Source of the DNA: Nitrospirota bacterium
GTDB lineage: Bacteria > Nitrospirota > UBA9217
Direction: 5' to 3'
Assembly (NCBI GenBank): GCA_035623825.1
Contig: DASPSR010000049.1
Location: 29,048-93,047, forward strand
Length of the DNA stretch: 64,000 nucleotides
In this document: one piece after another, positions 1 to 64,000 of the stretch
Numbering within the stretch: the first letter of the stretch is position 1
How the letters are laid out: each line of letters begins with the position of its first letter
Notes under the pieces: generated by a model
What the model was told of the DNA's origin: nothing
The model's input: only the letters and a program-made list of their open reading frames with translations
The model's database searches: none
Program-made: the position numbers and the translations under genes

Positions 1-102
1 GGCGGGAGGCATCGTTCGGTCGTGCTGTCTCTCATAATAGCGGAACGGCTGAGAAAGATTGGCTACGAGGTTAACGTCAAGCATCGGGATATAGGTGTCT
101 GA
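1..102 (+). CDS. rapZ: RNase adapter RapZ, C-terminal fragment (5' truncated)
   Basis: Frame 1 reads GGRHRSVVLSLIIAERLRKIGYEVNVKHRDIGV*. GGRHRSV...HRD is the RapZ C-terminal signature, and the gene precedes PTS genes. Confidence 0.9.
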   Translation, partial: GGRHRSVVLSLIIAERLRKIGYEVNVKHRDIGV

Positions 103-184
103 AGAGGGCTCTTGAGTTCACAGCATCTCAAGCGGGGAGAGAGGGGCAAGAGCCCCGCAAGTCTTCCTAACAAGGAGAAGGGGA

Positions 185-586
185 ATGATCGGACTGGTAG
201 TGGTATGTCATGAAGATATGGGCTCTGAACTGGTGAAGGCCGCCGAGATGATCGTGGGAAAGATCGACGCAGTGGCAGCGGTCAGCGTGAAGCAGGAGAG
301 CGCTCCGGATGTGCTCCGGGACGAGATCCAGGCTGCCATAAAGAAAGTCGACCAGAAGAAAGGCGTCATGCTGTTTACCGATATGTTCGGCGGGACCCCC
401 TCGAATATCGCCCTTGCGTTCCTCGGAGAGAACGTCGAAGTTGTAACAGGCGTCAACCTCTCGATGCTAATAAAGTTTGCCAATCACCGGGATGAAAAAA
501 CCCTGCCCGAGCTGGCAAAGCTCGTGCAGGTGGCTGCACAGAAGAGCATCGTGATCGCCAGCCAGATGCTGAAGGGGAAGAAGTAA
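185..586 (+). CDS. PTS mannose/fructose-family EIIA
   Basis: VVVCH phospho-His, TDMFGGTPSN and GVNL motifs. Confidence 0.93.
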   Translation: MIGLVVVCHEDMGSELVKAAEMIVGKIDAVAAVSVKQESAPDVLRDEIQAAIKKVDQKKGVMLFTDMFGGTPSNIALAFLGENVEVVTGVNLSMLIKFANHRDEKTLPELAKLVQVAAQKSIVIASQMLKGKK

Positions 587-593
587 ATTCTCA

Positions 594-1091
594 ATGGTTG
601 TCTTCATCCGCATAGATGACCGCCTTATCCACGGACAGGTCGTGGAAGGATGGGTGAATTTTCTGAAAGCGACCTGTATCATGGTCGCTGATGACCACGT
701 TGCGGCGAGCGCGCTCCAGAAGTCCATCATGGAGATCTCCGTGCCGCAAGGACTGAAGGTCGCTATCGGCAATGTGGAAGAAATTTGCGCTCAGCTACGC
801 ACGGCGGCGTTCGATACCGAGCGGGTCATCCTGCTCTTCTCGAACCCTGCTGACGTCCTAAGAGCGCTGAAGTCAGGTCTTGATTGCCAGGTGCTGAACA
901 TCGGCGGGATGCATTATGTCCAGGGGAAGCGCAAGCTCATGGATGTGCTTGCGGTCGATGACGCAGACCTTGACGCGCTCAGGGAGATTTCCGCCAGAGG
1001 CGTAAAAGTCGATATCCAGACGGTTCCAACGCAGCGGCCGATGTCGCTTGACAAGGTATTCAAGGCCTGCCATCTTGCGGAAAAGCCGTAG
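594..1091 (+). CDS. PTS mannose/sorbose-family EIIB
   Basis: RIDDRLIHGQV signature; LNIGGM. Confidence 0.95.
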   Translation: MVVFIRIDDRLIHGQVVEGWVNFLKATCIMVADDHVAASALQKSIMEISVPQGLKVAIGNVEEICAQLRTAAFDTERVILLFSNPADVLRALKSGLDCQVLNIGGMHYVQGKRKLMDVLAVDDADLDALREISARGVKVDIQTVPTQRPMSLDKVFKACHLAEKP

Positions 1092-1154
1092 TTTCCGGCT
1101 CGAGGAATATGAACGGCGGACGGCGGGTTTTTTTTGAGGCGTGAATTCACGTTC

Positions 1155-1934
1155 ATGGACATGATGACCTTCGATCTGCATATTTTGCTTTCTATTGTTG
1201 GCGTGGCCTTTGTTGGAGGGGTCATTGGACTCGATAGGACCGCCGTAGGGCAGATCATGGTCTCTCAGCCCATTGTCGCTTCACCGATTACGGGATGGAT
1301 GCTTGGCGATGTTACGACTGGGCTTGTTATCGGAGCGGTGCTCGAACTCATTTGGGTACTCGACATTCCGGTAGGCACATTTGTCCCGGCGAATTCTACC
1401 ATCGGAGCGGTGTCGGCTACAGCCATCGCCGTCCTTGGAAGCAGGGGCAGTGCCCCGCTGGACAGGATCGGATTCAGCATCCTCCTGACCACTGGCATGG
1501 TCCCGGTAACAATGATGGTTGACACTCTGGTGAGGAAGTGGAACTCACGGCTTGCGGAGACGGCCGTCGCCGCGTCGGGCGAAGATGCCGAACGCAAGCT
1601 GGCTCAAGCCCACCTCTCCGGGCTTCTGATTTTTTTTCTAAAGTCCTTCGTTCTCTATTTAGTGTTCCTTCCCGTGGGTCTCGGTGCCGTGTTCCTGTTC
1701 GGTCGCCTGCCGGAGAAGTTCCACAGTGCCATGACGCTGTTCGTGAAACTTCTCCCCTTGCTCGGTGCCGCCATCGTGGCACGCAAACTATCGGTGAGGA
1801 CACTTGACCGGTTTCTGCTGGCCGGGTTTTTGACGGCGGCGGTATTCACCTTGTTGTTTCATGTCCCTGCGCTCGTGGTGGCCGCGATGGTCATCAGTGC
1901 AGGCTTTCTGGGGGCTCGATTCAGTGAACGGTGA
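1155..1934 (+). CDS. PTS mannose-family EIIC (start uncertain, 1134-1164)
   Basis: Hydrophobic; LD...GQIMVSQPIV, GAVLELIW...PVG motifs; operon context. Confidence 0.85.
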   Translation: MDMMTFDLHILLSIVGVAFVGGVIGLDRTAVGQIMVSQPIVASPITGWMLGDVTTGLVIGAVLELIWVLDIPVGTFVPANSTIGAVSATAIAVLGSRGSAPLDRIGFSILLTTGMVPVTMMVDTLVRKWNSRLAETAVAASGEDAERKLAQAHLSGLLIFFLKSFVLYLVFLPVGLGAVFLFGRLPEKFHSAMTLFVKLLPLLGAAIVARKLSVRTLDRFLLAGFLTAAVFTLLFHVPALVVAAMVISAGFLGARFSER

Positions 1935-2706
1935 GGACAGAGAGATCGGCGTCTCGGACCTGAGAAGGGTTTTCTGGAGGTCATTCCTGATCCAGACATC
2001 GTGGAGCTTCGACCGCATGCAGTCTCTGGGCTTTGCATACGCTATTCAGCCCGTTCTGAAGAAGCTATACCCGAACCTGTCCGAATATGAGTCCCGGCTG
2101 AAGTTCCATATGGAGTATTTCAATACCCAGCCGTACCTTGCCACATTCATTCTTGGTGCGGTAGCACGGCTGGAACAGGAAAGAGCTTCGAGTAACGACA
2201 GATCCCCTGACGTGTCGGGGATAAAGACCGCCCTCATGGCCCCGCTCGGCGCACTTGGTGACAGTTTCTTCTGGGGTTCGCTCAAACCGCTTTCGGCTGT
2301 CGTTGCCACCGCGCTCCTCCTCGCCGGTGCATGGTGGGCCCCTATTGTATTCTTGGTTGTTTACAATATCGTGCATATAGGGCTCAGGGCTGCGGCCCTG
2401 GTAAATGGCTATAAGAGTGCCGGCGACGCCGTGGCGTTTAATGCCCGTTACAACTTCACGAGGATTGCAAAGCAGTTTAAAGCAATATCGCTCTTTGTTG
2501 TGGGCGGGATTCTTGGATCGCTTCCAGCCTGGCGTCCGGAATTCAGGCTTGCCGTTCCTTATCCCGGTATTGTCACCGCGGGAATGGGCTTTTCCCTGAC
2601 ACTCGTACTGGTTGCGGTTCTGAGGAGAGCGGGGTCCCCAGTAAAACTTATGCTCGGGCTTGCCGCTCTTTGCCTTGCTCTGGCTTACGGAGGGGTCATT
2701 GAATGA
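1924..2706 (+). CDS. PTS mannose-family EIID (GTG start inferred)
   Basis: QTSWSFDRMQSLG, YFNTQPY, ALMAPLGALGDSFFWG motifs. Confidence 0.92.
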   Translation: MNGEDREIGVSDLRRVFWRSFLIQTSWSFDRMQSLGFAYAIQPVLKKLYPNLSEYESRLKFHMEYFNTQPYLATFILGAVARLEQERASSNDRSPDVSGIKTALMAPLGALGDSFFWGSLKPLSAVVATALLLAGAWWAPIVFLVVYNIVHIGLRAAALVNGYKSAGDAVAFNARYNFTRIAKQFKAISLFVVGGILGSLPAWRPEFRLAVPYPGIVTAGMGFSLTLVLVAVLRRAGSPVKLMLGLAALCLALAYGGVIE

Positions 2707-2972
2707 AACAAAAAGAACTGTTGATCGAGAACAAGCTTGGCCTCCACGCAAGGGCCGCAGCGCAGATCGTGAGATCCGCGAGCGCATTCTCGTCCAAGAT
2801 AACGCTGGTCAAGGATGGTCTCGAGGTGGACGGAAAGAGCATCATGGGGATCATGATGCTTGCTGCCGCCAAAGGGAGCAATATCATGCTTCAGGTGGAT
2901 GGCGCTGATGAGGAGCAGGCGGTTGCAGGGCTCGAGAAGCTTTTCAGAGATAAATTCGGAGAGAAGGAATAG
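2703..2972 (+). CDS. ptsH: Phosphocarrier protein HPr
   Basis: GLHARAA (His15) and KSIMGIM (Ser46). Confidence 0.96.
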   Translation: MKQKELLIENKLGLHARAAAQIVRSASAFSSKITLVKDGLEVDGKSIMGIMMLAAAKGSNIMLQVDGADEEQAVAGLEKLFRDKFGEKE

Positions 2973-3014
2973 AAAAAAGCCACTTGGCAGTGAACAGGGA
3001 ATAGGGCGGAGATA

Positions 3015-4769
3015 ATGCACGAAATAGTGTACAGAGGAATTGTGGCATCACCGGGCATCGTGATCGGCAGAGCGTATCTACTCGATCGTCGCAAAGTCGT
3101 GGTAGCAGGCCGAAGGATCGATGATATCAATGTAAAGGACGAAGTGGCTCGCTACAAGCAGGCGGTCGATCGCTCGAAGAGCCAGTTGGAAGAGCTCAAG
3201 AAGCGCTTCAGTAAAGGTCTCGGCAAATCACACCTCTACATTCTAGATACACACATTATGCTGCTCGAGGACAAGATGCTCATTGACGGGACGGTCAAGC
3301 GTATCAGGGAGTCGCAGCTGAACGCCGAGGGCGCGCTCACGGAGACCATCGCCGCGATCGGGCTCAAGTTCGACACAATCGAGGATGAGTATCTCCGCGA
3401 GCGCAAGCACGACGTGGAGCAGGTGGGTGAACGAATTTTAAGAAACCTTGTGGGGCATAAGCAGGAGAGCCTTGCCGACATCAAGGACGAGGCCGTGATA
3501 ATCGCTCACGATCTTGCGCCCTCCGACACCCTCATGATGCGGAAGGACAAGATACTCGGCTTTGCCACGGATGCGGGGAGCCGGACATCCCATACCGCCA
3601 TCCTTGCACGCTCACTCGGAATTCCTGCCGCAGTCGGCCTCGAGAATATCACTGCCGCGGTCAAAACCGGAGATGTGGTCATCCTTGACGGCATTCACGG
3701 TGTGGTGATCGTCGATCCCGATGAGGAGACGTTCCTTGACTATCTTAAGAAACAGCGCAGATATAAATACTTCGAACAGGAACTCGAGAAGCTAAGGACG
3801 CTTCCCGCTGTAACCCTCGACGGTCACATGGTACAGCTTCAGGGCAACATCGAGCTGCCTGAAGAGGTCGCATCCGCGGCGGAACATGGGGGTGCGGGCA
3901 TCGGCCTCTATCGTACGGAATTTCTCTTTCTGAACAGGCAGACCCTGCCGACGGAAGAAGAGCACTACAATGCCTATCGCCATGTCGCTGAGAAGGCCGG
4001 TCCTCACGAAGTAGTGATTCGGACGCTCGACGTGGGCGGGGACAAGGTTGGCCTGCCCGGTGGTTTCGAAAAAGAAGCGAATCCCGCGCTGGGGTTGCGG
4101 GCAATCCGTTTCTGCCTCCAGAAACAAGACATCTTCAGGACCCAGCTCCGCGGCATACTTAGAGCAAGCGCCCATGGGAATATTAAGATCCTTGTCCCCA
4201 TGATCTCAGGACTCTCAGAACTTTACGAAACAAAGAAAATCCTTGAAGAAGTAAAGTCGGAACTCAGGTCCGAAGGCAGGGATTTCAATGAACATGTGGC
4301 GGTCGGAGTGATGATCGAGATCCCGTCTGCCGCTATGATAGCTGACCTCCTTGCCGCTGAGGTCGATTTTTTCAGCGTGGGCACGAACGACCTGATCCAG
4401 TATACGCTCGCGATCGACCGCCAGAACGAACATGTTGCGTACATGTACGAGCCGCTCGACCCCGCTGTGCTGCGTCTGCTCCACCGAGTTTCGGACGCAG
4501 CGCTCCGGGCGAAGGTAACACTCGCGATGTGCGGCGAAATGGCTGGAGACCCGCTCTATGCGGCAATCCTTCTCGGAATGGGGTTCCAAAGCCTCAGCAT
4601 GAACGTTGCCTCTATTCCATGGGTGAAAAAGGTTGTCAGGTCGGTACGTATGCAGGACGCGGTAGAGCTTGCTGAACTTGTGATGCGGCAGCCGACAGCC
4701 GCCCTGGCAAGGAAAACCGCAGAGAACTTTATGGAAGAAAGATTCCCGGACCTGGTGGCGGAACTGTGA
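3015..4769 (+). CDS. ptsI: PEP-protein phosphotransferase, enzyme I
   Basis: TSHTAILAR, GLYRTEF, RTLDVGGDK, GTNDLIQY, CGEMAGD. Confidence 0.97.
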   Translation: MHEIVYRGIVASPGIVIGRAYLLDRRKVVVAGRRIDDINVKDEVARYKQAVDRSKSQLEELKKRFSKGLGKSHLYILDTHIMLLEDKMLIDGTVKRIRESQLNAEGALTETIAAIGLKFDTIEDEYLRERKHDVEQVGERILRNLVGHKQESLADIKDEAVIIAHDLAPSDTLMMRKDKILGFATDAGSRTSHTAILARSLGIPAAVGLENITAAVKTGDVVILDGIHGVVIVDPDEETFLDYLKKQRRYKYFEQELEKLRTLPAVTLDGHMVQLQGNIELPEEVASAAEHGGAGIGLYRTEFLFLNRQTLPTEEEHYNAYRHVAEKAGPHEVVIRTLDVGGDKVGLPGGFEKEANPALGLRAIRFCLQKQDIFRTQLRGILRASAHGNIKILVPMISGLSELYETKKILEEVKSELRSEGRDFNEHVAVGVMIEIPSAAMIADLLAAEVDFFSVGTNDLIQYTLAIDRQNEHVAYMYEPLDPAVLRLLHRVSDAALRAKVTLAMCGEMAGDPLYAAILLGMGFQSLSMNVASIPWVKKVVRSVRMQDAVELAELVMRQPTAALARKTAENFMEERFPDLVAEL

Positions 4770-4973
4770 CTGGGACAGAACACGAGGCGTGCAGTCCTCT
4801 TACCTGCAGCCGTGCGCGAATGAAGAGCGCATGAATTGTTGTTAAACCGGTATCGAATTCGGGCTTAAATCAGTTTTTCTATCCTTTTTATATCTTTGTG
4901 CATAATATATTTTCTGCCGGCTCTGTATCTTCGTACTGCATTACGGCGGTGAATAGGCAGGACAAGGTAATAA

Positions 4974-6101
4974 ATGCAGATCCCGGACCGAGAAATCGAT
5001 AATACCGCGAGCGTCGGTGAGAACACGCAAAGTACAGCCAGGATCCATGATGGGAATATCTATGAGGCTGCAAAACGTTTTGACATCGACAAGGAAGATA
5101 TCATCGACTTCAGCTCGAACGTAAATCCGCTCGGCCCGTCTTCTGCGGCGAAGCGGGCGACCAAGAGATCTCTCGCGTTCATTGACCGTTACCCTGATCC
5201 CGAAATGAACGGTCTTCGGAAAGCGATCGCCCGCTATTACGGGGTCAAACCCTCGCACATTGTCTGTGGCAACGGATCAAGCGGGCTAATTCACCTGATC
5301 CCTAAGGTATTCAGGCCGAGAAAGACCCTCATCCCTATACCGACCTTTCCTGAATATGCAGCCGCCGTGGAAAACGCAGGCGGTCAGGTTGTCACGTTCC
5401 CTCTCAAGGAGCGCGAAGGATTTCGTGTGGACCCTCTCGAGATGGCCTTTGCGCTCAAAGGCATGGACATGGCGTTCTTCTGCAATCCCAACAACCCTAC
5501 GGGTTTCCTCATCGAGAAGGCGGAAATGCTCGAAATCCTTCAGCACGCGCTCCAGCAGGGAGTCCGACTGGTGGTTGACGAGGCATTTATGGACTTTAGC
5601 AATTCCGATTCGGTCGTCAAGGATGCCGTACAATCCTCTCACATCATCTGCCTCAGGTCTTTTACGGAGTTCTTCGGTCTGCCGGGGCTCCGGATCGGAT
5701 ATGCCGTGACCGACGATACAACTGCTACTTGCCTCAGGGACGGCCAGGAGCCCTGGGCAGTGAGTATCCCGGCGGAGCAAGCCGCGATTGCCGCACTGAA
5801 CGACTGGGGTTATATCAAAAAGACCCGTAGGCTGATCGAGAAAGAGCGCCGTCACCTGCTCTCAGCCCTGCGGATCCTGCCCGGCGTGGAGCCGTTCCCT
5901 TGTCCGGCAAATTTTATCTTGATCAAACTCACCTCGATTGATTCATGGGAACTGGCGGAGAAGCTCGGTCAACGCGGTCTCCTTGTGCGCGATTGCTCTA
6001 CGTTTCCAGGCCTTGGCAATGGCTACGTGAGGATTGCCGTGCGCACGCGCAGTGAGAACAAGCGCCTTGTGCGGGCGATCAGGGAACTCCTCATTGCGTG
6101 A
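4974..6101 (+). CDS. CobD/HisC-like PLP-fold enzyme (threonine-phosphate decarboxylase family); catalytic Lys replaced by Glu
   Basis: DFSSNVNPLG, YPDP, GNGS, CNPNNPTG, DEAF motifs. SFTEFFGLPGLRIGY where SxTK is expected. Confidence 0.85.
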   Translation: MQIPDREIDNTASVGENTQSTARIHDGNIYEAAKRFDIDKEDIIDFSSNVNPLGPSSAAKRATKRSLAFIDRYPDPEMNGLRKAIARYYGVKPSHIVCGNGSSGLIHLIPKVFRPRKTLIPIPTFPEYAAAVENAGGQVVTFPLKEREGFRVDPLEMAFALKGMDMAFFCNPNNPTGFLIEKAEMLEILQHALQQGVRLVVDEAFMDFSNSDSVVKDAVQSSHIICLRSFTEFFGLPGLRIGYAVTDDTTATCLRDGQEPWAVSIPAEQAAIAALNDWGYIKKTRRLIEKERRHLLSALRILPGVEPFPCPANFILIKLTSIDSWELAEKLGQRGLLVRDCSTFPGLGNGYVRIAVRTRSENKRLVRAIRELLIA

Positions 6102-6121
6102 AACTCCTTCCGAAAAATATT

Positions 6122-6150
6122 TTGCAAAAATGTACTCTCTGTGATAGAGT
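6122..6150 (+). promoter_or_regulatory. sigma70-like promoter
   Basis: TTGCAA-17 nt-TAGAGT with TGn extension. Confidence 0.5.
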
Positions 6151-6335
6151 AAAACTGAACTTTATGAAAATATGGCGGATTTTGTGCGCCGCCTGCGAGA
6201 AGGAGCTCATTTGCCGCTCGAGAACGCGCTTACGCGTCAGCGTTTATCAATTACACATACGAATGTGCAAGGCTGGGCTTTTCAATCCCGTAATGCCCGT
6301 TCACTCTTTGCGGAATGGAAATCGGAGGGTCGACC

Positions 6336-6530
6336 ATGGAACCCATCATGTGCCCCTTTTGTGGCGGAACGAATCTTTTTCAAGAAGATGATTACAGCCT
6401 CGAAATGGATTTCGAATATTGGACTATTCATCATTGGGAGTGTCTGGACTGCGCACAATCATTCGACAAGATAGAAATACTACCCGCATCGAACACCTTT
6501 GAGGAGATCAATGAGAGCACCATACACTGA
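6336..6530 (+). CDS. Small acidic zinc-ribbon protein (64 aa)
   Basis: GGAGGG RBS; CPFC...CLDC pairs; overlaps the alr start. Confidence 0.7.
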   Translation: MEPIMCPFCGGTNLFQEDDYSLEMDFEYWTIHHWECLDCAQSFDKIEILPASNTFEEINESTIH

Positions 6531-7677
6531 AGCGGCTCCTGATTGTACGGCGTCTTCTCATTCCGATTCTTGCAGGCCGACCGTTGCAAAGATCGACCTG
6601 CAATCGCTCTCTCACAATTACAACGAGGTGCTGAAACGTGCAGGAGGACGAAAAATCCTTGCCGTGGTCAAGGCGCAGGCGTACGGACACGGAGCGATCG
6701 GGGTTGCCCGGCATCTCCTAAAACTCGGCGCTGATATGTTGGGTGTCGCTCTGGTCGAGGAGGGGAGGGAGCTTCGTGCGGCCGGCATCGAGGCGCCGAT
6801 CCTAGTGATGGGCGCTGTTTTTCCGGAACAGGCAGAGGCGATAGCAGCGCTAGGCCTCACGCCGGCGGTCTACGATATTGCAGTCGCGCGTGCCGTTGCC
6901 GATGCCGCCCGGAAGCTGAAGGTTACGGTCACGGTGCACATAAAGATCGACACTGGCATGGGGAGGATAGGGGTCTCTCCTTCGTCGGCCGAAGATTTCA
7001 TAGCCGACTTGATGAGCCTTGACGGGATAACGGTGCAGGGCCTGATGACGCATTTCGCCGATGCGGACCTGCGGGATAAAAGGTTCGCCTCGGAGCAGAT
7101 GGATCGTTTTGAGTCTGTCCTGAAGAAGCTCGATTCGCGTGGTATAGCCATCCCCCTTCGTCATGCGGCCAACAGCGCCGCAGTGCTTGATTGCCAGCGG
7201 GCGCTTTTCACCATGGTCAGGCCGGGGCTGATGCTGTACGGGTATAATCCCCTTGAAGGAGAGGGCGTTGACGCTGATTTGAGGCCGGTCCTTTCCCTGG
7301 TGACCCGTATTGCATTCCTGAAGAAGGTCCCTGCGGGGGTCCCCATAAGCTACGGAAGGACATTTGTCACAAAACGGGAGAGCGTGATCGCCACGATCCC
7401 CATCGGGTATGCGGACGGCTACAGCCGCGGACTTTCGAATAGAGGAGAGGCCATTGTCCGAGGAATCAGGGTGCCGGTGGCAGGCCGAGTATGCATGGAT
7501 ATGACCATGCTTGACGTGACGGACGTTCCCGCCGTAAGCCAAGGAGATGCGGTGGTGTTGATCGGAAGCCAGGGCCGCGAGCGGATTACGGCAGTCGACA
7601 TAGCCGACCGGACGGGCACCATCCCGTACGAAGTGCTCTGCGGGATCAGCGGCCGGGTGCCGAGGCTGTATGTATGA
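6511..7677 (+). CDS. alr: Alanine racemase
   Basis: AVVKAQAYGHG (PLP Lys), HIKIDTGMGRIG, ISYG, GRVCMD; GAGGAG RBS before ATG 6511. Confidence 0.97.
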   Translation: MRAPYTEAAPDCTASSHSDSCRPTVAKIDLQSLSHNYNEVLKRAGGRKILAVVKAQAYGHGAIGVARHLLKLGADMLGVALVEEGRELRAAGIEAPILVMGAVFPEQAEAIAALGLTPAVYDIAVARAVADAARKLKVTVTVHIKIDTGMGRIGVSPSSAEDFIADLMSLDGITVQGLMTHFADADLRDKRFASEQMDRFESVLKKLDSRGIAIPLRHAANSAAVLDCQRALFTMVRPGLMLYGYNPLEGEGVDADLRPVLSLVTRIAFLKKVPAGVPISYGRTFVTKRESVIATIPIGYADGYSRGLSNRGEAIVRGIRVPVAGRVCMDMTMLDVTDVPAVSQGDAVVLIGSQGRERITAVDIADRTGTIPYEVLCGISGRVPRLYV

Positions 7678-7802
7678 AGTTTTTAGCGTGCAGATGCAGG
7701 AGCATTATAATTTGTATCTGAGACTATGAGAGCGGAGAAGAAATCACTGCTAAGTTACAAAATATCAGATCAAAGCCGTCAATTGAGTGAGCGAAGCTCC
7801 GT

Positions 7803-8573
7803 ATGAACCGCTGGCTTGAATTCCTGGGCCGTAAGACATCGCACCTCATAAGAGAGATGGGCGGCGTGTTTATATTCCTGACCCATGTTCTCCGCGGGGC
7901 TGCTAGTAGGCCGTTCTATCTGAAGAATCTCTTAAATCAGATGGAGCAGATCGGCGTGAATTCCGTCCCCGTCGTGCTTACGACGGCGATCTCGACGGGA
8001 ATGGTGCTGGCGCTCCAGAGCTATACGGGGTTCAAACGATTCGGTGCAGAGTCGCTCATCGGCGCGGTGGTTTCGCTATCCATGACGAGGGAGCTCGGCC
8101 CTGTGCTCACAGGGCTCATGGTTGCAGGCAGGGCCGGGGCCGCGATGTCTGCGGAGCTGGGGACGATGAAGGTTACCGAACAGATCGATGCGCTCTATAC
8201 CCTGGCCACTGACCCGATGAAATATCTCGTCGTTCCCCGTTTTCTTGCCAGCACGATCATGATGTTCTTTCTCACTGCGCTCGGGATGTTCATCGGGATC
8301 GTTGGAGGGTATTTTGTCGGCGTGAAGGTGCTCGGCACGAATCCCGTCACCTACATCAACCAGAGCATAGACAATACGGAAGTCTCGGATATTTGGTATG
8401 GCCTTATAAAAGCATCGGTGTTCGGGGCGGTGGTAGGACTTATCGGCTGCTATAAGGGGTTCAACACCGAGGGAGGAGCGGAGGGGGTTGGTAAGGCCAC
8501 AACCGGCGCGGTGGTGGCTGCCTGCATTCTCATAATTGTTCTTGATTACTTGCTGTCGGCGTTGCTGTGGTAA
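7803..8573 (+). CDS. mlaE: MlaE-family ABC permease
   Basis: RELGPVLTGLMVAGRAG, ELGTMKVTEQIDAL, GAEGVGKATT. Confidence 0.93.
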   Translation: MNRWLEFLGRKTSHLIREMGGVFIFLTHVLRGAASRPFYLKNLLNQMEQIGVNSVPVVLTTAISTGMVLALQSYTGFKRFGAESLIGAVVSLSMTRELGPVLTGLMVAGRAGAAMSAELGTMKVTEQIDALYTLATDPMKYLVVPRFLASTIMMFFLTALGMFIGIVGGYFVGVKVLGTNPVTYINQSIDNTEVSDIWYGLIKASVFGAVVGLIGCYKGFNTEGGAEGVGKATTGAVVAACILIIVLDYLLSALLW

Positions 8574-8675
8574 AGAGGAGTCAATGATGAAATGCAAACT
8601 TCACCCTTCAATCATGAACAGCTTTTACTATCGATGCGCCGTGCTGCAGCCTGATGTTTGCGTTTTGAAATTGTT

Positions 8676-9422
8676 ATGATAGAGATAATCAATGTGCATA
8701 AAAGCTTCGGCGATCTCCATGTGCTCCGGGGAGTGAACCTTACGGTGGAGAAGGGAGAGAGCATGACGGTTATCGGCGGCAGCGGCAGTGGCAAGAGCGT
8801 TCTCATCAAGCACATCATCGGGCTCCTCTTTCCCGACAAGGGGCGGGTGGTCGTTGACGGGCAGGTTCTGAACAATCTCGATGAGCATGGCTTGAACGAG
8901 ATTCGGAAGAAGTTCGGAATGCTGTTCCAGGGTGCGGCGCTCTTCGACTCCCTGACGGTCTGGGAGAACGTGGGATTCGCCCTGAAGCAGCACACGAGGC
9001 TGTCTGAAAGGGAGATAAGGAGTATCGCAACGGAGAAACTCGCTCATGTCGGACTGAAGGACGTAGAGGATAAGATGCCTTCTGAGCTCTCCGGCGGAAT
9101 GAAGAAGAGGGTGGGACTGGCCAGGGCGATCGCCATGGACGCGGCCATCATCCTCTATGATGAGCCAACGACAGGACTCGATCCTATTACGGCCGACGCA
9201 ATTAATGACCTGATAGTCGATCTCAGGAAGAAGCTCGGCGTAACGTCCGTAGCAATCACCCACGATATGCATAGCGCGTATAAGATCTCCGACCGGATAG
9301 CCATGCTCTATAAGGGTGAAATCCTGGAGGTCGGGACGCCCGCACAGATAAAAAATTCTCCGAGTCCCGTTGTCCAGCAATTCATAACGGGCAGCGCGGT
9401 CGGGCCCATAACCGCGGAGTGA
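8676..9422 (+). CDS. mlaF: MlaF-family ABC ATPase
   Basis: GGSGSGKS, FQGAALFDS, LSGGMKKRV, YDEPTTGLDP, THD. Confidence 0.94.
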   Translation: MIEIINVHKSFGDLHVLRGVNLTVEKGESMTVIGGSGSGKSVLIKHIIGLLFPDKGRVVVDGQVLNNLDEHGLNEIRKKFGMLFQGAALFDSLTVWENVGFALKQHTRLSEREIRSIATEKLAHVGLKDVEDKMPSELSGGMKKRVGLARAIAMDAAIILYDEPTTGLDPITADAINDLIVDLRKKLGVTSVAITHDMHSAYKISDRIAMLYKGEILEVGTPAQIKNSPSPVVQQFITGSAVGPITAE

Positions 9423-9465
9423 TGGGGAAGCGGATATCTAATTTCAGGAAGACTGAGGTGCCTGC

Positions 9466-10905
9466 ATGTTCAAACTGAGCGCTGAGGCCAAGGTGGGGTT
9501 GTTGGTGCTCGTTGGATCGATCATTCTTCTCTATATGACCTTTGCTGTCGGCAAGTACGAGTTCGGAGAAAAAAAGGGATACACCATTCAGGCGATCTTC
9601 GATTCGGTAGCCGGGCTGGATGAAAAAGCGGCAGTGCGCATGGCAGGGGTCAAGATCGGCACCGTGGAGAGGGTTGTGCTTTCCGACAGCCGCGCCAAGG
9701 TCATCATGCGTATCGATCCCGGTGTACGGATTGAGCACGGTGCCCAGGCGATCGTCAAAACGATGGGACTTCTGGGGGAGAAGTATGTCGATATCATTCC
9801 ACCGGACCGCCTGCGTACGAACGATTCCGGCTCCGGGTCAGTCAGCGATCCACCTGCTGCCGAGCAGGCACGGTATTACCAGCCCGGTGAGACGATCCAG
9901 AAGACCGCTTCGCCCAGCGATGTGGACAAACTCGTGGCCCAGCTCAGTGGCATCGCCGATGACGTGAAGCAGGTGACGGCGTCCCTGCGGCAGGTCTTTG
10001 GCACCGAGCGGGGCACGCGGTCGATGGAGGACATCCTGGCCGACCTGCGCCAGACCACGGCAAACATCAAGGACTTTTCCCACGCGCTCCGGAGTGACGG
10101 AACCGAGCTGGTCATGAGATTGAACGAACTGACCGCGAGCCTGAACAGCGTCGTTAGCGAAAATCGTGACAATCTTAAGGTTACGATGGAAAATATCCGC
10201 GAAGCGTCAAAGAACGCGGAAATGGCATTGGCTTCCATTGAGGATGCATCACGAAAGATAGATCGAGGAGAGGGAACACTCGGGAAGCTCGTGACCGACG
10301 AGAGCATGTATAACAGCATCGACAGCGCTGCCAAGGGGATAAGCGATTATACCTCTCGTGTCGAGCGCTTGAAGACGACCATCGGCTTCCGGAGTGAATA
10401 CATGTTCCCGCAGGTCAAGGACTATTTCACGCTGGAGCTCAAGCCCCGGACGGACCAGTACTATATCCTCGAGCTGGTTTCCGACCCGTTCGGCAAATTC
10501 TCGCAGACACAGACGACATCCACGCCTCCCGGGACCACCGTCGTAACAAACACCTATGAGTACAAACTCAAGTACACCATCGAGTTTGCCAAGCGATTCG
10601 GCAACCTCGCATTTCGCATGGGATTGATCGAGTCCACAGGCGGAGCCGCCGTGGACTACTTTGCCCTCGATGACAGGATCAAGTTCAGCTTTGACGTCTG
10701 GAACACCGATAGCAAAGAACCTAACAACACGAGGGCGCACATGAAGGCGACGGCCACTTACGACCTGAACAAGTTCTTCTTCATCGACGCCGGCTATGAC
10801 AATTTCCTGAACCCCAAACTGGCCTTTCCCTTTGTGGGGATAGGGCTGCGATTCAGCGACGAGGATTTAAAATACTATCTCGGGAGCGTGCCGATGCCTA
10901 AGTAA
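9466..10905 (+). CDS. MCE/MlaD protein with long helical region and predicted C-terminal beta-barrel
   Basis: N-terminal TM, MCE motifs (GL...VRMAGVKIGTV, GLLGEKYV), coiled region, GTLGKL, then aromatic amphipathic strands. Confidence 0.9.
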   Translation: MFKLSAEAKVGLLVLVGSIILLYMTFAVGKYEFGEKKGYTIQAIFDSVAGLDEKAAVRMAGVKIGTVERVVLSDSRAKVIMRIDPGVRIEHGAQAIVKTMGLLGEKYVDIIPPDRLRTNDSGSGSVSDPPAAEQARYYQPGETIQKTASPSDVDKLVAQLSGIADDVKQVTASLRQVFGTERGTRSMEDILADLRQTTANIKDFSHALRSDGTELVMRLNELTASLNSVVSENRDNLKVTMENIREASKNAEMALASIEDASRKIDRGEGTLGKLVTDESMYNSIDSAAKGISDYTSRVERLKTTIGFRSEYMFPQVKDYFTLELKPRTDQYYILELVSDPFGKFSQTQTTSTPPGTTVVTNTYEYKLKYTIEFAKRFGNLAFRMGLIESTGGAAVDYFALDDRIKFSFDVWNTDSKEPNNTRAHMKATATYDLNKFFFIDAGYDNFLNPKLAFPFVGIGLRFSDEDLKYYLGSVPMPK

Positions 10906-10935
10906 TTTCACGCCGTTTTTTAACGGGATGCGACC

Positions 10936-10964
10936 TTGACTTTTGCGGGGCAGTCTCTTAGAAT
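10936..10964 (+). promoter_or_regulatory. sigma70-like promoter for galU
   Basis: TTGACT-17 nt-TAGAAT. Confidence 0.7.
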
Positions 10965-10982
10965 GACGCAAAGGAGCGAATC

Positions 10983-11852
10983 GTGCAGAAAGGGATTATA
11001 AAGGCGGTTTTCCCAGCCGCGGGTATGGGTACGAGGTTTCTACCGGCGACGAAGGCGTCTCCCAAAGAGATGCTCCCGCTCGTGGACAAACCTCTGATAC
11101 AGTACGTGATTGAAGAGGCTGTGCAGTCGGGCATTGAAGAGGTCGTGCTGGTCACCGGGAGGGGCAAACGGGCGATCGAGGATCATTTCGACGTGGCATT
11201 CGAGCTCGAAGAGGACCTCAGGGCAAAGGGCAAACATAAACTGCTTTCCGAGGTGCAGCGCATCGCCAACATGGTGACGTTTTGTTATATCCGCCAGAAG
11301 AAGGCCCTCGGCCTTGGTCACGCGGTTTTGACGTCCAAGAGGGTCGTGGGGAATGAACCGTTCGCCGTGCTCCTCGGGGACGACATCATTGATTCGGATG
11401 TTCCCGCGCTCAGACAGATGATGGTTGTTTATGAGAGGTATCCGTCCACGATTCTTGCCATCCAGAAAGTACCGAAGTCCCAGACACAGCACTACGGTAT
11501 CATTGACGCAAAAGAAATCGAGGAAGGCATCTACCTTGTAAAAGATCTTGTGGAGAAGCCTGCGCCCCATGAGGCGCCGTCGAACCTTGCAATCATCGGC
11601 CGATATATACTGACCCCTGAGATTTTTGGGGAACTAGAGCGAACACGACCCGGCAAAGGCGGTGAGATACAGTTGACCGACGGCCTTAGGTTGCTTATGG
11701 AAAGACAGCCGATCTACGCATACGAGGTCAAGGGCGTTCGGCATGATGCCGGCGATAAACTGGGATTTTTGAAGGCCACCGTCGAGTTCGGGTTGAAGAA
11801 TGAGGAGTTTGGCACGGAGTTCAGGAACTACCTGCAGCATTTGAAATTGTGA
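10983..11852 (+). CDS. galU: UTP-glucose-1-phosphate uridylyltransferase
   Basis: AAGMGTRFLPATKASPKEMLP, LVEKP, GEIQLTD. Confidence 0.97.
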   Translation: MQKGIIKAVFPAAGMGTRFLPATKASPKEMLPLVDKPLIQYVIEEAVQSGIEEVVLVTGRGKRAIEDHFDVAFELEEDLRAKGKHKLLSEVQRIANMVTFCYIRQKKALGLGHAVLTSKRVVGNEPFAVLLGDDIIDSDVPALRQMMVVYERYPSTILAIQKVPKSQTQHYGIIDAKEIEEGIYLVKDLVEKPAPHEAPSNLAIIGRYILTPEIFGELERTRPGKGGEIQLTDGLRLLMERQPIYAYEVKGVRHDAGDKLGFLKATVEFGLKNEEFGTEFRNYLQHLKL

Positions 11853-11915
11853 AGATCCGCTGATGACAGCGGATCGGAGCGAAAATGATAGCTTACCCAG
11901 TGCGAGGAGGATGAT

Positions 11916-14327
11916 TTGGCGAAAACGGAAACAAAAAACATCGATCTCCAGCAATCCATCGAAATACCGAAGAGGCTGCCACTGCTCCCGATCAGGGACA
12001 TCGTGGTCTTCCCGTATATGGTCCTTCCGCTCTTCGTCGGCAGAGAGATGTCCATCAAGGCGATCGAGGTGGCGCTTGAGGGAAACCGCATGATATTTCT
12101 GGCCTCCCAGAAGGATATCAATGTGGAAAATCCCTCCCCATCCGATCTGTATTCCGTTGGCACTGTAGGGGTAATCATGCGCATGCTGAAGCTGCCGGAC
12201 GGCCGCATTAAGATACTCGTTCAGGGAGTGGCGCGGGCTAAGACGCTCAAATTCCTTCAGAAGGAACCCTTCTATCAGGTGGAGATAAAGACATTCCCCG
12301 ATGTTTCCAACCCGGTTTCGATCGAGACCGAGGCGTTGATGCGGAATGTGAAAGAGCAAATTGAGAAACTGGTGTCCTTCGGGAAGGTCATCCTGCCCGA
12401 CATTATGGTGGTCATCGAGAACGTGGACGACGCGGGCAAACTCGCCGATCTTGCCGTTGCTAATATGGGGCTCAAGGTCGAGCAGGCGCAGGATATTCTG
12501 GAAATTACAGATCCGATCCAACGGATCAAACGAATCAACGAAGCCTTGGGCAAGGAGATCGAACTTCTCTCCATGCAGCAGAAGATTCAGGCCGATGTTC
12601 GCGGCGAAATCGACAAGACGCAGCGGGAATACTTCCTGCGCGAGCAGCTGAAGGCGATCCAGCGGGAGCTTGGCGAGACCGATGATCGGTCCGAAGACCT
12701 GCGCGAACTGCGCGAGAAGATAAAAGAAGCGAAGATGCCTGAGAAGGCTGCCAAAGAGGCGGAGAAACAGCTCAGGAGGCTTGAACGGATGCATCCGGAC
12801 GCTGCGGAGGCCTCCATGACCAGGACGTACATCGAATGGCTCGCTGACCTTCCGTGGAGCAAGGCGACCAAGGACAACCTTGACCTTAAGGCGGCGCACA
12901 GGGTTCTCGAGGAAGACCATTACGATCTTGAAAAGGTAAAGGAGAGGATTTTGGAATACCTCTCCGTCCGCAAACTCAAGGAGAAGATGAAAGGCCCTAT
13001 CCTCTGTTTCGTCGGCCCTCCGGGAGTGGGCAAAACATCGCTAGGAAAGTCCATCGCTCGGGCATTAGGCAGAGAATTTGTCCGCATTTCTCTGGGAGGA
13101 GTCCGGGACGAGGCGGAGATCCGAGGCCACCGGCGGACCTACGTCGGCGCTCTGCCCGGCAGGATCATTCAGGGCATCAAGACCGCCGGTTCCAACAATC
13201 CCGTTTTCATGCTGGACGAGATCGACAAAATCGGTGCCGACTTCCGCGGAGACCCGTCCGCGGCCCTGCTCGAGGTGCTCGACCCCGAACAGAACAACTC
13301 GTTTAGCGACCACTACATCGGACTGGCTTTCGACCTTTCGCGTGTGATGTTCATCACGACCGCAAACATGACAGATCCCATCCCATCGCCGCTCAGGGAC
13401 AGGATGGAGATTATCAATCTGTCTGGCTACACCGAACAAGAGAAACTCGGCATCGCGAAGAGTTACCTGATCCCCCGGCAGATGCTGGAACACGGCATAA
13501 CGGAAAAGCAGATCAGCATACCGGATAAGACCGTCCTCCAGGTCATTGCGCAGTACACGCGCGAGGCGGGCGTGAGGAACCTGGAGCGAGAGATCGGCCA
13601 CCTCTGTCGCAAGGTCGCGAGGAAGATTGCCGAGGGCGAGACCGGCCTATTCACGATTACACCGAACAACCTCCACCAATACTTGGGGGTACCCAAGTAC
13701 CTGCCGGAGGTCGAGCGTGAGAAGGACGAGGTGGGTGTTGTGACCGGACTTGCCTGGACCGAGACCGGCGGAGATGTGCTGTATATCGAGGCGACCACCA
13801 TGCGCGGCAAGGGAAATCTTACGCTCACCGGTCATCTCGGCGACGTTATGAAGGAATCAGCACACGCGGCGCTTACCTATGTGCGCTCCCGGGCCGGGGA
13901 ACTGGGCATCAAGATCGAGCAATTCGGGAAGACAGATGTCCATATCCATGTGCCGGCGGGAGCCATTCCCAAGGACGGACCGTCGGCGGGGGTTACCATG
14001 GCCACCGCGCTTGCATCGGTCTTCATGAACTCACCGGTGAAAAAGGACCTCGCCATGACCGGTGAAGTTACTCTCAGGGGACGGGTTCTGCCCATCGGCG
14101 GCCTCAAGGAGAAAACACTTGCGGCCAAGCGGGCGGGGATCAAGACTATGATCATTCCGAAGCAGAACGAAAAGGACCTCGACGACATACCGAAAAATCT
14201 CAAGAAAGACATGAAATTCATTTTTGTCGAGACCATGGACGAAGTCATATCGTCTGCACTCCGCAAAAAACCGCCGCGCCGGATAGCACACCAGAGACTT
14301 CCCGGCAGGTCCCGGGCCACACACTGA
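11916..14327 (+). CDS. lon: ATP-dependent Lon protease
   Basis: [22 protein letters not shown] catalytic Ser, GGLKEK; TTG start after GAGGAGG. Confidence 0.97.
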
Positions 14328-14330
14328 TCC

Positions 14331-15335
14331 ATGAGAATATCAGACCTGGGAGAATTTGGCCTGATTCGGAATATCCAGAGGTTGTCGTTCCGGAAAACGT
14401 CTAAAGCGCTGATCGGTATCGGAGACGATGCCGCGGCGCTGAAGGTTGCCTCATCAAAGGTACTCCTCGCCACGACGGATATGCTCCTCGAAGAAGTGCA
14501 CTTCGACCTCTCCTTCACGGATCTTTATTCCCTGGGGTGGAAATCTGCAGCTGTAAATTTGAGCGATATCGCCGCAATGGGGGGAGTCCCCTGCTATTGC
14601 CTGACCGGGCTCGGAATTCCGGATCAAGTCACCGCAGAACAGATCATGGAATTTTATCGCGGGTTCAATGCTCTATTGAAAATGCACAGGGCGACTCTCG
14701 TTGGTGGAGATACGTGTCATTCCCGGAATGGGATGGTGATCAGCGTTACCGTTCTCGGCGAAGTTGAGAAAAAGAACCTCCTTTCCCGCGCCGGAGCCCG
14801 GCCAGGAGACAGGGTGTTCGTGACGGGCACCTTGGGAGGTTCAGCCGCAGGACTGGAGATTCTGCAGAAAGGTATAAGGAGCAAGGGAGCAGAGGCGAAA
14901 AGACTGATTACAGTGCATCTTCGCCCAGTTCCGCGCACGGCGGAAGGCAGGGCGATCGCACGGTCCGGATGCGCAAGCGCGATGATCGACATCAGCGACG
15001 GGCTCTCATCCGACATCGCCCATATCTGCGAACAGAGCGGCGTTGGAGCAGTAATATACGGGGACAGAATACCGATTTCTCCTTCACTCATGAGGCTTTC
15101 CAGTCGCCTCACGATGCCGGTGCTGCATTACGCGCTGTCTGGTGGGGAAGATTATGAACTCCTGCTCACGGTACCGCCCGGCAAGCTAAACAAACTGCAA
15201 TCGCTGCATCTCCCCGTAACCGAGATCGGAAAGATTACACGAAGCAAAGCGCTGATGCTCGTGGACCATACTGGCAGGAAGAACACCCTTCAGCCGACGG
15301 GGTACGAACATTTCCGAAGGATGAAGAGAACCTAG
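14331..15335 (+). CDS. thiL: Thiamine-monophosphate kinase
   Basis: GEFGLI, GIGDDAA, NLSDIAAMGG, DISDGL, GGEDYEL. Confidence 0.96.
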   Translation: MRISDLGEFGLIRNIQRLSFRKTSKALIGIGDDAAALKVASSKVLLATTDMLLEEVHFDLSFTDLYSLGWKSAAVNLSDIAAMGGVPCYCLTGLGIPDQVTAEQIMEFYRGFNALLKMHRATLVGGDTCHSRNGMVISVTVLGEVEKKNLLSRAGARPGDRVFVTGTLGGSAAGLEILQKGIRSKGAEAKRLITVHLRPVPRTAEGRAIARSGCASAMIDISDGLSSDIAHICEQSGVGAVIYGDRIPISPSLMRLSSRLTMPVLHYALSGGEDYELLLTVPPGKLNKLQSLHLPVTEIGKITRSKALMLVDHTGRKNTLQPTGYEHFRRMKRT

Positions 15336-15367
15336 AACGCTCGAGGAGACAGACCGCAGGTATTCTC

Positions 15368-15811
15368 ATGAAGTATATCAGAGACCGCATTAGAAGCTTT
15401 TTCCATCTGAAAGACTCAGCGAACAGACTGGCATCCGCTTTCGCCCTCGGAGTGTTCATTGCGTTCACACCTACCATAGGATTGCACACGATCAGCTGTC
15501 TCTTTTTTGCCTGGATATTCAGGTTGAGCAAGCTCGTGGTTCTCACCGGGGCTTTCATCAACAATCCCTGGACCATCGTCCCCCTGTACGGCTTCTGCCT
15601 GTGGTTTGGCATCAGGATCACGGGCAGTGACGTGGTGACCCCTCGCATCGCGTGGAATGATCTCACGGTAACGAATGCTTACCTCATCCTCAAACCCTAT
15701 CTGTGGCCATTTATCGCAGGGACCCTCGTGGTCGGGGCCGTTGCCGCAATTGTTTCTTACGGTATTATGTACTGGGCCATTGTACAGCACAGAAAAACGG
15801 ATCTACCATGA
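15368..15811 (+). CDS. DUF2062-family membrane protein
   Basis: LASAFALGVFIAFTP.IGLHT, NNPWT motifs. Confidence 0.8.
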   Translation: MKYIRDRIRSFFHLKDSANRLASAFALGVFIAFTPTIGLHTISCLFFAWIFRLSKLVVLTGAFINNPWTIVPLYGFCLWFGIRITGSDVVTPRIAWNDLTVTNAYLILKPYLWPFIAGTLVVGAVAAIVSYGIMYWAIVQHRKTDLP

Positions 15812-15982
15812 GCCGATTGCCGGCTCATTGAATGCGCGTCCTGTATCGTTGAGTCCCTTCGGTATGTGCTGATGCTCATGCCAAGGGTTACAGGACCGGC
15901 CCATTGCCGCTTTCCGGGTGCCCCATGGCGCATGCGAAATAAAGCGCAGCGAAAAAAATGGCATAGCCGCTATGCCGCACTA

Positions 15983-16011
15983 TTGACTGTTTGAATCATG
16001 TGGATTAAGAT
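15983..16011 (+). promoter_or_regulatory. sigma70-like promoter for the glycosyltransferase cluster
   Basis: TTGACT-17 nt-TAAGAT. Confidence 0.65.
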
Positions 16012-16063
16012 ATCGTACTGTTAACTCGGACAGAAATACAGGGTTCAGGATGGAGGACAGGGT

Positions 16064-17086
16064 CTGAAGGCACCGCTTGTTTCTGTTGTGATCGTGAATT
16101 GGAACGGAAAGCATCTTCTGGGCGAATGTCTCGAATCGCTCCGCCGCCAGACGTTCCAGGATTTTGAAATCGTCATTGTCGATAACGACTCGCGAGATGG
16201 TTCCGTAGAGTACATCCGCGAGCGGTATCGGGAAGTCAATCTCGTCACTCTGCCGGTCAATAAGGGATTTGCCGGCGGCAATAACGCCGGGATACGGATC
16301 GCCTCCGGAAGCTATATCGCGCTTTTGAACAATGATACAAAAACCGATCCAACCTGGCTGGAGAACTTGATCAAGGAGGCAGAATCAAACCCTGCCGCCG
16401 GAATGCTGGCGTGTAAGATTCTTTCTTACAGTGATCCTGACATAATCGATAATGTCGGGCTTCTCATATACCGCGATGGCCTCGCCAGGGGGAAAGGCAG
16501 GCTTGAACGAGACCGGGGACAGTACGATCAGAAAGGCGAAGCGCTTTTCCCGAGCGGGTGCGCCGGATTATATCGCAGGAATCTTCTGGAAGAAACGGGC
16601 CTTTTCGACGAGGAGTTCTTCGCGTATGCCGATGATGTGGATCTCGGACTTCGCGGAAGGCTGACGGGCTGGGGATGCGTCTACGTCCCCGCAGCAAAAG
16701 TGTACCACAAGTATTCGTCCTCCTCGGCTTCTTATTCTTCGCTGAAGGCTTTTTTAGTTGAACGAAACAGGGTGTGGGTGCTGCTCAAGTACTATCCTGC
16801 CGAGCTTATTGTTGCGAGCGCATACTTCACCGCCAAGCGTCTCCTGCTGCAGTTCTACGGCGCGCTATCCGGGAAGGGGGCCAGCGGCAGGTTCACAGCT
16901 GAAAACAGCATGTTTCACGCGGTCACTGTGTTGCTGCGGGCATGGTGCTCAGCACTTGCGGCCACACCGCAGGTGCTGAGACAACGGTGGGAGTTTGCCA
17001 AGAAAAAACGTATCGGACGGCGTGAGTTCTACCGGTTAATTCGCGAGTTTGGGATCTCGGCGTCAGAGATAGCGCTGAGGGACTAG
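16064..17086 (+). CDS. Family 2 glycosyltransferase (WbbL/RfbF-like); probable CTG start (first standard start GTG 16088)
   Basis: PLVSVVIVNWNG, VDNDSRDGS, LNND, FFAYADDVDL. GGAGGA lies 6 nt upstream of CTG 16064. Confidence 0.9.
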   Translation: MKAPLVSVVIVNWNGKHLLGECLESLRRQTFQDFEIVIVDNDSRDGSVEYIRERYREVNLVTLPVNKGFAGGNNAGIRIASGSYIALLNNDTKTDPTWLENLIKEAESNPAAGMLACKILSYSDPDIIDNVGLLIYRDGLARGKGRLERDRGQYDQKGEALFPSGCAGLYRRNLLEETGLFDEEFFAYADDVDLGLRGRLTGWGCVYVPAAKVYHKYSSSSASYSSLKAFLVERNRVWVLLKYYPAELIVASAYFTAKRLLLQFYGALSGKGASGRFTAENSMFHAVTVLLRAWCSALAATPQVLRQRWEFAKKKRIGRREFYRLIREFGISASEIALRD

Positions 17087-17089
17087 ATT

Positions 17090-17779
17090 ATGAAGACATT
17101 GATAATTGTGCCAGCATATAACGAGGAAGAAAGCCTTCCCGGGGTGATACGCGACCTGAGGGAGAACATCCGGTTCGCAGATATATTAGTCGTGAATGAT
17201 GGTTCGCGGGATGCGACGGCGCGGACTGCCGAAGAGATGGGTGTCGTGGTTGTAAGCCTTCCGTTCAACCTCGGCATCGGCGGGGCGATGCAGGCAGGAT
17301 ATCTATACGCTGAGCAGGGAGGCTATGACATCGCCGTCCAATTTGACGGCGACGGCCAACACCTTGCCGGGGAGATAGAGAAGTTGCTGCGCCAGATAAA
17401 TGAAGGGAGCGCTGATCTCGTTGTTGGTTCCCGTTTCTTGAAGCGGGGGCGGTATAATGCCTCTGTCTTCCGGAAAATAGGCATATGGATTTTTTCAGCT
17501 GTTCTTTCCCGAATCCTCGGAATGCCAGTGACCGACAGTACCTCGGGTTTTCGAGCTGCAAACCGCCGGGTGATCACATTTTTTTCCCGCACATATCCTG
17601 ACGATTACCCGGAGGTGGAGGCGCTCGTCCTCCTTCACAAGGCAAAAATGCGGATAGCCGAGGTGCCGGTCAGCATGCGCGAGCGCACGGGAGGAAGATC
17701 CTCAATAACCCCTATCCGTTCGGCGTATTACATGATAAAGGTTCTCTTGGCGATCTTTATCGATTTGCTTAAAAAGTGA
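17090..17779 (+). CDS. Family 2 glycosyltransferase, polyprenyl-phosphate glycosyltransferase (DPM-synthase-like)
   Basis: PAYNEE, NDGSRD, DGDGQH, GSRF, DSTSGFRA. Confidence 0.9.
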   Translation: MKTLIIVPAYNEEESLPGVIRDLRENIRFADILVVNDGSRDATARTAEEMGVVVVSLPFNLGIGGAMQAGYLYAEQGGYDIAVQFDGDGQHLAGEIEKLLRQINEGSADLVVGSRFLKRGRYNASVFRKIGIWIFSAVLSRILGMPVTDSTSGFRAANRRVITFFSRTYPDDYPEVEALVLLHKAKMRIAEVPVSMRERTGGRSSITPIRSAYYMIKVLLAIFIDLLKK

Positions 17780-17787
17780 GGTGGACA

Positions 17788-18162
17788 ATGGACCTGTTAA
17801 AAATTCTGGCAATCGTTGGAAGCGGGACGGTTTTGTTCCTCGTGATCGAACTGATACGGCGAGGACGACTCAAAGAGCGCTATTCACTGCTATGGCTTTT
17901 TGCCAGTGGAGTGCTGCTGATCCTCTCATCATCGAGGGATATTCTCAAATATATTTCAGACATGATGGGCATCTATTATCCGCCTTCGTTTCTTTTCCTG
18001 CTCGCGTTTTTGTTTCTGCTTCTGATCACCCTGCACTTCTCTGTGACTATCTCGGGGCTTTCGGAAAAAAATAAAAGGTTGGCTCAAGAGTTGGCGCTGT
18101 TACGCCAGGAAATGCGGGAATCCATCGGCAGGAGGCATGTCGACAGACCGGGGAAGGAATGA
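17788..18162 (+). CDS. DUF2304-family membrane protein
   Basis: RRGRLKERYSLLW, GIYYPP, LAQELALL; directly follows the DPM-like GT2. Confidence 0.85.
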   Translation: MDLLKILAIVGSGTVLFLVIELIRRGRLKERYSLLWLFASGVLLILSSSRDILKYISDMMGIYYPPSFLFLLAFLFLLLITLHFSVTISGLSEKNKRLAQELALLRQEMRESIGRRHVDRPGKE

Positions 18163-18247
18163 AGAGGGGAAATTATTCTTTACATTGCTAGGCGGACGTG
18201 TTACATAGTATACGCACGTACTGCACAAAAGGAGGATATGCAACCAA

Positions 18248-19432
18248 ATGGGGTCATTTCGCGGTAGCTTGGAAAAGATATTCCATAGCAATCGGTTTAA
18301 CGCCATTGCGTTCGGCGTCATTGCGGCAATAATCCTGATAGCGTATTCCAATACCTTTACGGCAAGCTTTCACTTTGACGATACCGCATCGATTGAAGAA
18401 AATTATCTGATTAAACGCGTGACCATGGATAATCTCATCAGCATCATGAAGGGCGTCCGGCCCGTGGTCTACCTGAGCATCATGCTCAATTACCAACTGA
18501 GCGGCCTGAATGTGGTCGGATGGCATGTTTTCAACATTGGACTTCATGTTGCCAACAGCTTTCTCATCTATCTGCTTATCAGCAGGACGCTGAGTTTGCC
18601 GACATTGGCAAAACGGTATGCTGATAAGGCGAAGAGGATGGCCCTGTTCGCTGCGCTTCTGTTTGCGGTACACCCTATCCAGACAGAAGCCGTCACCTAC
18701 ATCATAAGCCGCACTGAATTGCTGGCAACCTTTTTTTACCTGGCCGCATTTCTGTTGTTCATCCAGGGGACGCAGAAGCGCGCCTCTTCATATTATATCG
18801 GCGTCTTTTTCTCATCTCTCCTGGCTATTGGATCAAAAGAGTGGGCGGTGACCCTGCCCGCAATGCTCATGCTTTATGATTATATGTTTTTTTCGGAGGG
18901 AAATATAAAAAATGTCCTGTCCCATTGGAAGGCATTCGTGCTTGCAGCTTTGCCGTGGGGTTTGCTCGCTTATAACTTAAATTTAACCTCCGGTACAAGT
19001 GTTGGATTCAATGTGTCAACTCCGAGCGGCATAACCCCTGTTTCATACCTGCTGACTTCGTTCAATGTTATCTGGACCTATGTCAGGCTTTTGATCTTTC
19101 CGGTCAATCAAAACCTCGATTACGATTACCGGATTGCCAAGACACTGTTTGAATTCCCTACATTACTGTCCTTGTTGGGACATGTAGCCCTCGTAGGGAT
19201 AGCATTCTGGCTCTATAAAAAGAGAGGATGGCAATTAACATTCTTCGGGGTGGCGTGGTTTTACATAGCATTATCTCCTGTGCAGAGCTTTGTGCCGGTC
19301 ATCGATGTCATTTTTGAGCATAGGCTCTATATGCCATCGATCGGGTTCTTTCTTGTTTTTGTCGTTGCCTATGAGAACTTCTTCGAATGGTGGGAAACAA
19401 AACAGTTGATAAGGAGAAGTTCCGCAGCATGA
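18248..19432 (+). CDS. TMTC-like GT-C membrane glycosyltransferase without TPR tail
   Basis: FHFDD, RP, WH..NI.LH, HPIQTEAVTYIISR, SKE and EHRLYMP motifs; multiple TM segments. Confidence 0.75.
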   Translation: MGSFRGSLEKIFHSNRFNAIAFGVIAAIILIAYSNTFTASFHFDDTASIEENYLIKRVTMDNLISIMKGVRPVVYLSIMLNYQLSGLNVVGWHVFNIGLHVANSFLIYLLISRTLSLPTLAKRYADKAKRMALFAALLFAVHPIQTEAVTYIISRTELLATFFYLAAFLLFIQGTQKRASSYYIGVFFSSLLAIGSKEWAVTLPAMLMLYDYMFFSEGNIKNVLSHWKAFVLAALPWGLLAYNLNLTSGTSVGFNVSTPSGITPVSYLLTSFNVIWTYVRLLIFPVNQNLDYDYRIAKTLFEFPTLLSLLGHVALVGIAFWLYKKRGWQLTFFGVAWFYIALSPVQSFVPVIDVIFEHRLYMPSIGFFLVFVVAYENFFEWWETKQLIRRSSAA

Positions 19433-19828
19433 AGCAGAAACGGGGATACATGCCGTAGAGGACTTCATAATCCGGTTCTTCCTGCGCGCATGACCCCCTC
19501 AGTGAGATTCCTGTCCGTCATTGTGTGTCGGGTAGCTGTGCTCCCGCCATGACGGATAAGATGCCAAGCAGTATCGATGAACTTCCAGCCATATCATTTT
19601 CACTTTGTAAGTGTTTCATCCTCCGCCGCACGAAAGTTCTCTGCTGCGAACATCATGGTTAACGTATGATGCCACAGCAAGGCATCTCTTCCCGGCCAAA
19701 CCTGATCCTTCAGTGTGCTATAAAACTTTTATTGTGCGGGAGCATCACTGACTGTCCTGAAGGGATTGAATTCGATCAGTTTTGAGACGGCGAAGATGGT
19801 ATTTTATGCCGGAACGGCAATAAAATAC

Positions 19829-19857
19829 TTTACACTCTTTTGACATGATGCTATCAT
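19829..19857 (+). promoter_or_regulatory. sigma70-like promoter for the patatin gene
   Basis: TTTACA-17 nt-TATCAT with TGn. Confidence 0.6.
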
Positions 19858-19899
19858 TGTTATCTGAAAAAAGCGATTTTAGGTTCTACTGGAGCATCT

Positions 19900-20862
19900 A
19901 TGGAGCCGAAGGTATGTCTGGCGCTGGGGGGTGGGGCGGCGAGGGGACTTGCGCACTTGGGGGTACTCAAGGTCTTCGAGGATGCCCGAGTGCCGTTCGG
20001 CATGATCGCAGGCACCAGCCTGGGCGCTCTGATCGGCGGACTTTACGCGTCGCAACCCGATGCTAAGTACTGGATGGGCCGGGTGGAGCAGTACGTAAGA
20101 AGTTTCCGGTCCCGGAAGACCCGCCTTACGTTCCTCCAGAGACTGGAACAGTCTGATAACGTGGACCATGGATTCTTCACCGACATGGCCAACCTGATCC
20201 GCAAGGGGTACTTCTGGGGGGTCACCGCCACCAAGCCAGCTTTCATTTCCGAAAAAGAATATGAGGACTTCATCTACCCCTTGATCCCCGATATCACGAT
20301 CGAGCAGACCAAAATCCCCTTCAGCTGTGTCGCTACGGATATCCGTAACGGTCATCGAGTCCTCTATACGAGCGGTTCGCTCCGCAGGGCTATAAGCGCA
20401 AGCTGCGCCCTGCCGGGCATATTCCCGCCGGTTGTTGACGGCGATAAACTACTCGTCGACGGCGGGTGGGTGGAGCGCGTTCCCGTGCACTGTGCCAAGG
20501 ACTTGGGTGCCGATATTGTCATCGCGGTGGATGTGTCAAGCGAAATCGGCGGGTTTGAAGATAAGGTGGGGTTGGACGTGGTCCTCCGCGCAGATGCCGT
20601 GACCCGTATCTATCTGAACGAGCTGCTTATGGAGAAGGCGGATGTTGTCATCCACCCCGAGGTGGGCGCAACGCACTGGGCAGACTTCAGCAATCCGCGG
20701 GATCTGTACCGGCAGGGAGAGACCGCGGCTCTTGAAAAACTCGTGACCGTCAAAACCGTGATACACAGGGCTGCCGTGACCCCTGTTCAGCAGAAAACAA
20801 TTGCCGAGCAGATTAAAAAGATCACAGACAAGATCATCGAAAAAGTCGTTGGAGGGAGCTAA
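19900..20862 (+). CDS. Patatin-like phospholipase (RssA/NTE family)
   Basis: GGGAARG oxyanion hole, GTSLG nucleophile, DGG. Confidence 0.93.
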   Translation: MEPKVCLALGGGAARGLAHLGVLKVFEDARVPFGMIAGTSLGALIGGLYASQPDAKYWMGRVEQYVRSFRSRKTRLTFLQRLEQSDNVDHGFFTDMANLIRKGYFWGVTATKPAFISEKEYEDFIYPLIPDITIEQTKIPFSCVATDIRNGHRVLYTSGSLRRAISASCALPGIFPPVVDGDKLLVDGGWVERVPVHCAKDLGADIVIAVDVSSEIGGFEDKVGLDVVLRADAVTRIYLNELLMEKADVVIHPEVGATHWADFSNPRDLYRQGETAALEKLVTVKTVIHRAAVTPVQQKTIAEQIKKITDKIIEKVVGGS

Positions 20863-21219
20863 GTACACGCCGCATCGCACCCGGGCGTTTCGACAGGTAT
20901 TTTCTCCAGGTATCAACCATTCCTTATCCCAGACAGAGGGGACGACGTTTCATTCTTCCGATCCCTCCTTCTCGCGGGTTTCTGACTGCGAACTCGTGTC
21001 CGGCATCCCCCGGGTGAATTCCCGGAAGACCGGCTCAGGACGCCAAAGAACCAGAAGCAACCGGCAGAGAACCGGCCGAAGCGATGAGCGTGGGAGAAGG
21101 AAACACGATGGTTCTGGAGTGCCGAATGCGGAACGCTCATTCATTGGTCAATGGAACCCCGCTATAATAACACCGGCGATCTAGTGTCGGGTAGCTCAAA
21201 ACGTGGGTATATTCTGAAG

Positions 21220-21918
21220 ATGCATGTGCCAATCATCATTGCACACCGCGGCGATTCATCAAGAGCCCTCGAAAATTCGCTTGAAGCGCTTCGCCTTGCG
21301 CTCTCTCTCCCCGCAGATATGATTGAGATAGACATACGGAGGAGCCTGGACAACGCGCTCTACGTGATGCACGACAAGCACACCGGCAGGACCGCTGACA
21401 AAAATGTCGATATAGAACGGTCCACCTCGGAAGAAATATCACGGCTAACGCTGAAAAACGGTGAACCCATTCCTACACTCACGGATGCTCTCAATGTCGT
21501 GGGAGGAAATATTGGCTTGAATCTTGAGATCAAGAGCGATGGAGCGGGGAGGCTGACGGCCGAGCACCTCCGGGACTTCGAGCATCGGGGTACCGTGCTG
21601 ATCTCGTCTTTTCTGGAGGCAGAGATCCTATCTGTCCGAGATGTCGCCCCCTTTATCGCCATATCCGGTATTTTTGATTCATTCACCGTGAAAAATCTTT
21701 CAGCGTACCGTGCAAAAGGATACAGCTTGATAAGCCTGAGAAAGCAAACGGTGAGCAGAGAGTTGATAAAAGCCTGTCACGATCACGATGTCAAAGTATA
21801 CGTCTGGACAATCAATGGAGAGGACGAGATGGAGAAATTTATACTCTGGGAGGTGGACGGTATTTACACCAATAAGCCGTCAGTATTAAAAGGCCTGCTG
21901 CACGGATTGCAGCGGTGA
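21220..21918 (+). CDS. Glycerophosphodiester phosphodiesterase
   Basis: IIAHRG, EN, EIDI, MHD, LEIK, VWTIN, DGIYTN. Confidence 0.92.
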   Translation: MHVPIIIAHRGDSSRALENSLEALRLALSLPADMIEIDIRRSLDNALYVMHDKHTGRTADKNVDIERSTSEEISRLTLKNGEPIPTLTDALNVVGGNIGLNLEIKSDGAGRLTAEHLRDFEHRGTVLISSFLEAEILSVRDVAPFIAISGIFDSFTVKNLSAYRAKGYSLISLRKQTVSRELIKACHDHDVKVYVWTINGEDEMEKFILWEVDGIYTNKPSVLKGLLHGLQR

Positions 21919-21929
21919 GGGGGGCAGGC

Positions 21930-23537
21930 ATGTCCGGTAATGGCGATCCCAGCCTCGATCGAACCTTCGACATTATCGTGATTGGCGGGGGCATTACGGG
22001 CGCCGGCACCGCACGGGACGCGGCGCTTCGCGGTCTTTCCTGTTTGCTCCTCGAAAAAGGAGACTTCGCTTCGGGCGTGACGTCCAGATCCACTCGCCTG
22101 ATTCATGGAGGCCTGCGGTATCTGGCGAATTTCGAGATGGGTCTGGTAGCCGAGTCTCTCCGCGAACGAGCCATCTTACGCCGGCAGGCGCCTTATCTCA
22201 TTCATCCTATGCCAATACTCATTCCCATCTATAAGGGCGATCAGCATGGAAGAACGGTCATTTCCATCGGTATCCATCTTTATGATATGCTGTCACACGA
22301 GAAGGAAATCCCGCACTATTTTGTCTGCGGGAGAGAAAAAGCGTTGCGATTCGAGCCTCGCCTGAACCAGGAAGGCCTCAAAGGCAGTGCACTGTTCTAC
22401 GACCATCAGATCATGATGCCAGAACGACTCGTAATCGAGAACATAATTGGAGCCCGCGAAGCAGGGGCCAAAATGCTGAACTATGTTCGCGCAGAGAGGA
22501 TCGAAGAGACGAACACCGGCATCGCTGTCGCGGCGCGGGACGTTCTAACAAATCGGGCACATACCTTCCGCTCGAAAGTCCTGATCAATGCGGCAGGCCC
22601 ATGGATAGATATGGTTCGGGCGGCCGGACACATCGATACCAACAGAATCATATTCCCGACGAAAGGGATCCATCTCGTTTTCCCTAAATTCTCCGAGCAA
22701 GCTTTGTTCGTTTCAGCCCGGGACGGAAGGATGTTCTTTATCATTCCTCTTGATGCGTACTCTCTCATTGGCACGACGGATACGAGATACCAGGGCGATC
22801 TGGATGAGGTGCATGCCGACAGCGATGATGTGAACTACCTCCTCGTTCAAAGCAGGCGAATCCTGCCGGGTATGAACCTCACACGAGAGAGGATCCTTTA
22901 TACGTATGCGGGGATACGACCGCTCGCCTTTTCGGGATCGAGCGAGTCCAAAATATCACGCAAGCATCGGGTCATCAGGGAGGGGAGGAACAAAAGGGTC
23001 ATCACAATCGCGGGAGGCAAACTCACAACCTACCGGGCAATGGCGAAAGACGTCATGGATGCGGCGTGCGGGACGCTGGGCGTGAAGAGCGTCTGCATCA
23101 CAGATAAGAAGCCATTGGCTGGCGGCCTGCCTACTGGGTACGATGATTACCTGAAGGCAGCCGTGCCTGAGATGTCGGCACGGCATAAGCTTAGCGTGGA
23201 GACTGTGCGCCATTTAATCCAGCTCTACGGCTCGCGAGCACAACGGGTGCTCGATCTCGTCGCGATGGATCCGGACCTGGGTGAGGCCATCTCACCAGAG
23301 AGCAGGGACATCTATGCCCAGGTTTTGTACAGCGTACTGGAGGAAGGTGCGAAGACTCTTTCCGACATCATTCTCCGCAGGTTGCATCTCGGGATGACTG
23401 GAACACGAGGGCAGAAGCAGGCAGAAAAGATCGCCGAAATCGCGGGGAAAGAACTCGGGTGGTGCCGGGAAGAAGTGCGACATTATGTGGATGATTTCAA
23501 AAAGGAACTGATCAAGGACAATGCGTGTCTGAAATAA
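21930..23537 (+). CDS. glpD: FAD-dependent glycerol-3-phosphate dehydrogenase
   Basis: IGGGITG, SRSTRLIHGGLRYL, GTTD, GGKLTTYRAMA. Confidence 0.92.
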   Translation: MSGNGDPSLDRTFDIIVIGGGITGAGTARDAALRGLSCLLLEKGDFASGVTSRSTRLIHGGLRYLANFEMGLVAESLRERAILRRQAPYLIHPMPILIPIYKGDQHGRTVISIGIHLYDMLSHEKEIPHYFVCGREKALRFEPRLNQEGLKGSALFYDHQIMMPERLVIENIIGAREAGAKMLNYVRAERIEETNTGIAVAARDVLTNRAHTFRSKVLINAAGPWIDMVRAAGHIDTNRIIFPTKGIHLVFPKFSEQALFVSARDGRMFFIIPLDAYSLIGTTDTRYQGDLDEVHADSDDVNYLLVQSRRILPGMNLTRERILYTYAGIRPLAFSGSSESKISRKHRVIREGRNKRVITIAGGKLTTYRAMAKDVMDAACGTLGVKSVCITDKKPLAGGLPTGYDDYLKAAVPEMSARHKLSVETVRHLIQLYGSRAQRVLDLVAMDPDLGEAISPESRDIYAQVLYSVLEEGAKTLSDIILRRLHLGMTGTRGQKQAEKIAEIAGKELGWCREEVRHYVDDFKKELIKDNACLK

Positions 23538-23598
23538 TCGGGCATACAAGATCAAAACGAGGCAGCATGGTCATCCGGTAACGGATGGAGAACTTCCT

Positions 23599-24048
23599 AT
23601 GAACTGGGCGCATGTGCATCTCATGATAAATCATTTTCCGGTCATCGGTACTCTTGGGGCTGTTCTTCTGCTCGTTTATGCTCTTGTCAGGAAAAGCGAA
23701 GATGTGAAGAAAGTGAGCTTGGGCCTGTTCGTGCTCATCGCATTGACGACCCTTGCTGTATATTTCACGGGTCAGAAAGCCGAAGAAGCGGTCAAGAATC
23801 TTCCAGGTGTAACCGAAGCCTATATCAGCAGGCACGAGGAAGCGGCTTCTCTTGCGCTTGTGTTGATGGGAGCGCTGGGCGCCATAGCCTTCGTCGGGCT
23901 TTTCCTGCTCCGACGATCCGGCTCCATACCGAGATGGGTCGTGATCTTGGTACTCGTGTTGTCTCTGGTTGTCGCGGGAGCCGTCGGCCTGACGACGAAC
24001 CTTGGCGGCCAGATCCGCCATCCTGAAATTCGGGACCATGCTAAATGA
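23599..24048 (+). CDS. DUF2231-like four-TM membrane protein
   Basis: HLMINHFP, TG..A, HEEAA, GGQIRH; conserved-looking histidines. Confidence 0.7.
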   Translation: MNWAHVHLMINHFPVIGTLGAVLLLVYALVRKSEDVKKVSLGLFVLIALTTLAVYFTGQKAEEAVKNLPGVTEAYISRHEEAASLALVLMGALGAIAFVGLFLLRRSGSIPRWVVILVLVLSLVVAGAVGLTTNLGGQIRHPEIRDHAK

Positions 24049-24103
24049 GATATAGTACGTCTCTTTTTTAAATATTCGTGGGGAGGAAATCACCGGAGGT
24101 CTT

Positions 24104-25003
24104 ATGGCTCAGTTGATGAAAGGGATCGATATTTCTTCAAAGATCATAGCGGCGGTCAAGGAAGAGACTGCCCGGCTCTCGAAGCACGGCATTCGGGCTG
24201 GCCTGGCTCTAATGCTCGTAGGTGATGACAGGTCATCCTACATGTACTATCAGGCTATCCAAAGCGCAGCGGTACGGGTCGGGATCGATATCTTTAACCA
24301 TACCTTACCCGCCACAGCGTCCATGAACGAGATTTTGAATCTGATAAAAACGCTCAACAACGACGAGCGAGCAAACGGCATCCTCGTATTCATGCCGCTT
24401 CCTCCTCACATCGACACCAGAAAGGTAGTAAACGCTATCGCGCCTGAAAAGGACGTCGATGGACAGGGCGCAATTTCTGTTGGCCGTCTTTCGGCGGATG
24501 AGTCTACGTCCCAGCTCTTCGAGTCCGGGATTACTCTGTCCGTCAGGTCAACCTTTCTTCCATGTACGCCTTACGGCGTCATGAGGATGTTGGAACATTA
24601 CGGCGTTGATCTTAAGTCGAAGAAGGTTGTGATAGTCGGCAAAAGCTTGGCAGTTGGCAAACCGCTCGCGATGATGATGCTCGCCAAGGAGGCTACAGTC
24701 ACCGTCTGCCATCGTGAGACCAAGGACCTCGGCGGTGAGACCAGACTGGCCGATATTCTTTGCACCGCGACCGGACGACCGGGTCTGATTAAGGCTGACA
24801 TGGTAAAAGAAGGTGCGGTTGTTGTGGACATCGGGATCAACGTCTTGCGGGACGGAAGGACTGTAGGGGACGTCGATTTTGAGCCGGTCTCGAAGAAGAC
24901 ATCCCTCATTACACCCGTACCCGGAGGAGTTGGCCCAGTGACCATTGGCATCCTTCTGAGAAACACGGTTGTTTCCGCCAAACGCATGGTAGGTGTTGGC
25001 TGA
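24104..25003 (+). CDS. folD: FolD-family methylenetetrahydrofolate dehydrogenase (divergent cyclohydrolase site)
   Basis: PEKDVDG, PCTP, VGKP, DIGIN, GDVDF, TPVPGGVGP. Confidence 0.9.
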   Translation: MAQLMKGIDISSKIIAAVKEETARLSKHGIRAGLALMLVGDDRSSYMYYQAIQSAAVRVGIDIFNHTLPATASMNEILNLIKTLNNDERANGILVFMPLPPHIDTRKVVNAIAPEKDVDGQGAISVGRLSADESTSQLFESGITLSVRSTFLPCTPYGVMRMLEHYGVDLKSKKVVIVGKSLAVGKPLAMMMLAKEATVTVCHRETKDLGGETRLADILCTATGRPGLIKADMVKEGAVVVDIGINVLRDGRTVGDVDFEPVSKKTSLITPVPGGVGPVTIGILLRNTVVSAKRMVGVG

Positions 25004-25170
25004 TGCGAGGAGACCGGGATCAGAAAGCAGCGGAAGGAAGTCTATTCTCTTGATATCCGGTCGCATTGCGGTCGGGATAAACAAGAACGGCGCCGGCGGA
25101 CAAATATCTGCCGCACAAAATGCCCGTGCCGATCACCGGTTGTGAGCTGTCCCGCGGACCGCTGAAAAAG

Positions 25171-26352
25171 CTATTTCGGGGAGACCTTCAGTTCCAGGGA
25201 ATTCGCCGTCGAGTTCACGACTTCGACCGTAAAAGCGCCGAAATCCCTGAGCAGCAGATCATCGGAAAGGGTCTGGGTGCTCACCTTGGAATCAACCGAT
25301 ATTCGTGCTGTCGTCCCGTTAAAGCTCCGCTCATGTAAATCCTTAATGCCGCGGACCTGGTTCCTGAGCACGTCTTTGAACTTCACGAACTGGGTTTTAT
25401 TCAGGCCCGTTATTGTGATGTCGACAGACCTCGTACCGCCTGCCTCCCGGGAGTAGACGGCGAGAATCTTCTCCATCATCTGCTCCGCTGCCTGATTTGA
25501 CGCTTTCTTAAGAGCATCGATTCCAGCGGTGGTATCAGTGATGTGCACGGCGGCGGCGTGGGTAGTTACCGTCGCTATCACCTGGCCCGTATCGGTGCGA
25601 ATCGCCTTGGCAGAAAGGTCAGCCTGCACCGATTTCATCCCACCTCCGACATCGCCGTACAATTTGGCAACCGCGTTGCCCACGATCACGACCTCGGCGT
25701 CTGCCTGATTGCCCAGCGTCTTGGCCTGTTCAGCAGAAAGGTTCTGGATTTTATATGCCGCAGTCACCTTGATCTCTTTTGCGGCAGCAGCGTGGTCGAT
25801 AAATTCAAAACCCTTTTGCGTAAAAACATCCATGAAAGTGTTCTCCACGACGCCGATATCCGTCTGCTCTCCCTGATATCCCCACCACCAGGCGTGCCAC
25901 TCGCGTCCGACATTCTGTTCAGCGATCATGATCATGGTCCGGGGCTTATGCATCTGGCCGAGGAGAATGCCGATGGCGGAAAGATCGTTGTTTAGCTGGC
26001 CCAGAGCGACCTCGGCGTTTATACGGACACGCAGCAGTCCATTGTCTGTGGTCTCGCTCGCGATATTATAATGCTTGATGTACCCCTTTGTCTGCGAGAG
26101 GATCTTGTCGCTGATGAGCTGATAGTTCTCGACCTGGGTCTGAGAATCGATCAGGATGCCGACAGCCATTTCGACCGCCCTCTTTTGGGCGTCCTCAAGC
26201 GCGGCATCGCGTGCCATGTCGACCGCTCCCTGCTGTATCGCAGCAACACCCTCAGCCGTTACTACCTTCGTCTCCTGGGCCGAAGCAGCGTGTGTGAACA
26301 TCAGCAACCATAGAGATAGAGGCAAAACCCATAATCTTGTGACGCGCACCAT
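25171..26352 (-). CDS. Secreted protein with FlgT-N/LPP20-like N-terminal domain
   Basis: GGAGG RBS, signal peptide ending ASA-QET, then AEG.A...ARDAALEDA...AVE..VG..I.S.T.VENY pattern. Confidence 0.7.
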   Translation of the reverse strand: MVRVTRLWVLPLSLWLLMFTHAASAQETKVVTAEGVAAIQQGAVDMARDAALEDAQKRAVEMAVGILIDSQTQVENYQLISDKILSQTKGYIKHYNIASETTDNGLLRVRINAEVALGQLNNDLSAIGILLGQMHKPRTMIMIAEQNVGREWHAWWWGYQGEQTDIGVVENTFMDVFTQKGFEFIDHAAAAKEIKVTAAYKIQNLSAEQAKTLGNQADAEVVIVGNAVAKLYGDVGGGMKSVQADLSAKAIRTDTGQVIATVTTHAAAVHITDTTAGIDALKKASNQAAEQMMEKILAVYSREAGGTRSVDITITGLNKTQFVKFKDVLRNQVRGIKDLHERSFNGTTARISVDSKVSTQTLSDDLLLRDFGAFTVEVVNSTANSLELKVSPK

Positions 26353-26538
26353 CTGGCTACCTCCTTCGAACATATACGTAACTATATCAGAGACGACCTG
26401 TGCGGTCAAGGCCAGAGGTACCGAACCCCAACCACCGGAAAGGTGTTCAGTAGAGCCCGTTGGCACAAATTTTCTGGATATTTTGGAGGAGAGGTGATAA
26501 AATTTGAAAAACGAGAAATTTGAGCGAGGAATCGCTTC

Positions 26539-27249
26539 ATGTCCAGGCTGTCCGTGAATATCGACCATATAGCTACGATTCGGCAGGCGAGAAAGGGTGT
26601 CGAACCCGACCCGATTGCCGCGGCCGTAATCGCCGAACTAGCAGGCGCAGATGGTATCATCGCGCACCTCCGGGAAGACCGGCGACATATTCATGACCGC
26701 GACCTGAAGCTGCTCCGCGAGATTGTGCAGACCAAGCTGAACCTCGAAATGGCTGCAACCGAAGAGATGCGGCTGATCGCGGTACAAACCAAACCGGATA
26801 TGGCAACGCTTGTGCCGGAGAGAAGGGAAGAGCTTACGACCGAAGGAGGGCTCGAAGTGGCTTCCCGTGTCCCTTTTCTTACTGAGTATGTCGCACATCT
26901 CAGGCGAGGAGGGATTGCCGTCAGCCTCTTTATCGATCCTGACGAAGAGCAGATCGAGGCGTCGAAAAGGACCGGCGCGGACTGGGTGGAGATACACACG
27001 GGCGCGTACGCGAACGCCAGGGCCGGAAAAGAGCGCGAACGGGAACTCTTGAAGATCGTAGAGAGCGCAAGGCTCGCGGCAAGCCTGGGACTACGCGTGG
27101 GCGCAGGCCACGGCTTGAACTATTCGAACGTGCAGCAGATTTCCCGGATTTCTGAAGTGCAAGAGCTGAACATCGGCCACAGCATTATTTCACGAGCATC
27201 GCTCGTCGGGCTTGAGCGTGCCGTGAGAGAGATGAAGCAATTACTTTGA
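26539..27249 (+). CDS. pdxJ: Pyridoxine 5'-phosphate synthase
   Basis: [35 protein letters not shown]. Confidence 0.97.
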
Positions 27250-27293
27250 TTTTTCAGCTTTGAATTTTGAGTTTGCGGTGCATGGAGGGAGAC

Positions 27294-27698
27294 ATGATCA
27301 TCGGTATCGGTATTGACCTGGTGAAGATCGACCGTATCGACAAGGCTGGAAAGAATCATTCAGGATTTATTGAGAGAGTATTCACTGAGCGGGAGCGTGC
27401 ATACTGCTCCCGGCAAAAATTTCCGGCGCAGCACTATGCGGGCAGGTTTGCGGCCAAAGAGGCCGTGCTCAAGGCCATCGGCACGGGGTGGAGCGCCGGC
27501 GTGAAGTGGACGGATATCGAGGTGCTTCATGGCGACGGCGGAGGTCCGATCGTAAACATATCCGGGAGGATCAAGGACCTCATGGACCTTAAAGGCGTCA
27601 AGCAAATACTGCTCAGCTACTCCCATGATGAAGGTTATGCCGTGGCTCATGTGGTGCTCGCGGGAGGCACGGTACATTCGGCAAGTGAACCGCGATAG
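27294..27698 (+). CDS. acpS: Holo-ACP synthase
   Basis: GIGIDLV, GRFAAKEAVLKAIGTG, SYSH. Confidence 0.96.
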   Translation: MIIGIGIDLVKIDRIDKAGKNHSGFIERVFTERERAYCSRQKFPAQHYAGRFAAKEAVLKAIGTGWSAGVKWTDIEVLHGDGGGPIVNISGRIKDLMDLKGVKQILLSYSHDEGYAVAHVVLAGGTVHSASEPR

Positions 27699-27743
27699 AA
27701 AGTGTTTGTGGTAAGCGCTCACCCTCATGAACGGGAAAAACTG

Positions 27744-29285
27744 ATGAAGATTGCTACAGCAGCGCAGATGAGGAACATCGACCGCAGGGCGATCAAGGAA
27801 TTCGGCATCCCCGGTCCGGTCCTTATGGAGAACGCGGCAGCGTCCGTTATGGCCGAGATGGACTCCTTCTTCGACGGTCTTGCCGGCGTGAAAGTCGGCA
27901 TCATCTGCGGCAAGGGCAACAACGGCGGAGACGGCATGGCTTTGGCCCGGCGGCTCATGATACGCGGCGTGCCGGTTCGGGTAGCGTTGCTTGCCTCCTT
28001 CGGCACAGTCACGGGTGAAGCGAAGGTCAATCTGTCCATCCTCAGGAAGACATGTGTCGAGATTATCGAAAATGCGTCGACAGGTGCCATTGCCGATGTT
28101 GTAGCGTGGTCCGATATTCTGGTCGACGCGCTCATCGGCGTAGGTCTCTCAACGGCCCTCACGGGGACCTATGCTTTTGCCGTGGAGATGATGAATGCGT
28201 CGGGTAAACCTCTGGTTGCCGTAGACATGCCCACCGGCATCAACGCCGACACGGGTGATGTCATGGGATCGGCGATCAGGGCTGACCTTACGGTCACATT
28301 CGCGCTCCTTAAGCGCGGACTCGCGCTCCATCCTGGCGCGCGGCATGCCGGAACGGTGCGGATTGCCGATATCGGCATCCCGTTCGAGGTCATGGAAAAG
28401 GAAAAAATTAACACTCATCTTTTAGATCGCGGGTACGCATGGGGTCTTCTCGGCCGCCGAGCCCCGGATTCGCACAAGGGCGATTTCGGCCACCTCATGG
28501 TCGTTGCCGGTTCACTCGGAAAGGCCGGGGCGGCGGTCATGGCCGCCCGCGGCGCCCTTCGGGCCGGCGCAGGACTCGTGAGCGTTGCCACGCCGAACAG
28601 CCTCGTCTCCATTATTCAACAGCAAATTTTCGAGGCCATGTGCATTCCATCAGCGGAAAGCATCGACGGGACATTTGGCATTGGAGCAGAGGATGAACTG
28701 CTCAAGGCTGCTGCGAGGCTGAGCGCCTGTGCTGTCGGACCTGGTCTTTCGACCCACTATGAGACGGTCCAAATGGTGCGGATGCTGGTTCAACGTCTTA
28801 CCATCCCAATGGTGATTGACGCAGACGCGATAAACGCTCTTGCCGGCTCTCTCGATGTGCTCAAGAAGACCAAAGCGCCTGTCATCATGACGCCTCATCC
28901 CGGCGAACTGGGCAGGCTTCTCGGCATCTCATCCGGAGATGTGCAGAAGGACAGGATTGGCGTTGCAGCCGCTTTCGCCGCGAAATACAAGATAATACTC
29001 GTGCTCAAAGGCGCTGGCACGGTGATAGCGATTCCCGACGGCCGTCTGTTCGTCAACTCCACGGGGAACCCCGGCATGGCGACGGGCGGCACGGGTGATG
29101 TGCTTACCGGTATGATTGGCAGCCTTTTGGCGCAGGGATATACCGCAGCGGAAGCATCATGCCTGGGTGTCTATCTCCACGGCTTGGCAGGCGACCTGGC
29201 TGCGAAGGAGAAAGGCGAGACAGGCATGATTGCCGGGGATCTGATAGAGAAGATCCCGGATGCGATAAGCGAAGCCATGAAATGA
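27744..29285 (+). CDS. nnr: Bifunctional NAD(P)HX epimerase/dehydratase (YjeF)
   Basis: LMENA, GKGNNGGDG, HKG, GPGL, DADA, TPHPGE, GGTGDVL. Confidence 0.95.
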   Translation: MKIATAAQMRNIDRRAIKEFGIPGPVLMENAAASVMAEMDSFFDGLAGVKVGIICGKGNNGGDGMALARRLMIRGVPVRVALLASFGTVTGEAKVNLSILRKTCVEIIENASTGAIADVVAWSDILVDALIGVGLSTALTGTYAFAVEMMNASGKPLVAVDMPTGINADTGDVMGSAIRADLTVTFALLKRGLALHPGARHAGTVRIADIGIPFEVMEKEKINTHLLDRGYAWGLLGRRAPDSHKGDFGHLMVVAGSLGKAGAAVMAARGALRAGAGLVSVATPNSLVSIIQQQIFEAMCIPSAESIDGTFGIGAEDELLKAAARLSACAVGPGLSTHYETVQMVRMLVQRLTIPMVIDADAINALAGSLDVLKKTKAPVIMTPHPGELGRLLGISSGDVQKDRIGVAAAFAAKYKIILVLKGAGTVIAIPDGRLFVNSTGNPGMATGGTGDVLTGMIGSLLAQGYTAAEASCLGVYLHGLAGDLAAKEKGETGMIAGDLIEKIPDAISEAMK

Positions 29286-29336
29286 TCCCGGCAAAAAGAG
29301 CGAAAGTGTAAAATTCAGAACAATGGTGGTGACATC

Positions 29337-29795
29337 ATGCTGACCGCGAAAGATATCATGACCAGGGACGTCGTAACGGTTAAACCGGAGACCTCCATAG
29401 AGGAACTAGCTTCCCTCCTCATGAAGAATGAGATCAGCGGAGCGCCGGTCCTGGACGATGCGGGCTCGCTGTTCGGGATCGTGACCGAGAACGATCTCAT
29501 CAGCCGAAACAAGCGTCTGCACATCCCAACGGTGGTAAGCTTCCTCGACGCAGCTATCTACATCGAGAGCTCCAGGAAATTCGAGGAGGAAGTGAAGCGC
29601 ATGGCCGCGACCAAGGTCGGTGATATCTGCATCCGAAAAGTTGTCACGATCACAGGAGAAACGACGGTAGTGGACATTGCCACGATCATGGCCGAGAAAA
29701 AAGTGCACCTGCTCCCGGTTATCGAGGGGGGCAAGGTCATCGGCATAGTCGGCAAGCGAGACATGGTCAAAGCCGTCGGACGGCAGGTTGAATGA
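29337..29795 (+). CDS. CBS-pair domain protein
   Basis: AKDIMT, ISGAPV.D, GIVTENDL, LPV...GIV. Confidence 0.9.
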   Translation: MLTAKDIMTRDVVTVKPETSIEELASLLMKNEISGAPVLDDAGSLFGIVTENDLISRNKRLHIPTVVSFLDAAIYIESSRKFEEEVKRMAATKVGDICIRKVVTITGETTVVDIATIMAEKKVHLLPVIEGGKVIGIVGKRDMVKAVGRQVE

Positions 29796-30292
29796 TGTTC
29801 AGCGTGATCACGTCTAGCCCGGAGCAAACCTGGCAGGTTGGCCGAATACTTGGATCACGACTCCAATCAGGCGACACGGTCTGCCTATACGGCGATCTCG
29901 GTGCAGGCAAGACGAGCTTTTCCTACGGCATCGCGCTGGGGCTTGAAGTGCATGATCAGTATATCACCAGTCCGACGTTTACCTTTGTGAACGTGTACAA
30001 GGGGCGGGTTCCGTTTTACCATATTGATCTCTACCGTCTCGAAGAACCCGAAGAGCTAGAGGGAATCGGATTCGAGGAGTATATTGATTCCGACGGCGTG
30101 ACAGTGATAGAATGGGCCGAGCGCGCGGAGGATGAACTCCCTGCGGAACGGCTCAGCGTGTATCTCAACTACGTAGATGATCGTAGCCGCGAGATAGGAT
30201 TCCTGGCCGAAGGGGAAAGGTACGAGAAACTGCTGCATGACTTGAGCAGACAATTAGTCGGCAACAGGATTTTTTACACAGAAAAGGGATAG
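29792..30292 (+). CDS. tsaE: t6A biosynthesis ATPase TsaE
   Basis: GDLGAGKT, SPTF, HIDLYR, IEW. Confidence 0.96.
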   Translation: MMFSVITSSPEQTWQVGRILGSRLQSGDTVCLYGDLGAGKTSFSYGIALGLEVHDQYITSPTFTFVNVYKGRVPFYHIDLYRLEEPEELEGIGFEEYIDSDGVTVIEWAERAEDELPAERLSVYLNYVDDRSREIGFLAEGERYEKLLHDLSRQLVGNRIFYTEKG

Positions 30293-30395
30293 CGTCATCA
30301 GGATAGACCGTTTCAAATGAGGCGGGACGTCGAATAGGTCATGCGGCATGCCGTCCCTTCTTCGTGATAAAGAACGCTACGGGTGAACTCACGGA

Positions 30396-31247
30396 ATGAA
30401 AAAAATCGGTATCATCGCAAAAGATATCCCTGCTGCGCAGAAGGCGGCGAAGAAGCTGATGGCGTGGCTCTTGTCGCGGGGGAAGAGAGTATTCATTGAC
30501 AACCAAACCGCTGCGTCCATGAACGTGCAAGGATATGACCGTGCCGAAATCCCCTCCCTTGTCGAAATGCTGATAATTCTTGGTGGCGACGGGACACTTC
30601 TGTCTGCTGCAAGGCATGTGGCCGATGCACATGCCGAAGTCCCCATCTTCGGTGTGAACCTCGGGAGTCTGGGATTCATGGCTGAGGTCTCGCTCGATGA
30701 GCTGTACGACAACCTGGAAAAGGCGATAGCGGGCAAGCTCGAGACCGAGGACCGGATGATGCTCACAACGAGCGTCCTACGCAGAGGACGGCGTGTAGCA
30801 CGGTACCGCGTCCTGAACGACGCGGTTATCAACAAAGGTGCCCTCGCGCGCATGATGGAGCTTAAAGTATCGGTGAATGGCGGCCACCTTACCACACTTC
30901 GATCTGACGGCCTGATTGTCGCAACACCGACGGGTTCGACGGCCTATTCGCTTTCTGCAGGGGGCCCCATCATCCATCCGACCATCCACTGCTTTGTGGT
31001 GACGCCGATATGTCCGCATACGCTCTCCAATCGCCCGATTGCCCTGCCTGATAGTGTGGTGGTCACCGTGCGCCTGATCTCGCAGAGCGAAGATGTGTCG
31101 CTTACACTCGATGGACAGATTGGTTTTTCACTCGAACGGGACGATATCGTTGAAATAAGGCGGTCCCGGTTCAGGATGAGGCTGATTAAACATCCCTCCA
31201 AGGGCTATTACGAAATCCTGCGGACCAAACTGAAGTGGGGAAACTGA
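30396..31247 (+). CDS. nadK: NAD kinase
   Basis: GGDGT, NLGSLGF, ND, DGLIVATPTGSTAYSLSAGG. Confidence 0.97.
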   Translation: MKKIGIIAKDIPAAQKAAKKLMAWLLSRGKRVFIDNQTAASMNVQGYDRAEIPSLVEMLIILGGDGTLLSAARHVADAHAEVPIFGVNLGSLGFMAEVSLDELYDNLEKAIAGKLETEDRMMLTTSVLRRGRRVARYRVLNDAVINKGALARMMELKVSVNGGHLTTLRSDGLIVATPTGSTAYSLSAGGPIIHPTIHCFVVTPICPHTLSNRPIALPDSVVVTVRLISQSEDVSLTLDGQIGFSLERDDIVEIRRSRFRMRLIKHPSKGYYEILRTKLKWGN

Positions 31248-31436
31248 GTAAAGGCCAAAGCGCAAGTTCCAACATGCACAGCGGATCCCACCGCTATCAC
31301 GTCATTGAGCACGGACCATAGAAAGAGTGGCCAATCGTCTTTTTTCCGCTGGTTCGCCTGGTTGTCTTACAAGCTAGCTCCATCTGGCCGATGAAGTTCG
31401 GGCTTTCATGTGCGCAGGGAAGATCCGGAGATTGCA

Positions 31437-32216
31437 ATGAATGACATTCAACGCGAGCTATTAGATATCGTAACACAAGTCAGGACGCATGTTGAGTACT
31501 TGAAGGCGCTGGGGGTGGGCTCAATCGAGCAGATCCCTTCCGGGATCGCTTCCCTGACGGCAGTTGGTATCCCTTATGCGGTGAATGCGCCGCAAACCGC
31601 TGCAGCCGCGAGCGAAAATGTACCAGGGTCGGGGAAACCGGCAGAGTCTCGATCCGGGGGACTTACGGCCGTCCGTGCTGAACTCGGGGAGTGCACCCGG
31701 TGCAAACTTTCCAAGGGGAGAAAGAACATCGTCTTCGGCGAGGGCAACCCGGCCGCGGTGCTTGTGTTCGTGGGCGAGGGGCCAGGGTATGAGGAAGACC
31801 AGCAAGGGAGACCATTCGTGGGTGCGGCCGGACAGCTCCTGACGGACATTATCGTTAAAGGCATGAAGCTCCGACGCGATGACGTTTACATCTGCAATAT
31901 TGTAAAATGCAGGCCGCCGGACAACCGGAACCCCGAGCCGGATGAGATAGAGGCCTGCGAGCCGTTCCTTATCAAGCAGTTCCAGGTGATTAAGCCAAAG
32001 TGTATCATCGCCCTCGGCAATGTCGCCGTCAAAACTCTGCTCAAAACCAAAGAGGGGATCACGTCGCTCCGCGGACGGTGGCATACGTATCAGGGAATCC
32101 CGCTCATGCCCACATTTCATCCCGCGTACCTTCTCAGAAATCCGGCGGACAAGAAACTCGTTTGGGAAGATATTAAGAAAGTCATCGCGAAGATGGAGAG
32201 TGCGCAGAAGGGATGA
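31437..32216 (+). CDS. Uracil-DNA glycosylase family 4 (Fe-S)
   Basis: CTRCKL, GEGPG, GRPFVG, KCRPP.NR, FHPAY. Confidence 0.93.
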   Translation: MNDIQRELLDIVTQVRTHVEYLKALGVGSIEQIPSGIASLTAVGIPYAVNAPQTAAAASENVPGSGKPAESRSGGLTAVRAELGECTRCKLSKGRKNIVFGEGNPAAVLVFVGEGPGYEEDQQGRPFVGAAGQLLTDIIVKGMKLRRDDVYICNIVKCRPPDNRNPEPDEIEACEPFLIKQFQVIKPKCIIALGNVAVKTLLKTKEGITSLRGRWHTYQGIPLMPTFHPAYLLRNPADKKLVWEDIKKVIAKMESAQKG

Positions 32217-32528
32217 AGCGGATCTTGCGTTACTGGCGGCGGAAGGCAGATCTATGAAGATGCCAATCTGTCACCCGTATCCCGAATTCTGAATTCTGAT
32301 ATCGAGGATCGTATCTGCGCACTATGGAGGATAGGATGTATCGTGGGTAACTGTTGGGCCGCAGGCGCCGGATTCCCAGCACACGTGCGCTTCAAGATCG
32401 TTCATCACCAGGCGGGCGGCGATACAGTGTCAGCGCGTGATGCCCGACTCGGCCAACGGCACCTCTGAAAGACTTAGGCTGTACGTTAAAAAAGCTCAAA
32501 GAAAATACCGAAAGCGAATTTTGGGATT

Positions 32529-32634
32529 CAGATGCACGCAGAAGAAGCGGATTTACGGGAAATGCGCAGGCCGCTGCGACATAGCAAATCACGGTTCCCC
32601 ATGAACATCATCCGCTTTCGTCTGCCCAAATCTG
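32529..32634. repeat. Degenerate intergenic inverted repeat
   Basis: CAGAT..GCAGA..AAGCGGAT (32529-32552) pairs with ATCCGCTT..TCTGC..ATCTG (32610-32634). Confidence 0.55.
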
Positions 32635-32659
32635 TGGTCCGGTGATTTCCCCATATTTC

Positions 32660-35350
32660 ATGGATGACTTGACTCCTCTAATGAAGCAGTACCGCGAGAT
32701 CAAACGCCAGCACCTTGACGCGATTCTGCTTTTCCGCATGGGCGATTTTTACGAGATGTTCGACCAGGACGCGGTGACCGCGTCAAAGGTTCTCGAGATA
32801 ACGCTTACTGCACGCAACAGATCCAAGGGCATCGAGACGCCGCTCTGCGGGTTCCCGTATCATGCAGCAGAAGGCTATATCGCTAAGCTCATCCGGCGGG
32901 GATTTAAAGTCGCGGTCTGCGAACAGGTGGAGGACCCCAAACTCGCGAAGGGCATAGTGAAACGAGAGGTGATCCGCGTAGTAACGCCGGGAACGGTGCT
33001 CGACTCGAACCTGCTCGATGCGAAGGATAACAATTACCTCGCCTCCCTCTGTCCGGCGAAGGAAGGTTACGGACTTGCATTTCTCGATATTTCAACGGGA
33101 GACTTCTTCGTTGCCCAAATAGACGGGACCGGCAATTTCGCGGAACTGGATACTATGCTGGCACGGTTTACTCCCCGTGAGATCGTACTGCCCAGGGGTT
33201 ATCAGATCGATACAGGGCTTTCGAGCCTGCTTCGGCAATACACGCAGGCGATTAACACGCACGACGAGTGGACGTTCGACTGGCAGACCGCCAATCGTGC
33301 TCTTCTCGACCATTTCAAGACTGCCTCACTTGAAGGATTCGGCTGCAGTGGCATGAAGATCGGCATCTCCGCTGCGGGTGCGGCGCTCCGGTATATTGAG
33401 GAGACACAGAAGACCAGTCTCGAGAACATTCGCAGGATAAAACCCTTTCTCACGCAATCGTACATGGTTCTTGATCCGTCATGTCAGAGAACTCTTGAAC
33501 TGGTCAAGAACATCTACGACGGCTCCTTAAAAGGAACGCTTCTTTCTGTCCTTGATTTCACTGCCACTTCCATGGGCGGAAGAAAACTGCGTGAATGGCT
33601 TCTGAACCCGCTCATGGATGCAGTCGAGATCGAGCGCCGGCATGAGGCAGTGACCGAGCTCAGGGAAGGACACCAGCTTCGCGCTGACCTGAGGACTGTC
33701 CTCGGCAAGGTGTACGATCTGGAAAGGCTCATAAGCCGGGTGTCACTTGGTGTGGCAAACGCACGGGATCTGCTCGCACTCAAGCAGTCATTTGCGTCGC
33801 TTCCGCAGGTCCGCCAGCTGTTATCCAATTGCAATTCCCGCCTGACATACGCCTTGACGGAAGAATGGGATGACCTCCGGGAGGTCTTTCAGCGCATCGA
33901 CAGCGCTATTGCTGATGACCCGCCTTATACCTTGCGGGAAGGAAGGTTGATCAAAAAGGGGTACAACCGGGAACTGGATGAACTTCGGTCCATTAGCTCC
34001 GAAGGCAAGGGATGGATAGCTGGCATCGAACGTCGCGAACGTGAGCGCACGGGCATCGGTTCGCTCAAGGTGAGCTACAACAAGGTCTTCGGGTACTATA
34101 TCGAGGTGACGAAGACGAATCTCCAGAATGTACCGCCGGATTATATCCGGAAACAGACGCTCGCAAACGCGGAACGGTTTATAACACCGGAACTGAAGGA
34201 ATATGAGGATAAGGTGCTCGGCGCCGAGGAGAAGATACTCGACATGGAGTACCGGCTGTTCCAGCAGGTACGGGAATCAGTGGCCGGATCGACCGTAAGA
34301 ATTCAGGATATGGCGCGGCGGCTTGCCGTTCTCGACTGCCTGGCATCCCTCGCGGAAGCGGCGGCCAAGAACAATTACACCAGGCCGGCGATCCTCGAAG
34401 GAGACACGCTGCGGATCATTGATGGCAGGCATCCTGTAATCGAACAGGTTTCAGCTGAAGAGCGATTCATCCCGAACGACACAATTCTGGACTGCGAAGA
34501 GAATCAACTCGTGATCCTCACCGGGCCGAACATGGCTGGAAAATCTACTTATATGCGGCAGGTGGCCATGATCACGATCATGGCGCAGATGGGCAGCCTC
34601 GTCCCCGCACGCGAGGCGCAGATAGGCCTCGTGGACAGGATATTCACACGCGTGGGTGCGTCCGACTTCATCTCCCACGGCCAGAGCACCTTCATGGTTG
34701 AGATGAACGAGACCGCAAACATCCTGAATAACGCGACGGATCGCAGCCTCATCATCCTCGATGAGATCGGGAGAGGAACGAGTACCTTCGACGGCATCAG
34801 CATAGCCTGGGCCGTGGCCGAATATATCCATGCAAAACTCAGGGCCAGGACCCTTTTTGCCACGCACTACCATGAACTCACCGAACTTGCGCTCACCATG
34901 GACCGTGTGAAGAACTACACGGTTGCCATCAAGGAATGGAACGACCAGATCATCTTCCTCCGGAGGGTTGTGGAAGGAGGCGCGGACAAGTCATACGGCA
35001 TCCAAGTGGCCCGGCTCGCAGGGCTTCCTCCGGCGGTGATTCAGAGGGCGAGGGAGGTGCTCGAGAACCTTGAACAGGCTGAATTCAATGAACTGGGTGA
35101 ACCGGTGGCTGCGTCAAAAATCAGGATAGGAGATGGAGAATCAAGGAGAGTTCGGGGAAGGAACATGCAAGATGGAAAAGCCCAAGAAACGGAGGCGATT
35201 GAGCCGCAGCTCGGACTGTTCGCAAGCGAGGCGGGGCTCCTCTTTAAAGAGCTTGCCGACCTGAACCTGGACGCTATGACGCCGCTCGACGCGATGAACA
35301 AACTGCATGAGCTGAAGAAACGGGTAGGAGGTAAGAGGGGCACAGAATGA
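32660..35350 (+). CDS. mutS: DNA mismatch repair protein MutS
   Basis: TPLMKQY, GDFYEMF, TGPNMAGKS, DEIGRGT, QLGLF clamp-binding motif. Confidence 0.98.
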   Translation: MDDLTPLMKQYREIKRQHLDAILLFRMGDFYEMFDQDAVTASKVLEITLTARNRSKGIETPLCGFPYHAAEGYIAKLIRRGFKVAVCEQVEDPKLAKGIVKREVIRVVTPGTVLDSNLLDAKDNNYLASLCPAKEGYGLAFLDISTGDFFVAQIDGTGNFAELDTMLARFTPREIVLPRGYQIDTGLSSLLRQYTQAINTHDEWTFDWQTANRALLDHFKTASLEGFGCSGMKIGISAAGAALRYIEETQKTSLENIRRIKPFLTQSYMVLDPSCQRTLELVKNIYDGSLKGTLLSVLDFTATSMGGRKLREWLLNPLMDAVEIERRHEAVTELREGHQLRADLRTVLGKVYDLERLISRVSLGVANARDLLALKQSFASLPQVRQLLSNCNSRLTYALTEEWDDLREVFQRIDSAIADDPPYTLREGRLIKKGYNRELDELRSISSEGKGWIAGIERRERERTGIGSLKVSYNKVFGYYIEVTKTNLQNVPPDYIRKQTLANAERFITPELKEYEDKVLGAEEKILDMEYRLFQQVRESVAGSTVRIQDMARRLAVLDCLASLAEAAAKNNYTRPAILEGDTLRIIDGRHPVIEQVSAEERFIPNDTILDCEENQLVILTGPNMAGKSTYMRQVAMITIMAQMGSLVPAREAQIGLVDRIFTRVGASDFISHGQSTFMVEMNETANILNNATDRSLIILDEIGRGTSTFDGISIAWAVAEYIHAKLRARTLFATHYHELTELALTMDRVKNYTVAIKEWNDQIIFLRRVVEGGADKSYGIQVARLAGLPPAVIQRAREVLENLEQAEFNELGEPVAASKIRIGDGESRRVRGRNMQDGKAQETEAIEPQLGLFASEAGLLFKELADLNLDAMTPLDAMNKLHELKKRVGGKRGTE

Positions 35351-35409
35351 AACCTTAGATATTGAACCCTCGGGAAGTTAGTACACGATAATACGCGCGC
35401 AATTCCTTA

Positions 35410-35439
35410 TTGACACCTCGCCCTGATTTCTGGTAGTAT
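35410..35439 (+). promoter_or_regulatory. sigma70-like promoter for rplI
   Basis: TTGACA-18 nt-TAGTAT with TGn. Confidence 0.65.
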
Positions 35440-35478
35440 CTTGCCATTCATAAAGGCTCGAAAGGAGTTGTAACGCAA

Positions 35479-35925
35479 ATGCAGGTAATTTTACGCGAAG
35501 ATATTGATAATTTGGGGAAAATAGGCGATCTTGTCAAAGTAGCGGACGGGTATGCGAGAAACCATCTGGTACCCTTGAAAAAAGCCATCGAGGCCACACC
35601 GAAAAACCTCCGCGCCATGGAACATGCGAAAAAAATGGTGGCCGACCGCATCAGAAAACTGAAGAAAGAGGCGACAGCGGACGCCGACAGGATCAAGGGC
35701 CTCTCGATTACGATCAAGGCCAATGCGGGAGAAGAGGGCAAACTTTTTGGCTCCGTCACTTCCATGGATATCGCCGAAGCCATGAAAGCGCAGGGTGTGA
35801 CCATCGACAAGAGAAAGATCGTTCTCGATGAACCCATAAGGCGGCTTGGCGACTTTACGGTTTCTGTCAAACTGCACGCCGATGTCTATGCGGACCTCAA
35901 AGTCTCAGTGATTGCAGCAGAATAG
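35479..35925 (+). CDS. rplI: 50S ribosomal protein L9
   Basis: MQVIL, LG..GD.V.VADGYARN.L.P, GKLFGSVT. Confidence 0.97.
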   Translation: MQVILREDIDNLGKIGDLVKVADGYARNHLVPLKKAIEATPKNLRAMEHAKKMVADRIRKLKKEATADADRIKGLSITIKANAGEEGKLFGSVTSMDIAEAMKAQGVTIDKRKIVLDEPIRRLGDFTVSVKLHADVYADLKVSVIAAE

Positions 35926-35970
35926 CATCGACCCCTTTTCAACCTGTCCGTTCATGAAGCGGACTTGACG

Positions 35971-35999
35971 GCCCGTTCCTTCGAACGGGCTTGTTATTT
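35971..35999 (+). terminator. Intrinsic terminator-like hairpin after rplI
   Basis: GCCCGTTC-CTTC-GAACGGGC followed by TTGTTATTT. Confidence 0.6.
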
Positions 36000-36065
36000 C
36001 AGACTGATGTATCCATTTGCCGTTATTTTTTATTTTTCCCCCATCCGTCAGTTTCGAGGTAGAAC

Positions 36066-37451
36066 ATGTCAGTTCAGACCGAGGTATCGCTCCAGAAACT
36101 CCCTCCGCAGAATATCGAGGCAGAGCAGATGGTGCTCGGCGCCATACTTATCGAAAACGACTCCATCAACAAAGTCGTCGAAACTCTTTCGCCTGATGAT
36201 TTCTACAAGGACACTCATAACCGGATATTTTCCGTGATGCTCGATATGTTTGAGACCGGAGAGGCGATCGACCTCATTACGCTGACTGACGCGCTTCGCG
36301 GCAAGGTCGGGCTAGAGTCCGTCGGCGGCGCGTCATATCTCGCATATCTCGTCAGTCTTGTGCCCACGGCAGCCAATATCAGGAACCATGCACGGATCGT
36401 CCGCGAGAAAGCCGTTCTGCGCAGGCTTATCCATGCCGCAACTGACATAATCACGCAGAGCTACGACGATTCCCGGACCGTTCAGGACATCGATGAACTC
36501 CTGGACCGGGCGGAACGATCGATTTTCGAGATTGCCCAGAACAAGATCAAAGACTCGTTTATCCCTTTGAAAAAGATCGTCGGTCACAGTTTCGCGATCG
36601 TCGAACGGCTCTATGAACGAAAAGAGATGGTTACCGGCCTCCCTACCGGTTTCGTGGATCTGGATGAGAGAACATCAGGCCTGCAGCAGAGCGACCTCAT
36701 TATCGTGGCCGGCAGGCCATCGATGGGCAAGACGGCGTTCTGCCTCAACATCGCGTCTTACGCCGCAATTGAGAAAGGGAAGTCCGTAGCCTTTTTCAGC
36801 CTCGAGATGTCCAAAGAACAGCTCGTGCTCCGTTTGCTGGGTTCCGAGTCACGGGTTGATGCGCACAAACTTCGGACCGGGCACTTATCTGAACGTGATT
36901 GGACCCCTCTGTCCACTGCCGCTGGCAGGCTGGCAGAAGCCCCTATCTATATCGACGATTCAGCGGCGATCTCCGTGCTCGAAATGCGCGCCAAGGCGCG
37001 GAGACTGAAAGCGGAGCATGGCCTTGACCTTTTGATCGTGGACTACCTCCAGCTCATGCGGGGCAGGGGGGATGAAGGCAGTCGCGAACAGGAGATATCG
37101 AACATATCACGCTCGCTCAAGGCGCTCGCGAAGGAACTGCAGGTTCCGGTCATCGCCCTCTCTCAGCTCAACCGCGCGGTGGAGACGCGTCCCGGCAAGG
37201 AAAAGAGGCCGATGCTTGCCGACCTCCGTGAATCCGGCGCTATTGAGCAGGACGCGGATGTGATATTATTTATATATCGCGATGAAGTCTACAATAAATG
37301 CGAATGTCCTCACGACGGCGAATGCCTGTGCGGCAGGAGAGGCGTCGCAGAAGTGATCATCGGAAAGCAGAGAAACGGCCCAATCGGCAAAGTTGACCTG
37401 ACGTTTATAAGCAGGTTCACGAGATTCGAAAACGCAGAAAAGCGGTTCTGA
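36066..37451 (+). CDS. dnaB: Replicative DNA helicase
   Basis: GRPSMGKT, FSLEM, DYLQL, LSQLNR, DLRESGAIEQDAD, KQRNGP. Confidence 0.98.
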   Translation: MSVQTEVSLQKLPPQNIEAEQMVLGAILIENDSINKVVETLSPDDFYKDTHNRIFSVMLDMFETGEAIDLITLTDALRGKVGLESVGGASYLAYLVSLVPTAANIRNHARIVREKAVLRRLIHAATDIITQSYDDSRTVQDIDELLDRAERSIFEIAQNKIKDSFIPLKKIVGHSFAIVERLYERKEMVTGLPTGFVDLDERTSGLQQSDLIIVAGRPSMGKTAFCLNIASYAAIEKGKSVAFFSLEMSKEQLVLRLLGSESRVDAHKLRTGHLSERDWTPLSTAAGRLAEAPIYIDDSAAISVLEMRAKARRLKAEHGLDLLIVDYLQLMRGRGDEGSREQEISNISRSLKALAKELQVPVIALSQLNRAVETRPGKEKRPMLADLRESGAIEQDADVILFIYRDEVYNKCECPHDGECLCGRRGVAEVIIGKQRNGPIGKVDLTFISRFTRFENAEKRF

Positions 37452-37611
37452 GAGGGCTGCGATCCAGACCCGTGCATGACGGGCGGATATAAACACCGAT
37501 AGCGTTTTTTCCGGAAATACAAGGTTGATCTTGGCCATGGGAGAAGGGCCGATCAATCAGAACCTTCAGAACGAACTCCGGGCAACGAGTTTTGATTGCA
37601 GCGAGGTTCCT

Positions 37612-38445
37612 ATGCTCCGACATGCTGCGGTCGCAGGGTATTTTTATCAGGGAACGGCAGACGCGCTCAAGAAGCAGGTCCAGGGGTTCATAATCTCCGG
37701 CGCCAACAAGGTCAAAGCGCGCGGCATTCTCGCGCCTCACGCGGGTCTGATGTATTCCGGCGCCGTTGCGGGCGCCGTCTATTCGAGTATAGACCTCCCT
37801 GATACCTTTATCCTTATAGGGCCGAACCATACAGGTCTGGGCGCGTCTGTTTCCCTCATGTCCGGCGGACGGTGGGAAACCCCCCTCGGAACGGTTGATA
37901 TCGATGAGCCCCTCGCCGCTGCAATTCTTGAGGAGTCCTCACATATCCATGCGGACACGCTCGCACACCTGCGCGAACACTCGCTTGAGGTCCAACTCCC
38001 CTTCATCCAGTATTTCAAGCATAAGTTCAAAATAGTGCCACTTCAAATGCTCGATACCAGGCTCGAGATCTGTCTTGACGTAGGCCGCGCGATAGCAACA
38101 GCCGTCAAAGAACGCGAAGCGCAGGACGCGGAGCACGAATCAGGACTTCGCAAAGTGCTCATCGTCGCAAGTTCCGACATGAGCCATTATGAGCGGGCAG
38201 TGACGGCCAAAGAAAAAGACTCCAAAGCCATTCATCAAATCCTGAACCTCGATCCCGAGGGTCTGTTCCGTACGGTCAGAGATTACGGCATCACCATGTG
38301 CGGGTATGGTCCTGCCGTTGTCATGCTTGCCGCCTGCAAAGCCCTCGGCGCTTCCCACGCGGAGCTGATCAAGTACGCAAATTCGGGAGACGTGAGCGGA
38401 GACTACGAGCAGGTGGTAGGATACGCAGGGATCGTGATTATGTAA
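37612..38445 (+). CDS. MEMO1-family protein (AmmeMemoRadiSam protein B)
   Basis: AVAGYFY, PHAG..YSG, GPNH, EHSLEVQLPF, ASSDMSHY, MCG.GP, VVGYA. Confidence 0.93.
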   Translation: MLRHAAVAGYFYQGTADALKKQVQGFIISGANKVKARGILAPHAGLMYSGAVAGAVYSSIDLPDTFILIGPNHTGLGASVSLMSGGRWETPLGTVDIDEPLAAAILEESSHIHADTLAHLREHSLEVQLPFIQYFKHKFKIVPLQMLDTRLEICLDVGRAIATAVKEREAQDAEHESGLRKVLIVASSDMSHYERAVTAKEKDSKAIHQILNLDPEGLFRTVRDYGITMCGYGPAVVMLAACKALGASHAELIKYANSGDVSGDYEQVVGYAGIVIM

Positions 38446-38595
38446 TCCATTACATATCTGTGAACAATTCCCTCCTTTTCTCTTCCTTGGTCAACCTGTT
38501 ATCTAATTGAATACATTTGATTATTGCTCATGGTACGGATGTTGCTTCCATTCTGGATGAATAGTAATTGAGCAGACCATGGAAAGGCACATCTA

Positions 38596-38799
38596 ATGGC
38601 CAAGTATATAATCACATGTCCGGAATGCGGTGCAGAAATGATTACCGCATATCCTTCAGCGACCATATGGGAGCTCTGCCCCCACTGCAGGCATCACGTC
38701 ATGGATGGATACGATGTAATGATGGCGCAGGCTGTACCGGAGGGACCTTATCCCCAGGACAACATCCCTACACTTATGAACAAGGTGGTTAACAACTGA
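38596..38799 (+). CDS. Small zinc-ribbon protein (67 aa) immediately upstream of the minor pilin genes
   Basis: CPECG...CPHCR; AAAGG RBS; stop lies 2 nt before the next start. Confidence 0.65.
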   Translation: MAKYIITCPECGAEMITAYPSATIWELCPHCRHHVMDGYDVMMAQAVPEGPYPQDNIPTLMNKVVNN

Positions 38800-38801
38800 A
38801 A

Positions 38802-39335
38802 GTGAGAACTTCCATGATGACAGTGCAAAGGGCCAGAAATGAGAACGGTTTCACGTTGCTGGAATTGGTGATCGCGATTTTTCTTCTGTCTATTGGTCTC
38901 CTTGCCACGGCGAGCATGCAGGAAATGGCGCTTGGCTCGAATTCTCATGCAAACATAAATACCATATCAACAATGGTTGCTCAGCAGGTCATGGACGACC
39001 TCATGTCGGTCGAGCTTCAGCCAAACAGCACGGTGCCGAATACCCAGTATTGGTACACGCAGTTTAACCTGGGAGCGCAGAATGCTGCGTATAATCGATT
39101 CCCTCCCATTACTACCTCTGGCAGCGTCCCGGCGGGGTCAACCAACTTGCAGATTAACGGGGTGGGTACCTTTACGGCAACTTACACATTAAAACCCAAT
39201 ACCCCGGCCCAGTATATTACCCAGGTATCGGTTGCATTATCTTTGCCTGTTGGTCAGTCACCGGGAGCCGACATTGTCAGAATATTCGTAAACCCCGTCG
39301 TAACACTGACCGGCTATCGCATAGTGCCCCAGTAG
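38802..39335 (+). CDS. pilV: Type IV minor pilin, PilV-like
   Basis: Prepilin site ENG|FTLLE, hydrophobic helix IGLLATASMQ. Confidence 0.8.
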   Translation: MRTSMMTVQRARNENGFTLLELVIAIFLLSIGLLATASMQEMALGSNSHANINTISTMVAQQVMDDLMSVELQPNSTVPNTQYWYTQFNLGAQNAAYNRFPPITTSGSVPAGSTNLQINGVGTFTATYTLKPNTPAQYITQVSVALSLPVGQSPGADIVRIFVNPVVTLTGYRIVPQ

Positions 39336-39360
39336 CGATAATGTCGTATGTTGGAGATTG

Positions 39361-40494
39361 ATGATGATGCGCATGCATTCGAACGAAAAGGGCTTTACCC
39401 TGATTGAGCTTCTGATGGTTGCAGTCATGCTTGGTCTTGTGATGATGGCTGTCTATTCCATTTTCACCACCAGTAAGCGATCGGCCAATACACAGGATGA
39501 TGTGGTCGAGGTCCAGCAAAACCTCCGTATTGCCATGGACAACATTACAAGAGACATCCGGAATGCCGGATTCATGATATCGCAGATGCGGGATGCCAGC
39601 CTTCAGTGGCAGTCGATGCAAACGGCAGCCAATCCTAATTATACGCAACCGATCGGGAAGATCATTGACGACCATGGCAATATAACGGCGAACGCACTTC
39701 CGTCGACGACACCTGATGCATTCGGGGGTACCGCAATGCACGCGGACATACTGGTCATGAACTCCGCGTCGCCATTTGCGTTCCTGACAGTGGCAAGGAT
39801 CACAGCCGCGCAGACCGGGATCATTAACTCCTTCACTGTTGCCACATCAGATACTCAGGCGATCAGCGGTTTAAGGCCTAATATTGACCAGGTCAGGATT
39901 TACAATCCCATATGGCATGATGAAGAAACCAATCTTTCTCCAACCCTCTTACCGCGCTCCCAAGGCGGTAAAGGCACTGTTTTTAATGTGGTGTCAGTCG
40001 GCACTACGACTATTAAGCTTGGTCGTCCGGTGGGTGCCACCGATAACGACCCCTCGAACACCAATTTCAGGACAGGGGACATCATCGCGAAGACAACGGT
40101 AACCGCAAGCCCTTATGTGAATTGGGTCAAGTATTGCCTGGGCCCGGAGCCGACGAATTGTCCTGCTCCGGGGGACCAGGCCTTGCCGGCGAACACCCAA
40201 TGCAACAGCGGGGCGTCAGACCCGACCATGTGCCTCCTTCGCATAACAAACACGCAGACAGACGTCATCGCAACTAAGATTTCCGGCCTCCAGTTTACCT
40301 ATCTTCTTGATAACGGGACGGAGGTCTCCAGCGCCGCTCCTCCTGCAGATCTCGGCGCTGTACGCGCGGTCCGGGTGACGCTCAACGGTCAGACGGCAAC
40401 TGCCGAAGCTCTCTCGGGCGGGCCCACCACCGCGCAGAAAACAAGGACGATGATGTCCGTGGTCAAATTGCAGAATAGGTTCTTAGTAAAATGA
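39361..40494 (+). CDS. pilW: Type IV minor pilin, PilW-like
   Basis: EKG|FTLIE, QQNLRIAMD.I.RDIRNAG, GLQFTY, VRAVRVTL. Confidence 0.85.
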   Translation: MMMRMHSNEKGFTLIELLMVAVMLGLVMMAVYSIFTTSKRSANTQDDVVEVQQNLRIAMDNITRDIRNAGFMISQMRDASLQWQSMQTAANPNYTQPIGKIIDDHGNITANALPSTTPDAFGGTAMHADILVMNSASPFAFLTVARITAAQTGIINSFTVATSDTQAISGLRPNIDQVRIYNPIWHDEETNLSPTLLPRSQGGKGTVFNVVSVGTTTIKLGRPVGATDNDPSNTNFRTGDIIAKTTVTASPYVNWVKYCLGPEPTNCPAPGDQALPANTQCNSGASDPTMCLLRITNTQTDVIATKISGLQFTYLLDNGTEVSSAAPPADLGAVRAVRVTLNGQTATAEALSGGPTTAQKTRTMMSVVKLQNRFLVK

Positions 40495-40537
40495 TCCGTA
40501 CAGGGGCCGTTTCCGGCCTCCGAAGGGAAGTGATTGT

Positions 40538-41068
40538 ATGAGGCATTCAGGTCAAAAGAGAGTAGGTATCGTTAGCCGGGCGAAAGCCGTCTCTTTCAAT
40601 GCAACGAATGAGCGGGGCATCGCTCTCGTCGTAGTTCTTGTCATGCTTGTCATCGTGGGCCTCCTCGGCGCCTTTGCGCTGAACACGTCGACAACGGAGC
40701 TGCATATCGCCGGCAATTACCGGAACGAGCAGTTCGCCTACTATAATGCGGATGTGTTCCAGGCATGGGGACCGAACAACCCTGGTGTTAGCAATACGAT
40801 CATTCCTTACACCAATAATACCTTCGGCCCCTGCCCGCCGTCCTGCGGCACCGTCACCGCGCCGTCTACGAGCACAGGAACCACAAAGGTGACGGTCCAG
40901 TTTTTGTGCACAAGCCCGCCGCCACCGGGTATGGGCGCAGACCCGGATGTTTTTTCAGCGTTGCATTATCTGGTGACGGTCGTCGGAAAAGGCCTCACTG
41001 GTCAGTCGGAATTCACAGTGGAAACAGAAATGATTATACTCGGTCCGAAGAGCGACAGTGACTGCTGA
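40538..41068 (+). CDS. pilX: Type IV minor pilin, PilX-like
   Basis: ERG|IALVVVLV lacking Glu5 (typical of PilX), E..IAGNYR...A.Y.A. Confidence 0.82.
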   Translation: MRHSGQKRVGIVSRAKAVSFNATNERGIALVVVLVMLVIVGLLGAFALNTSTTELHIAGNYRNEQFAYYNADVFQAWGPNNPGVSNTIIPYTNNTFGPCPPSCGTVTAPSTSTGTTKVTVQFLCTSPPPPGMGADPDVFSALHYLVTVVGKGLTGQSEFTVETEMIILGPKSDSDC

Positions 41069-41090
41069 TGGCCGGATTGAGGAGGAGCGT

Positions 41091-41471
41091 ATGAAAAAAA
41101 TGTCGGTTATCTTGCTGGTCTCGGGAATATGTCTGCTCGCCTCGGTAGCGACGGCAGCAGGGAAAGATCAGGGAAGACCGGGCCAGGGCATCGCTGCCTA
41201 CAATCCAGCCGCGGTCTACACCGGCGCCTATGTGACGGAATCCATCTACTACAAAAATCCCGGCGCCTCCGTCTGGACGCGGGTCTCGCGACCGGCCAGT
41301 CTGTCGCGTGTATCGTGCGGGGACGCCCTGTATCATCTCAAACGTGAAGGCGCATGGAAAGGCCATTTGAATCCTGACGGCTCCTGCGGCCCCACGAGCG
41401 AACCTTCGGACTGGGCGGTTGGCAATTGGCTCAATTACCAGGATTCGCTCCCTGACACTGATACGCAATAA
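41091..41471 (+). CDS. Small secreted protein resembling the PilY1 vWA insert subdomain
   Basis: GAGGAGGAG RBS, MKK signal peptide; SC...L...G.W.G.L...G.CG...GNWLNY pattern. Confidence 0.75.
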   Translation: MKKMSVILLVSGICLLASVATAAGKDQGRPGQGIAAYNPAAVYTGAYVTESIYYKNPGASVWTRVSRPASLSRVSCGDALYHLKREGAWKGHLNPDGSCGPTSEPSDWAVGNWLNYQDSLPDTDTQ

Positions 41472-41570
41472 CAAGCACTTGCATGTCCGTGTTGGGAGGA
41501 TGTCATTGGCGGGCAAACGAACAGTGAGTCGTGGTTATTGCCGCCAGTCATCGAACTTGAGGAGGCAGTC

Positions 41571-44500
41571 ATGAATACGACGCTTAGAAAAATATTGCCA
41601 CTGATGGCCGTGGTTGTCGCATGGCTTTGTCCTGCAGCCCTGCTTGCGACGCCTGACCAATATGTGGGTGACACTGCCATTTACGGAGGTGTGCCAGCCC
41701 AGGTCGAACCCAATGTCCTGTTCATCATCGACGATTCCGGGAGCATGGCCGACAGCATTCCGCTCGGCGTGCCTTACGATTATACTACCTATCCAGGTAA
41801 TCCGTATACGGATCCGGGAATCCACTGCTTGACCTCTGGCGGAAGTCCGGAAGTGTGCCAGCCCGCGGCCGTCTATAACCAGATAAGCGGCAAATATTAC
41901 CATTTTGCTGACAATGTGAGCAGCATAATCACGAGCTGCCATTCCAACAACCCGCAGAACCTGCTTCTTACAACAGGACAATACAGCGGTAGGACGCTTA
42001 CCAACAATGGAACCAAGTGCGGCAATAGCGGCAACGCCGTTTACCTGCTCGGGAACTACATCAACTGGCTTGTGGGGCCTGGCGATAATGGCGCGACGGC
42101 ATCCAAAATAAGCATAGCAATCAACGTCATCCAGAACCTGGTCCAGGCCACGAACGGCGTCAGGTTCGGTCTCATGACGTATCATTACGCATGCTCCGGC
42201 TGCGACGGCCAGGGTGCGCAGTTTCTGTCTCAATCCGTTGCCGGATCTACATATGTAACGACGATCAACAACATGAATCAAATATTCACAGGCTCGACAA
42301 CGAACCGGCAAGCGCTCATAAACGCGGTAACCGTCCTCACCCCGCAAGGCAACACCCCCCTGGGAGAAGCGCTCCTTGAGGCCGGACAATATTTCGCGGG
42401 GGGTGCGACCCTCTTTGGCAACACCATCGGCGTCACGGGAGGGAAGTATACGTCCCCCATCCAGTACAACTGCCAGGGCAATTACATCGTCCTGGTAACC
42501 GACGGTATGTCAAACTCGGATGAAGACAGTTCGCTTAACTTCCTCACGCAGTCGACTGCAGGGGGAGGGCCCGGCCCCGGCGGCTTCGGTTCCGGCGGCT
42601 ACTGCGGGACGAACCACTGGGATTGCGGCGGAACCAGTACGTATTCTCAAACCCATACGGACTACGGTTCCGACAGGAACACCTCGGTCGCAGGTGTCGC
42701 GAAATATCTTTACCAGACGGACATTCGGCCTGATTTGCCCGGCACCCAAAACGTCACGACTTTTACCATCGCCTTGGGCACAGAAGCCTCGGGGAGCGAC
42801 GATGAAGGTGTGGCGACCCTGATGGACGCTGCCGACAAAAACCACGGCCGTGGGCAGTATTTTCCCGCGACAAGCGCGTCAAAGCTGAGCAGTGCATTCA
42901 CGACGATTCTTGAGCAGATTTTTTCCGTCAACTCGTCCTTCGTCGCCCCGGTGGTCCCGGTAAGCCCGCAGAACAGGTCCATCAGCGGAAACCGCATCTA
43001 TATGGGCTTGTTCATGCCGAACAGCGGGCTATTCTGGAGCGGCAATCTCAAAAAATTCGGCATTGGCCTGTACACCGGCCCCACCGGGACAGTTGACCCC
43101 AACGCGATTCTTGATTCAAACGGTAACCTAGCAACATACGTGGATCTGAACGGTGACGCACGCGACGACCGTGACAACGCCTGCATGAGCGGGCTTGCAT
43201 GCCCGAATGTCAATGCGGTCAACGGAAGTTTCAGGCAGACATCCGTGTCCTACTGGGGGTCGACACCCGACGGAGGGGCCGTGACAAGCGGCGGTGTGGG
43301 TGAGAAGCTCTTGAGCAGGACCACAGCGCGAAACATTTATACGTACCTGGGATCAACGAAGCAACTGTCAGCAGCCTCGAATGCCTTCAATGCCACGAAT
43401 ATCACACCGGCGGCACTTGGCATGTCGGACACCACGAGTGCGGGCAGCCTAATCAACTTCGTATACGGGCAGGACGCCTACCTCCAGGAGGAAGGCAATA
43501 CCAACCCTGCTGCATTACGCTCGTGGATACTGGGAGACATTCTGCATTCAAAGCCAGTAATCGTCTCGTACCAGACCTATAACCCCTCGTCCGAAGGGGT
43601 CTGCAGCGCGACACAAGGTGACGGAAAGAACAGATCAATGGTATTTGTCGGAGCCAATGACGGCATGCTGCATGCCTTCAAAGACTGCGACGGCAGCGAG
43701 GCATGGGCATTCATTCCCCCCGACCTGTTGCCGAACCTGCAGTATCTGGAGCCCTCCGGAAGCTGGCATACGTACTACGTGGACTTCTCACCGGCTGTCT
43801 TTATGTTCAATAAAAATAAAGACGGCAATATCAACACAGCCAACGGCGATAAAGTGATCCTGCTTTTTGGTTTGAGGCGAGGCGGGGGTCTCGCCGGTTC
43901 GCCCACCAAGGGATTTTACTATGCACTCGATGTGACCGACCCGAATAACCCTCAATATTTGTGGACAATCAGCAACGCCACGGCCGGATTTTCCGAGATG
44001 GGTGAGGCATGGAGCGATATGGATATCGGTAAAATCAAGGTCGGTACAACGGACAAGATCGCCGCTTTTGTCGGCGCAGGCTATGACAACTGCAACGAGG
44101 ACGCTCGTTTCGGCCCGATCCAATCCTACCCGGGGTCTTGCGTTCAGCAGCCCACCGGCGACGGCGGGACCGTGACGAGCCCGGGAGGGGCAAGTCCGCT
44201 CAACCCTAAGGGGAGAGGTATCTACATCATCGATGTGGCAACCTTCGACTCGAACTACATTCCGCAGGTAACCGCAACCAGCGGCACGGCCATATGGAGC
44301 TACACCAATTCCAATGCGCCGACGACCATGACCTTTTCAATACCCGGCAAGATCAAACCGATGGACACGAACTTTGACGGCTATATTGACACACTCTATG
44401 TGGGCGATGTGGGCGGCAACATATGGAGATTCAATATCATGAGCTCTTCTACATCAAACTGGACCGCCAACAGGATCTTCAGTTCGAATCCCGGCGCAGA

Positions 44501-45224
44501 CGGTTCAACGGGCCGCAAGATCTTCTATGATCCATCAGCTACCACACAGCAGGACGGGACAGTACGGGTGTACTTCGGCACTGGTGACCGGGAACATCCG
44601 CTGAACAGTGCCGTCGTGGACAGGCTATATGCCCTGACCGATAGAGGCCAGACGACCGGATCGGGAATCAATGAATCAAATATGGTTGATGTCACAACTG
44701 ATGCGCTGCAGAGCGCTGCGGAGACACAGGCCCAAGCTACCTCTCTTATCAGCCAATTGACGAGTACGACGAACTATGGCTGGTTTATACAGCTAAATCA
44801 GAATGCTGGCGAAAAAGCGCTTGCTCCTGCGCTTGCCATGAACGGCGTCTGTATCTATACCACCTACTACCCGTCATCGGCTACGACTACGGATCCATGC
44901 GCGACCGGGAACCTGGGAACCGCACAGGCCTATGTCGTGGACACTCTGTCCGGCATGGCGGTGTTTAATTATGATCCGACCAACGATTCAACGAGCACCA
45001 CTAACGCCTACGCAAAGGCTCCAGGAAGTCCGTACGTTCTCATGCGGAGCGACAGGGTAGAGACTGTCGGCAGCGGCATCCCGTCCGGTGCGGTCATCAT
45101 CATTTCGCAGACAGGCCTGACGACGGCGATGGTCGGTATTGGCGGTAATATCGCCACCTTCAAATTGCCTGCAGGAGGAGTTATGATGCCGCTTTACTGG
45201 AGACAGAAAGTCGAATACTATTGA
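41571..45224 (+). CDS. pilY1: PilY1/PilC-family pilus tip adhesin with N-terminal vWA domain and C-terminal beta-propeller
   Basis: Signal peptide; MIDAS DDSGS, TPL, VTDG; LGDILHSKP, VGANDGMLHAF, EAWAFIP, Ca loop DTNFDGYID, FGTGD. Confidence 0.93.
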   Translation: MNTTLRKILPLMAVVVAWLCPAALLATPDQYVGDTAIYGGVPAQVEPNVLFIIDDSGSMADSIPLGVPYDYTTYPGNPYTDPGIHCLTSGGSPEVCQPAAVYNQISGKYYHFADNVSSIITSCHSNNPQNLLLTTGQYSGRTLTNNGTKCGNSGNAVYLLGNYINWLVGPGDNGATASKISIAINVIQNLVQATNGVRFGLMTYHYACSGCDGQGAQFLSQSVAGSTYVTTINNMNQIFTGSTTNRQALINAVTVLTPQGNTPLGEALLEAGQYFAGGATLFGNTIGVTGGKYTSPIQYNCQGNYIVLVTDGMSNSDEDSSLNFLTQSTAGGGPGPGGFGSGGYCGTNHWDCGGTSTYSQTHTDYGSDRNTSVAGVAKYLYQTDIRPDLPGTQNVTTFTIALGTEASGSDDEGVATLMDAADKNHGRGQYFPATSASKLSSAFTTILEQIFSVNSSFVAPVVPVSPQNRSISGNRIYMGLFMPNSGLFWSGNLKKFGIGLYTGPTGTVDPNAILDSNGNLATYVDLNGDARDDRDNACMSGLACPNVNAVNGSFRQTSVSYWGSTPDGGAVTSGGVGEKLLSRTTARNIYTYLGSTKQLSAASNAFNATNITPAALGMSDTTSAGSLINFVYGQDAYLQEEGNTNPAALRSWILGDILHSKPVIVSYQTYNPSSEGVCSATQGDGKNRSMVFVGANDGMLHAFKDCDGSEAWAFIPPDLLPNLQYLEPSGSWHTYYVDFSPAVFMFNKNKDGNINTANGDKVILLFGLRRGGGLAGSPTKGFYYALDVTDPNNPQYLWTISNATAGFSEMGEAWSDMDIGKIKVGTTDKIAAFVGAGYDNCNEDARFGPIQSYPGSCVQQPTGDGGTVTSPGGASPLNPKGRGIYIIDVATFDSNYIPQVTATSGTAIWSYTNSNAPTTMTFSIPGKIKPMDTNFDGYIDTLYVGDVGGNIWRFNIMSSSTSNWTANRIFSSNPGADGSTGRKIFYDPSATTQQDGTVRVYFGTGDREHPLNSAVVDRLYALTDRGQTTGSGINESNMVDVTTDALQSAAETQAQATSLISQLTSTTNYGWFIQLNQNAGEKALAPALAMNGVCIYTTYYPSSATTTDPCATGNLGTAQAYVVDTLSGMAVFNYDPTNDSTSTTNAYAKAPGSPYVLMRSDRVETVGSGIPSGAVIIISQTGLTTAMVGIGGNIATFKLPAGGVMMPLYWRQKVEYY

Positions 45225-45235
45225 TGAGAACGCTC

Positions 45236-45263
45236 CATCGCTTAAGAAGCGGGATGTTTTTTT
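45236..45263 (+). terminator. Terminator-like hairpin between pilY1 and the Ig-domain gene
   Basis: CATCGCTT-AAG-AAGCGGGATG (bulged) followed by T7. Confidence 0.45.
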
Positions 45264-45270
45264 AAGGGAT

Positions 45271-46209
45271 ATGTCCTCTATGAGCATGAGACAAAAAATT
45301 CTCCGCATTTTTCTGTGCGCCTGGGTCGTGACTTTTTTTGCTGTCGCGTGCAAGAATGACAGTCAGGATATTCCCCGACAAAACATCCCGCAAACGACTG
45401 CGGAAACTCAAAAAGCTGATCCCGTTCAGGAACTTGCAGCAACGATACTGCCCGGAGACCCTGATGCGCTATCGAACTTGCAGGCCGTCTGTAACTGTTC
45501 AGGGCAAGGATCTGTTCGGTATCAATGGGAGCAAAACGGTATTGTGCTCGAAGGAGAACACGACGCCACATTGCTTCATAAAAATCGCTTCGCCAGGGGA
45601 GACCGCATAACTCTTACCGTAACGACAGCCGGGAGATCGGCATCAGCGACAGTGATTATCAGGAACGCGCGTCCGGTTGTGACATCCGTAACATTCGAAC
45701 CGAAAGTAATTTATCGGGGGGTCGACATAACCGCGGTTCCGACGGCGACCGATCATGACGGCGAAATGGTTCGGTTCAACTATAAATGGTCCATCAACGG
45801 TAAAGAGCTTGCCGAAAACACGGCAACGCTGAGCGGAAGCAATCTAACGCGAGGTGATCGCATATCCCTCGCGGTCGTCCCCTATGACAATAATGGAGAG
45901 GGGGAGCCCTTTATTACCAAGCCAATAACAGTCCCAAATGCACCGCCGAGGTTCATTTCCGCTCCGCCGAAAGAATTCAGCGGTGAGACCTACAGTTATC
46001 AGGCTCAGGCCGAGGATCCGGACGGCGATCCACTCACCTATGCATTGGTCTCGGGGCCGTCGGGCATGAACATCGATCCCAAAACAGGTCTCGTAACGCT
46101 TAAGATAACGAAGGAGCATGCCGGTACGCATCGGATAGAAATTTCAGCTGAAGACCCCCAGGGGTCAAAGGCATCACAGATTTATTCGTTGACTTTGGCT
46201 GTTCCGTGA
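45271..46209 (+). CDS. Putative lipoprotein with tandem Ig/cadherin-like domains
   Basis: Lipobox-like AVAC; repeated Y.W..NG...RGDRI.L.V; N.PP linkers; DPDGDPLTY..GP.GM.ID..TG. Confidence 0.75.
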   Translation: MSSMSMRQKILRIFLCAWVVTFFAVACKNDSQDIPRQNIPQTTAETQKADPVQELAATILPGDPDALSNLQAVCNCSGQGSVRYQWEQNGIVLEGEHDATLLHKNRFARGDRITLTVTTAGRSASATVIIRNARPVVTSVTFEPKVIYRGVDITAVPTATDHDGEMVRFNYKWSINGKELAENTATLSGSNLTRGDRISLAVVPYDNNGEGEPFITKPITVPNAPPRFISAPPKEFSGETYSYQAQAEDPDGDPLTYALVSGPSGMNIDPKTGLVTLKITKEHAGTHRIEISAEDPQGSKASQIYSLTLAVP

Positions 46210-46218
46210 GAGGTGATT

Positions 46219-46755
46219 ATGAAAACAGGGAACATGCAGAAATTAATCCCCCCAGACAAGGGCTATACGGTTATAGAAATGGTGGTTGTTATCGCAATCA
46301 TATCGACGATTACTGCCATCGCACTTCCACCGTACGTTCAATGGCGGCAAAGCGTTCAGTACCGGTCGACGGCCAGATCCATTGCAGCCATGATGCGCGA
46401 CGCGCGGAGCAGGGCGATCTCAAATAACAGTCAATACCGGGTCGAATTCCAAACGCCAACAGCAGCAGTGGCCCAATACCGGATGACTCAAGGAAACCTA
46501 TCGTCAAACAGTTCGACCTGGAATACCGTTCAAAGCTGGAGCCAGATCATAAGCGGTGTGACACTGACTTTACAGAATGTGACTATGCCTGTTCCTGAAA
46601 ACTGTCCCTCTAATAGCAATTGCATTGATTTTTATCCCAATGGGACAGTAAATCTTAACGCCCTCCCTCCTGCGGACATCCAAGTCATGGACAGCACGAA
46701 CACTCTACGTTTCACTGTCGAAGTGTCAAATGCCGGTAGAATCAGAGTTTTTTAA
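46219..46755 (+). CDS. FimT/FimU/GspH-like minor pilin
   Basis: DKG|YTVIE, IALP.Y..W, ARSRAI, F.PNG, GRIRV C-terminus. Confidence 0.85.
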   Translation: MKTGNMQKLIPPDKGYTVIEMVVVIAIISTITAIALPPYVQWRQSVQYRSTARSIAAMMRDARSRAISNNSQYRVEFQTPTAAVAQYRMTQGNLSSNSSTWNTVQSWSQIISGVTLTLQNVTMPVPENCPSNSNCIDFYPNGTVNLNALPPADIQVMDSTNTLRFTVEVSNAGRIRVF

Positions 46756-47066
46756 TTGTGACTTTCCTCCGATCTTTGCGGCCAGTTTAGAGCCCACTAT
46801 GAACGCATATGACGGGGGAGCCAGAAGGACTAACAAGATATTCAAAAAACGATATTCACCTCTAATAGCCGCTGTTTTTATGCTCCTCCGCTTTCGATCA
46901 TGACTCGATACAAAGCGGAGCGAGTTCGAAATTTCGCATGACCGACGTGTGCCGCATGTTAGAAAACCAGGCTCAAAATCTTCCTTTTCCTTGACGCCAT
47001 CTGCTTGTCCCACCGAATGTCCTATATAGATAGAAGACAGAATCAGTCACTCTGCTTGAGCAAAGA

Positions 47067-47151
47067 GCATGCGCTGCGTAAGCTAAGCCGTAGGAGGATC
47101 CATCCGTCTCGCCGCGTTTACCTTCGCACCGCAGGGATGCAACCTTTTTTT
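47067..47151 (+). other. Irregular long hairpin followed by T7 in non-coding DNA (terminator or sRNA 3' domain)
   Basis: GCAT/ATGC, CTGCG/CGCAG, TAAGC/GTTTA, GAGG/TCTC nested pairs, then TTTTTTT. Confidence 0.35.
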
Positions 47152-47323
47152 GAGACCCGTGATTGCTCCTCGTTCTCCTTTGTGCTACGATAAGTCTATC
47201 GGTCCGGATTGTACAGCTACCACGAGAGCGATTTTCGTCAGTACGTTTCTGTCATTAGTGCTCGTACGCTGAAGAGCCGATGCCAGACCCTCTGGCATAA
47301 CGCATACATACAGAGTCCCGCTC

Positions 47324-47920
47324 ATGGAAAAACCCGTTGTATTGGCATCGAATTCTCCACGGCGCAAGGAACTGCTGAGGCAGATTGGCATGAGTTTCAA
47401 ATCCGATCCCGCCGACGTGGACGAACGAATGTTGCCTGGAGAAGAGGCAGATGAGTATGCCGTCCGTGTTGCTCTCGACAAAGCCTGTGTTGCTGCGCAG
47501 AGGACTGGCACGGGAACCATTATCGCAGCCGACACGATCGTGGTGCTCGACACAGCTATCCTCGGGAAGCCGGCGGACGCCGGGGACGCCGAACGCATGC
47601 TGGGCATGCTTTCAGGCAAGATGCACACGGTTATTACGGGTCTGGTCGTTATGGATGCCGGAACGAGAAGAACACAGAAACGCATCGCTATCACAAAGGT
47701 ATGGTTCCGCGACCTTACTAAAGAAGAAATTGTATCGTACGTAGCAACGGGCGAACCGCTTGACAAGGCAGGAGCGTATGGGATACAGGAGAGAGGGGCT
47801 CTCTTTGTCCAAAAGATCGAAGGCTGTTATTTCAATGTTGTAGGCCTTCCGCTATCATTGCTTGGCGAGATGCTTGTCGATTTTGGAATAAACCCGTTCC
47901 CAATGGGAAAAAACACATAA
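47324..47920 (+). CDS. maf: Maf-family nucleotide pyrophosphatase (YhdE type)
   Basis: LASNSPRRKELL, ADTIV, GKP, DKAGAYGIQ, NVVGLP. Confidence 0.95.
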   Translation: MEKPVVLASNSPRRKELLRQIGMSFKSDPADVDERMLPGEEADEYAVRVALDKACVAAQRTGTGTIIAADTIVVLDTAILGKPADAGDAERMLGMLSGKMHTVITGLVVMDAGTRRTQKRIAITKVWFRDLTKEEIVSYVATGEPLDKAGAYGIQERGALFVQKIEGCYFNVVGLPLSLLGEMLVDFGINPFPMGKNT

Positions 47921-48011
47921 TATATTTATATTTCAAATAGTTACCTGTTTATTCTGTGGAAACGACAAAGTTTCCCCCTTCTTTTTTCCCCAAATTTATT
48001 TGTTTTCTAAC

Positions 48012-48040
48012 TTGACAACCTTAGTATATAATTCTAAAAT
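48012..48040 (+). promoter_or_regulatory. sigma70-like promoter for the LuxR-type regulator
   Basis: TTGACA-17 nt-TAAAAT in AT-rich DNA. Confidence 0.75.
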
Positions 48041-48075
48041 ATCATAAAAGGTAAAATCTTAACCGGGAGGTGGAC

Positions 48076-48726
48076 ATGGTGAATACTAAAATCCGCATTA
48101 TGATAGTGGACAATGATTCCGGTCAGATAGAAACCTTATCATCGGCGCTCAAGAAACAGGAAGATTTTGAAATAATATCTGTTGTTTCCACACGGGAGAC
48201 GGCGATAAAACTCCTTTCTCAAGAGCCCGACATCCTGATTTTGAACCCCGATGTGCTGAAACAGCGGACGCTTTCTCGTTTTCTACACTCTGTGCAGCTT
48301 AAATCTCCCAAGACGAGGATTATTAACGTGTTGTCGAACACTCCACCCGATGAAAATGCGATAACAGATATCAAGGCGGGAATAAGGGGATATATCAAGA
48401 TCACGGACGTTCCCGCGATTATCGCAAAGGCGATTCGCTCCATTCGTGAGGGAGGGATATGGGCTGAGCGCAGGATTCTCGAAAAAGCAATAGCCAAGCC
48501 CATGCTTCTGCCTGAAACGCTTCAGTCTCATATTCCAGGCCTTCCACCTCTCACCAATAGGGAGATGGAGATGCTGACACTGGTGCTCCAGGGTGCCACG
48601 AACAGAGAGATTGCGGACAAGAGCAAGATCAGTGAAAGGACGGTAAAGACCCATCTATACAGGGTATATAGAAAGCTCAAGGTAAAGAGCAGGACCAAGG
48701 CTATTGCTCTCCTGTCACATTCGTAA
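48076..48726 (+). CDS. NarL/LuxR-family regulator with atypical receiver domain
   Basis: LTNRE.E.L..V.QG.TNREIA....ISERTVKTH HTH; receiver beta3 reads PDILILN. Confidence 0.92.
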   Translation: MVNTKIRIMIVDNDSGQIETLSSALKKQEDFEIISVVSTRETAIKLLSQEPDILILNPDVLKQRTLSRFLHSVQLKSPKTRIINVLSNTPPDENAITDIKAGIRGYIKITDVPAIIAKAIRSIREGGIWAERRILEKAIAKPMLLPETLQSHIPGLPPLTNREMEMLTLVLQGATNREIADKSKISERTVKTHLYRVYRKLKVKSRTKAIALLSHS

Positions 48727-48763
48727 ATATAGTGCAACTCCACAAAATACAACTTTTGATCGA

Positions 48764-48791
48764 TTGACTTTTTTTGTCTAGATGATATCTT
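48764..48791 (+). promoter_or_regulatory. sigma70-like promoter upstream of the ncRNA candidate
   Basis: TTGACT-16 nt-TATCTT with TGn extension. Confidence 0.55.
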
Positions 48792-48797
48792 TCAATG

Positions 48798-49045
48798 AAA
48801 GACTGCGCTGTTAGCAAGCTCTCAATCCGGAGGCAGATCCAACGCGGCGCACAATCCCCCCCTTAACAACTGGTCTATGCCGCTTAAGAGTCCGCCAACA
48901 GGGTGCCTTCGAAGTCAGGGAAGCTGATGCACAGACTCCGGGCCAAGTTTCAGACTCATCATAACAGCGCAGTCATTAAGGCGTCCCGATACCCCCCTCT
49001 GCTGGTTGGTTACGCCGGCAGAACTTTCGGGGCGCCTTGTTTTTT
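48798..49045 (+). ncRNA. Candidate structured non-coding RNA (family unassigned; 5' domain is 6S-sized)
   Basis: Perfect 13-bp closing stem 48801-48813/48962-48974, further nested helices, upstream promoter, downstream terminator, no credible ORF. Confidence 0.55.
48978..49045 (+). terminator. Extended intrinsic terminator-like hairpin
   Basis: AAGGCGTCCCGA/TCGGGGCGCCTT plus inner TCTGCTGG/CCGGCAGA, then GTTTTTT. Confidence 0.6.
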
Positions 49046-49269
49046 CATCTTTCCCAGGCGGGCAATAACGTGTTAGGCGGTCCCTTCCGGAATAAAACCC
49101 TTCATGAAAGTCGGGTCGTGTTTTTCCCCAATAAGCACATTCGATTCCCCCTATCTTCATCGAACAAAAGTGCCGAGGTCTTGCACTGGTACCGAGTTCA
49201 AAGTCAATTTGCAATCGTAGGCAGACTTTCATCTTGATTCCGTTCGGAAATATCTATATGCTTACCAGC

Positions 49270-50541
49270 ATGACAGCTCTCCTATTGGTCGTTTACCTTA
49301 TCAATCTGTCAATCGGGTTCTGGCTTAAATATTTGAACCTTACCTACCTGAAACGACACACTGAATCGGTGCCGCCTGAATTTGAGGGCGCCGTCGATCA
49401 CGGCCTTGTGCAGAAAATATCGCAATATACGTTCGAAAACAGCCGTGTAAACATGGTGGAATCAGCTATCGGGAATATTTTCCTTCTTCTCGTCTTTTTC
49501 GGCGGTCTGCTCGGTGTTTATGATAATTGGGTCACTTCCATGACCGGTTCGTTTATCGGAAGAGGGGTACTCTTCTTCCTGCTCCTCCTTTTCGTTGAAA
49601 CGCTGCTGGGAATGCCTTTCAGCCTTTACAGAAATTTCAAGGTTGAGAGCCGCTATGGGTTCAATACCATGCCGCTGGGTCTCTGGATCAGCGACCTGGT
49701 GAAATCTTTTGCGATTTCATCGATTCTCGGAGCGATTGTCATTGTCTCTGCGCTCTCCATCGTTCGATCGAATCCGAACTGGTGGTGGCTTTGGGTGTGG
49801 GCGTTTTTTTTGGTTTTCAGTCTGTTCATGATGTACATAGCCCCTTATGTTATCGAGCCGCTCTTCTTCAAGTTCGGACCCATCAAGACCGAAGGCCTGG
49901 AGGAAAAAGTAAGGTTGCTCATGGAACGGGCCGGGGTCCGTGTGAGCCGGGTGTTCCAGGTGGATGCATCGCGCCGAAGCCGCCACTCGAACGCTTACTT
50001 CACAGGAATCGGAAAGGTGAAGCGGATCGTGCTTTTTGACACATTAATCGAGCAGATGTCGCAGGACGAGATACTTGCGGTTCTCGCTCATGAAGTCGGC
50101 CATTGGAAAAAACGACACGTGTTAAAGCGCATCATCCTCACGGAGATTTTGGCGCTTGCAGGCGTGTTCATCGCATACCGCCTGCTACAATGGGACGGCC
50201 TCCCGGCTCTCATCGGCTCGAGCCCGCTTTCATTCTACGCAAAGGCCGTCGTCGTCGGCTTTCTTGGTTCACTGATAATGTTCCCCCTTACGCCACTATT
50301 CAATTTCCTGTCCAGGAGGGATGAACGCGAGGCCGACCGGTTTGCATCAGACCTCACTGGTCATCCCGAAGCGCTGGCTGACGCTCTTATAAAACTATCG
50401 CGCGAGAACCTTTCCAATCTGCATCCTCACCCTCTGTATGCAAAGTTCCATTATTCCCACCCTCCGGTCGTGGAAAGAATTCGAGGCCTCAGAGGGCGGC
50501 AAGCTGAAAACAAGGGACGGTCGACCAGACGTCATGTTTAG
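49270..50541 (+). CDS. M48 family zinc metalloprotease (Ste24/HtpX-like); start uncertain
   Basis: NAYFTG.G..KRIVLFDTL, HEVGH, E.EAD, SHP....RI; multiple TM segments. Confidence 0.93.
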   Translation: MTALLLVVYLINLSIGFWLKYLNLTYLKRHTESVPPEFEGAVDHGLVQKISQYTFENSRVNMVESAIGNIFLLLVFFGGLLGVYDNWVTSMTGSFIGRGVLFFLLLLFVETLLGMPFSLYRNFKVESRYGFNTMPLGLWISDLVKSFAISSILGAIVIVSALSIVRSNPNWWWLWVWAFFLVFSLFMMYIAPYVIEPLFFKFGPIKTEGLEEKVRLLMERAGVRVSRVFQVDASRRSRHSNAYFTGIGKVKRIVLFDTLIEQMSQDEILAVLAHEVGHWKKRHVLKRIILTEILALAGVFIAYRLLQWDGLPALIGSSPLSFYAKAVVVGFLGSLIMFPLTPLFNFLSRRDEREADRFASDLTGHPEALADALIKLSRENLSNLHPHPLYAKFHYSHPPVVERIRGLRGRQAENKGRSTRRHV

Positions 50542-50670
50542 GGATTTGAGTTAGATTTTGTTGTTTCTGCCGCCAAATATCGTTATCTGTAGTCTGGATC
50601 GATGTGTTCTGTCCGCTGGTTCTACACTTTCCGGTTGACCGTTGTTGGTGGGTTGTGCTATTTTTATTCC

Positions 50671-51954
50671 ATGACGAGATCCGCGGACATTGCCCGTCTT
50701 GAACACAAGATCAGCCGCCTCTCCACGCTCATCGAGGTGAACGGTATCATCAGCTCATCCCTCAATCTGGACCAAATCCTTGAGAACGTCATGACAATCT
50801 CGAAACAGGTGATGAATGCCGACGCATCGAGCCTCATGCTGATCGATGAAAAAACGAACGAGCTCGTGTACGAGGTGGCGCTTGGAACGGTTGGACAAAA
50901 GCTCAAGCAAGAATTCAGGCTCAAGATGGGACAGGGGATCGCCGGAACCGTGGCGCAAGAGGGGAAACCGCTCCTGTTAGAGGACGCGTACGACCATCCG
51001 AAGTTCTATCGCGGCCATGACGAGGCCACGGGCTACCGAACGAAGTCGATGATTACTGTTCCGCTCAAGGTGGGAGAGCGTATTACCGGCGTGGCACAGG
51101 TGATCAACAGACTCGACGGGAAGCCATTCGATGCCGACGATCTCGAGCTGTTCATCGCTCTGTGCAGCATGGCGGCGATTGCCATTGAAAACGCCAAGAT
51201 GCACAAAAGCCTGATGGAAAAGCAACGGCTCATAAAGGATATGGAGTTTGCACGGACGGTCCAGGAGAGTTTTCTTCCCCAACAGACACCGGTGATCAGG
51301 AACTACACGTTCAGCGCTCACTACACGCCAGCGCAAGAAGTGGGCGGGGATTTCTACGATTTCATCCATCTTGACGGCGGACGGATCGGCGTCGTGATCG
51401 GAGATGTCTCGGGCAAAGGAGTTCCTGCTGCCCTTTACATGGCAAAGCTGGGTAGCGATATGAAAACCCTTGCGTTCACCGAGGGAGAACCTTCTTCTGC
51501 CGTTCAAAAGTTGAATGATCTCCTCGTTGAGCGGAGCCGGCGCGGCATGTTTGCCACGCTTCTCTACATCGAGCTTGATTCGCAGAGCGGCAGGCTCGTG
51601 ATGGTCAGCGCGGGACATCTTCCGCCTATCATTCGAAAAGCGGATGGTTCGCTAAAAAAGCTCGCCGCTACAGGCGGATCGCCGCTCGGCATTCTAGCGG
51701 GCATGAAGTTCATCCAGGGATCAGCATCGCTTGAACAGGGCGATACCATGATCCTCTACACGGACGGCATAATAGAGGCCATGAACGGCCGCGAAGAACT
51801 GTACGGGTACGAGCGGTTTGAAAAGCTCCTGAGAAAAGGCCCGGCAGACCCCGAAGGCCTGAAAACGGCGATCATAAGCGATGTGAACAGGTTTACCGGC
51901 CTGAGCCCTCAGCACGACGACATGACGCTGGTATGCTTCGGTGCGCCGAAATGA
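50671..51954 (+). CDS. GAF + SpoIIE/PP2C phosphatase (RsbU-like)
   Basis: GAF domain (G.GIAG.V, F...D..L), VGGDFYD, GDVSGKG, AGH, YTDG..EA, DDMT. Confidence 0.93.
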   Translation: MTRSADIARLEHKISRLSTLIEVNGIISSSLNLDQILENVMTISKQVMNADASSLMLIDEKTNELVYEVALGTVGQKLKQEFRLKMGQGIAGTVAQEGKPLLLEDAYDHPKFYRGHDEATGYRTKSMITVPLKVGERITGVAQVINRLDGKPFDADDLELFIALCSMAAIAIENAKMHKSLMEKQRLIKDMEFARTVQESFLPQQTPVIRNYTFSAHYTPAQEVGGDFYDFIHLDGGRIGVVIGDVSGKGVPAALYMAKLGSDMKTLAFTEGEPSSAVQKLNDLLVERSRRGMFATLLYIELDSQSGRLVMVSAGHLPPIIRKADGSLKKLAATGGSPLGILAGMKFIQGSASLEQGDTMILYTDGIIEAMNGREELYGYERFEKLLRKGPADPEGLKTAIISDVNRFTGLSPQHDDMTLVCFGAPK

Positions 51955-52421
51955 ACGACAGGCGACAGATGAGAGAAGGTCGGCGAGAGGCGACAGAAGT
52001 GAAAGACCCGGGAGGGGAGACCGTTACTCTTACTGTCCCAAGTCATCCAAAATATCTCTATGTGGTGCGGAGCGCGCTGTATCCCATCGCGAGGAGCGCG
52101 GGGTTCAGCAAACAAGACACGCGGAAAATTGTTCTCGCGGTCGATGAAGCCTGCTCGAACGTAATCAAGCATGCATACGAGGGAGATCATGCCAAGACGA
52201 TTGCCTTGACCGTGACCGTGAACGGCGGGGGAATCCAGATACGGATTAAGGACAGCGGCAAGAAAGTAGACGCGGCCAAGATAGCCCCCAGAAGGCTCGA
52301 AGATATCCGGCCGGGAGGGCTCGGCACGCATTTCATGTTCACGATATTCGATACGGTTGAATTCGACACGAGCGGTGAACGGGGAACAATACTCACTCTC
52401 GTGAAGAAAAAGAAACAGTAA
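51951..52421 (+). CDS. RsbW-like anti-sigma factor/serine kinase
   Basis: LAVDEACSNVIKHAY, D.G, GGLG motifs; ATGA overlap with the phosphatase gene. Confidence 0.9.
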   Translation: MNDRRQMREGRREATEVKDPGGETVTLTVPSHPKYLYVVRSALYPIARSAGFSKQDTRKIVLAVDEACSNVIKHAYEGDHAKTIALTVTVNGGGIQIRIKDSGKKVDAAKIAPRRLEDIRPGGLGTHFMFTIFDTVEFDTSGERGTILTLVKKKKQ

Positions 52422-52441
52422 TCTCAGCAAGAGGTTCACTG

Positions 52442-52789
52442 ATGCGGGTTGAGATCGTTACCGAGAAGACAGATCCAGGTTTTTTGCTGAAGCTCGACGG
52501 TGAAGTCGATATGAATACATCGCCTGACGTCAGGAACGCATTTGCCGCTGTTTTCAAACAGGGTATCGAGAAAGGCAAGGCGCTGTTTGTTGACCTGTCC
52601 CACGTTCGGTACATGGACAGCTCGGGCATTGCGACTCTTGTCGAAGCCATGCAGGCATGTATGAAGCAGGGAACCAGGCTCCGGCTCGTTGATCTGAGCC
52701 CGCCCGTACGCGATGTGTTCGAGCTTGCGAGGCTTGCGAGTGTATTCGAGATATTCTCAACAATGAGGGAAGCTCTGACGGGACTATAG
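52442..52789 (+). CDS. STAS-domain anti-anti-sigma factor (RsbV-like)
   Basis: GEVD..TSP, DLS.V.YMDSSGIATL with the phosphorylatable Ser. Confidence 0.92.
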   Translation: MRVEIVTEKTDPGFLLKLDGEVDMNTSPDVRNAFAAVFKQGIEKGKALFVDLSHVRYMDSSGIATLVEAMQACMKQGTRLRLVDLSPPVRDVFELARLASVFEIFSTMREALTGL

Positions 52790-52982
52790 AACGGCAAGCT
52801 CGAAAGCACAAACTCCAATTCCCCATAAGCACATATCGAATATCTAATCGTGAAGCGGCTTGGAATCTGGAACTTAAGTATCTGGAAATTATTCGTTATT
52901 TGACGCCGGACGCCTGGCGTCACCTTGCGGAATAAACTGCCGGGGCGTTTCATATATACGCTCGGCAGAACTGGAGTTTCAT

Positions 52983-53771
52983 TTGCGGAACTTCTTCGGA
53001 CATGTCGGCAGGATGTTCATCGTCTTCCTCCAGGACCTTTCGAGCATGTATTTCCTGTTGGGGGAAACGTTGACTCAGACGGCCGTCGTACTGGTGGACC
53101 GCAATAAAAGAAAGCAGGCACGCCTCCTGGAACACGTTGACGAGATCGGCACGCACTCGCTGCTGCTCGTCCTGACCGTCGCCGCTCTCCTCGGCATTGC
53201 GCTCACAATACTGGTCTCGTTCGAGCTCAAGGAGATAGATGCGCTCAGTTACATCCCCGGATTTGTCGCCGTTGCGGTTTTTCGCGAGATCGGGCCGCTA
53301 ATCACCGGGATGATCGTGGCGGGCAGGGTGGGCGCAGCGTTTACCGCGCGGATCGGTACTATGAAGGTTTCTGAAGAGATCCTGGCGCTAGAGACCATGG
53401 CGATCAGCCCCGTGCGGTTCCTGGTTGTTCAGCGGTTCATAGGACTGCTTCTCGCCCTGCCGGCACTTACCATGCTTGCGAATTTTACCTCCGTATTGGG
53501 CGGCTTTTTATTTGGTTCATCCAGGCTTGGTATCAGGCCCGATACTTACGTGCGCGAAACGCTGGATGTGCTCCTGTTCAAGGACATGTACTCGGGGCTG
53601 GCCAAAGCAGCCGTCTTTTCCGTGGTGATCGTCATGGTGGGTTGCTATCGCGGCCTGACCGTGGAGGGCGGTGCAGAGGACGTAGGCAGGTCCACGATGG
53701 TCTCGGTGGTCTCGTCCATGCTTGCGATTATAGTTCTCGATACGATTATGACGGCGGCTTTTTACGGGTAA
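52983..53771 (+). CDS. Second MlaE-family ABC permease
   Basis: REIGPLITGMIVAGRVG, GTMKVSEEI.ALE, GGAE.VGRST. Confidence 0.9.
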   Translation: MRNFFGHVGRMFIVFLQDLSSMYFLLGETLTQTAVVLVDRNKRKQARLLEHVDEIGTHSLLLVLTVAALLGIALTILVSFELKEIDALSYIPGFVAVAVFREIGPLITGMIVAGRVGAAFTARIGTMKVSEEILALETMAISPVRFLVVQRFIGLLLALPALTMLANFTSVLGGFLFGSSRLGIRPDTYVRETLDVLLFKDMYSGLAKAAVFSVVIVMVGCYRGLTVEGGAEDVGRSTMVSVVSSMLAIIVLDTIMTAAFYG

Positions 53772-53779
53772 TAAAAACC

Positions 53780-54565
53780 ATGATCTCCGTGCAGAATGTC
53801 CAGAAAAGCTTCGGCAATCGCAGAGTGCTCGACGGGGTAAGTTTTGTTGCCGAACCGAAACAGACCACGTATATCTTTGGCACGAGCGGTGGCGGAAAGA
53901 GCACGCTCCTCAAAATCATGATCGGAGCTCTCAAGCCCGATAAAGGCGAGGTGCGGTTCGGAGACACGGACATCACAAAGCTCTCAGGGCACGAACTCGA
54001 TCCCTTTCGCAAGAAGATCGGGATGCTGTTCCAGCACGGCGCGCTTATCAACTCGCTTACCGTTGGTGAAAACATCGCGCTCCCGATCAGGGAGCATACC
54101 AATCTCGACGATAATATTATCAAGATCATGGTAAAGATGAAGCTAGAACTTGTTGGACTGCGCGATTTTGAAGGCCTATACCCTGGACAGCTTTCCGGCG
54201 GTATGCGGAAGCGTGTTGCGCTTGCCCGCGCCCTGGCCCTTGACCCGGAAGTGGTTTTTTTCGACGAGCCGACGTCCGGTCTCGATCCTGTTGTTGCCTC
54301 GGTCATAACCAAGCTTATCGCTGATATGAACCGGCTTCTCGGCATCACCTGCATCGTGGTCACCCATGCCGTGCAAGAGGCGATGCGGATTGCAGACAAG
54401 ATTATTTTCCTCTACATGGGGAAAGTCCTCGCCCAAGGAACACCTGACGAGATCCGCGGCAGCACCGACCCCGTGGTACAGCAGTTCATCACCGGAAACC
54501 CTGACGGCCCCATCTCGTTCCGAGCGTCGAGCAGAGACTACAGGGAGGATCTTCTGACCGGTTGA
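53780..54565 (+). CDS. Second MlaF-family ABC ATPase
   Basis: GTSGGGKS, FQHGALINS, LSGGMRKRV, FDEPTSGLDP, VTH. Confidence 0.92.
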   Translation: MISVQNVQKSFGNRRVLDGVSFVAEPKQTTYIFGTSGGGKSTLLKIMIGALKPDKGEVRFGDTDITKLSGHELDPFRKKIGMLFQHGALINSLTVGENIALPIREHTNLDDNIIKIMVKMKLELVGLRDFEGLYPGQLSGGMRKRVALARALALDPEVVFFDEPTSGLDPVVASVITKLIADMNRLLGITCIVVTHAVQEAMRIADKIIFLYMGKVLAQGTPDEIRGSTDPVVQQFITGNPDGPISFRASSRDYREDLLTG

Positions 54566-54708
54566 GTTTGCGGCAGAGCGCGGTATGAAATCAAATGACC
54601 TTTGGTCGCTGATGTACCGCGAAGGAGCTGTTGATACAAATATTTCAAGTTGTTCTTGGTTGCGGAAATCCGCAGCAGAATGGCGTTATCCCCGTTTGAG
54701 GTGTGATC

Positions 54709-55509
54709 ATGGAATACCGTCGCAGTGAAATACGGGCGGGAGCGTTCCTCCTGCTCTCATTCTGCATCCTGGTGGTTATGGTCTTTGTTGTAAGCGATGT
54801 GCAGAGTCTCTTAAAAAGGAAAAAAGAGGTAAAGGTGTTGTTTGCATTCAGCGATGGCATCGAGAAGAACGCCCCGGTGCGCTATTCAGGAATAAAGATA
54901 GGCAAGGTGGAGGGCGTCCGCATCGCGCCCGAGCATGGAGATCGGGTGGAGGTAACGTTGAGCGTGTACCAGGACACGGTCATCAAACAGGATACCAAGG
55001 TTGAAATCAAAACACTCGGTCTCGTGGGTGGAAAATATGTTGAGCTTAGCAACGGAACGGCGAAGGCAAAATCGCTCGGTCCGGATGAGATGCTCACAGG
55101 GGAGAAGTCGATTAAGCTCGAGGATCTGACCGAGGTCGCACTCGAAGTGGCAGGCAAGATTAAGAATGTCGCCACTAATCTCGACAGGACGCTGGGCGAT
55201 CCAGCGCTTACAAAATCCATTAAGACTTCAGTGCAGAACCTTCAGGAGATATCGCAGAATATAAATGTGATGACGTCGAGCAAGGATGAGGTGGCTCAGG
55301 GGCTCAAAGAGCTCCCGGAACTGCTGACAAAATTGGAAGAAATCGCTGACAATCTCAAGGCAATAACCGATAAGACTAATCTGATCATCGGCGACAATAA
55401 GAAGAATATCGATGCAATGGTTGAAAGTTTAAAGGACACAGCACAGAACCTGAAGGAAACCACGGATGACGTGAAGAAACACCCGTGGAAACTGATTAGG
55501 AAGCCGTAG
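54709..55509 (+). CDS. Second MCE/MlaD protein (MCE + helical tail, no barrel)
   Basis: TM, G....APVRYSGIKIGKV, GLVGGKYVEL, coiled tail ending HPWKLI. Confidence 0.9.
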   Translation: MEYRRSEIRAGAFLLLSFCILVVMVFVVSDVQSLLKRKKEVKVLFAFSDGIEKNAPVRYSGIKIGKVEGVRIAPEHGDRVEVTLSVYQDTVIKQDTKVEIKTLGLVGGKYVELSNGTAKAKSLGPDEMLTGEKSIKLEDLTEVALEVAGKIKNVATNLDRTLGDPALTKSIKTSVQNLQEISQNINVMTSSKDEVAQGLKELPELLTKLEEIADNLKAITDKTNLIIGDNKKNIDAMVESLKDTAQNLKETTDDVKKHPWKLIRKP

Positions 55510-55656
55510 GCAATACAATATCCAAGTCAAGGGAGAAATTTTAAAATGACGGGAGGATGGCTGGGCCGGTCATGCGCTTTCATTTCTCAGCGCATTGTAG
55601 GGAAATGTTCAGTATCTGGTTGTTACATTAGAACATGAACTGGTGGAGGAGTGCTG

Positions 55657-56913
55657 ATGAGTATTCAGGCAATCAAAGGGGTAAAGGACGTTCTGCCCGA
55701 GGATATAACCGCATGGCATCACCTTGAGGCCACAGCGAGAAAGCTGTTCGAGGACTATGGATACGCGGAGATCCGCATTCCCATCTTCGAGTATACTGAA
55801 CTGTTCGCCAGGAGCATCGGCGCTTCTACGGACATCGTGGAAAAAGAGATGTACACCTTCGAAGACAGGGATGGGAAAAAGATAACGCTCCGACCCGAAG
55901 GAACTGCCGGCGTGGTACGCGCCTTTGTCGAGCACAAATTGTACGCAGACAGCCAGCTCACAAAGCTCTACTACCTGGGCCCCATGTTCCGGCACGAGAG
56001 GCCGCAGAAGGGTCGGTACCGCCAGTTTTACCAGATAGGCGTAGAGGCGCTTGGCATGGACCACCCCCATGTAGACGTCGAAATTCTTGTCATGCTGCAT
56101 GCGTTATTCACGAGACTCGGCATCTCGGATCTGAGCCTCTTGATAAATTCTCTGGGGGACAGCGCATGCAGGGGAGGATACCGTGACGCGCTTAAAAAAT
56201 ATTTGTACCCAAAGCTCCCGACGCTCTGCACGGATTGTCAACGCAGGTACGAGACCAATCCCCTCCGGGTGCTGGACTGCAAGGTGGACGCTGACAAGTT
56301 CGGCGATTCGCCGGTGATGCTGGATTATCTCTGCGATGCCTGCAAAGCCCACTTTCAGGCCGTAGAAGCAGGGCTGACAATGACCGGCGTGCCCTTTAGG
56401 GTCGATCAGCGTCTGGTGCGCGGACTCGATTACTATACCCGTACTACCTTCGAGCTGGTTATGGGGCATATGGGCGCTCAGAACACGGTTGCAGCAGGCG
56501 GCAGGTATGATGGGCTGGTGCAGGAGCTCGGCGGGCCGGCAACTCCGGGGATCGGTTTTGCCCTGGGAGTTGAACGGGCGGTTTCTCTCATGAATGCGGC
56601 TTCATTGCAGCCGCCACGGCCGCATGTTTTTATCTCTGCACTCGGTGAAGAGGCTGTTCGCTTCGTCCTGCCCCTGATCCATAGTCTCAGATTGTCGGGC
56701 ATAAGGGTGGAGACAGACTATACAGGCGCGAGCCTAAAGAGCCAGATGAAGAAGGCGGACAAATCCGGTGCAGGTCATACACTGATTGTGGGGCAGCAGG
56801 AACTTGCATCGCAAACCGCTGTTCTCCGCAACATGCGGACCAAGGATCAGATTTCCGTCCCGCTTGCGGGTCTAGTCGAAGAGCTGAAATCGAAGGTCAT
56901 TGAACGCGAATGA
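55657..56913 (+). CDS. hisS: Histidine-tRNA ligase
   Basis: LRPEGTA, FRHERPQKGRYRQF.Q, VRGLDYY, GGRYD. Confidence 0.98.
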   Translation: MSIQAIKGVKDVLPEDITAWHHLEATARKLFEDYGYAEIRIPIFEYTELFARSIGASTDIVEKEMYTFEDRDGKKITLRPEGTAGVVRAFVEHKLYADSQLTKLYYLGPMFRHERPQKGRYRQFYQIGVEALGMDHPHVDVEILVMLHALFTRLGISDLSLLINSLGDSACRGGYRDALKKYLYPKLPTLCTDCQRRYETNPLRVLDCKVDADKFGDSPVMLDYLCDACKAHFQAVEAGLTMTGVPFRVDQRLVRGLDYYTRTTFELVMGHMGAQNTVAAGGRYDGLVQELGGPATPGIGFALGVERAVSLMNAASLQPPRPHVFISALGEEAVRFVLPLIHSLRLSGIRVETDYTGASLKSQMKKADKSGAGHTLIVGQQELASQTAVLRNMRTKDQISVPLAGLVEELKSKVIERE

Positions 56914-57002
56914 GGTCAGGAAAAACGGATTGATCGTGGAACGACTCCGTCTGTTTTTTGCCGCAATGATCCCCTCCCTCATTGTCTGAAAGGAACTGCA
57001 TA

Positions 57003-57482
57003 ATGAAAATTGGCGTTCTCTCTGATACGCACGTCCCGACTGTTGCTCGGTCGCTCCCCCCGGTCATTTTCGAAATTTTCAAAGGCGTCGGTCTTATCCT
57101 TCACGCCGGAGACCTTGTTGAGCTCTCGGTTCTCGATGAACTCAGGACTATCGCTCCGGTCGAGGCAGTTGCCGGGAACATGGACGATTCAGAGGTCCAT
57201 CTGAACCTTCCGGTCAAGAAGGTCATCCCTATCGGGAGATACGCCGTCGGACTTATCCACGGGAAATACAGGATCGACATTCAAAAAGAGATGATCAGGA
57301 AGGAGTTCGACGATGTCGACCTTATTGTCTATGGCCACTCACATACTCCCTTTTGGGGGAGGGTGGGCGGTATCCATTTTCTGAATCCCGGCAGCCCCAC
57401 GGACAAGCGGTATGCGCCCTATAATTCAGTCGCAGTTCTGGACGTAGGGCATGAGTTGAAGGCCGAGATCGTGAGGATATGA
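57003..57482 (+). CDS. YfcE/MJ0936-family metallophosphoesterase
   Basis: SDTH, HAGD, GNMD, HG, GHSH, NPGS. Confidence 0.92.
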   Translation: MKIGVLSDTHVPTVARSLPPVIFEIFKGVGLILHAGDLVELSVLDELRTIAPVEAVAGNMDDSEVHLNLPVKKVIPIGRYAVGLIHGKYRIDIQKEMIRKEFDDVDLIVYGHSHTPFWGRVGGIHFLNPGSPTDKRYAPYNSVAVLDVGHELKAEIVRI

Positions 57483-57615
57483 TTCTGCGATCGCGGGCAA
57501 CATCGCTGGGTGCAATCTCGAATGTTCATTGCGCGCTTCCGGTAATCATGCCTGGAGTGATTCGAGGCGTTTTAAGTTGCAAAGGCGAACTATTTATGAT
57601 ATTTATTCCATACCC

Positions 57616-59046
57616 ATGGTGAATGGAAAAATAAAATTTGGAACATCGGGATGGCGCGGCGTCATCGCAGACGATTTCACCTTCGGCAGGGTGAGGGTGG
57701 TCACCCAAGCCATTGCCGACCACATTACCTCACAGGGACTGAAGGATAAAGGTGTGGTTGTGGGATATGACACGCGCTTCCTTTCCGAACGGTTTGCAGC
57801 AGAATCGGTCAAAGTCCTCGCCGCAAACGGTATCCGCTCTTTTCTCTCGAACAGAGACGTTCCCACCCCGGCAGTGGCGTTCGACATCATCCGCAGGAAG
57901 GCCGCGGGAGGCATAAACTTCACCGCCAGCCACAACCCACCCGAATACAATGGCCTCAAGTTTTCTTCTGCATGGGGCGGACCGGCCTTGCCTAACATTA
58001 CTGCAGACATAGAAGCACGGGCCAACACGCTCATCGAAAAAAACATGATCCCTGTCGTTCCTCTTGCTGAGGCGAAGCAGAAAGGTCTAGTGGAAGATGC
58101 CGACCTGCGCAAATCCTATCTCGACGACCTTAAGAAAAAGATTGATTTCGAACCTATAAAAAGGGCGAAATTGAAAGGCGCCGTCGACCTGCTCTTTGGT
58201 ACGGGCAGGGATTATCTTGATAGCGTGCTCAGAGATGCAGGCTGTGCAGTTACGGTGATGCACGGCTATAGAGACGCTTTGTTCGGTGGCCGCCCGCCTG
58301 ATCCGTCGGAGGAAAATCTCGCGGATCTATCCAGTATGATGAAAAAGGGCAGGTTCGACATCGGCCTGGGGATAGACGGCGATGCAGACCGTTTCGGCGT
58401 CATGGACGCGGATGGAACGTATATCAATCCCAACCAGGTCCTTGCTCTGGTCCTGGATTACCTCTGCCGTACCCGGGGATGGAAGGGAGGCGCCGCACGC
58501 TCCATCGCCACATCGCACCTGATCGATGCGGTCGCAAAAAAGCACGGAATCGAGGTATACGAGACAGGCGTCGGGTTCAAGTTCGTCGGTGACCTGCTCG
58601 TGCAAGGTAAGATCATCTTCGGCGGCGAGGAAAGCGCCGGCATGACCATTAAAGATCATGTTCCGGAAAAAGACGGCATTCTCGCATGCCTGCTCGTCGC
58701 AGAGATGGTTTCGAGCGAGAGGAAATCTCTCAAGGACATGCTCAAACGGTTGTATAAAGATGTTGGTACTATCCTGAGCGAGCGTATCAACATTAACCTC
58801 ACGGAAGCAAACCGAAAGTTGGTCGGCGAGAGACTCAGCCAGCCCCTGAACGAACTTGGGGGCCTGCGGGTAAAAGGAAAGAAGACGACGGCAGACGGGA
58901 CCAAGTATATGCTCGAAGACGACAGCTGGGTGCTCATGCGCGCTTCGGGGACCGAACCGGTTGTGAGGGTTTACGTCGAAGCCGGGTCCGAGGAGAAGAT
59001 CAAGGAACTCACCGAAGCAGGCAGGGAGTTCATTCTGCGACAATAG
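57616..59046 (+). CDS. Phosphoglucomutase/phosphomannomutase family
   Basis: FGTSGWRG, TASHNP, DGDADR, GEES, RASGTEP. Confidence 0.94.
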   Translation: MVNGKIKFGTSGWRGVIADDFTFGRVRVVTQAIADHITSQGLKDKGVVVGYDTRFLSERFAAESVKVLAANGIRSFLSNRDVPTPAVAFDIIRRKAAGGINFTASHNPPEYNGLKFSSAWGGPALPNITADIEARANTLIEKNMIPVVPLAEAKQKGLVEDADLRKSYLDDLKKKIDFEPIKRAKLKGAVDLLFGTGRDYLDSVLRDAGCAVTVMHGYRDALFGGRPPDPSEENLADLSSMMKKGRFDIGLGIDGDADRFGVMDADGTYINPNQVLALVLDYLCRTRGWKGGAARSIATSHLIDAVAKKHGIEVYETGVGFKFVGDLLVQGKIIFGGEESAGMTIKDHVPEKDGILACLLVAEMVSSERKSLKDMLKRLYKDVGTILSERININLTEANRKLVGERLSQPLNELGGLRVKGKKTTADGTKYMLEDDSWVLMRASGTEPVVRVYVEAGSEEKIKELTEAGREFILRQ

Positions 59047-60375
<1,329 letters not shown>

Positions 60376-60451
60376 ACCGTCTTACTGCAGAGATCACGAA
60401 AAGCGCAAAGGGATCCGAACTTCGCGCTATTTTCGGCAAAAATTAGCTTTA

Positions 60452-60856
60452 ATGGACAGACCTGCCTTTGAAAAACTGGTTCAAAATTGCCTCAAGCGTC
60501 TTCCGCGAAGGTTCAAGCAGAAACTCGACAATATCGCCATCGAGATAGAGGACCGTCCCTCTCCAGACCTTCTAAAAGACATGGGCATAGAGTCCGGTAC
60601 GCTCTTCGGACTGTACCAAGGAGTGCCGCTTACTCATCGGGCATGGAACTACGGCAACGTGTTGCCAGACCGGATAGTGATCTATCAACAGCCGATTGAA
60701 GCCGCGGCTTCGTCATCAGAAGAGATGGAGGAGGTCGTCGCAAACACGGTGATGCACGAGATTGGTCATTATTTCGGATTTTCCGATCATGAGTTGGATG
60801 AGATGGAGGAGGAAAAAAGAAAGGGACAACGTGGCGTAAATAACGGCAATAGATGA
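60452..60856 (+). CDS. Zincin-like minimal metallopeptidase (DUF1025)
   Basis: LFGLYQGVPL, PDRI.IY..P, HEIGHYFG. Confidence 0.88.
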   Translation: MDRPAFEKLVQNCLKRLPRRFKQKLDNIAIEIEDRPSPDLLKDMGIESGTLFGLYQGVPLTHRAWNYGNVLPDRIVIYQQPIEAAASSSEEMEEVVANTVMHEIGHYFGFSDHELDEMEEEKRKGQRGVNNGNR

Positions 60857-60937
60857 ATGCCCTAAGTCCGCCAGGTGAGCGCCTTCGCACCGGACCTTGC
60901 ACGGATCATTATCTCAGCAGCAATCAGGAGGCGGCTG

Positions 60938-61333
60938 TTATGCGGATCCCTTGCGCAGCACGATAAAATCGTGCACTTCGGCGAAAACATCAAACCAGAT
61001 TTCATCTGAGATAGTATCAATGGAAGCTCCCATAATATAAGAGCCATGGTCCTCGTAGCAGTATCTGACCTCAATGCCAAATGAGATATCCCGGGCAAGC
61101 AGCAAGGAAATCGATATGATGCACTCCGTATGCTCTCCCTGACCGAACGGCACCGGACACTCGAATAGAATTCCATTGCGGCTGAAGTTGCCTAGAATGG
61201 CCTGCACGAATTCGCCCCCGCTCTTAACCCGAAGCTTGATATACTTCTGGAAGTCATCGGGGACATCATAGCGTTTATCCCGCCTTTTTGGGGCGCTTTC
61301 TTCTCGAGATCCGACATCAGGTGAATCAGCCAT
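60938..61333 (-). CDS. Stand-alone PilZ-domain protein
   Basis: RRDKR (RxxxR) and NFSRNG (NxSxxG). Confidence 0.8.
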   Translation of the reverse strand: MADSPDVGSREESAPKRRDKRYDVPDDFQKYIKLRVKSGGEFVQAILGNFSRNGILFECPVPFGQGEHTECIISISLLLARDISFGIEVRYCYEDHGSYIMGASIDTISDEIWFDVFAEVHDFIVLRKGSA

Positions 61334-61725
61334 AGACCCTTCGCTTTCGTATCCCTGCTCACAGAGACAATCTACTTATATGTGACAGACTGAGATTTAA
61401 AGACCATAGCACGTATTACGCGGTACTCTGCGCCTTTTGGATGAGTTGGAGGTTGATCGTATTCGTATGGCTTCCATGAAGTCTTAGCGAGTCACAGTTC
61501 CATGGCAGCGATACAGTATGCCAACCCCCTCATGCAGAAATTCGATATCGATTGGCATTGATGCCATTCAGACAATTATTGAGAAGTGTATTCGGGACGC
61601 CTGCTAAACTCGGAGCTTGAACGGAATTATTTCGATACCTCGACCGTGACATAAAAGCGAACCGGTCATTCATGAAAATTGTGTTAGCCGGCAGAAAACA
61701 TCAGACGATGTGAAACAGACCCAAT

Positions 61726-62130
61726 TCAGTTTTGCGGCAAAAATCCGTTTAGCCTTGTAATGATCCGATCTGGATCTCGGACTGGTTCGAATGGTCTAAC
61801 TTGATCAATTTGATACCGAAGGTACTCTTCTTCAACCCGGGTAAGGGAAACGAATCGGATGCCGCACCGATACCGGCTTCCGATTTGATTGCACCATGTC
61901 AGCACGCCGCATTTTTGCCCGTTCACATGTTCCTTGAACCATACTACGCCAGGTCGTATCGGATGACCTGACTCGATACCGATACCTATTATGCTGCGAT
62001 TCACTATTCTGGTAAGATAGTCAGTCCGCACAAGATTGTCAAACGATATGATACCGAGGTAACAGTTTAGATCACTTGAAACGGGGTGCCATATAATCTC
62101 TTTTCTTTGATTGCGTCTTTTCTCATCCAT
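61726..62130 (-). CDS. PilZ-like protein
   Basis: EKRRNQR, NRSIIG, W......Y.CGIRF. Confidence 0.7.
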   Translation of the reverse strand: MDEKRRNQRKEIIWHPVSSDLNCYLGIISFDNLVRTDYLTRIVNRSIIGIGIESGHPIRPGVVWFKEHVNGQKCGVLTWCNQIGSRYRCGIRFVSLTRVEEEYLRYQIDQVRPFEPVRDPDRIITRLNGFLPQN

Positions 62131-62757
62131 AGCTGTTACCGCCTTTCAGACCAAAGTTGTGCTATCGGCGAATGTACCTTTATCCACAAGCTCTTTATGT
62201 TCAATGATGATGGGCTTATCGATGACAACTTGACCGCAGAGGGGATATTTAAATCATCGAGCAAACGTTTCCAATTAAATGCTTGTGCGCAAATATTACT
62301 GATACTTATGTCAAGTTCTCACAGTCGTTATTAGGGTCACGTACCTGTTTAAAAATACGTTCAAATCTGCATGGTACGCGGTAAAGCCAATAATAAGCCT
62401 ATACAGGAGAAGTTAGGAAAAGTAGTTATATTAAACATTATTTTTGTATTAAAGTCAATCCTATATGGATTTATGGATTGATTTTAGCGCGAATTAATGA
62501 TGGTACGCATTTCTGAAACTGATAATATTGCGGTATTGTGTTCTTATCATATTGATTTTGAAAGGCAATTTAATGTTCAAGATTCGAAGCAACCACAGAT
62601 GACCACGGTGGTCATATATGTGCGGAATGGATTGTTATGTATCTGGATGATGCTTTTGACTCGGGCGACTGGACGGTTTGAATCAGAAGGCAGGCTGTCA
62701 GCGTGAGCCTGTATGTGTCAGGATCCTGATGCAAAAAATGCACAAATGGGGCCGGGT

Positions 62758-63237
62758 CTAACGATAGTTTTTTAATATCTTCTCAATGATCCCTGACGTT
62801 GATACCCCTTCAATATAACCCACGCTAACTACTCTACCGCCCCGCGCTTCGACAATATCGCGGCCGATGATTTTATCGACAGGCCAGTCGCCCCCTTTTA
62901 CAAGCACATCGGGCTGAAGCTCAGAGATGATCGAATACGGATCATGCTCTTCGAATAGAGTGACAAAATCCACAGATTGGAGCGCAGCGAGAGTTTCCAT
63001 TCGAGCCGACTCGTCATTTATCGGCCGATTTTCGCCCTTTATCGTGCGCACGGATGAATCACTGTTTACTGCAACGACCAGGATATCGCCCAAGGACTTG
63101 GCCTTGGCAAGGTAGCGTGTGTGTCCAGTGTGGATCAGGTCAAAACAGCCGTTAGTAAAAACAATCTTCTTGCCAGTCGCCCGGAGGATTCCGAGGAGAG
63201 GACGGAGTTCCTTGACCGTTTTAATCTTATCGTGCAT
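62758..63237 (-). CDS. rfaE2: D-glycero-beta-D-manno-heptose 1-phosphate adenylyltransferase
   Basis: VFTNGCFDLIHTGH, NSD.SV..IKG..RP, LVKGGDW. Confidence 0.93.
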   Translation of the reverse strand: MHDKIKTVKELRPLLGILRATGKKIVFTNGCFDLIHTGHTRYLAKAKSLGDILVVAVNSDSSVRTIKGENRPINDESARMETLAALQSVDFVTLFEEHDPYSIISELQPDVLVKGGDWPVDKIIGRDIVEARGGRVVSVGYIEGVSTSGIIEKILKNYR

Positions 63238-63442
63238 GCAAAAATATAATATAAAAAAGGGATGAAAGCAAGCAGTGTTTAGAGTCTGAACTGAACAAAA
63301 TATCATAACCTTGGGTAGTAATGCGGTTAAAAGTGACGGAAATCACAGATTAAATTACAAGAATCGCGTAAGCTTTGATAGAAGCTGCGGTTTTCGCCCG
63401 ATCATTTACAGGATTCGATCGATCAACGATTTATTGTTTCTA

Positions 63443-63549
63443 CTCCGCTCGGAGCAAACTGGAAAACTCCGGGACGCAGGGCAAGGGGACTAATGGCCAC
63501 CGAGTTCATAGTAAGCCGAGCCGTCAGAGAACATTCCTGGCGGCTTTGT
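63443..63549 (+). promoter_or_regulatory. Variant c-di-GMP-I (GEMM-I)-like riboswitch with overlapping terminator-like hairpin
   Basis: GCAAAC-hairpin-GGACGC P2 core, GGGGACTAA...TAGTAAGCC P3; hairpin GAGCCGTCAG/CTGGCGGCTT overlaps the 3' strand; lies in the 5' UTR of the next ORF. Confidence 0.55.
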
Positions 63550-63612
63550 AGGTCGTGACATCGCCGGAGCGAGCATCACGATTTCTGCATTTACTATTAG
63601 GAGGGCAATGCC

Positions 63613-64000
63613 GTGAAACTTACAAATTATTCTAAAAAAGCAGAAGTCTATGCTATTTCAGCAGTTCTCTTGACATTCCTTTACTTCTTCTTAAGGTTAG
63701 AGATCATGATATTTTCTTCTCCAGTGGAGATACTTTTTTCTTCGGCAACAACACCAAAAGTGGGATCAGACAATCAGTCGGCTATAAAATCAGAAATCAT
63801 GCCAATTACGAAGTCATCTGTAAATAAGGCTGCTGTATTGGCAAATTCACTCAGAGGAAGGTCAAACGCCAAACCAGTGATAAATTCAGACACAAGGCCA
63901 CAGGCAAAGTCAGCCTTTAAGCCATCGGCAGGACCGGACAACGCGCTGACGGCGGGATCAGGGAAGGCGCCATCGGCAGGACCGGACAACGCGCTGACGG
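63613..64000 (+). CDS. Membrane-anchored Ser/Ala/Pro/Lys-rich protein with 16-aa repeats (3' truncated; not in the ORF track)
   Basis: AGGAGGG RBS 7 nt before GTG; frame open to the window end: MKLTNYSKKAEVYAISAVLLTFLYFFL...PSAGPDNALTAGSGKA-PSAGPDNALT. Confidence 0.7.
   Translation, partial: MKLTNYSKKAEVYAISAVLLTFLYFFLRLEIMIFSSPVEILFSSATTPKVGSDNQSAIKSEIMPITKSSVNKAAVLANSLRGRSNAKPVINSDTRPQAKSAFKPSAGPDNALTAGSGKAPSAGPDNALT
63921..64000 (+). repeat. 48-bp in-frame tandem repeat (second copy cut by the window edge)
   Basis: GCCATCGGCAGGACCGGACAACGCGCTGACGG is identical at 63921 and 63969. Confidence 0.9.

Follow-up and report, generated by a model that had tools for sequence, protein, structure and literature searches.

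In the class I c-di-GMP riboswitch (GEMM-I) Vc2 of Vibrio cholerae, the two guanines of the ligand are recognized by G20 and C92, and A20 is the base found in the 3',3'-cGAMP-sensing GEMM-Ib riboswitches (PMC6140456). The same paper equates A14 of the Geobacter RNA Gs1761 with Vc2 A20, and a review table lists A12, A14, A41/A42 and C75 as the ligand contacts of Gs1761 in structure 4YAZ (PMC7288161). The engineered Vc2 double mutant G20A/C92U was described in combination with c-di-AMP (review table in PMC7288161; PMC9049102). On these points, the relevant parts of PMC6140456, PMC7288161 and PMC9049102 back the background cited in a first-pass annotation of the DNA analyzed here. Our literature search on G20A/C92U and GEMM-Ib, which covered a limited collection, returned no natural A20/U92 class. 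GEMM-I copies without a response were reported from Clostridioides difficile 630, where the duplicated class I c-di-GMP riboswitches Cdi-1-4 and Cdi-1-5 are described as non-responsive and as absent from most relatives (PMC6200980).

Here, we analyzed a GEMM-I-like leader in a 64-kb stretch of a Nitrospirota genome (hereafter the window; C7:29048-93047 of a 3.24-Mb genome in 67 contigs, the end of the contig being the end of the window). The features of the locus are given below in window coordinates.

63333..63346, + strand: CRP-like palindrome GTGA-N6-TCAC upstream of the leader promoter, conserved in the leaders L092, L093 and L095 and in the genomes G005 and G006
63405..63435, + strand: probable leader promoter, with -35 TTTACA (63405-63410), -10-like TTTATT (63430-63435) and a spacer of 19; the -35 aligns with TTGACA/TTGACG in L092/L093/L095
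63443..63528, + strand: GEMM-I-like aptamer, sub-threshold, apparently derived from an A20/C92 ON switch (RF01051 28 bits; subfamily model R1 54.6 bits)
63443..63447, + strand: P1 5' strand CUCCG, paired to CAGAG (63525-63529) except for a C.A mismatch (C63446/A63526; R1 alignment)
63451..63453, + strand: G63451, equivalent of A18 (A in all relatives; the alignments make it the counterpart of the Gs1761 ligand contact A12), G63452, and A63453, the G20-equivalent specificity base
63454..63477, + strand: P2, with base GC/GC, 5-bp stem CUGGA/UCCGG and AAAC loop (relatives: 6-bp stem, GAAA or AAAA loop)
63478..63478, + strand: A47-equivalent intercalating adenine, kept (model position 38)
63480..63523, + strand: P3 arm with two uncompensated core mismatches (G.G, G.A; standard in 22/22 relatives) and an altered tetraloop-receptor half AUAG
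63524..63524, + strand: U at the equivalent of C92, derived from C (C in L092/L093/L095 and in 22/22 other pattern matches)
63518..63552, + strand: terminator-like hairpin of 10 bp including two G.U pairs, predicted at about -21.9 kcal/mol, with the weak tail UUUGU
63599..63605, + strand: Shine-Dalgarno sequence AGGAGGG (direct reading)
63613..64000, + strand: downstream gene with GTG start, N-terminal membrane helix and short tandem repeats, cut by the contig end (full length of 170 aa in the identical contig L090)

With the Geobacter GEMM-Ib RNAs Gs1761 and Gm0970, the window element shares the three-helix GEMM-I architecture and A20; its intact relatives have the same terminator-based ON platform, and its genome likewise encodes Ser-type GGDEF enzymes (L062 and two with GGDDF). 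It differs from them in U92, in the G at A18, in four broken core pairs, in the lack of a GNRA loop, in its score below the Rfam cut-off and in its weak U tract. The bases at both base-reading positions are those of Vc2 G20A/C92U (PDB 3MUT/3MUV), but the scaffold of that mutant is intact and very tight, whereas the scaffold of the window element is damaged and a third contact base is changed. RF03167 (c-di-GMP-I-GGC) and c-di-GMP-I-UAU, which we take to be the second Rfam variant family beside it, belong to the same clan and are also defined by changed bases at ligand-reading positions. However, they are recurrent conserved variants, whereas the A/A/U combination of the window element is not conserved even among its own orthologs. 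A parallel in outcome would be Cdi-1-4 and Cdi-1-5, reported as GEMM-I copies no longer regulating; these were judged by RNA-seq, while the window element was judged by comparative sequence analysis and predicted folding, with intact orthologous leaders at hand.

An Rfam scan brought no family to its gathering score anywhere in the 64-kb window. With permissive filters, 63200-63700 gave a sole RF01051 (c-di-GMP-I) match at 63443-63528 (+), which is full-length (model 1-87 of 87) and reaches 28.0 bits (E 0.0016) at a cut-off of 35. The covariance-model check proposed in the first-pass annotation therefore gave a match, but one below the score required for membership of the family (28.0 vs 35 bits). 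RF01051 was the best-scoring model within the clan, and in a search of the whole genome the element ranked 20th of 23 matches with E <= 1 (E 0.0024), 18 of which pass the cut-off. Model R1, which was built from 22 relatives, scored 63441-63531 at 54.6 bits (E 3e-16). The full-length match, the R1 score and the orthology with the leaders L092, L093 and L095 establish homology to bona fide GEMM-I members, as the first-pass annotation had supposed when calling the element GEMM-I-like. A further R1 match in the window at 47543-47596 (12.3 bits, E 0.14) was treated as chance. RNAfold of 63430-63560 returned a minimum free energy structure without P3 and a folding z-score of -0.63, which is uninformative for a riboswitch, and a mechanically called ORF of 58 aa overlaps the element. 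Four metagenome contigs (L089, L090, L091, L094) match the window at 100% identity over 1262-1501 nt. Eight DNA sequencing runs, all peat metagenomes, were listed for this DNA, with no RNA run among them; of the four runs inspected, contigs of X1 and X6 cover the leader without differences, and those of X7 and X8 leave it uncovered. Because it is identical in four contigs and two runs, the leader sequence is fixed in the sampled population and is not an assembly error.

Direct reading gives GC-AAA-CUGGA[AAAC]UCCGG-GAC-GC at 63454-63477. In the RF01051 alignment, A63453, A63478 and U63524 occupy model positions 11, 38 and 83, and A20 and U92 thus lie where the first-pass annotation had placed them by hand. 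These model positions are presumably equivalent to Vc2 G20, A47 and C92; this numbering was checked by spacing against Gs1761, in which the distance from A14 to A41, as these contacts are numbered in the review table, is 27 nt, the same as from model position 11 to 38. The element accordingly has the A20 of GEMM-Ib (A63453) and the intercalating adenine of GEMM-I (A63478), and U63524 stands in place of the C92 of GEMM-Ib.

The helices P1, P2 and P3 are not intact. Six of the 26 modelled pairs are non-standard and four of these belong to the core (one pair of P1, one of P2 and two of P3), compared to none in the core of the relatives. The mismatched P1 position C63446/A63526 is U-A in the three orthologs and in both listed paralogs of the own genome (R1 alignment), and U-A in 20 of the 22 relatives in a MAFFT alignment, in which the other two rows are shifted by one base. 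One G-C to A-U change in the P2 stem is compensated; the other helix changes are breaks. A GNRA tetraloop on P2 that docks into a receptor in P3 is, as we take it, the definition of type 1 GEMM-I. The window element has the loop AAAC and the receptor half AUAG instead; the three orthologs also have AUAG but keep GAAA. The caveats that the first-pass annotation had attached to its reading, a P2 loop other than GNRA, AGG in J2/3 and a short U tail, proved correct on direct reading. At columns invariant in the 22 relatives, the element deviates in 9 of 53, while leave-one-out counts were 0 for 18 relatives and 1 for four. With the surviving core pairs enforced, the aptamer has a predicted folding energy of -15.6 kcal/mol compared with -22.0 to -34.3 kcal/mol in 25 intact relatives and orthologs, the weakest of 27 predicted folds, and lies 9.8 kcal/mol above its unconstrained optimum (0-7.5 in the 25 intact relatives). 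C63446 (from U) and G63451 (from A), both specific to this lineage, can pair with each other in a potential 5' hairpin CUCC-GCUC-GGAG (window 63443-63454), the counterpart of which is CUCU-GCUC-AGAG in all relatives. Such a hairpin would sequester A20 and the P1 strand; its complementarity may be a coincidence or a conserved ligand-free structure.

By their bases at the two reading positions, the 23 RF01051 matches of the genome comprise 13 G/C, eight A/C, one A/U (the window element) and one U/U (L023), with bases read as the 11th and the 5th from the end of each match, which is valid only without indels at the ends and makes L023 (20.6 bits) and the truncated L021, counted as G/C, unreliable. 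In a DNA search over 64 genomes of the family, the leader gave matches at paralog level only, and its nearest paralogs are L013 (75% identity) and L011 (71%), terminator included. Each is of the A20/C92 type with a GAAA loop, and its terminator consists of a perfect 13-bp stem and UUUUU; L013 precedes a kumamolisin gene.

A pattern that spans the aptamer and leaves position 92 open matched 23 times, in 20 of the 64 family genomes, with C92 in 22 and U92 only in the window element; correspondingly, a U-specific pattern matched one of the 64 genomes, the window's own. These counts, and likewise those of paired cells, core pairs and invariant columns among the 22 relatives, are conditional on the pattern, which itself fixes about 25 columns and excludes decayed copies. 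Twenty foreign copies and two own paralogs form the alignment (A2) of 22 from which R1 was built. With a hand-drawn structure, 93% of the cells are paired in these relatives (100% in P2 base, P2 stem and proximal P3), and nine pairs changed on both sides, a level reached in 0 of 500 shuffles. R1 gave 87-115 bits for the seeds, 76 bits for L016, a paralog outside the seed set, and 49-69 bits for GEMM-I RNAs of other phyla. The window element belongs to a tightly conserved subfamily of A20-type ON switches. Eight members (L071, L074, L075, L077, L078, L079, L081, L083) are without a terminator, and in them the RBS region (containing GCAGAGGAGG) is complementary to the P1 5' strand, which suggests that they are translational ON switches on the same aptamer.

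A second U92 copy, L028 1476-1570 (G036:C21), was found in another genus. It is a decayed subfamily copy with G20, a GAAC-type loop, a distal hairpin resembling that of the window element and a worn terminator, next to a truncated ABC ATPase fragment, a split aldo-keto-reductase-like frame and a divergent receiver-GGDEF gene. With 21.8 bits in Rfam, 47.5 bits with R1, 12 deviations at invariant columns and a predicted fold 17.5 kcal/mol above its optimum, it was not accepted as evidence for a conserved U92 clade. L028 and the window element share three derived states (P1 U to C, receptor A to U, C92U), which could stem from common descent or from parallel decay.

Orthologous leaders were sought independently of the aptamer pattern, by aligning the N-terminal part of the downstream protein with its homologs in G005 and G006 and scanning metagenome contigs, which gave 17 loci. 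Seven of 19 loci scanned contain an R1 match: the four that are identical to the window (54.6 bits) as well as L092 (92.3 bits), L093 (87.5 bits) and L095 (82.3 bits); no R1 match was obtained in L096-L105, L025 and L026. The CRP-like palindrome, the leader sequence that follows it, the position of the promoter and the gene are common to the window and to L092, L093 and L095, and bases 1-411 of L095 match the cytidylyltransferase-like gene upstream, with 86% identity to that of the window over 411 nt; these three are orthologous leaders. Each of them retains A20, C92 and the A equivalent to A18, and has intact helices including the P3 pairs C-G and G-C, a GAAA loop and a tail of U5-6. The proposal that A20/U92 might be conserved with covariation in orthologous leaders thus failed, since U92 occurs in 0/3 orthologs and 0/22 subfamily members. 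The result that the first-pass annotation had envisaged as speaking against its idea, relatives with G20/C92 beside random decay at this locus, was obtained in substance though in modified form, as the relatives have A20/C92 and scattered change is seen here.

At 17 positions of the alignment (A6), the three orthologs agree and the window element differs, including P1 U to C (giving C.A), A18 to G, changes in P2, J2/3 A to G, the P3 mismatches G.G and G.A, and C92 to U. The polarity of the changes is clear from these comparisons: orthologs, paralogs and the wider subfamily have A20/C92 on intact helices, and U92 is derived in the window lineage. The rate of substitution is raised. With the 22-member consensus as outgroup, unique changes in the window element and the ortholog were 19 v 4 (L092), 17 v 3 (L093) and 16 v 6 (L095), with relative-rate chi-square values of 9.8, 9.8 and 4.5, compared to 3 v 4 for L092 against L093; only three orthologs enter these comparisons, and L093 and L095 are close kin. 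Identity between the window and L092 was 77% in the aptamer, 80% in the coding sequence and 71% upstream, and between L092 and L093 it was 92%, 81% and 76%, respectively. Since coding and upstream distances are similar and the aptamer is at 77% instead of 92%, the constraint on the aptamer seen in the orthologs is not visible in the window lineage. G005 and G006, from the same genus and detected through the gene in the DNA search of the 64 genomes, possess the gene with a leader that lacks any GEMM-I, and because of this the switch appears to be dispensable for the gene family.

The palindrome at 63333-63346, presumably a CRP/FNR-type site, is kept in every ortholog leader read (five), including the riboswitch-less ones of G005 and G006. 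The probable promoter at 63405-63435 was not called by our consensus scan, which allows spacers of 16-18 only. The 10-bp hairpin 63518-63527/63537-63546 that the first-pass annotation had reported is present, would sequester the aptamer 3' strand, and consists of eight Watson-Crick and two G.U pairs, one of which is U63524.G63540; U92 thus sits in the terminator stem as a G.U pair. Its predicted stability of -21.9 kcal/mol compares with -13.3 to -24.8 kcal/mol in the relatives. The stem is followed by UGUAGG, or by UUUGUAGG if it is ended at C63544, and was not called by the terminator scan, as four T are found in the eight bases past the stem and the rule demands five. From the terminator to the start codon, 81 nt are found in the window as opposed to 254 to about 430 nt in the orthologs, so that about 170-350 nt are missing. 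In L093 (about 650-860) and L095 (about 880-1090), an extra small ORF with a hydrophobic N-terminus lies between terminator and gene and is absent from the shortened leader of the window. The encoded 170-aa protein (L090) has one N-terminal membrane helix followed by four copies of a short Ala/Gly/Pro-rich repeat and matched no Pfam family. Just past the window end, a gene for a receiver and HD-GYP (HD_5) protein (L090 1769-2785 (-)) runs convergently to the gene behind the riboswitch; enzymes with HD-GYP domains break down c-di-GMP or cGAMP.

The search for DAC and Hypr-type GGDEF genes suggested in the first-pass annotation was productive on both counts. One DAC-domain protein is encoded in the genome (146.8 bits; gene in L051, G000:C41:83862-84215), and in three of the 17 GGDEF matches (L062, L067 and L068) Ser replaces the guanine-reading Asp. 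Ser at this position is described as diagnostic of Hypr GGDEF enzymes (PMC8835794). L062 910-2046 (+) encodes a 378-aa GAF-GGDEF protein with the motif GGEEF and is a candidate Hypr-type cGAMP synthase; L067 and L068 both have GGDDF. Because of the DAC gene and of the GGDEF genes, three of them with the diagnostic Ser, c-di-GMP, probably cGAMP and probably c-di-AMP are plausible signals in this host.

Natural GEMM-I RNAs with U92 exist elsewhere. A GTDB-wide scan with a U92-form pattern gave 17 loci, of which 11 match the GEMM-I clan at E <= 1 and six gave no match; alignments were seen for ten of the 11, L035 being counted by its match. U at the C92 equivalent together with G20 was found in L038, L036 and L042 (71-76 bits) and, with RF03167 as the best clan model, in L045, L043, L041 and L046, while in L039 and L050 the alignment took another 3' strand, which carries C. 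The seven G20/U92 species, with the element at about base 400 in each of these loci, have best clan scores from 51 to 76 bits and are MAGs of Bacillota, Dehalococcoidia, Gammaproteobacteria, Desulfuromonadales and Thermoanaerobaculia. The combination A20/U92 occurs in an intact GEMM-I at L040 401-474 (-), the same as L107 1501-1588 (-), from a MAG labelled Slackia heliotrinireducens. Its RF01051 score is 68.2 bits and its loop GAAA; a 12-bp terminator with U6 comes after the aptamer, and a secreted repeat-like protein is encoded downstream. A second copy in the same genome (L106) is G20/C92. As judged from its sequence, L040/L107 is a better candidate than the window element for a GEMM-I that senses an adenine dinucleotide.

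Taken together, the window element is probably a decaying GEMM-Ib-like riboswitch, descended from an A20-type, presumably 3',3'-cGAMP-sensing, ON switch. The argument for this is that U92 is accompanied by uncompensated breaks in the helices, a missing tetraloop, an altered contact base, a shortened U tract and deletions in the leader, and that the pace of change is close to that of the flanks. The decaying aptamer that the first-pass annotation had mentioned as an alternative is therefore the better-supported reading, with U92 one of 17 lineage-specific changes and four core pairs broken without compensation. In the ancestor, as read from the intact orthologs and paralogs, bound ligand would have held P1 (CUCUG/CAGAG) and the P3 3' strand within the aptamer; without ligand, that 3' strand would have entered a terminator stem of 10-13 bp followed by U5-6, and ligand would have led to read-through into the small membrane-anchored repeat protein. 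In the window lineage, the aptamer has drifted about as fast as its flanks, and P1 and P2 have each lost one pair and P3 two. The GAAA tetraloop is changed, as is part of the receptor, and a ligand-contacting A is now G and C92 now U, while the terminator stem survives with its U tract reduced to UUUGU and some 170-350 nt of downstream leader gone. We infer that no ligand still elicits a useful response from the RNA and that the gene is read mainly through a leaky hairpin. Some observations run against decay: the compensated P2 change and the U-to-C/A-to-G changes that keep the 5' hairpin could mean some persisting structural selection, the predicted stability of the terminator stem lies in the range of the relatives, the leader sequence has become fixed in the population sampled, and fast change at the A18 and C92 equivalents would also be expected from an adaptive shift.

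An alternative is a weakened but working switch for the ancestral ligand, cGAMP or c-di-GMP, in which the guanine would form a G.U wobble with U92, affinity would be reduced and the set point moved by the damaged helices, and leakiness of the ON switch would come from the weak terminator. A20 and the A47 equivalent are kept, the P2 stem and the terminator stem are intact, and natural U92 GEMM-I RNAs with 68-76 bits elsewhere imply that U92 alone is compatible with an intact fold. The affinities reported for parent RNAs, about 530 pM for Gs1761 (PMC8835794) and 0.011 nM for Vc2 (PMC9049102), would leave room for big losses. Against this, four core pairs are broken in the weakest of the 27 predicted folds, the A18-equivalent contact is changed together with tetraloop and receptor, aptamer conservation is no higher than that of the flanks, and even on an intact scaffold Vc2 G20A/C92U is reported to bind c-di-GMP at only 4900 nM (PMC9049102); we regard a working switch as unlikely. 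The reading put forward in the first-pass annotation, a natural specificity switch to a cyclic dinucleotide with adenine, for instance c-di-AMP, in whose pocket A20 and U92 and, on our analysis, also the G equivalent to A18 would take part, fares considerably worse. Both bases were confirmed, the engineered Vc2 G20A/C92U is reported to bind c-di-AMP (PMC7288161, PMC9049102), the DAC-domain protein (146.8 bits) makes it probable that c-di-AMP is produced, and the intact A20/U92 RNA L040 (68.2 bits) from another phylum indicates that the combination can be kept. However, U92 is not conserved, with C in all three orthologs and in 22/22 other subfamily members, and was accompanied by 16 other changes that include uncompensated helix breaks and a weakened terminator. 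No covariation for a new fold was seen, the score is below the Rfam cut-off, and the variant is carried by one population only, which makes a switch of specificity quite improbable.

It is similarly improbable, though it would explain the burst of change as adaptive, that three contact bases (A20, U92 and the G equivalent to A18) now make up a remodelled pocket for c-di-AMP or another adenine-containing dinucleotide, on a scaffold that is looser and lacks docking of the tetraloop; if true, nature would have repeated the engineered G20A/C92U switch in a peat bacterium with a DAC enzyme. A chance resemblance, or a feature of another kind (a simple attenuator hairpin, for example, or coding sequence), might be suspected from the score below the Rfam gathering threshold, the z-score of -0.63 and the overlapping 58-aa ORF. 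It is scarcely credible given the full-length RF01051 match, the 75% and 71% identity to two paralogs including the terminator, and the orthologous position shared with intact riboswitches, and was rejected on the basis of the R1 score (E 3e-16) and the intact orthologous leaders.

Read as decayed, the leader is an ordinary, damaged derivative of GEMM-I and is not to be counted as a new ligand class. The idea of a GEMM-I for adenine-containing cyclic dinucleotides is still worth testing, on L040/L107. The case also serves as a warning that specificity bases read from a single sub-threshold match are unsafe without orthologs. For the family itself, the locus would provide a clean natural example of riboswitch decay, of modest value, for which intact orthologs, paralogs and riboswitch-less orthologs are all available, and in which it may be possible to trace in what order tertiary docking, base pairs of the helices, ligand contacts, the U tract and parts of the leader were lost.
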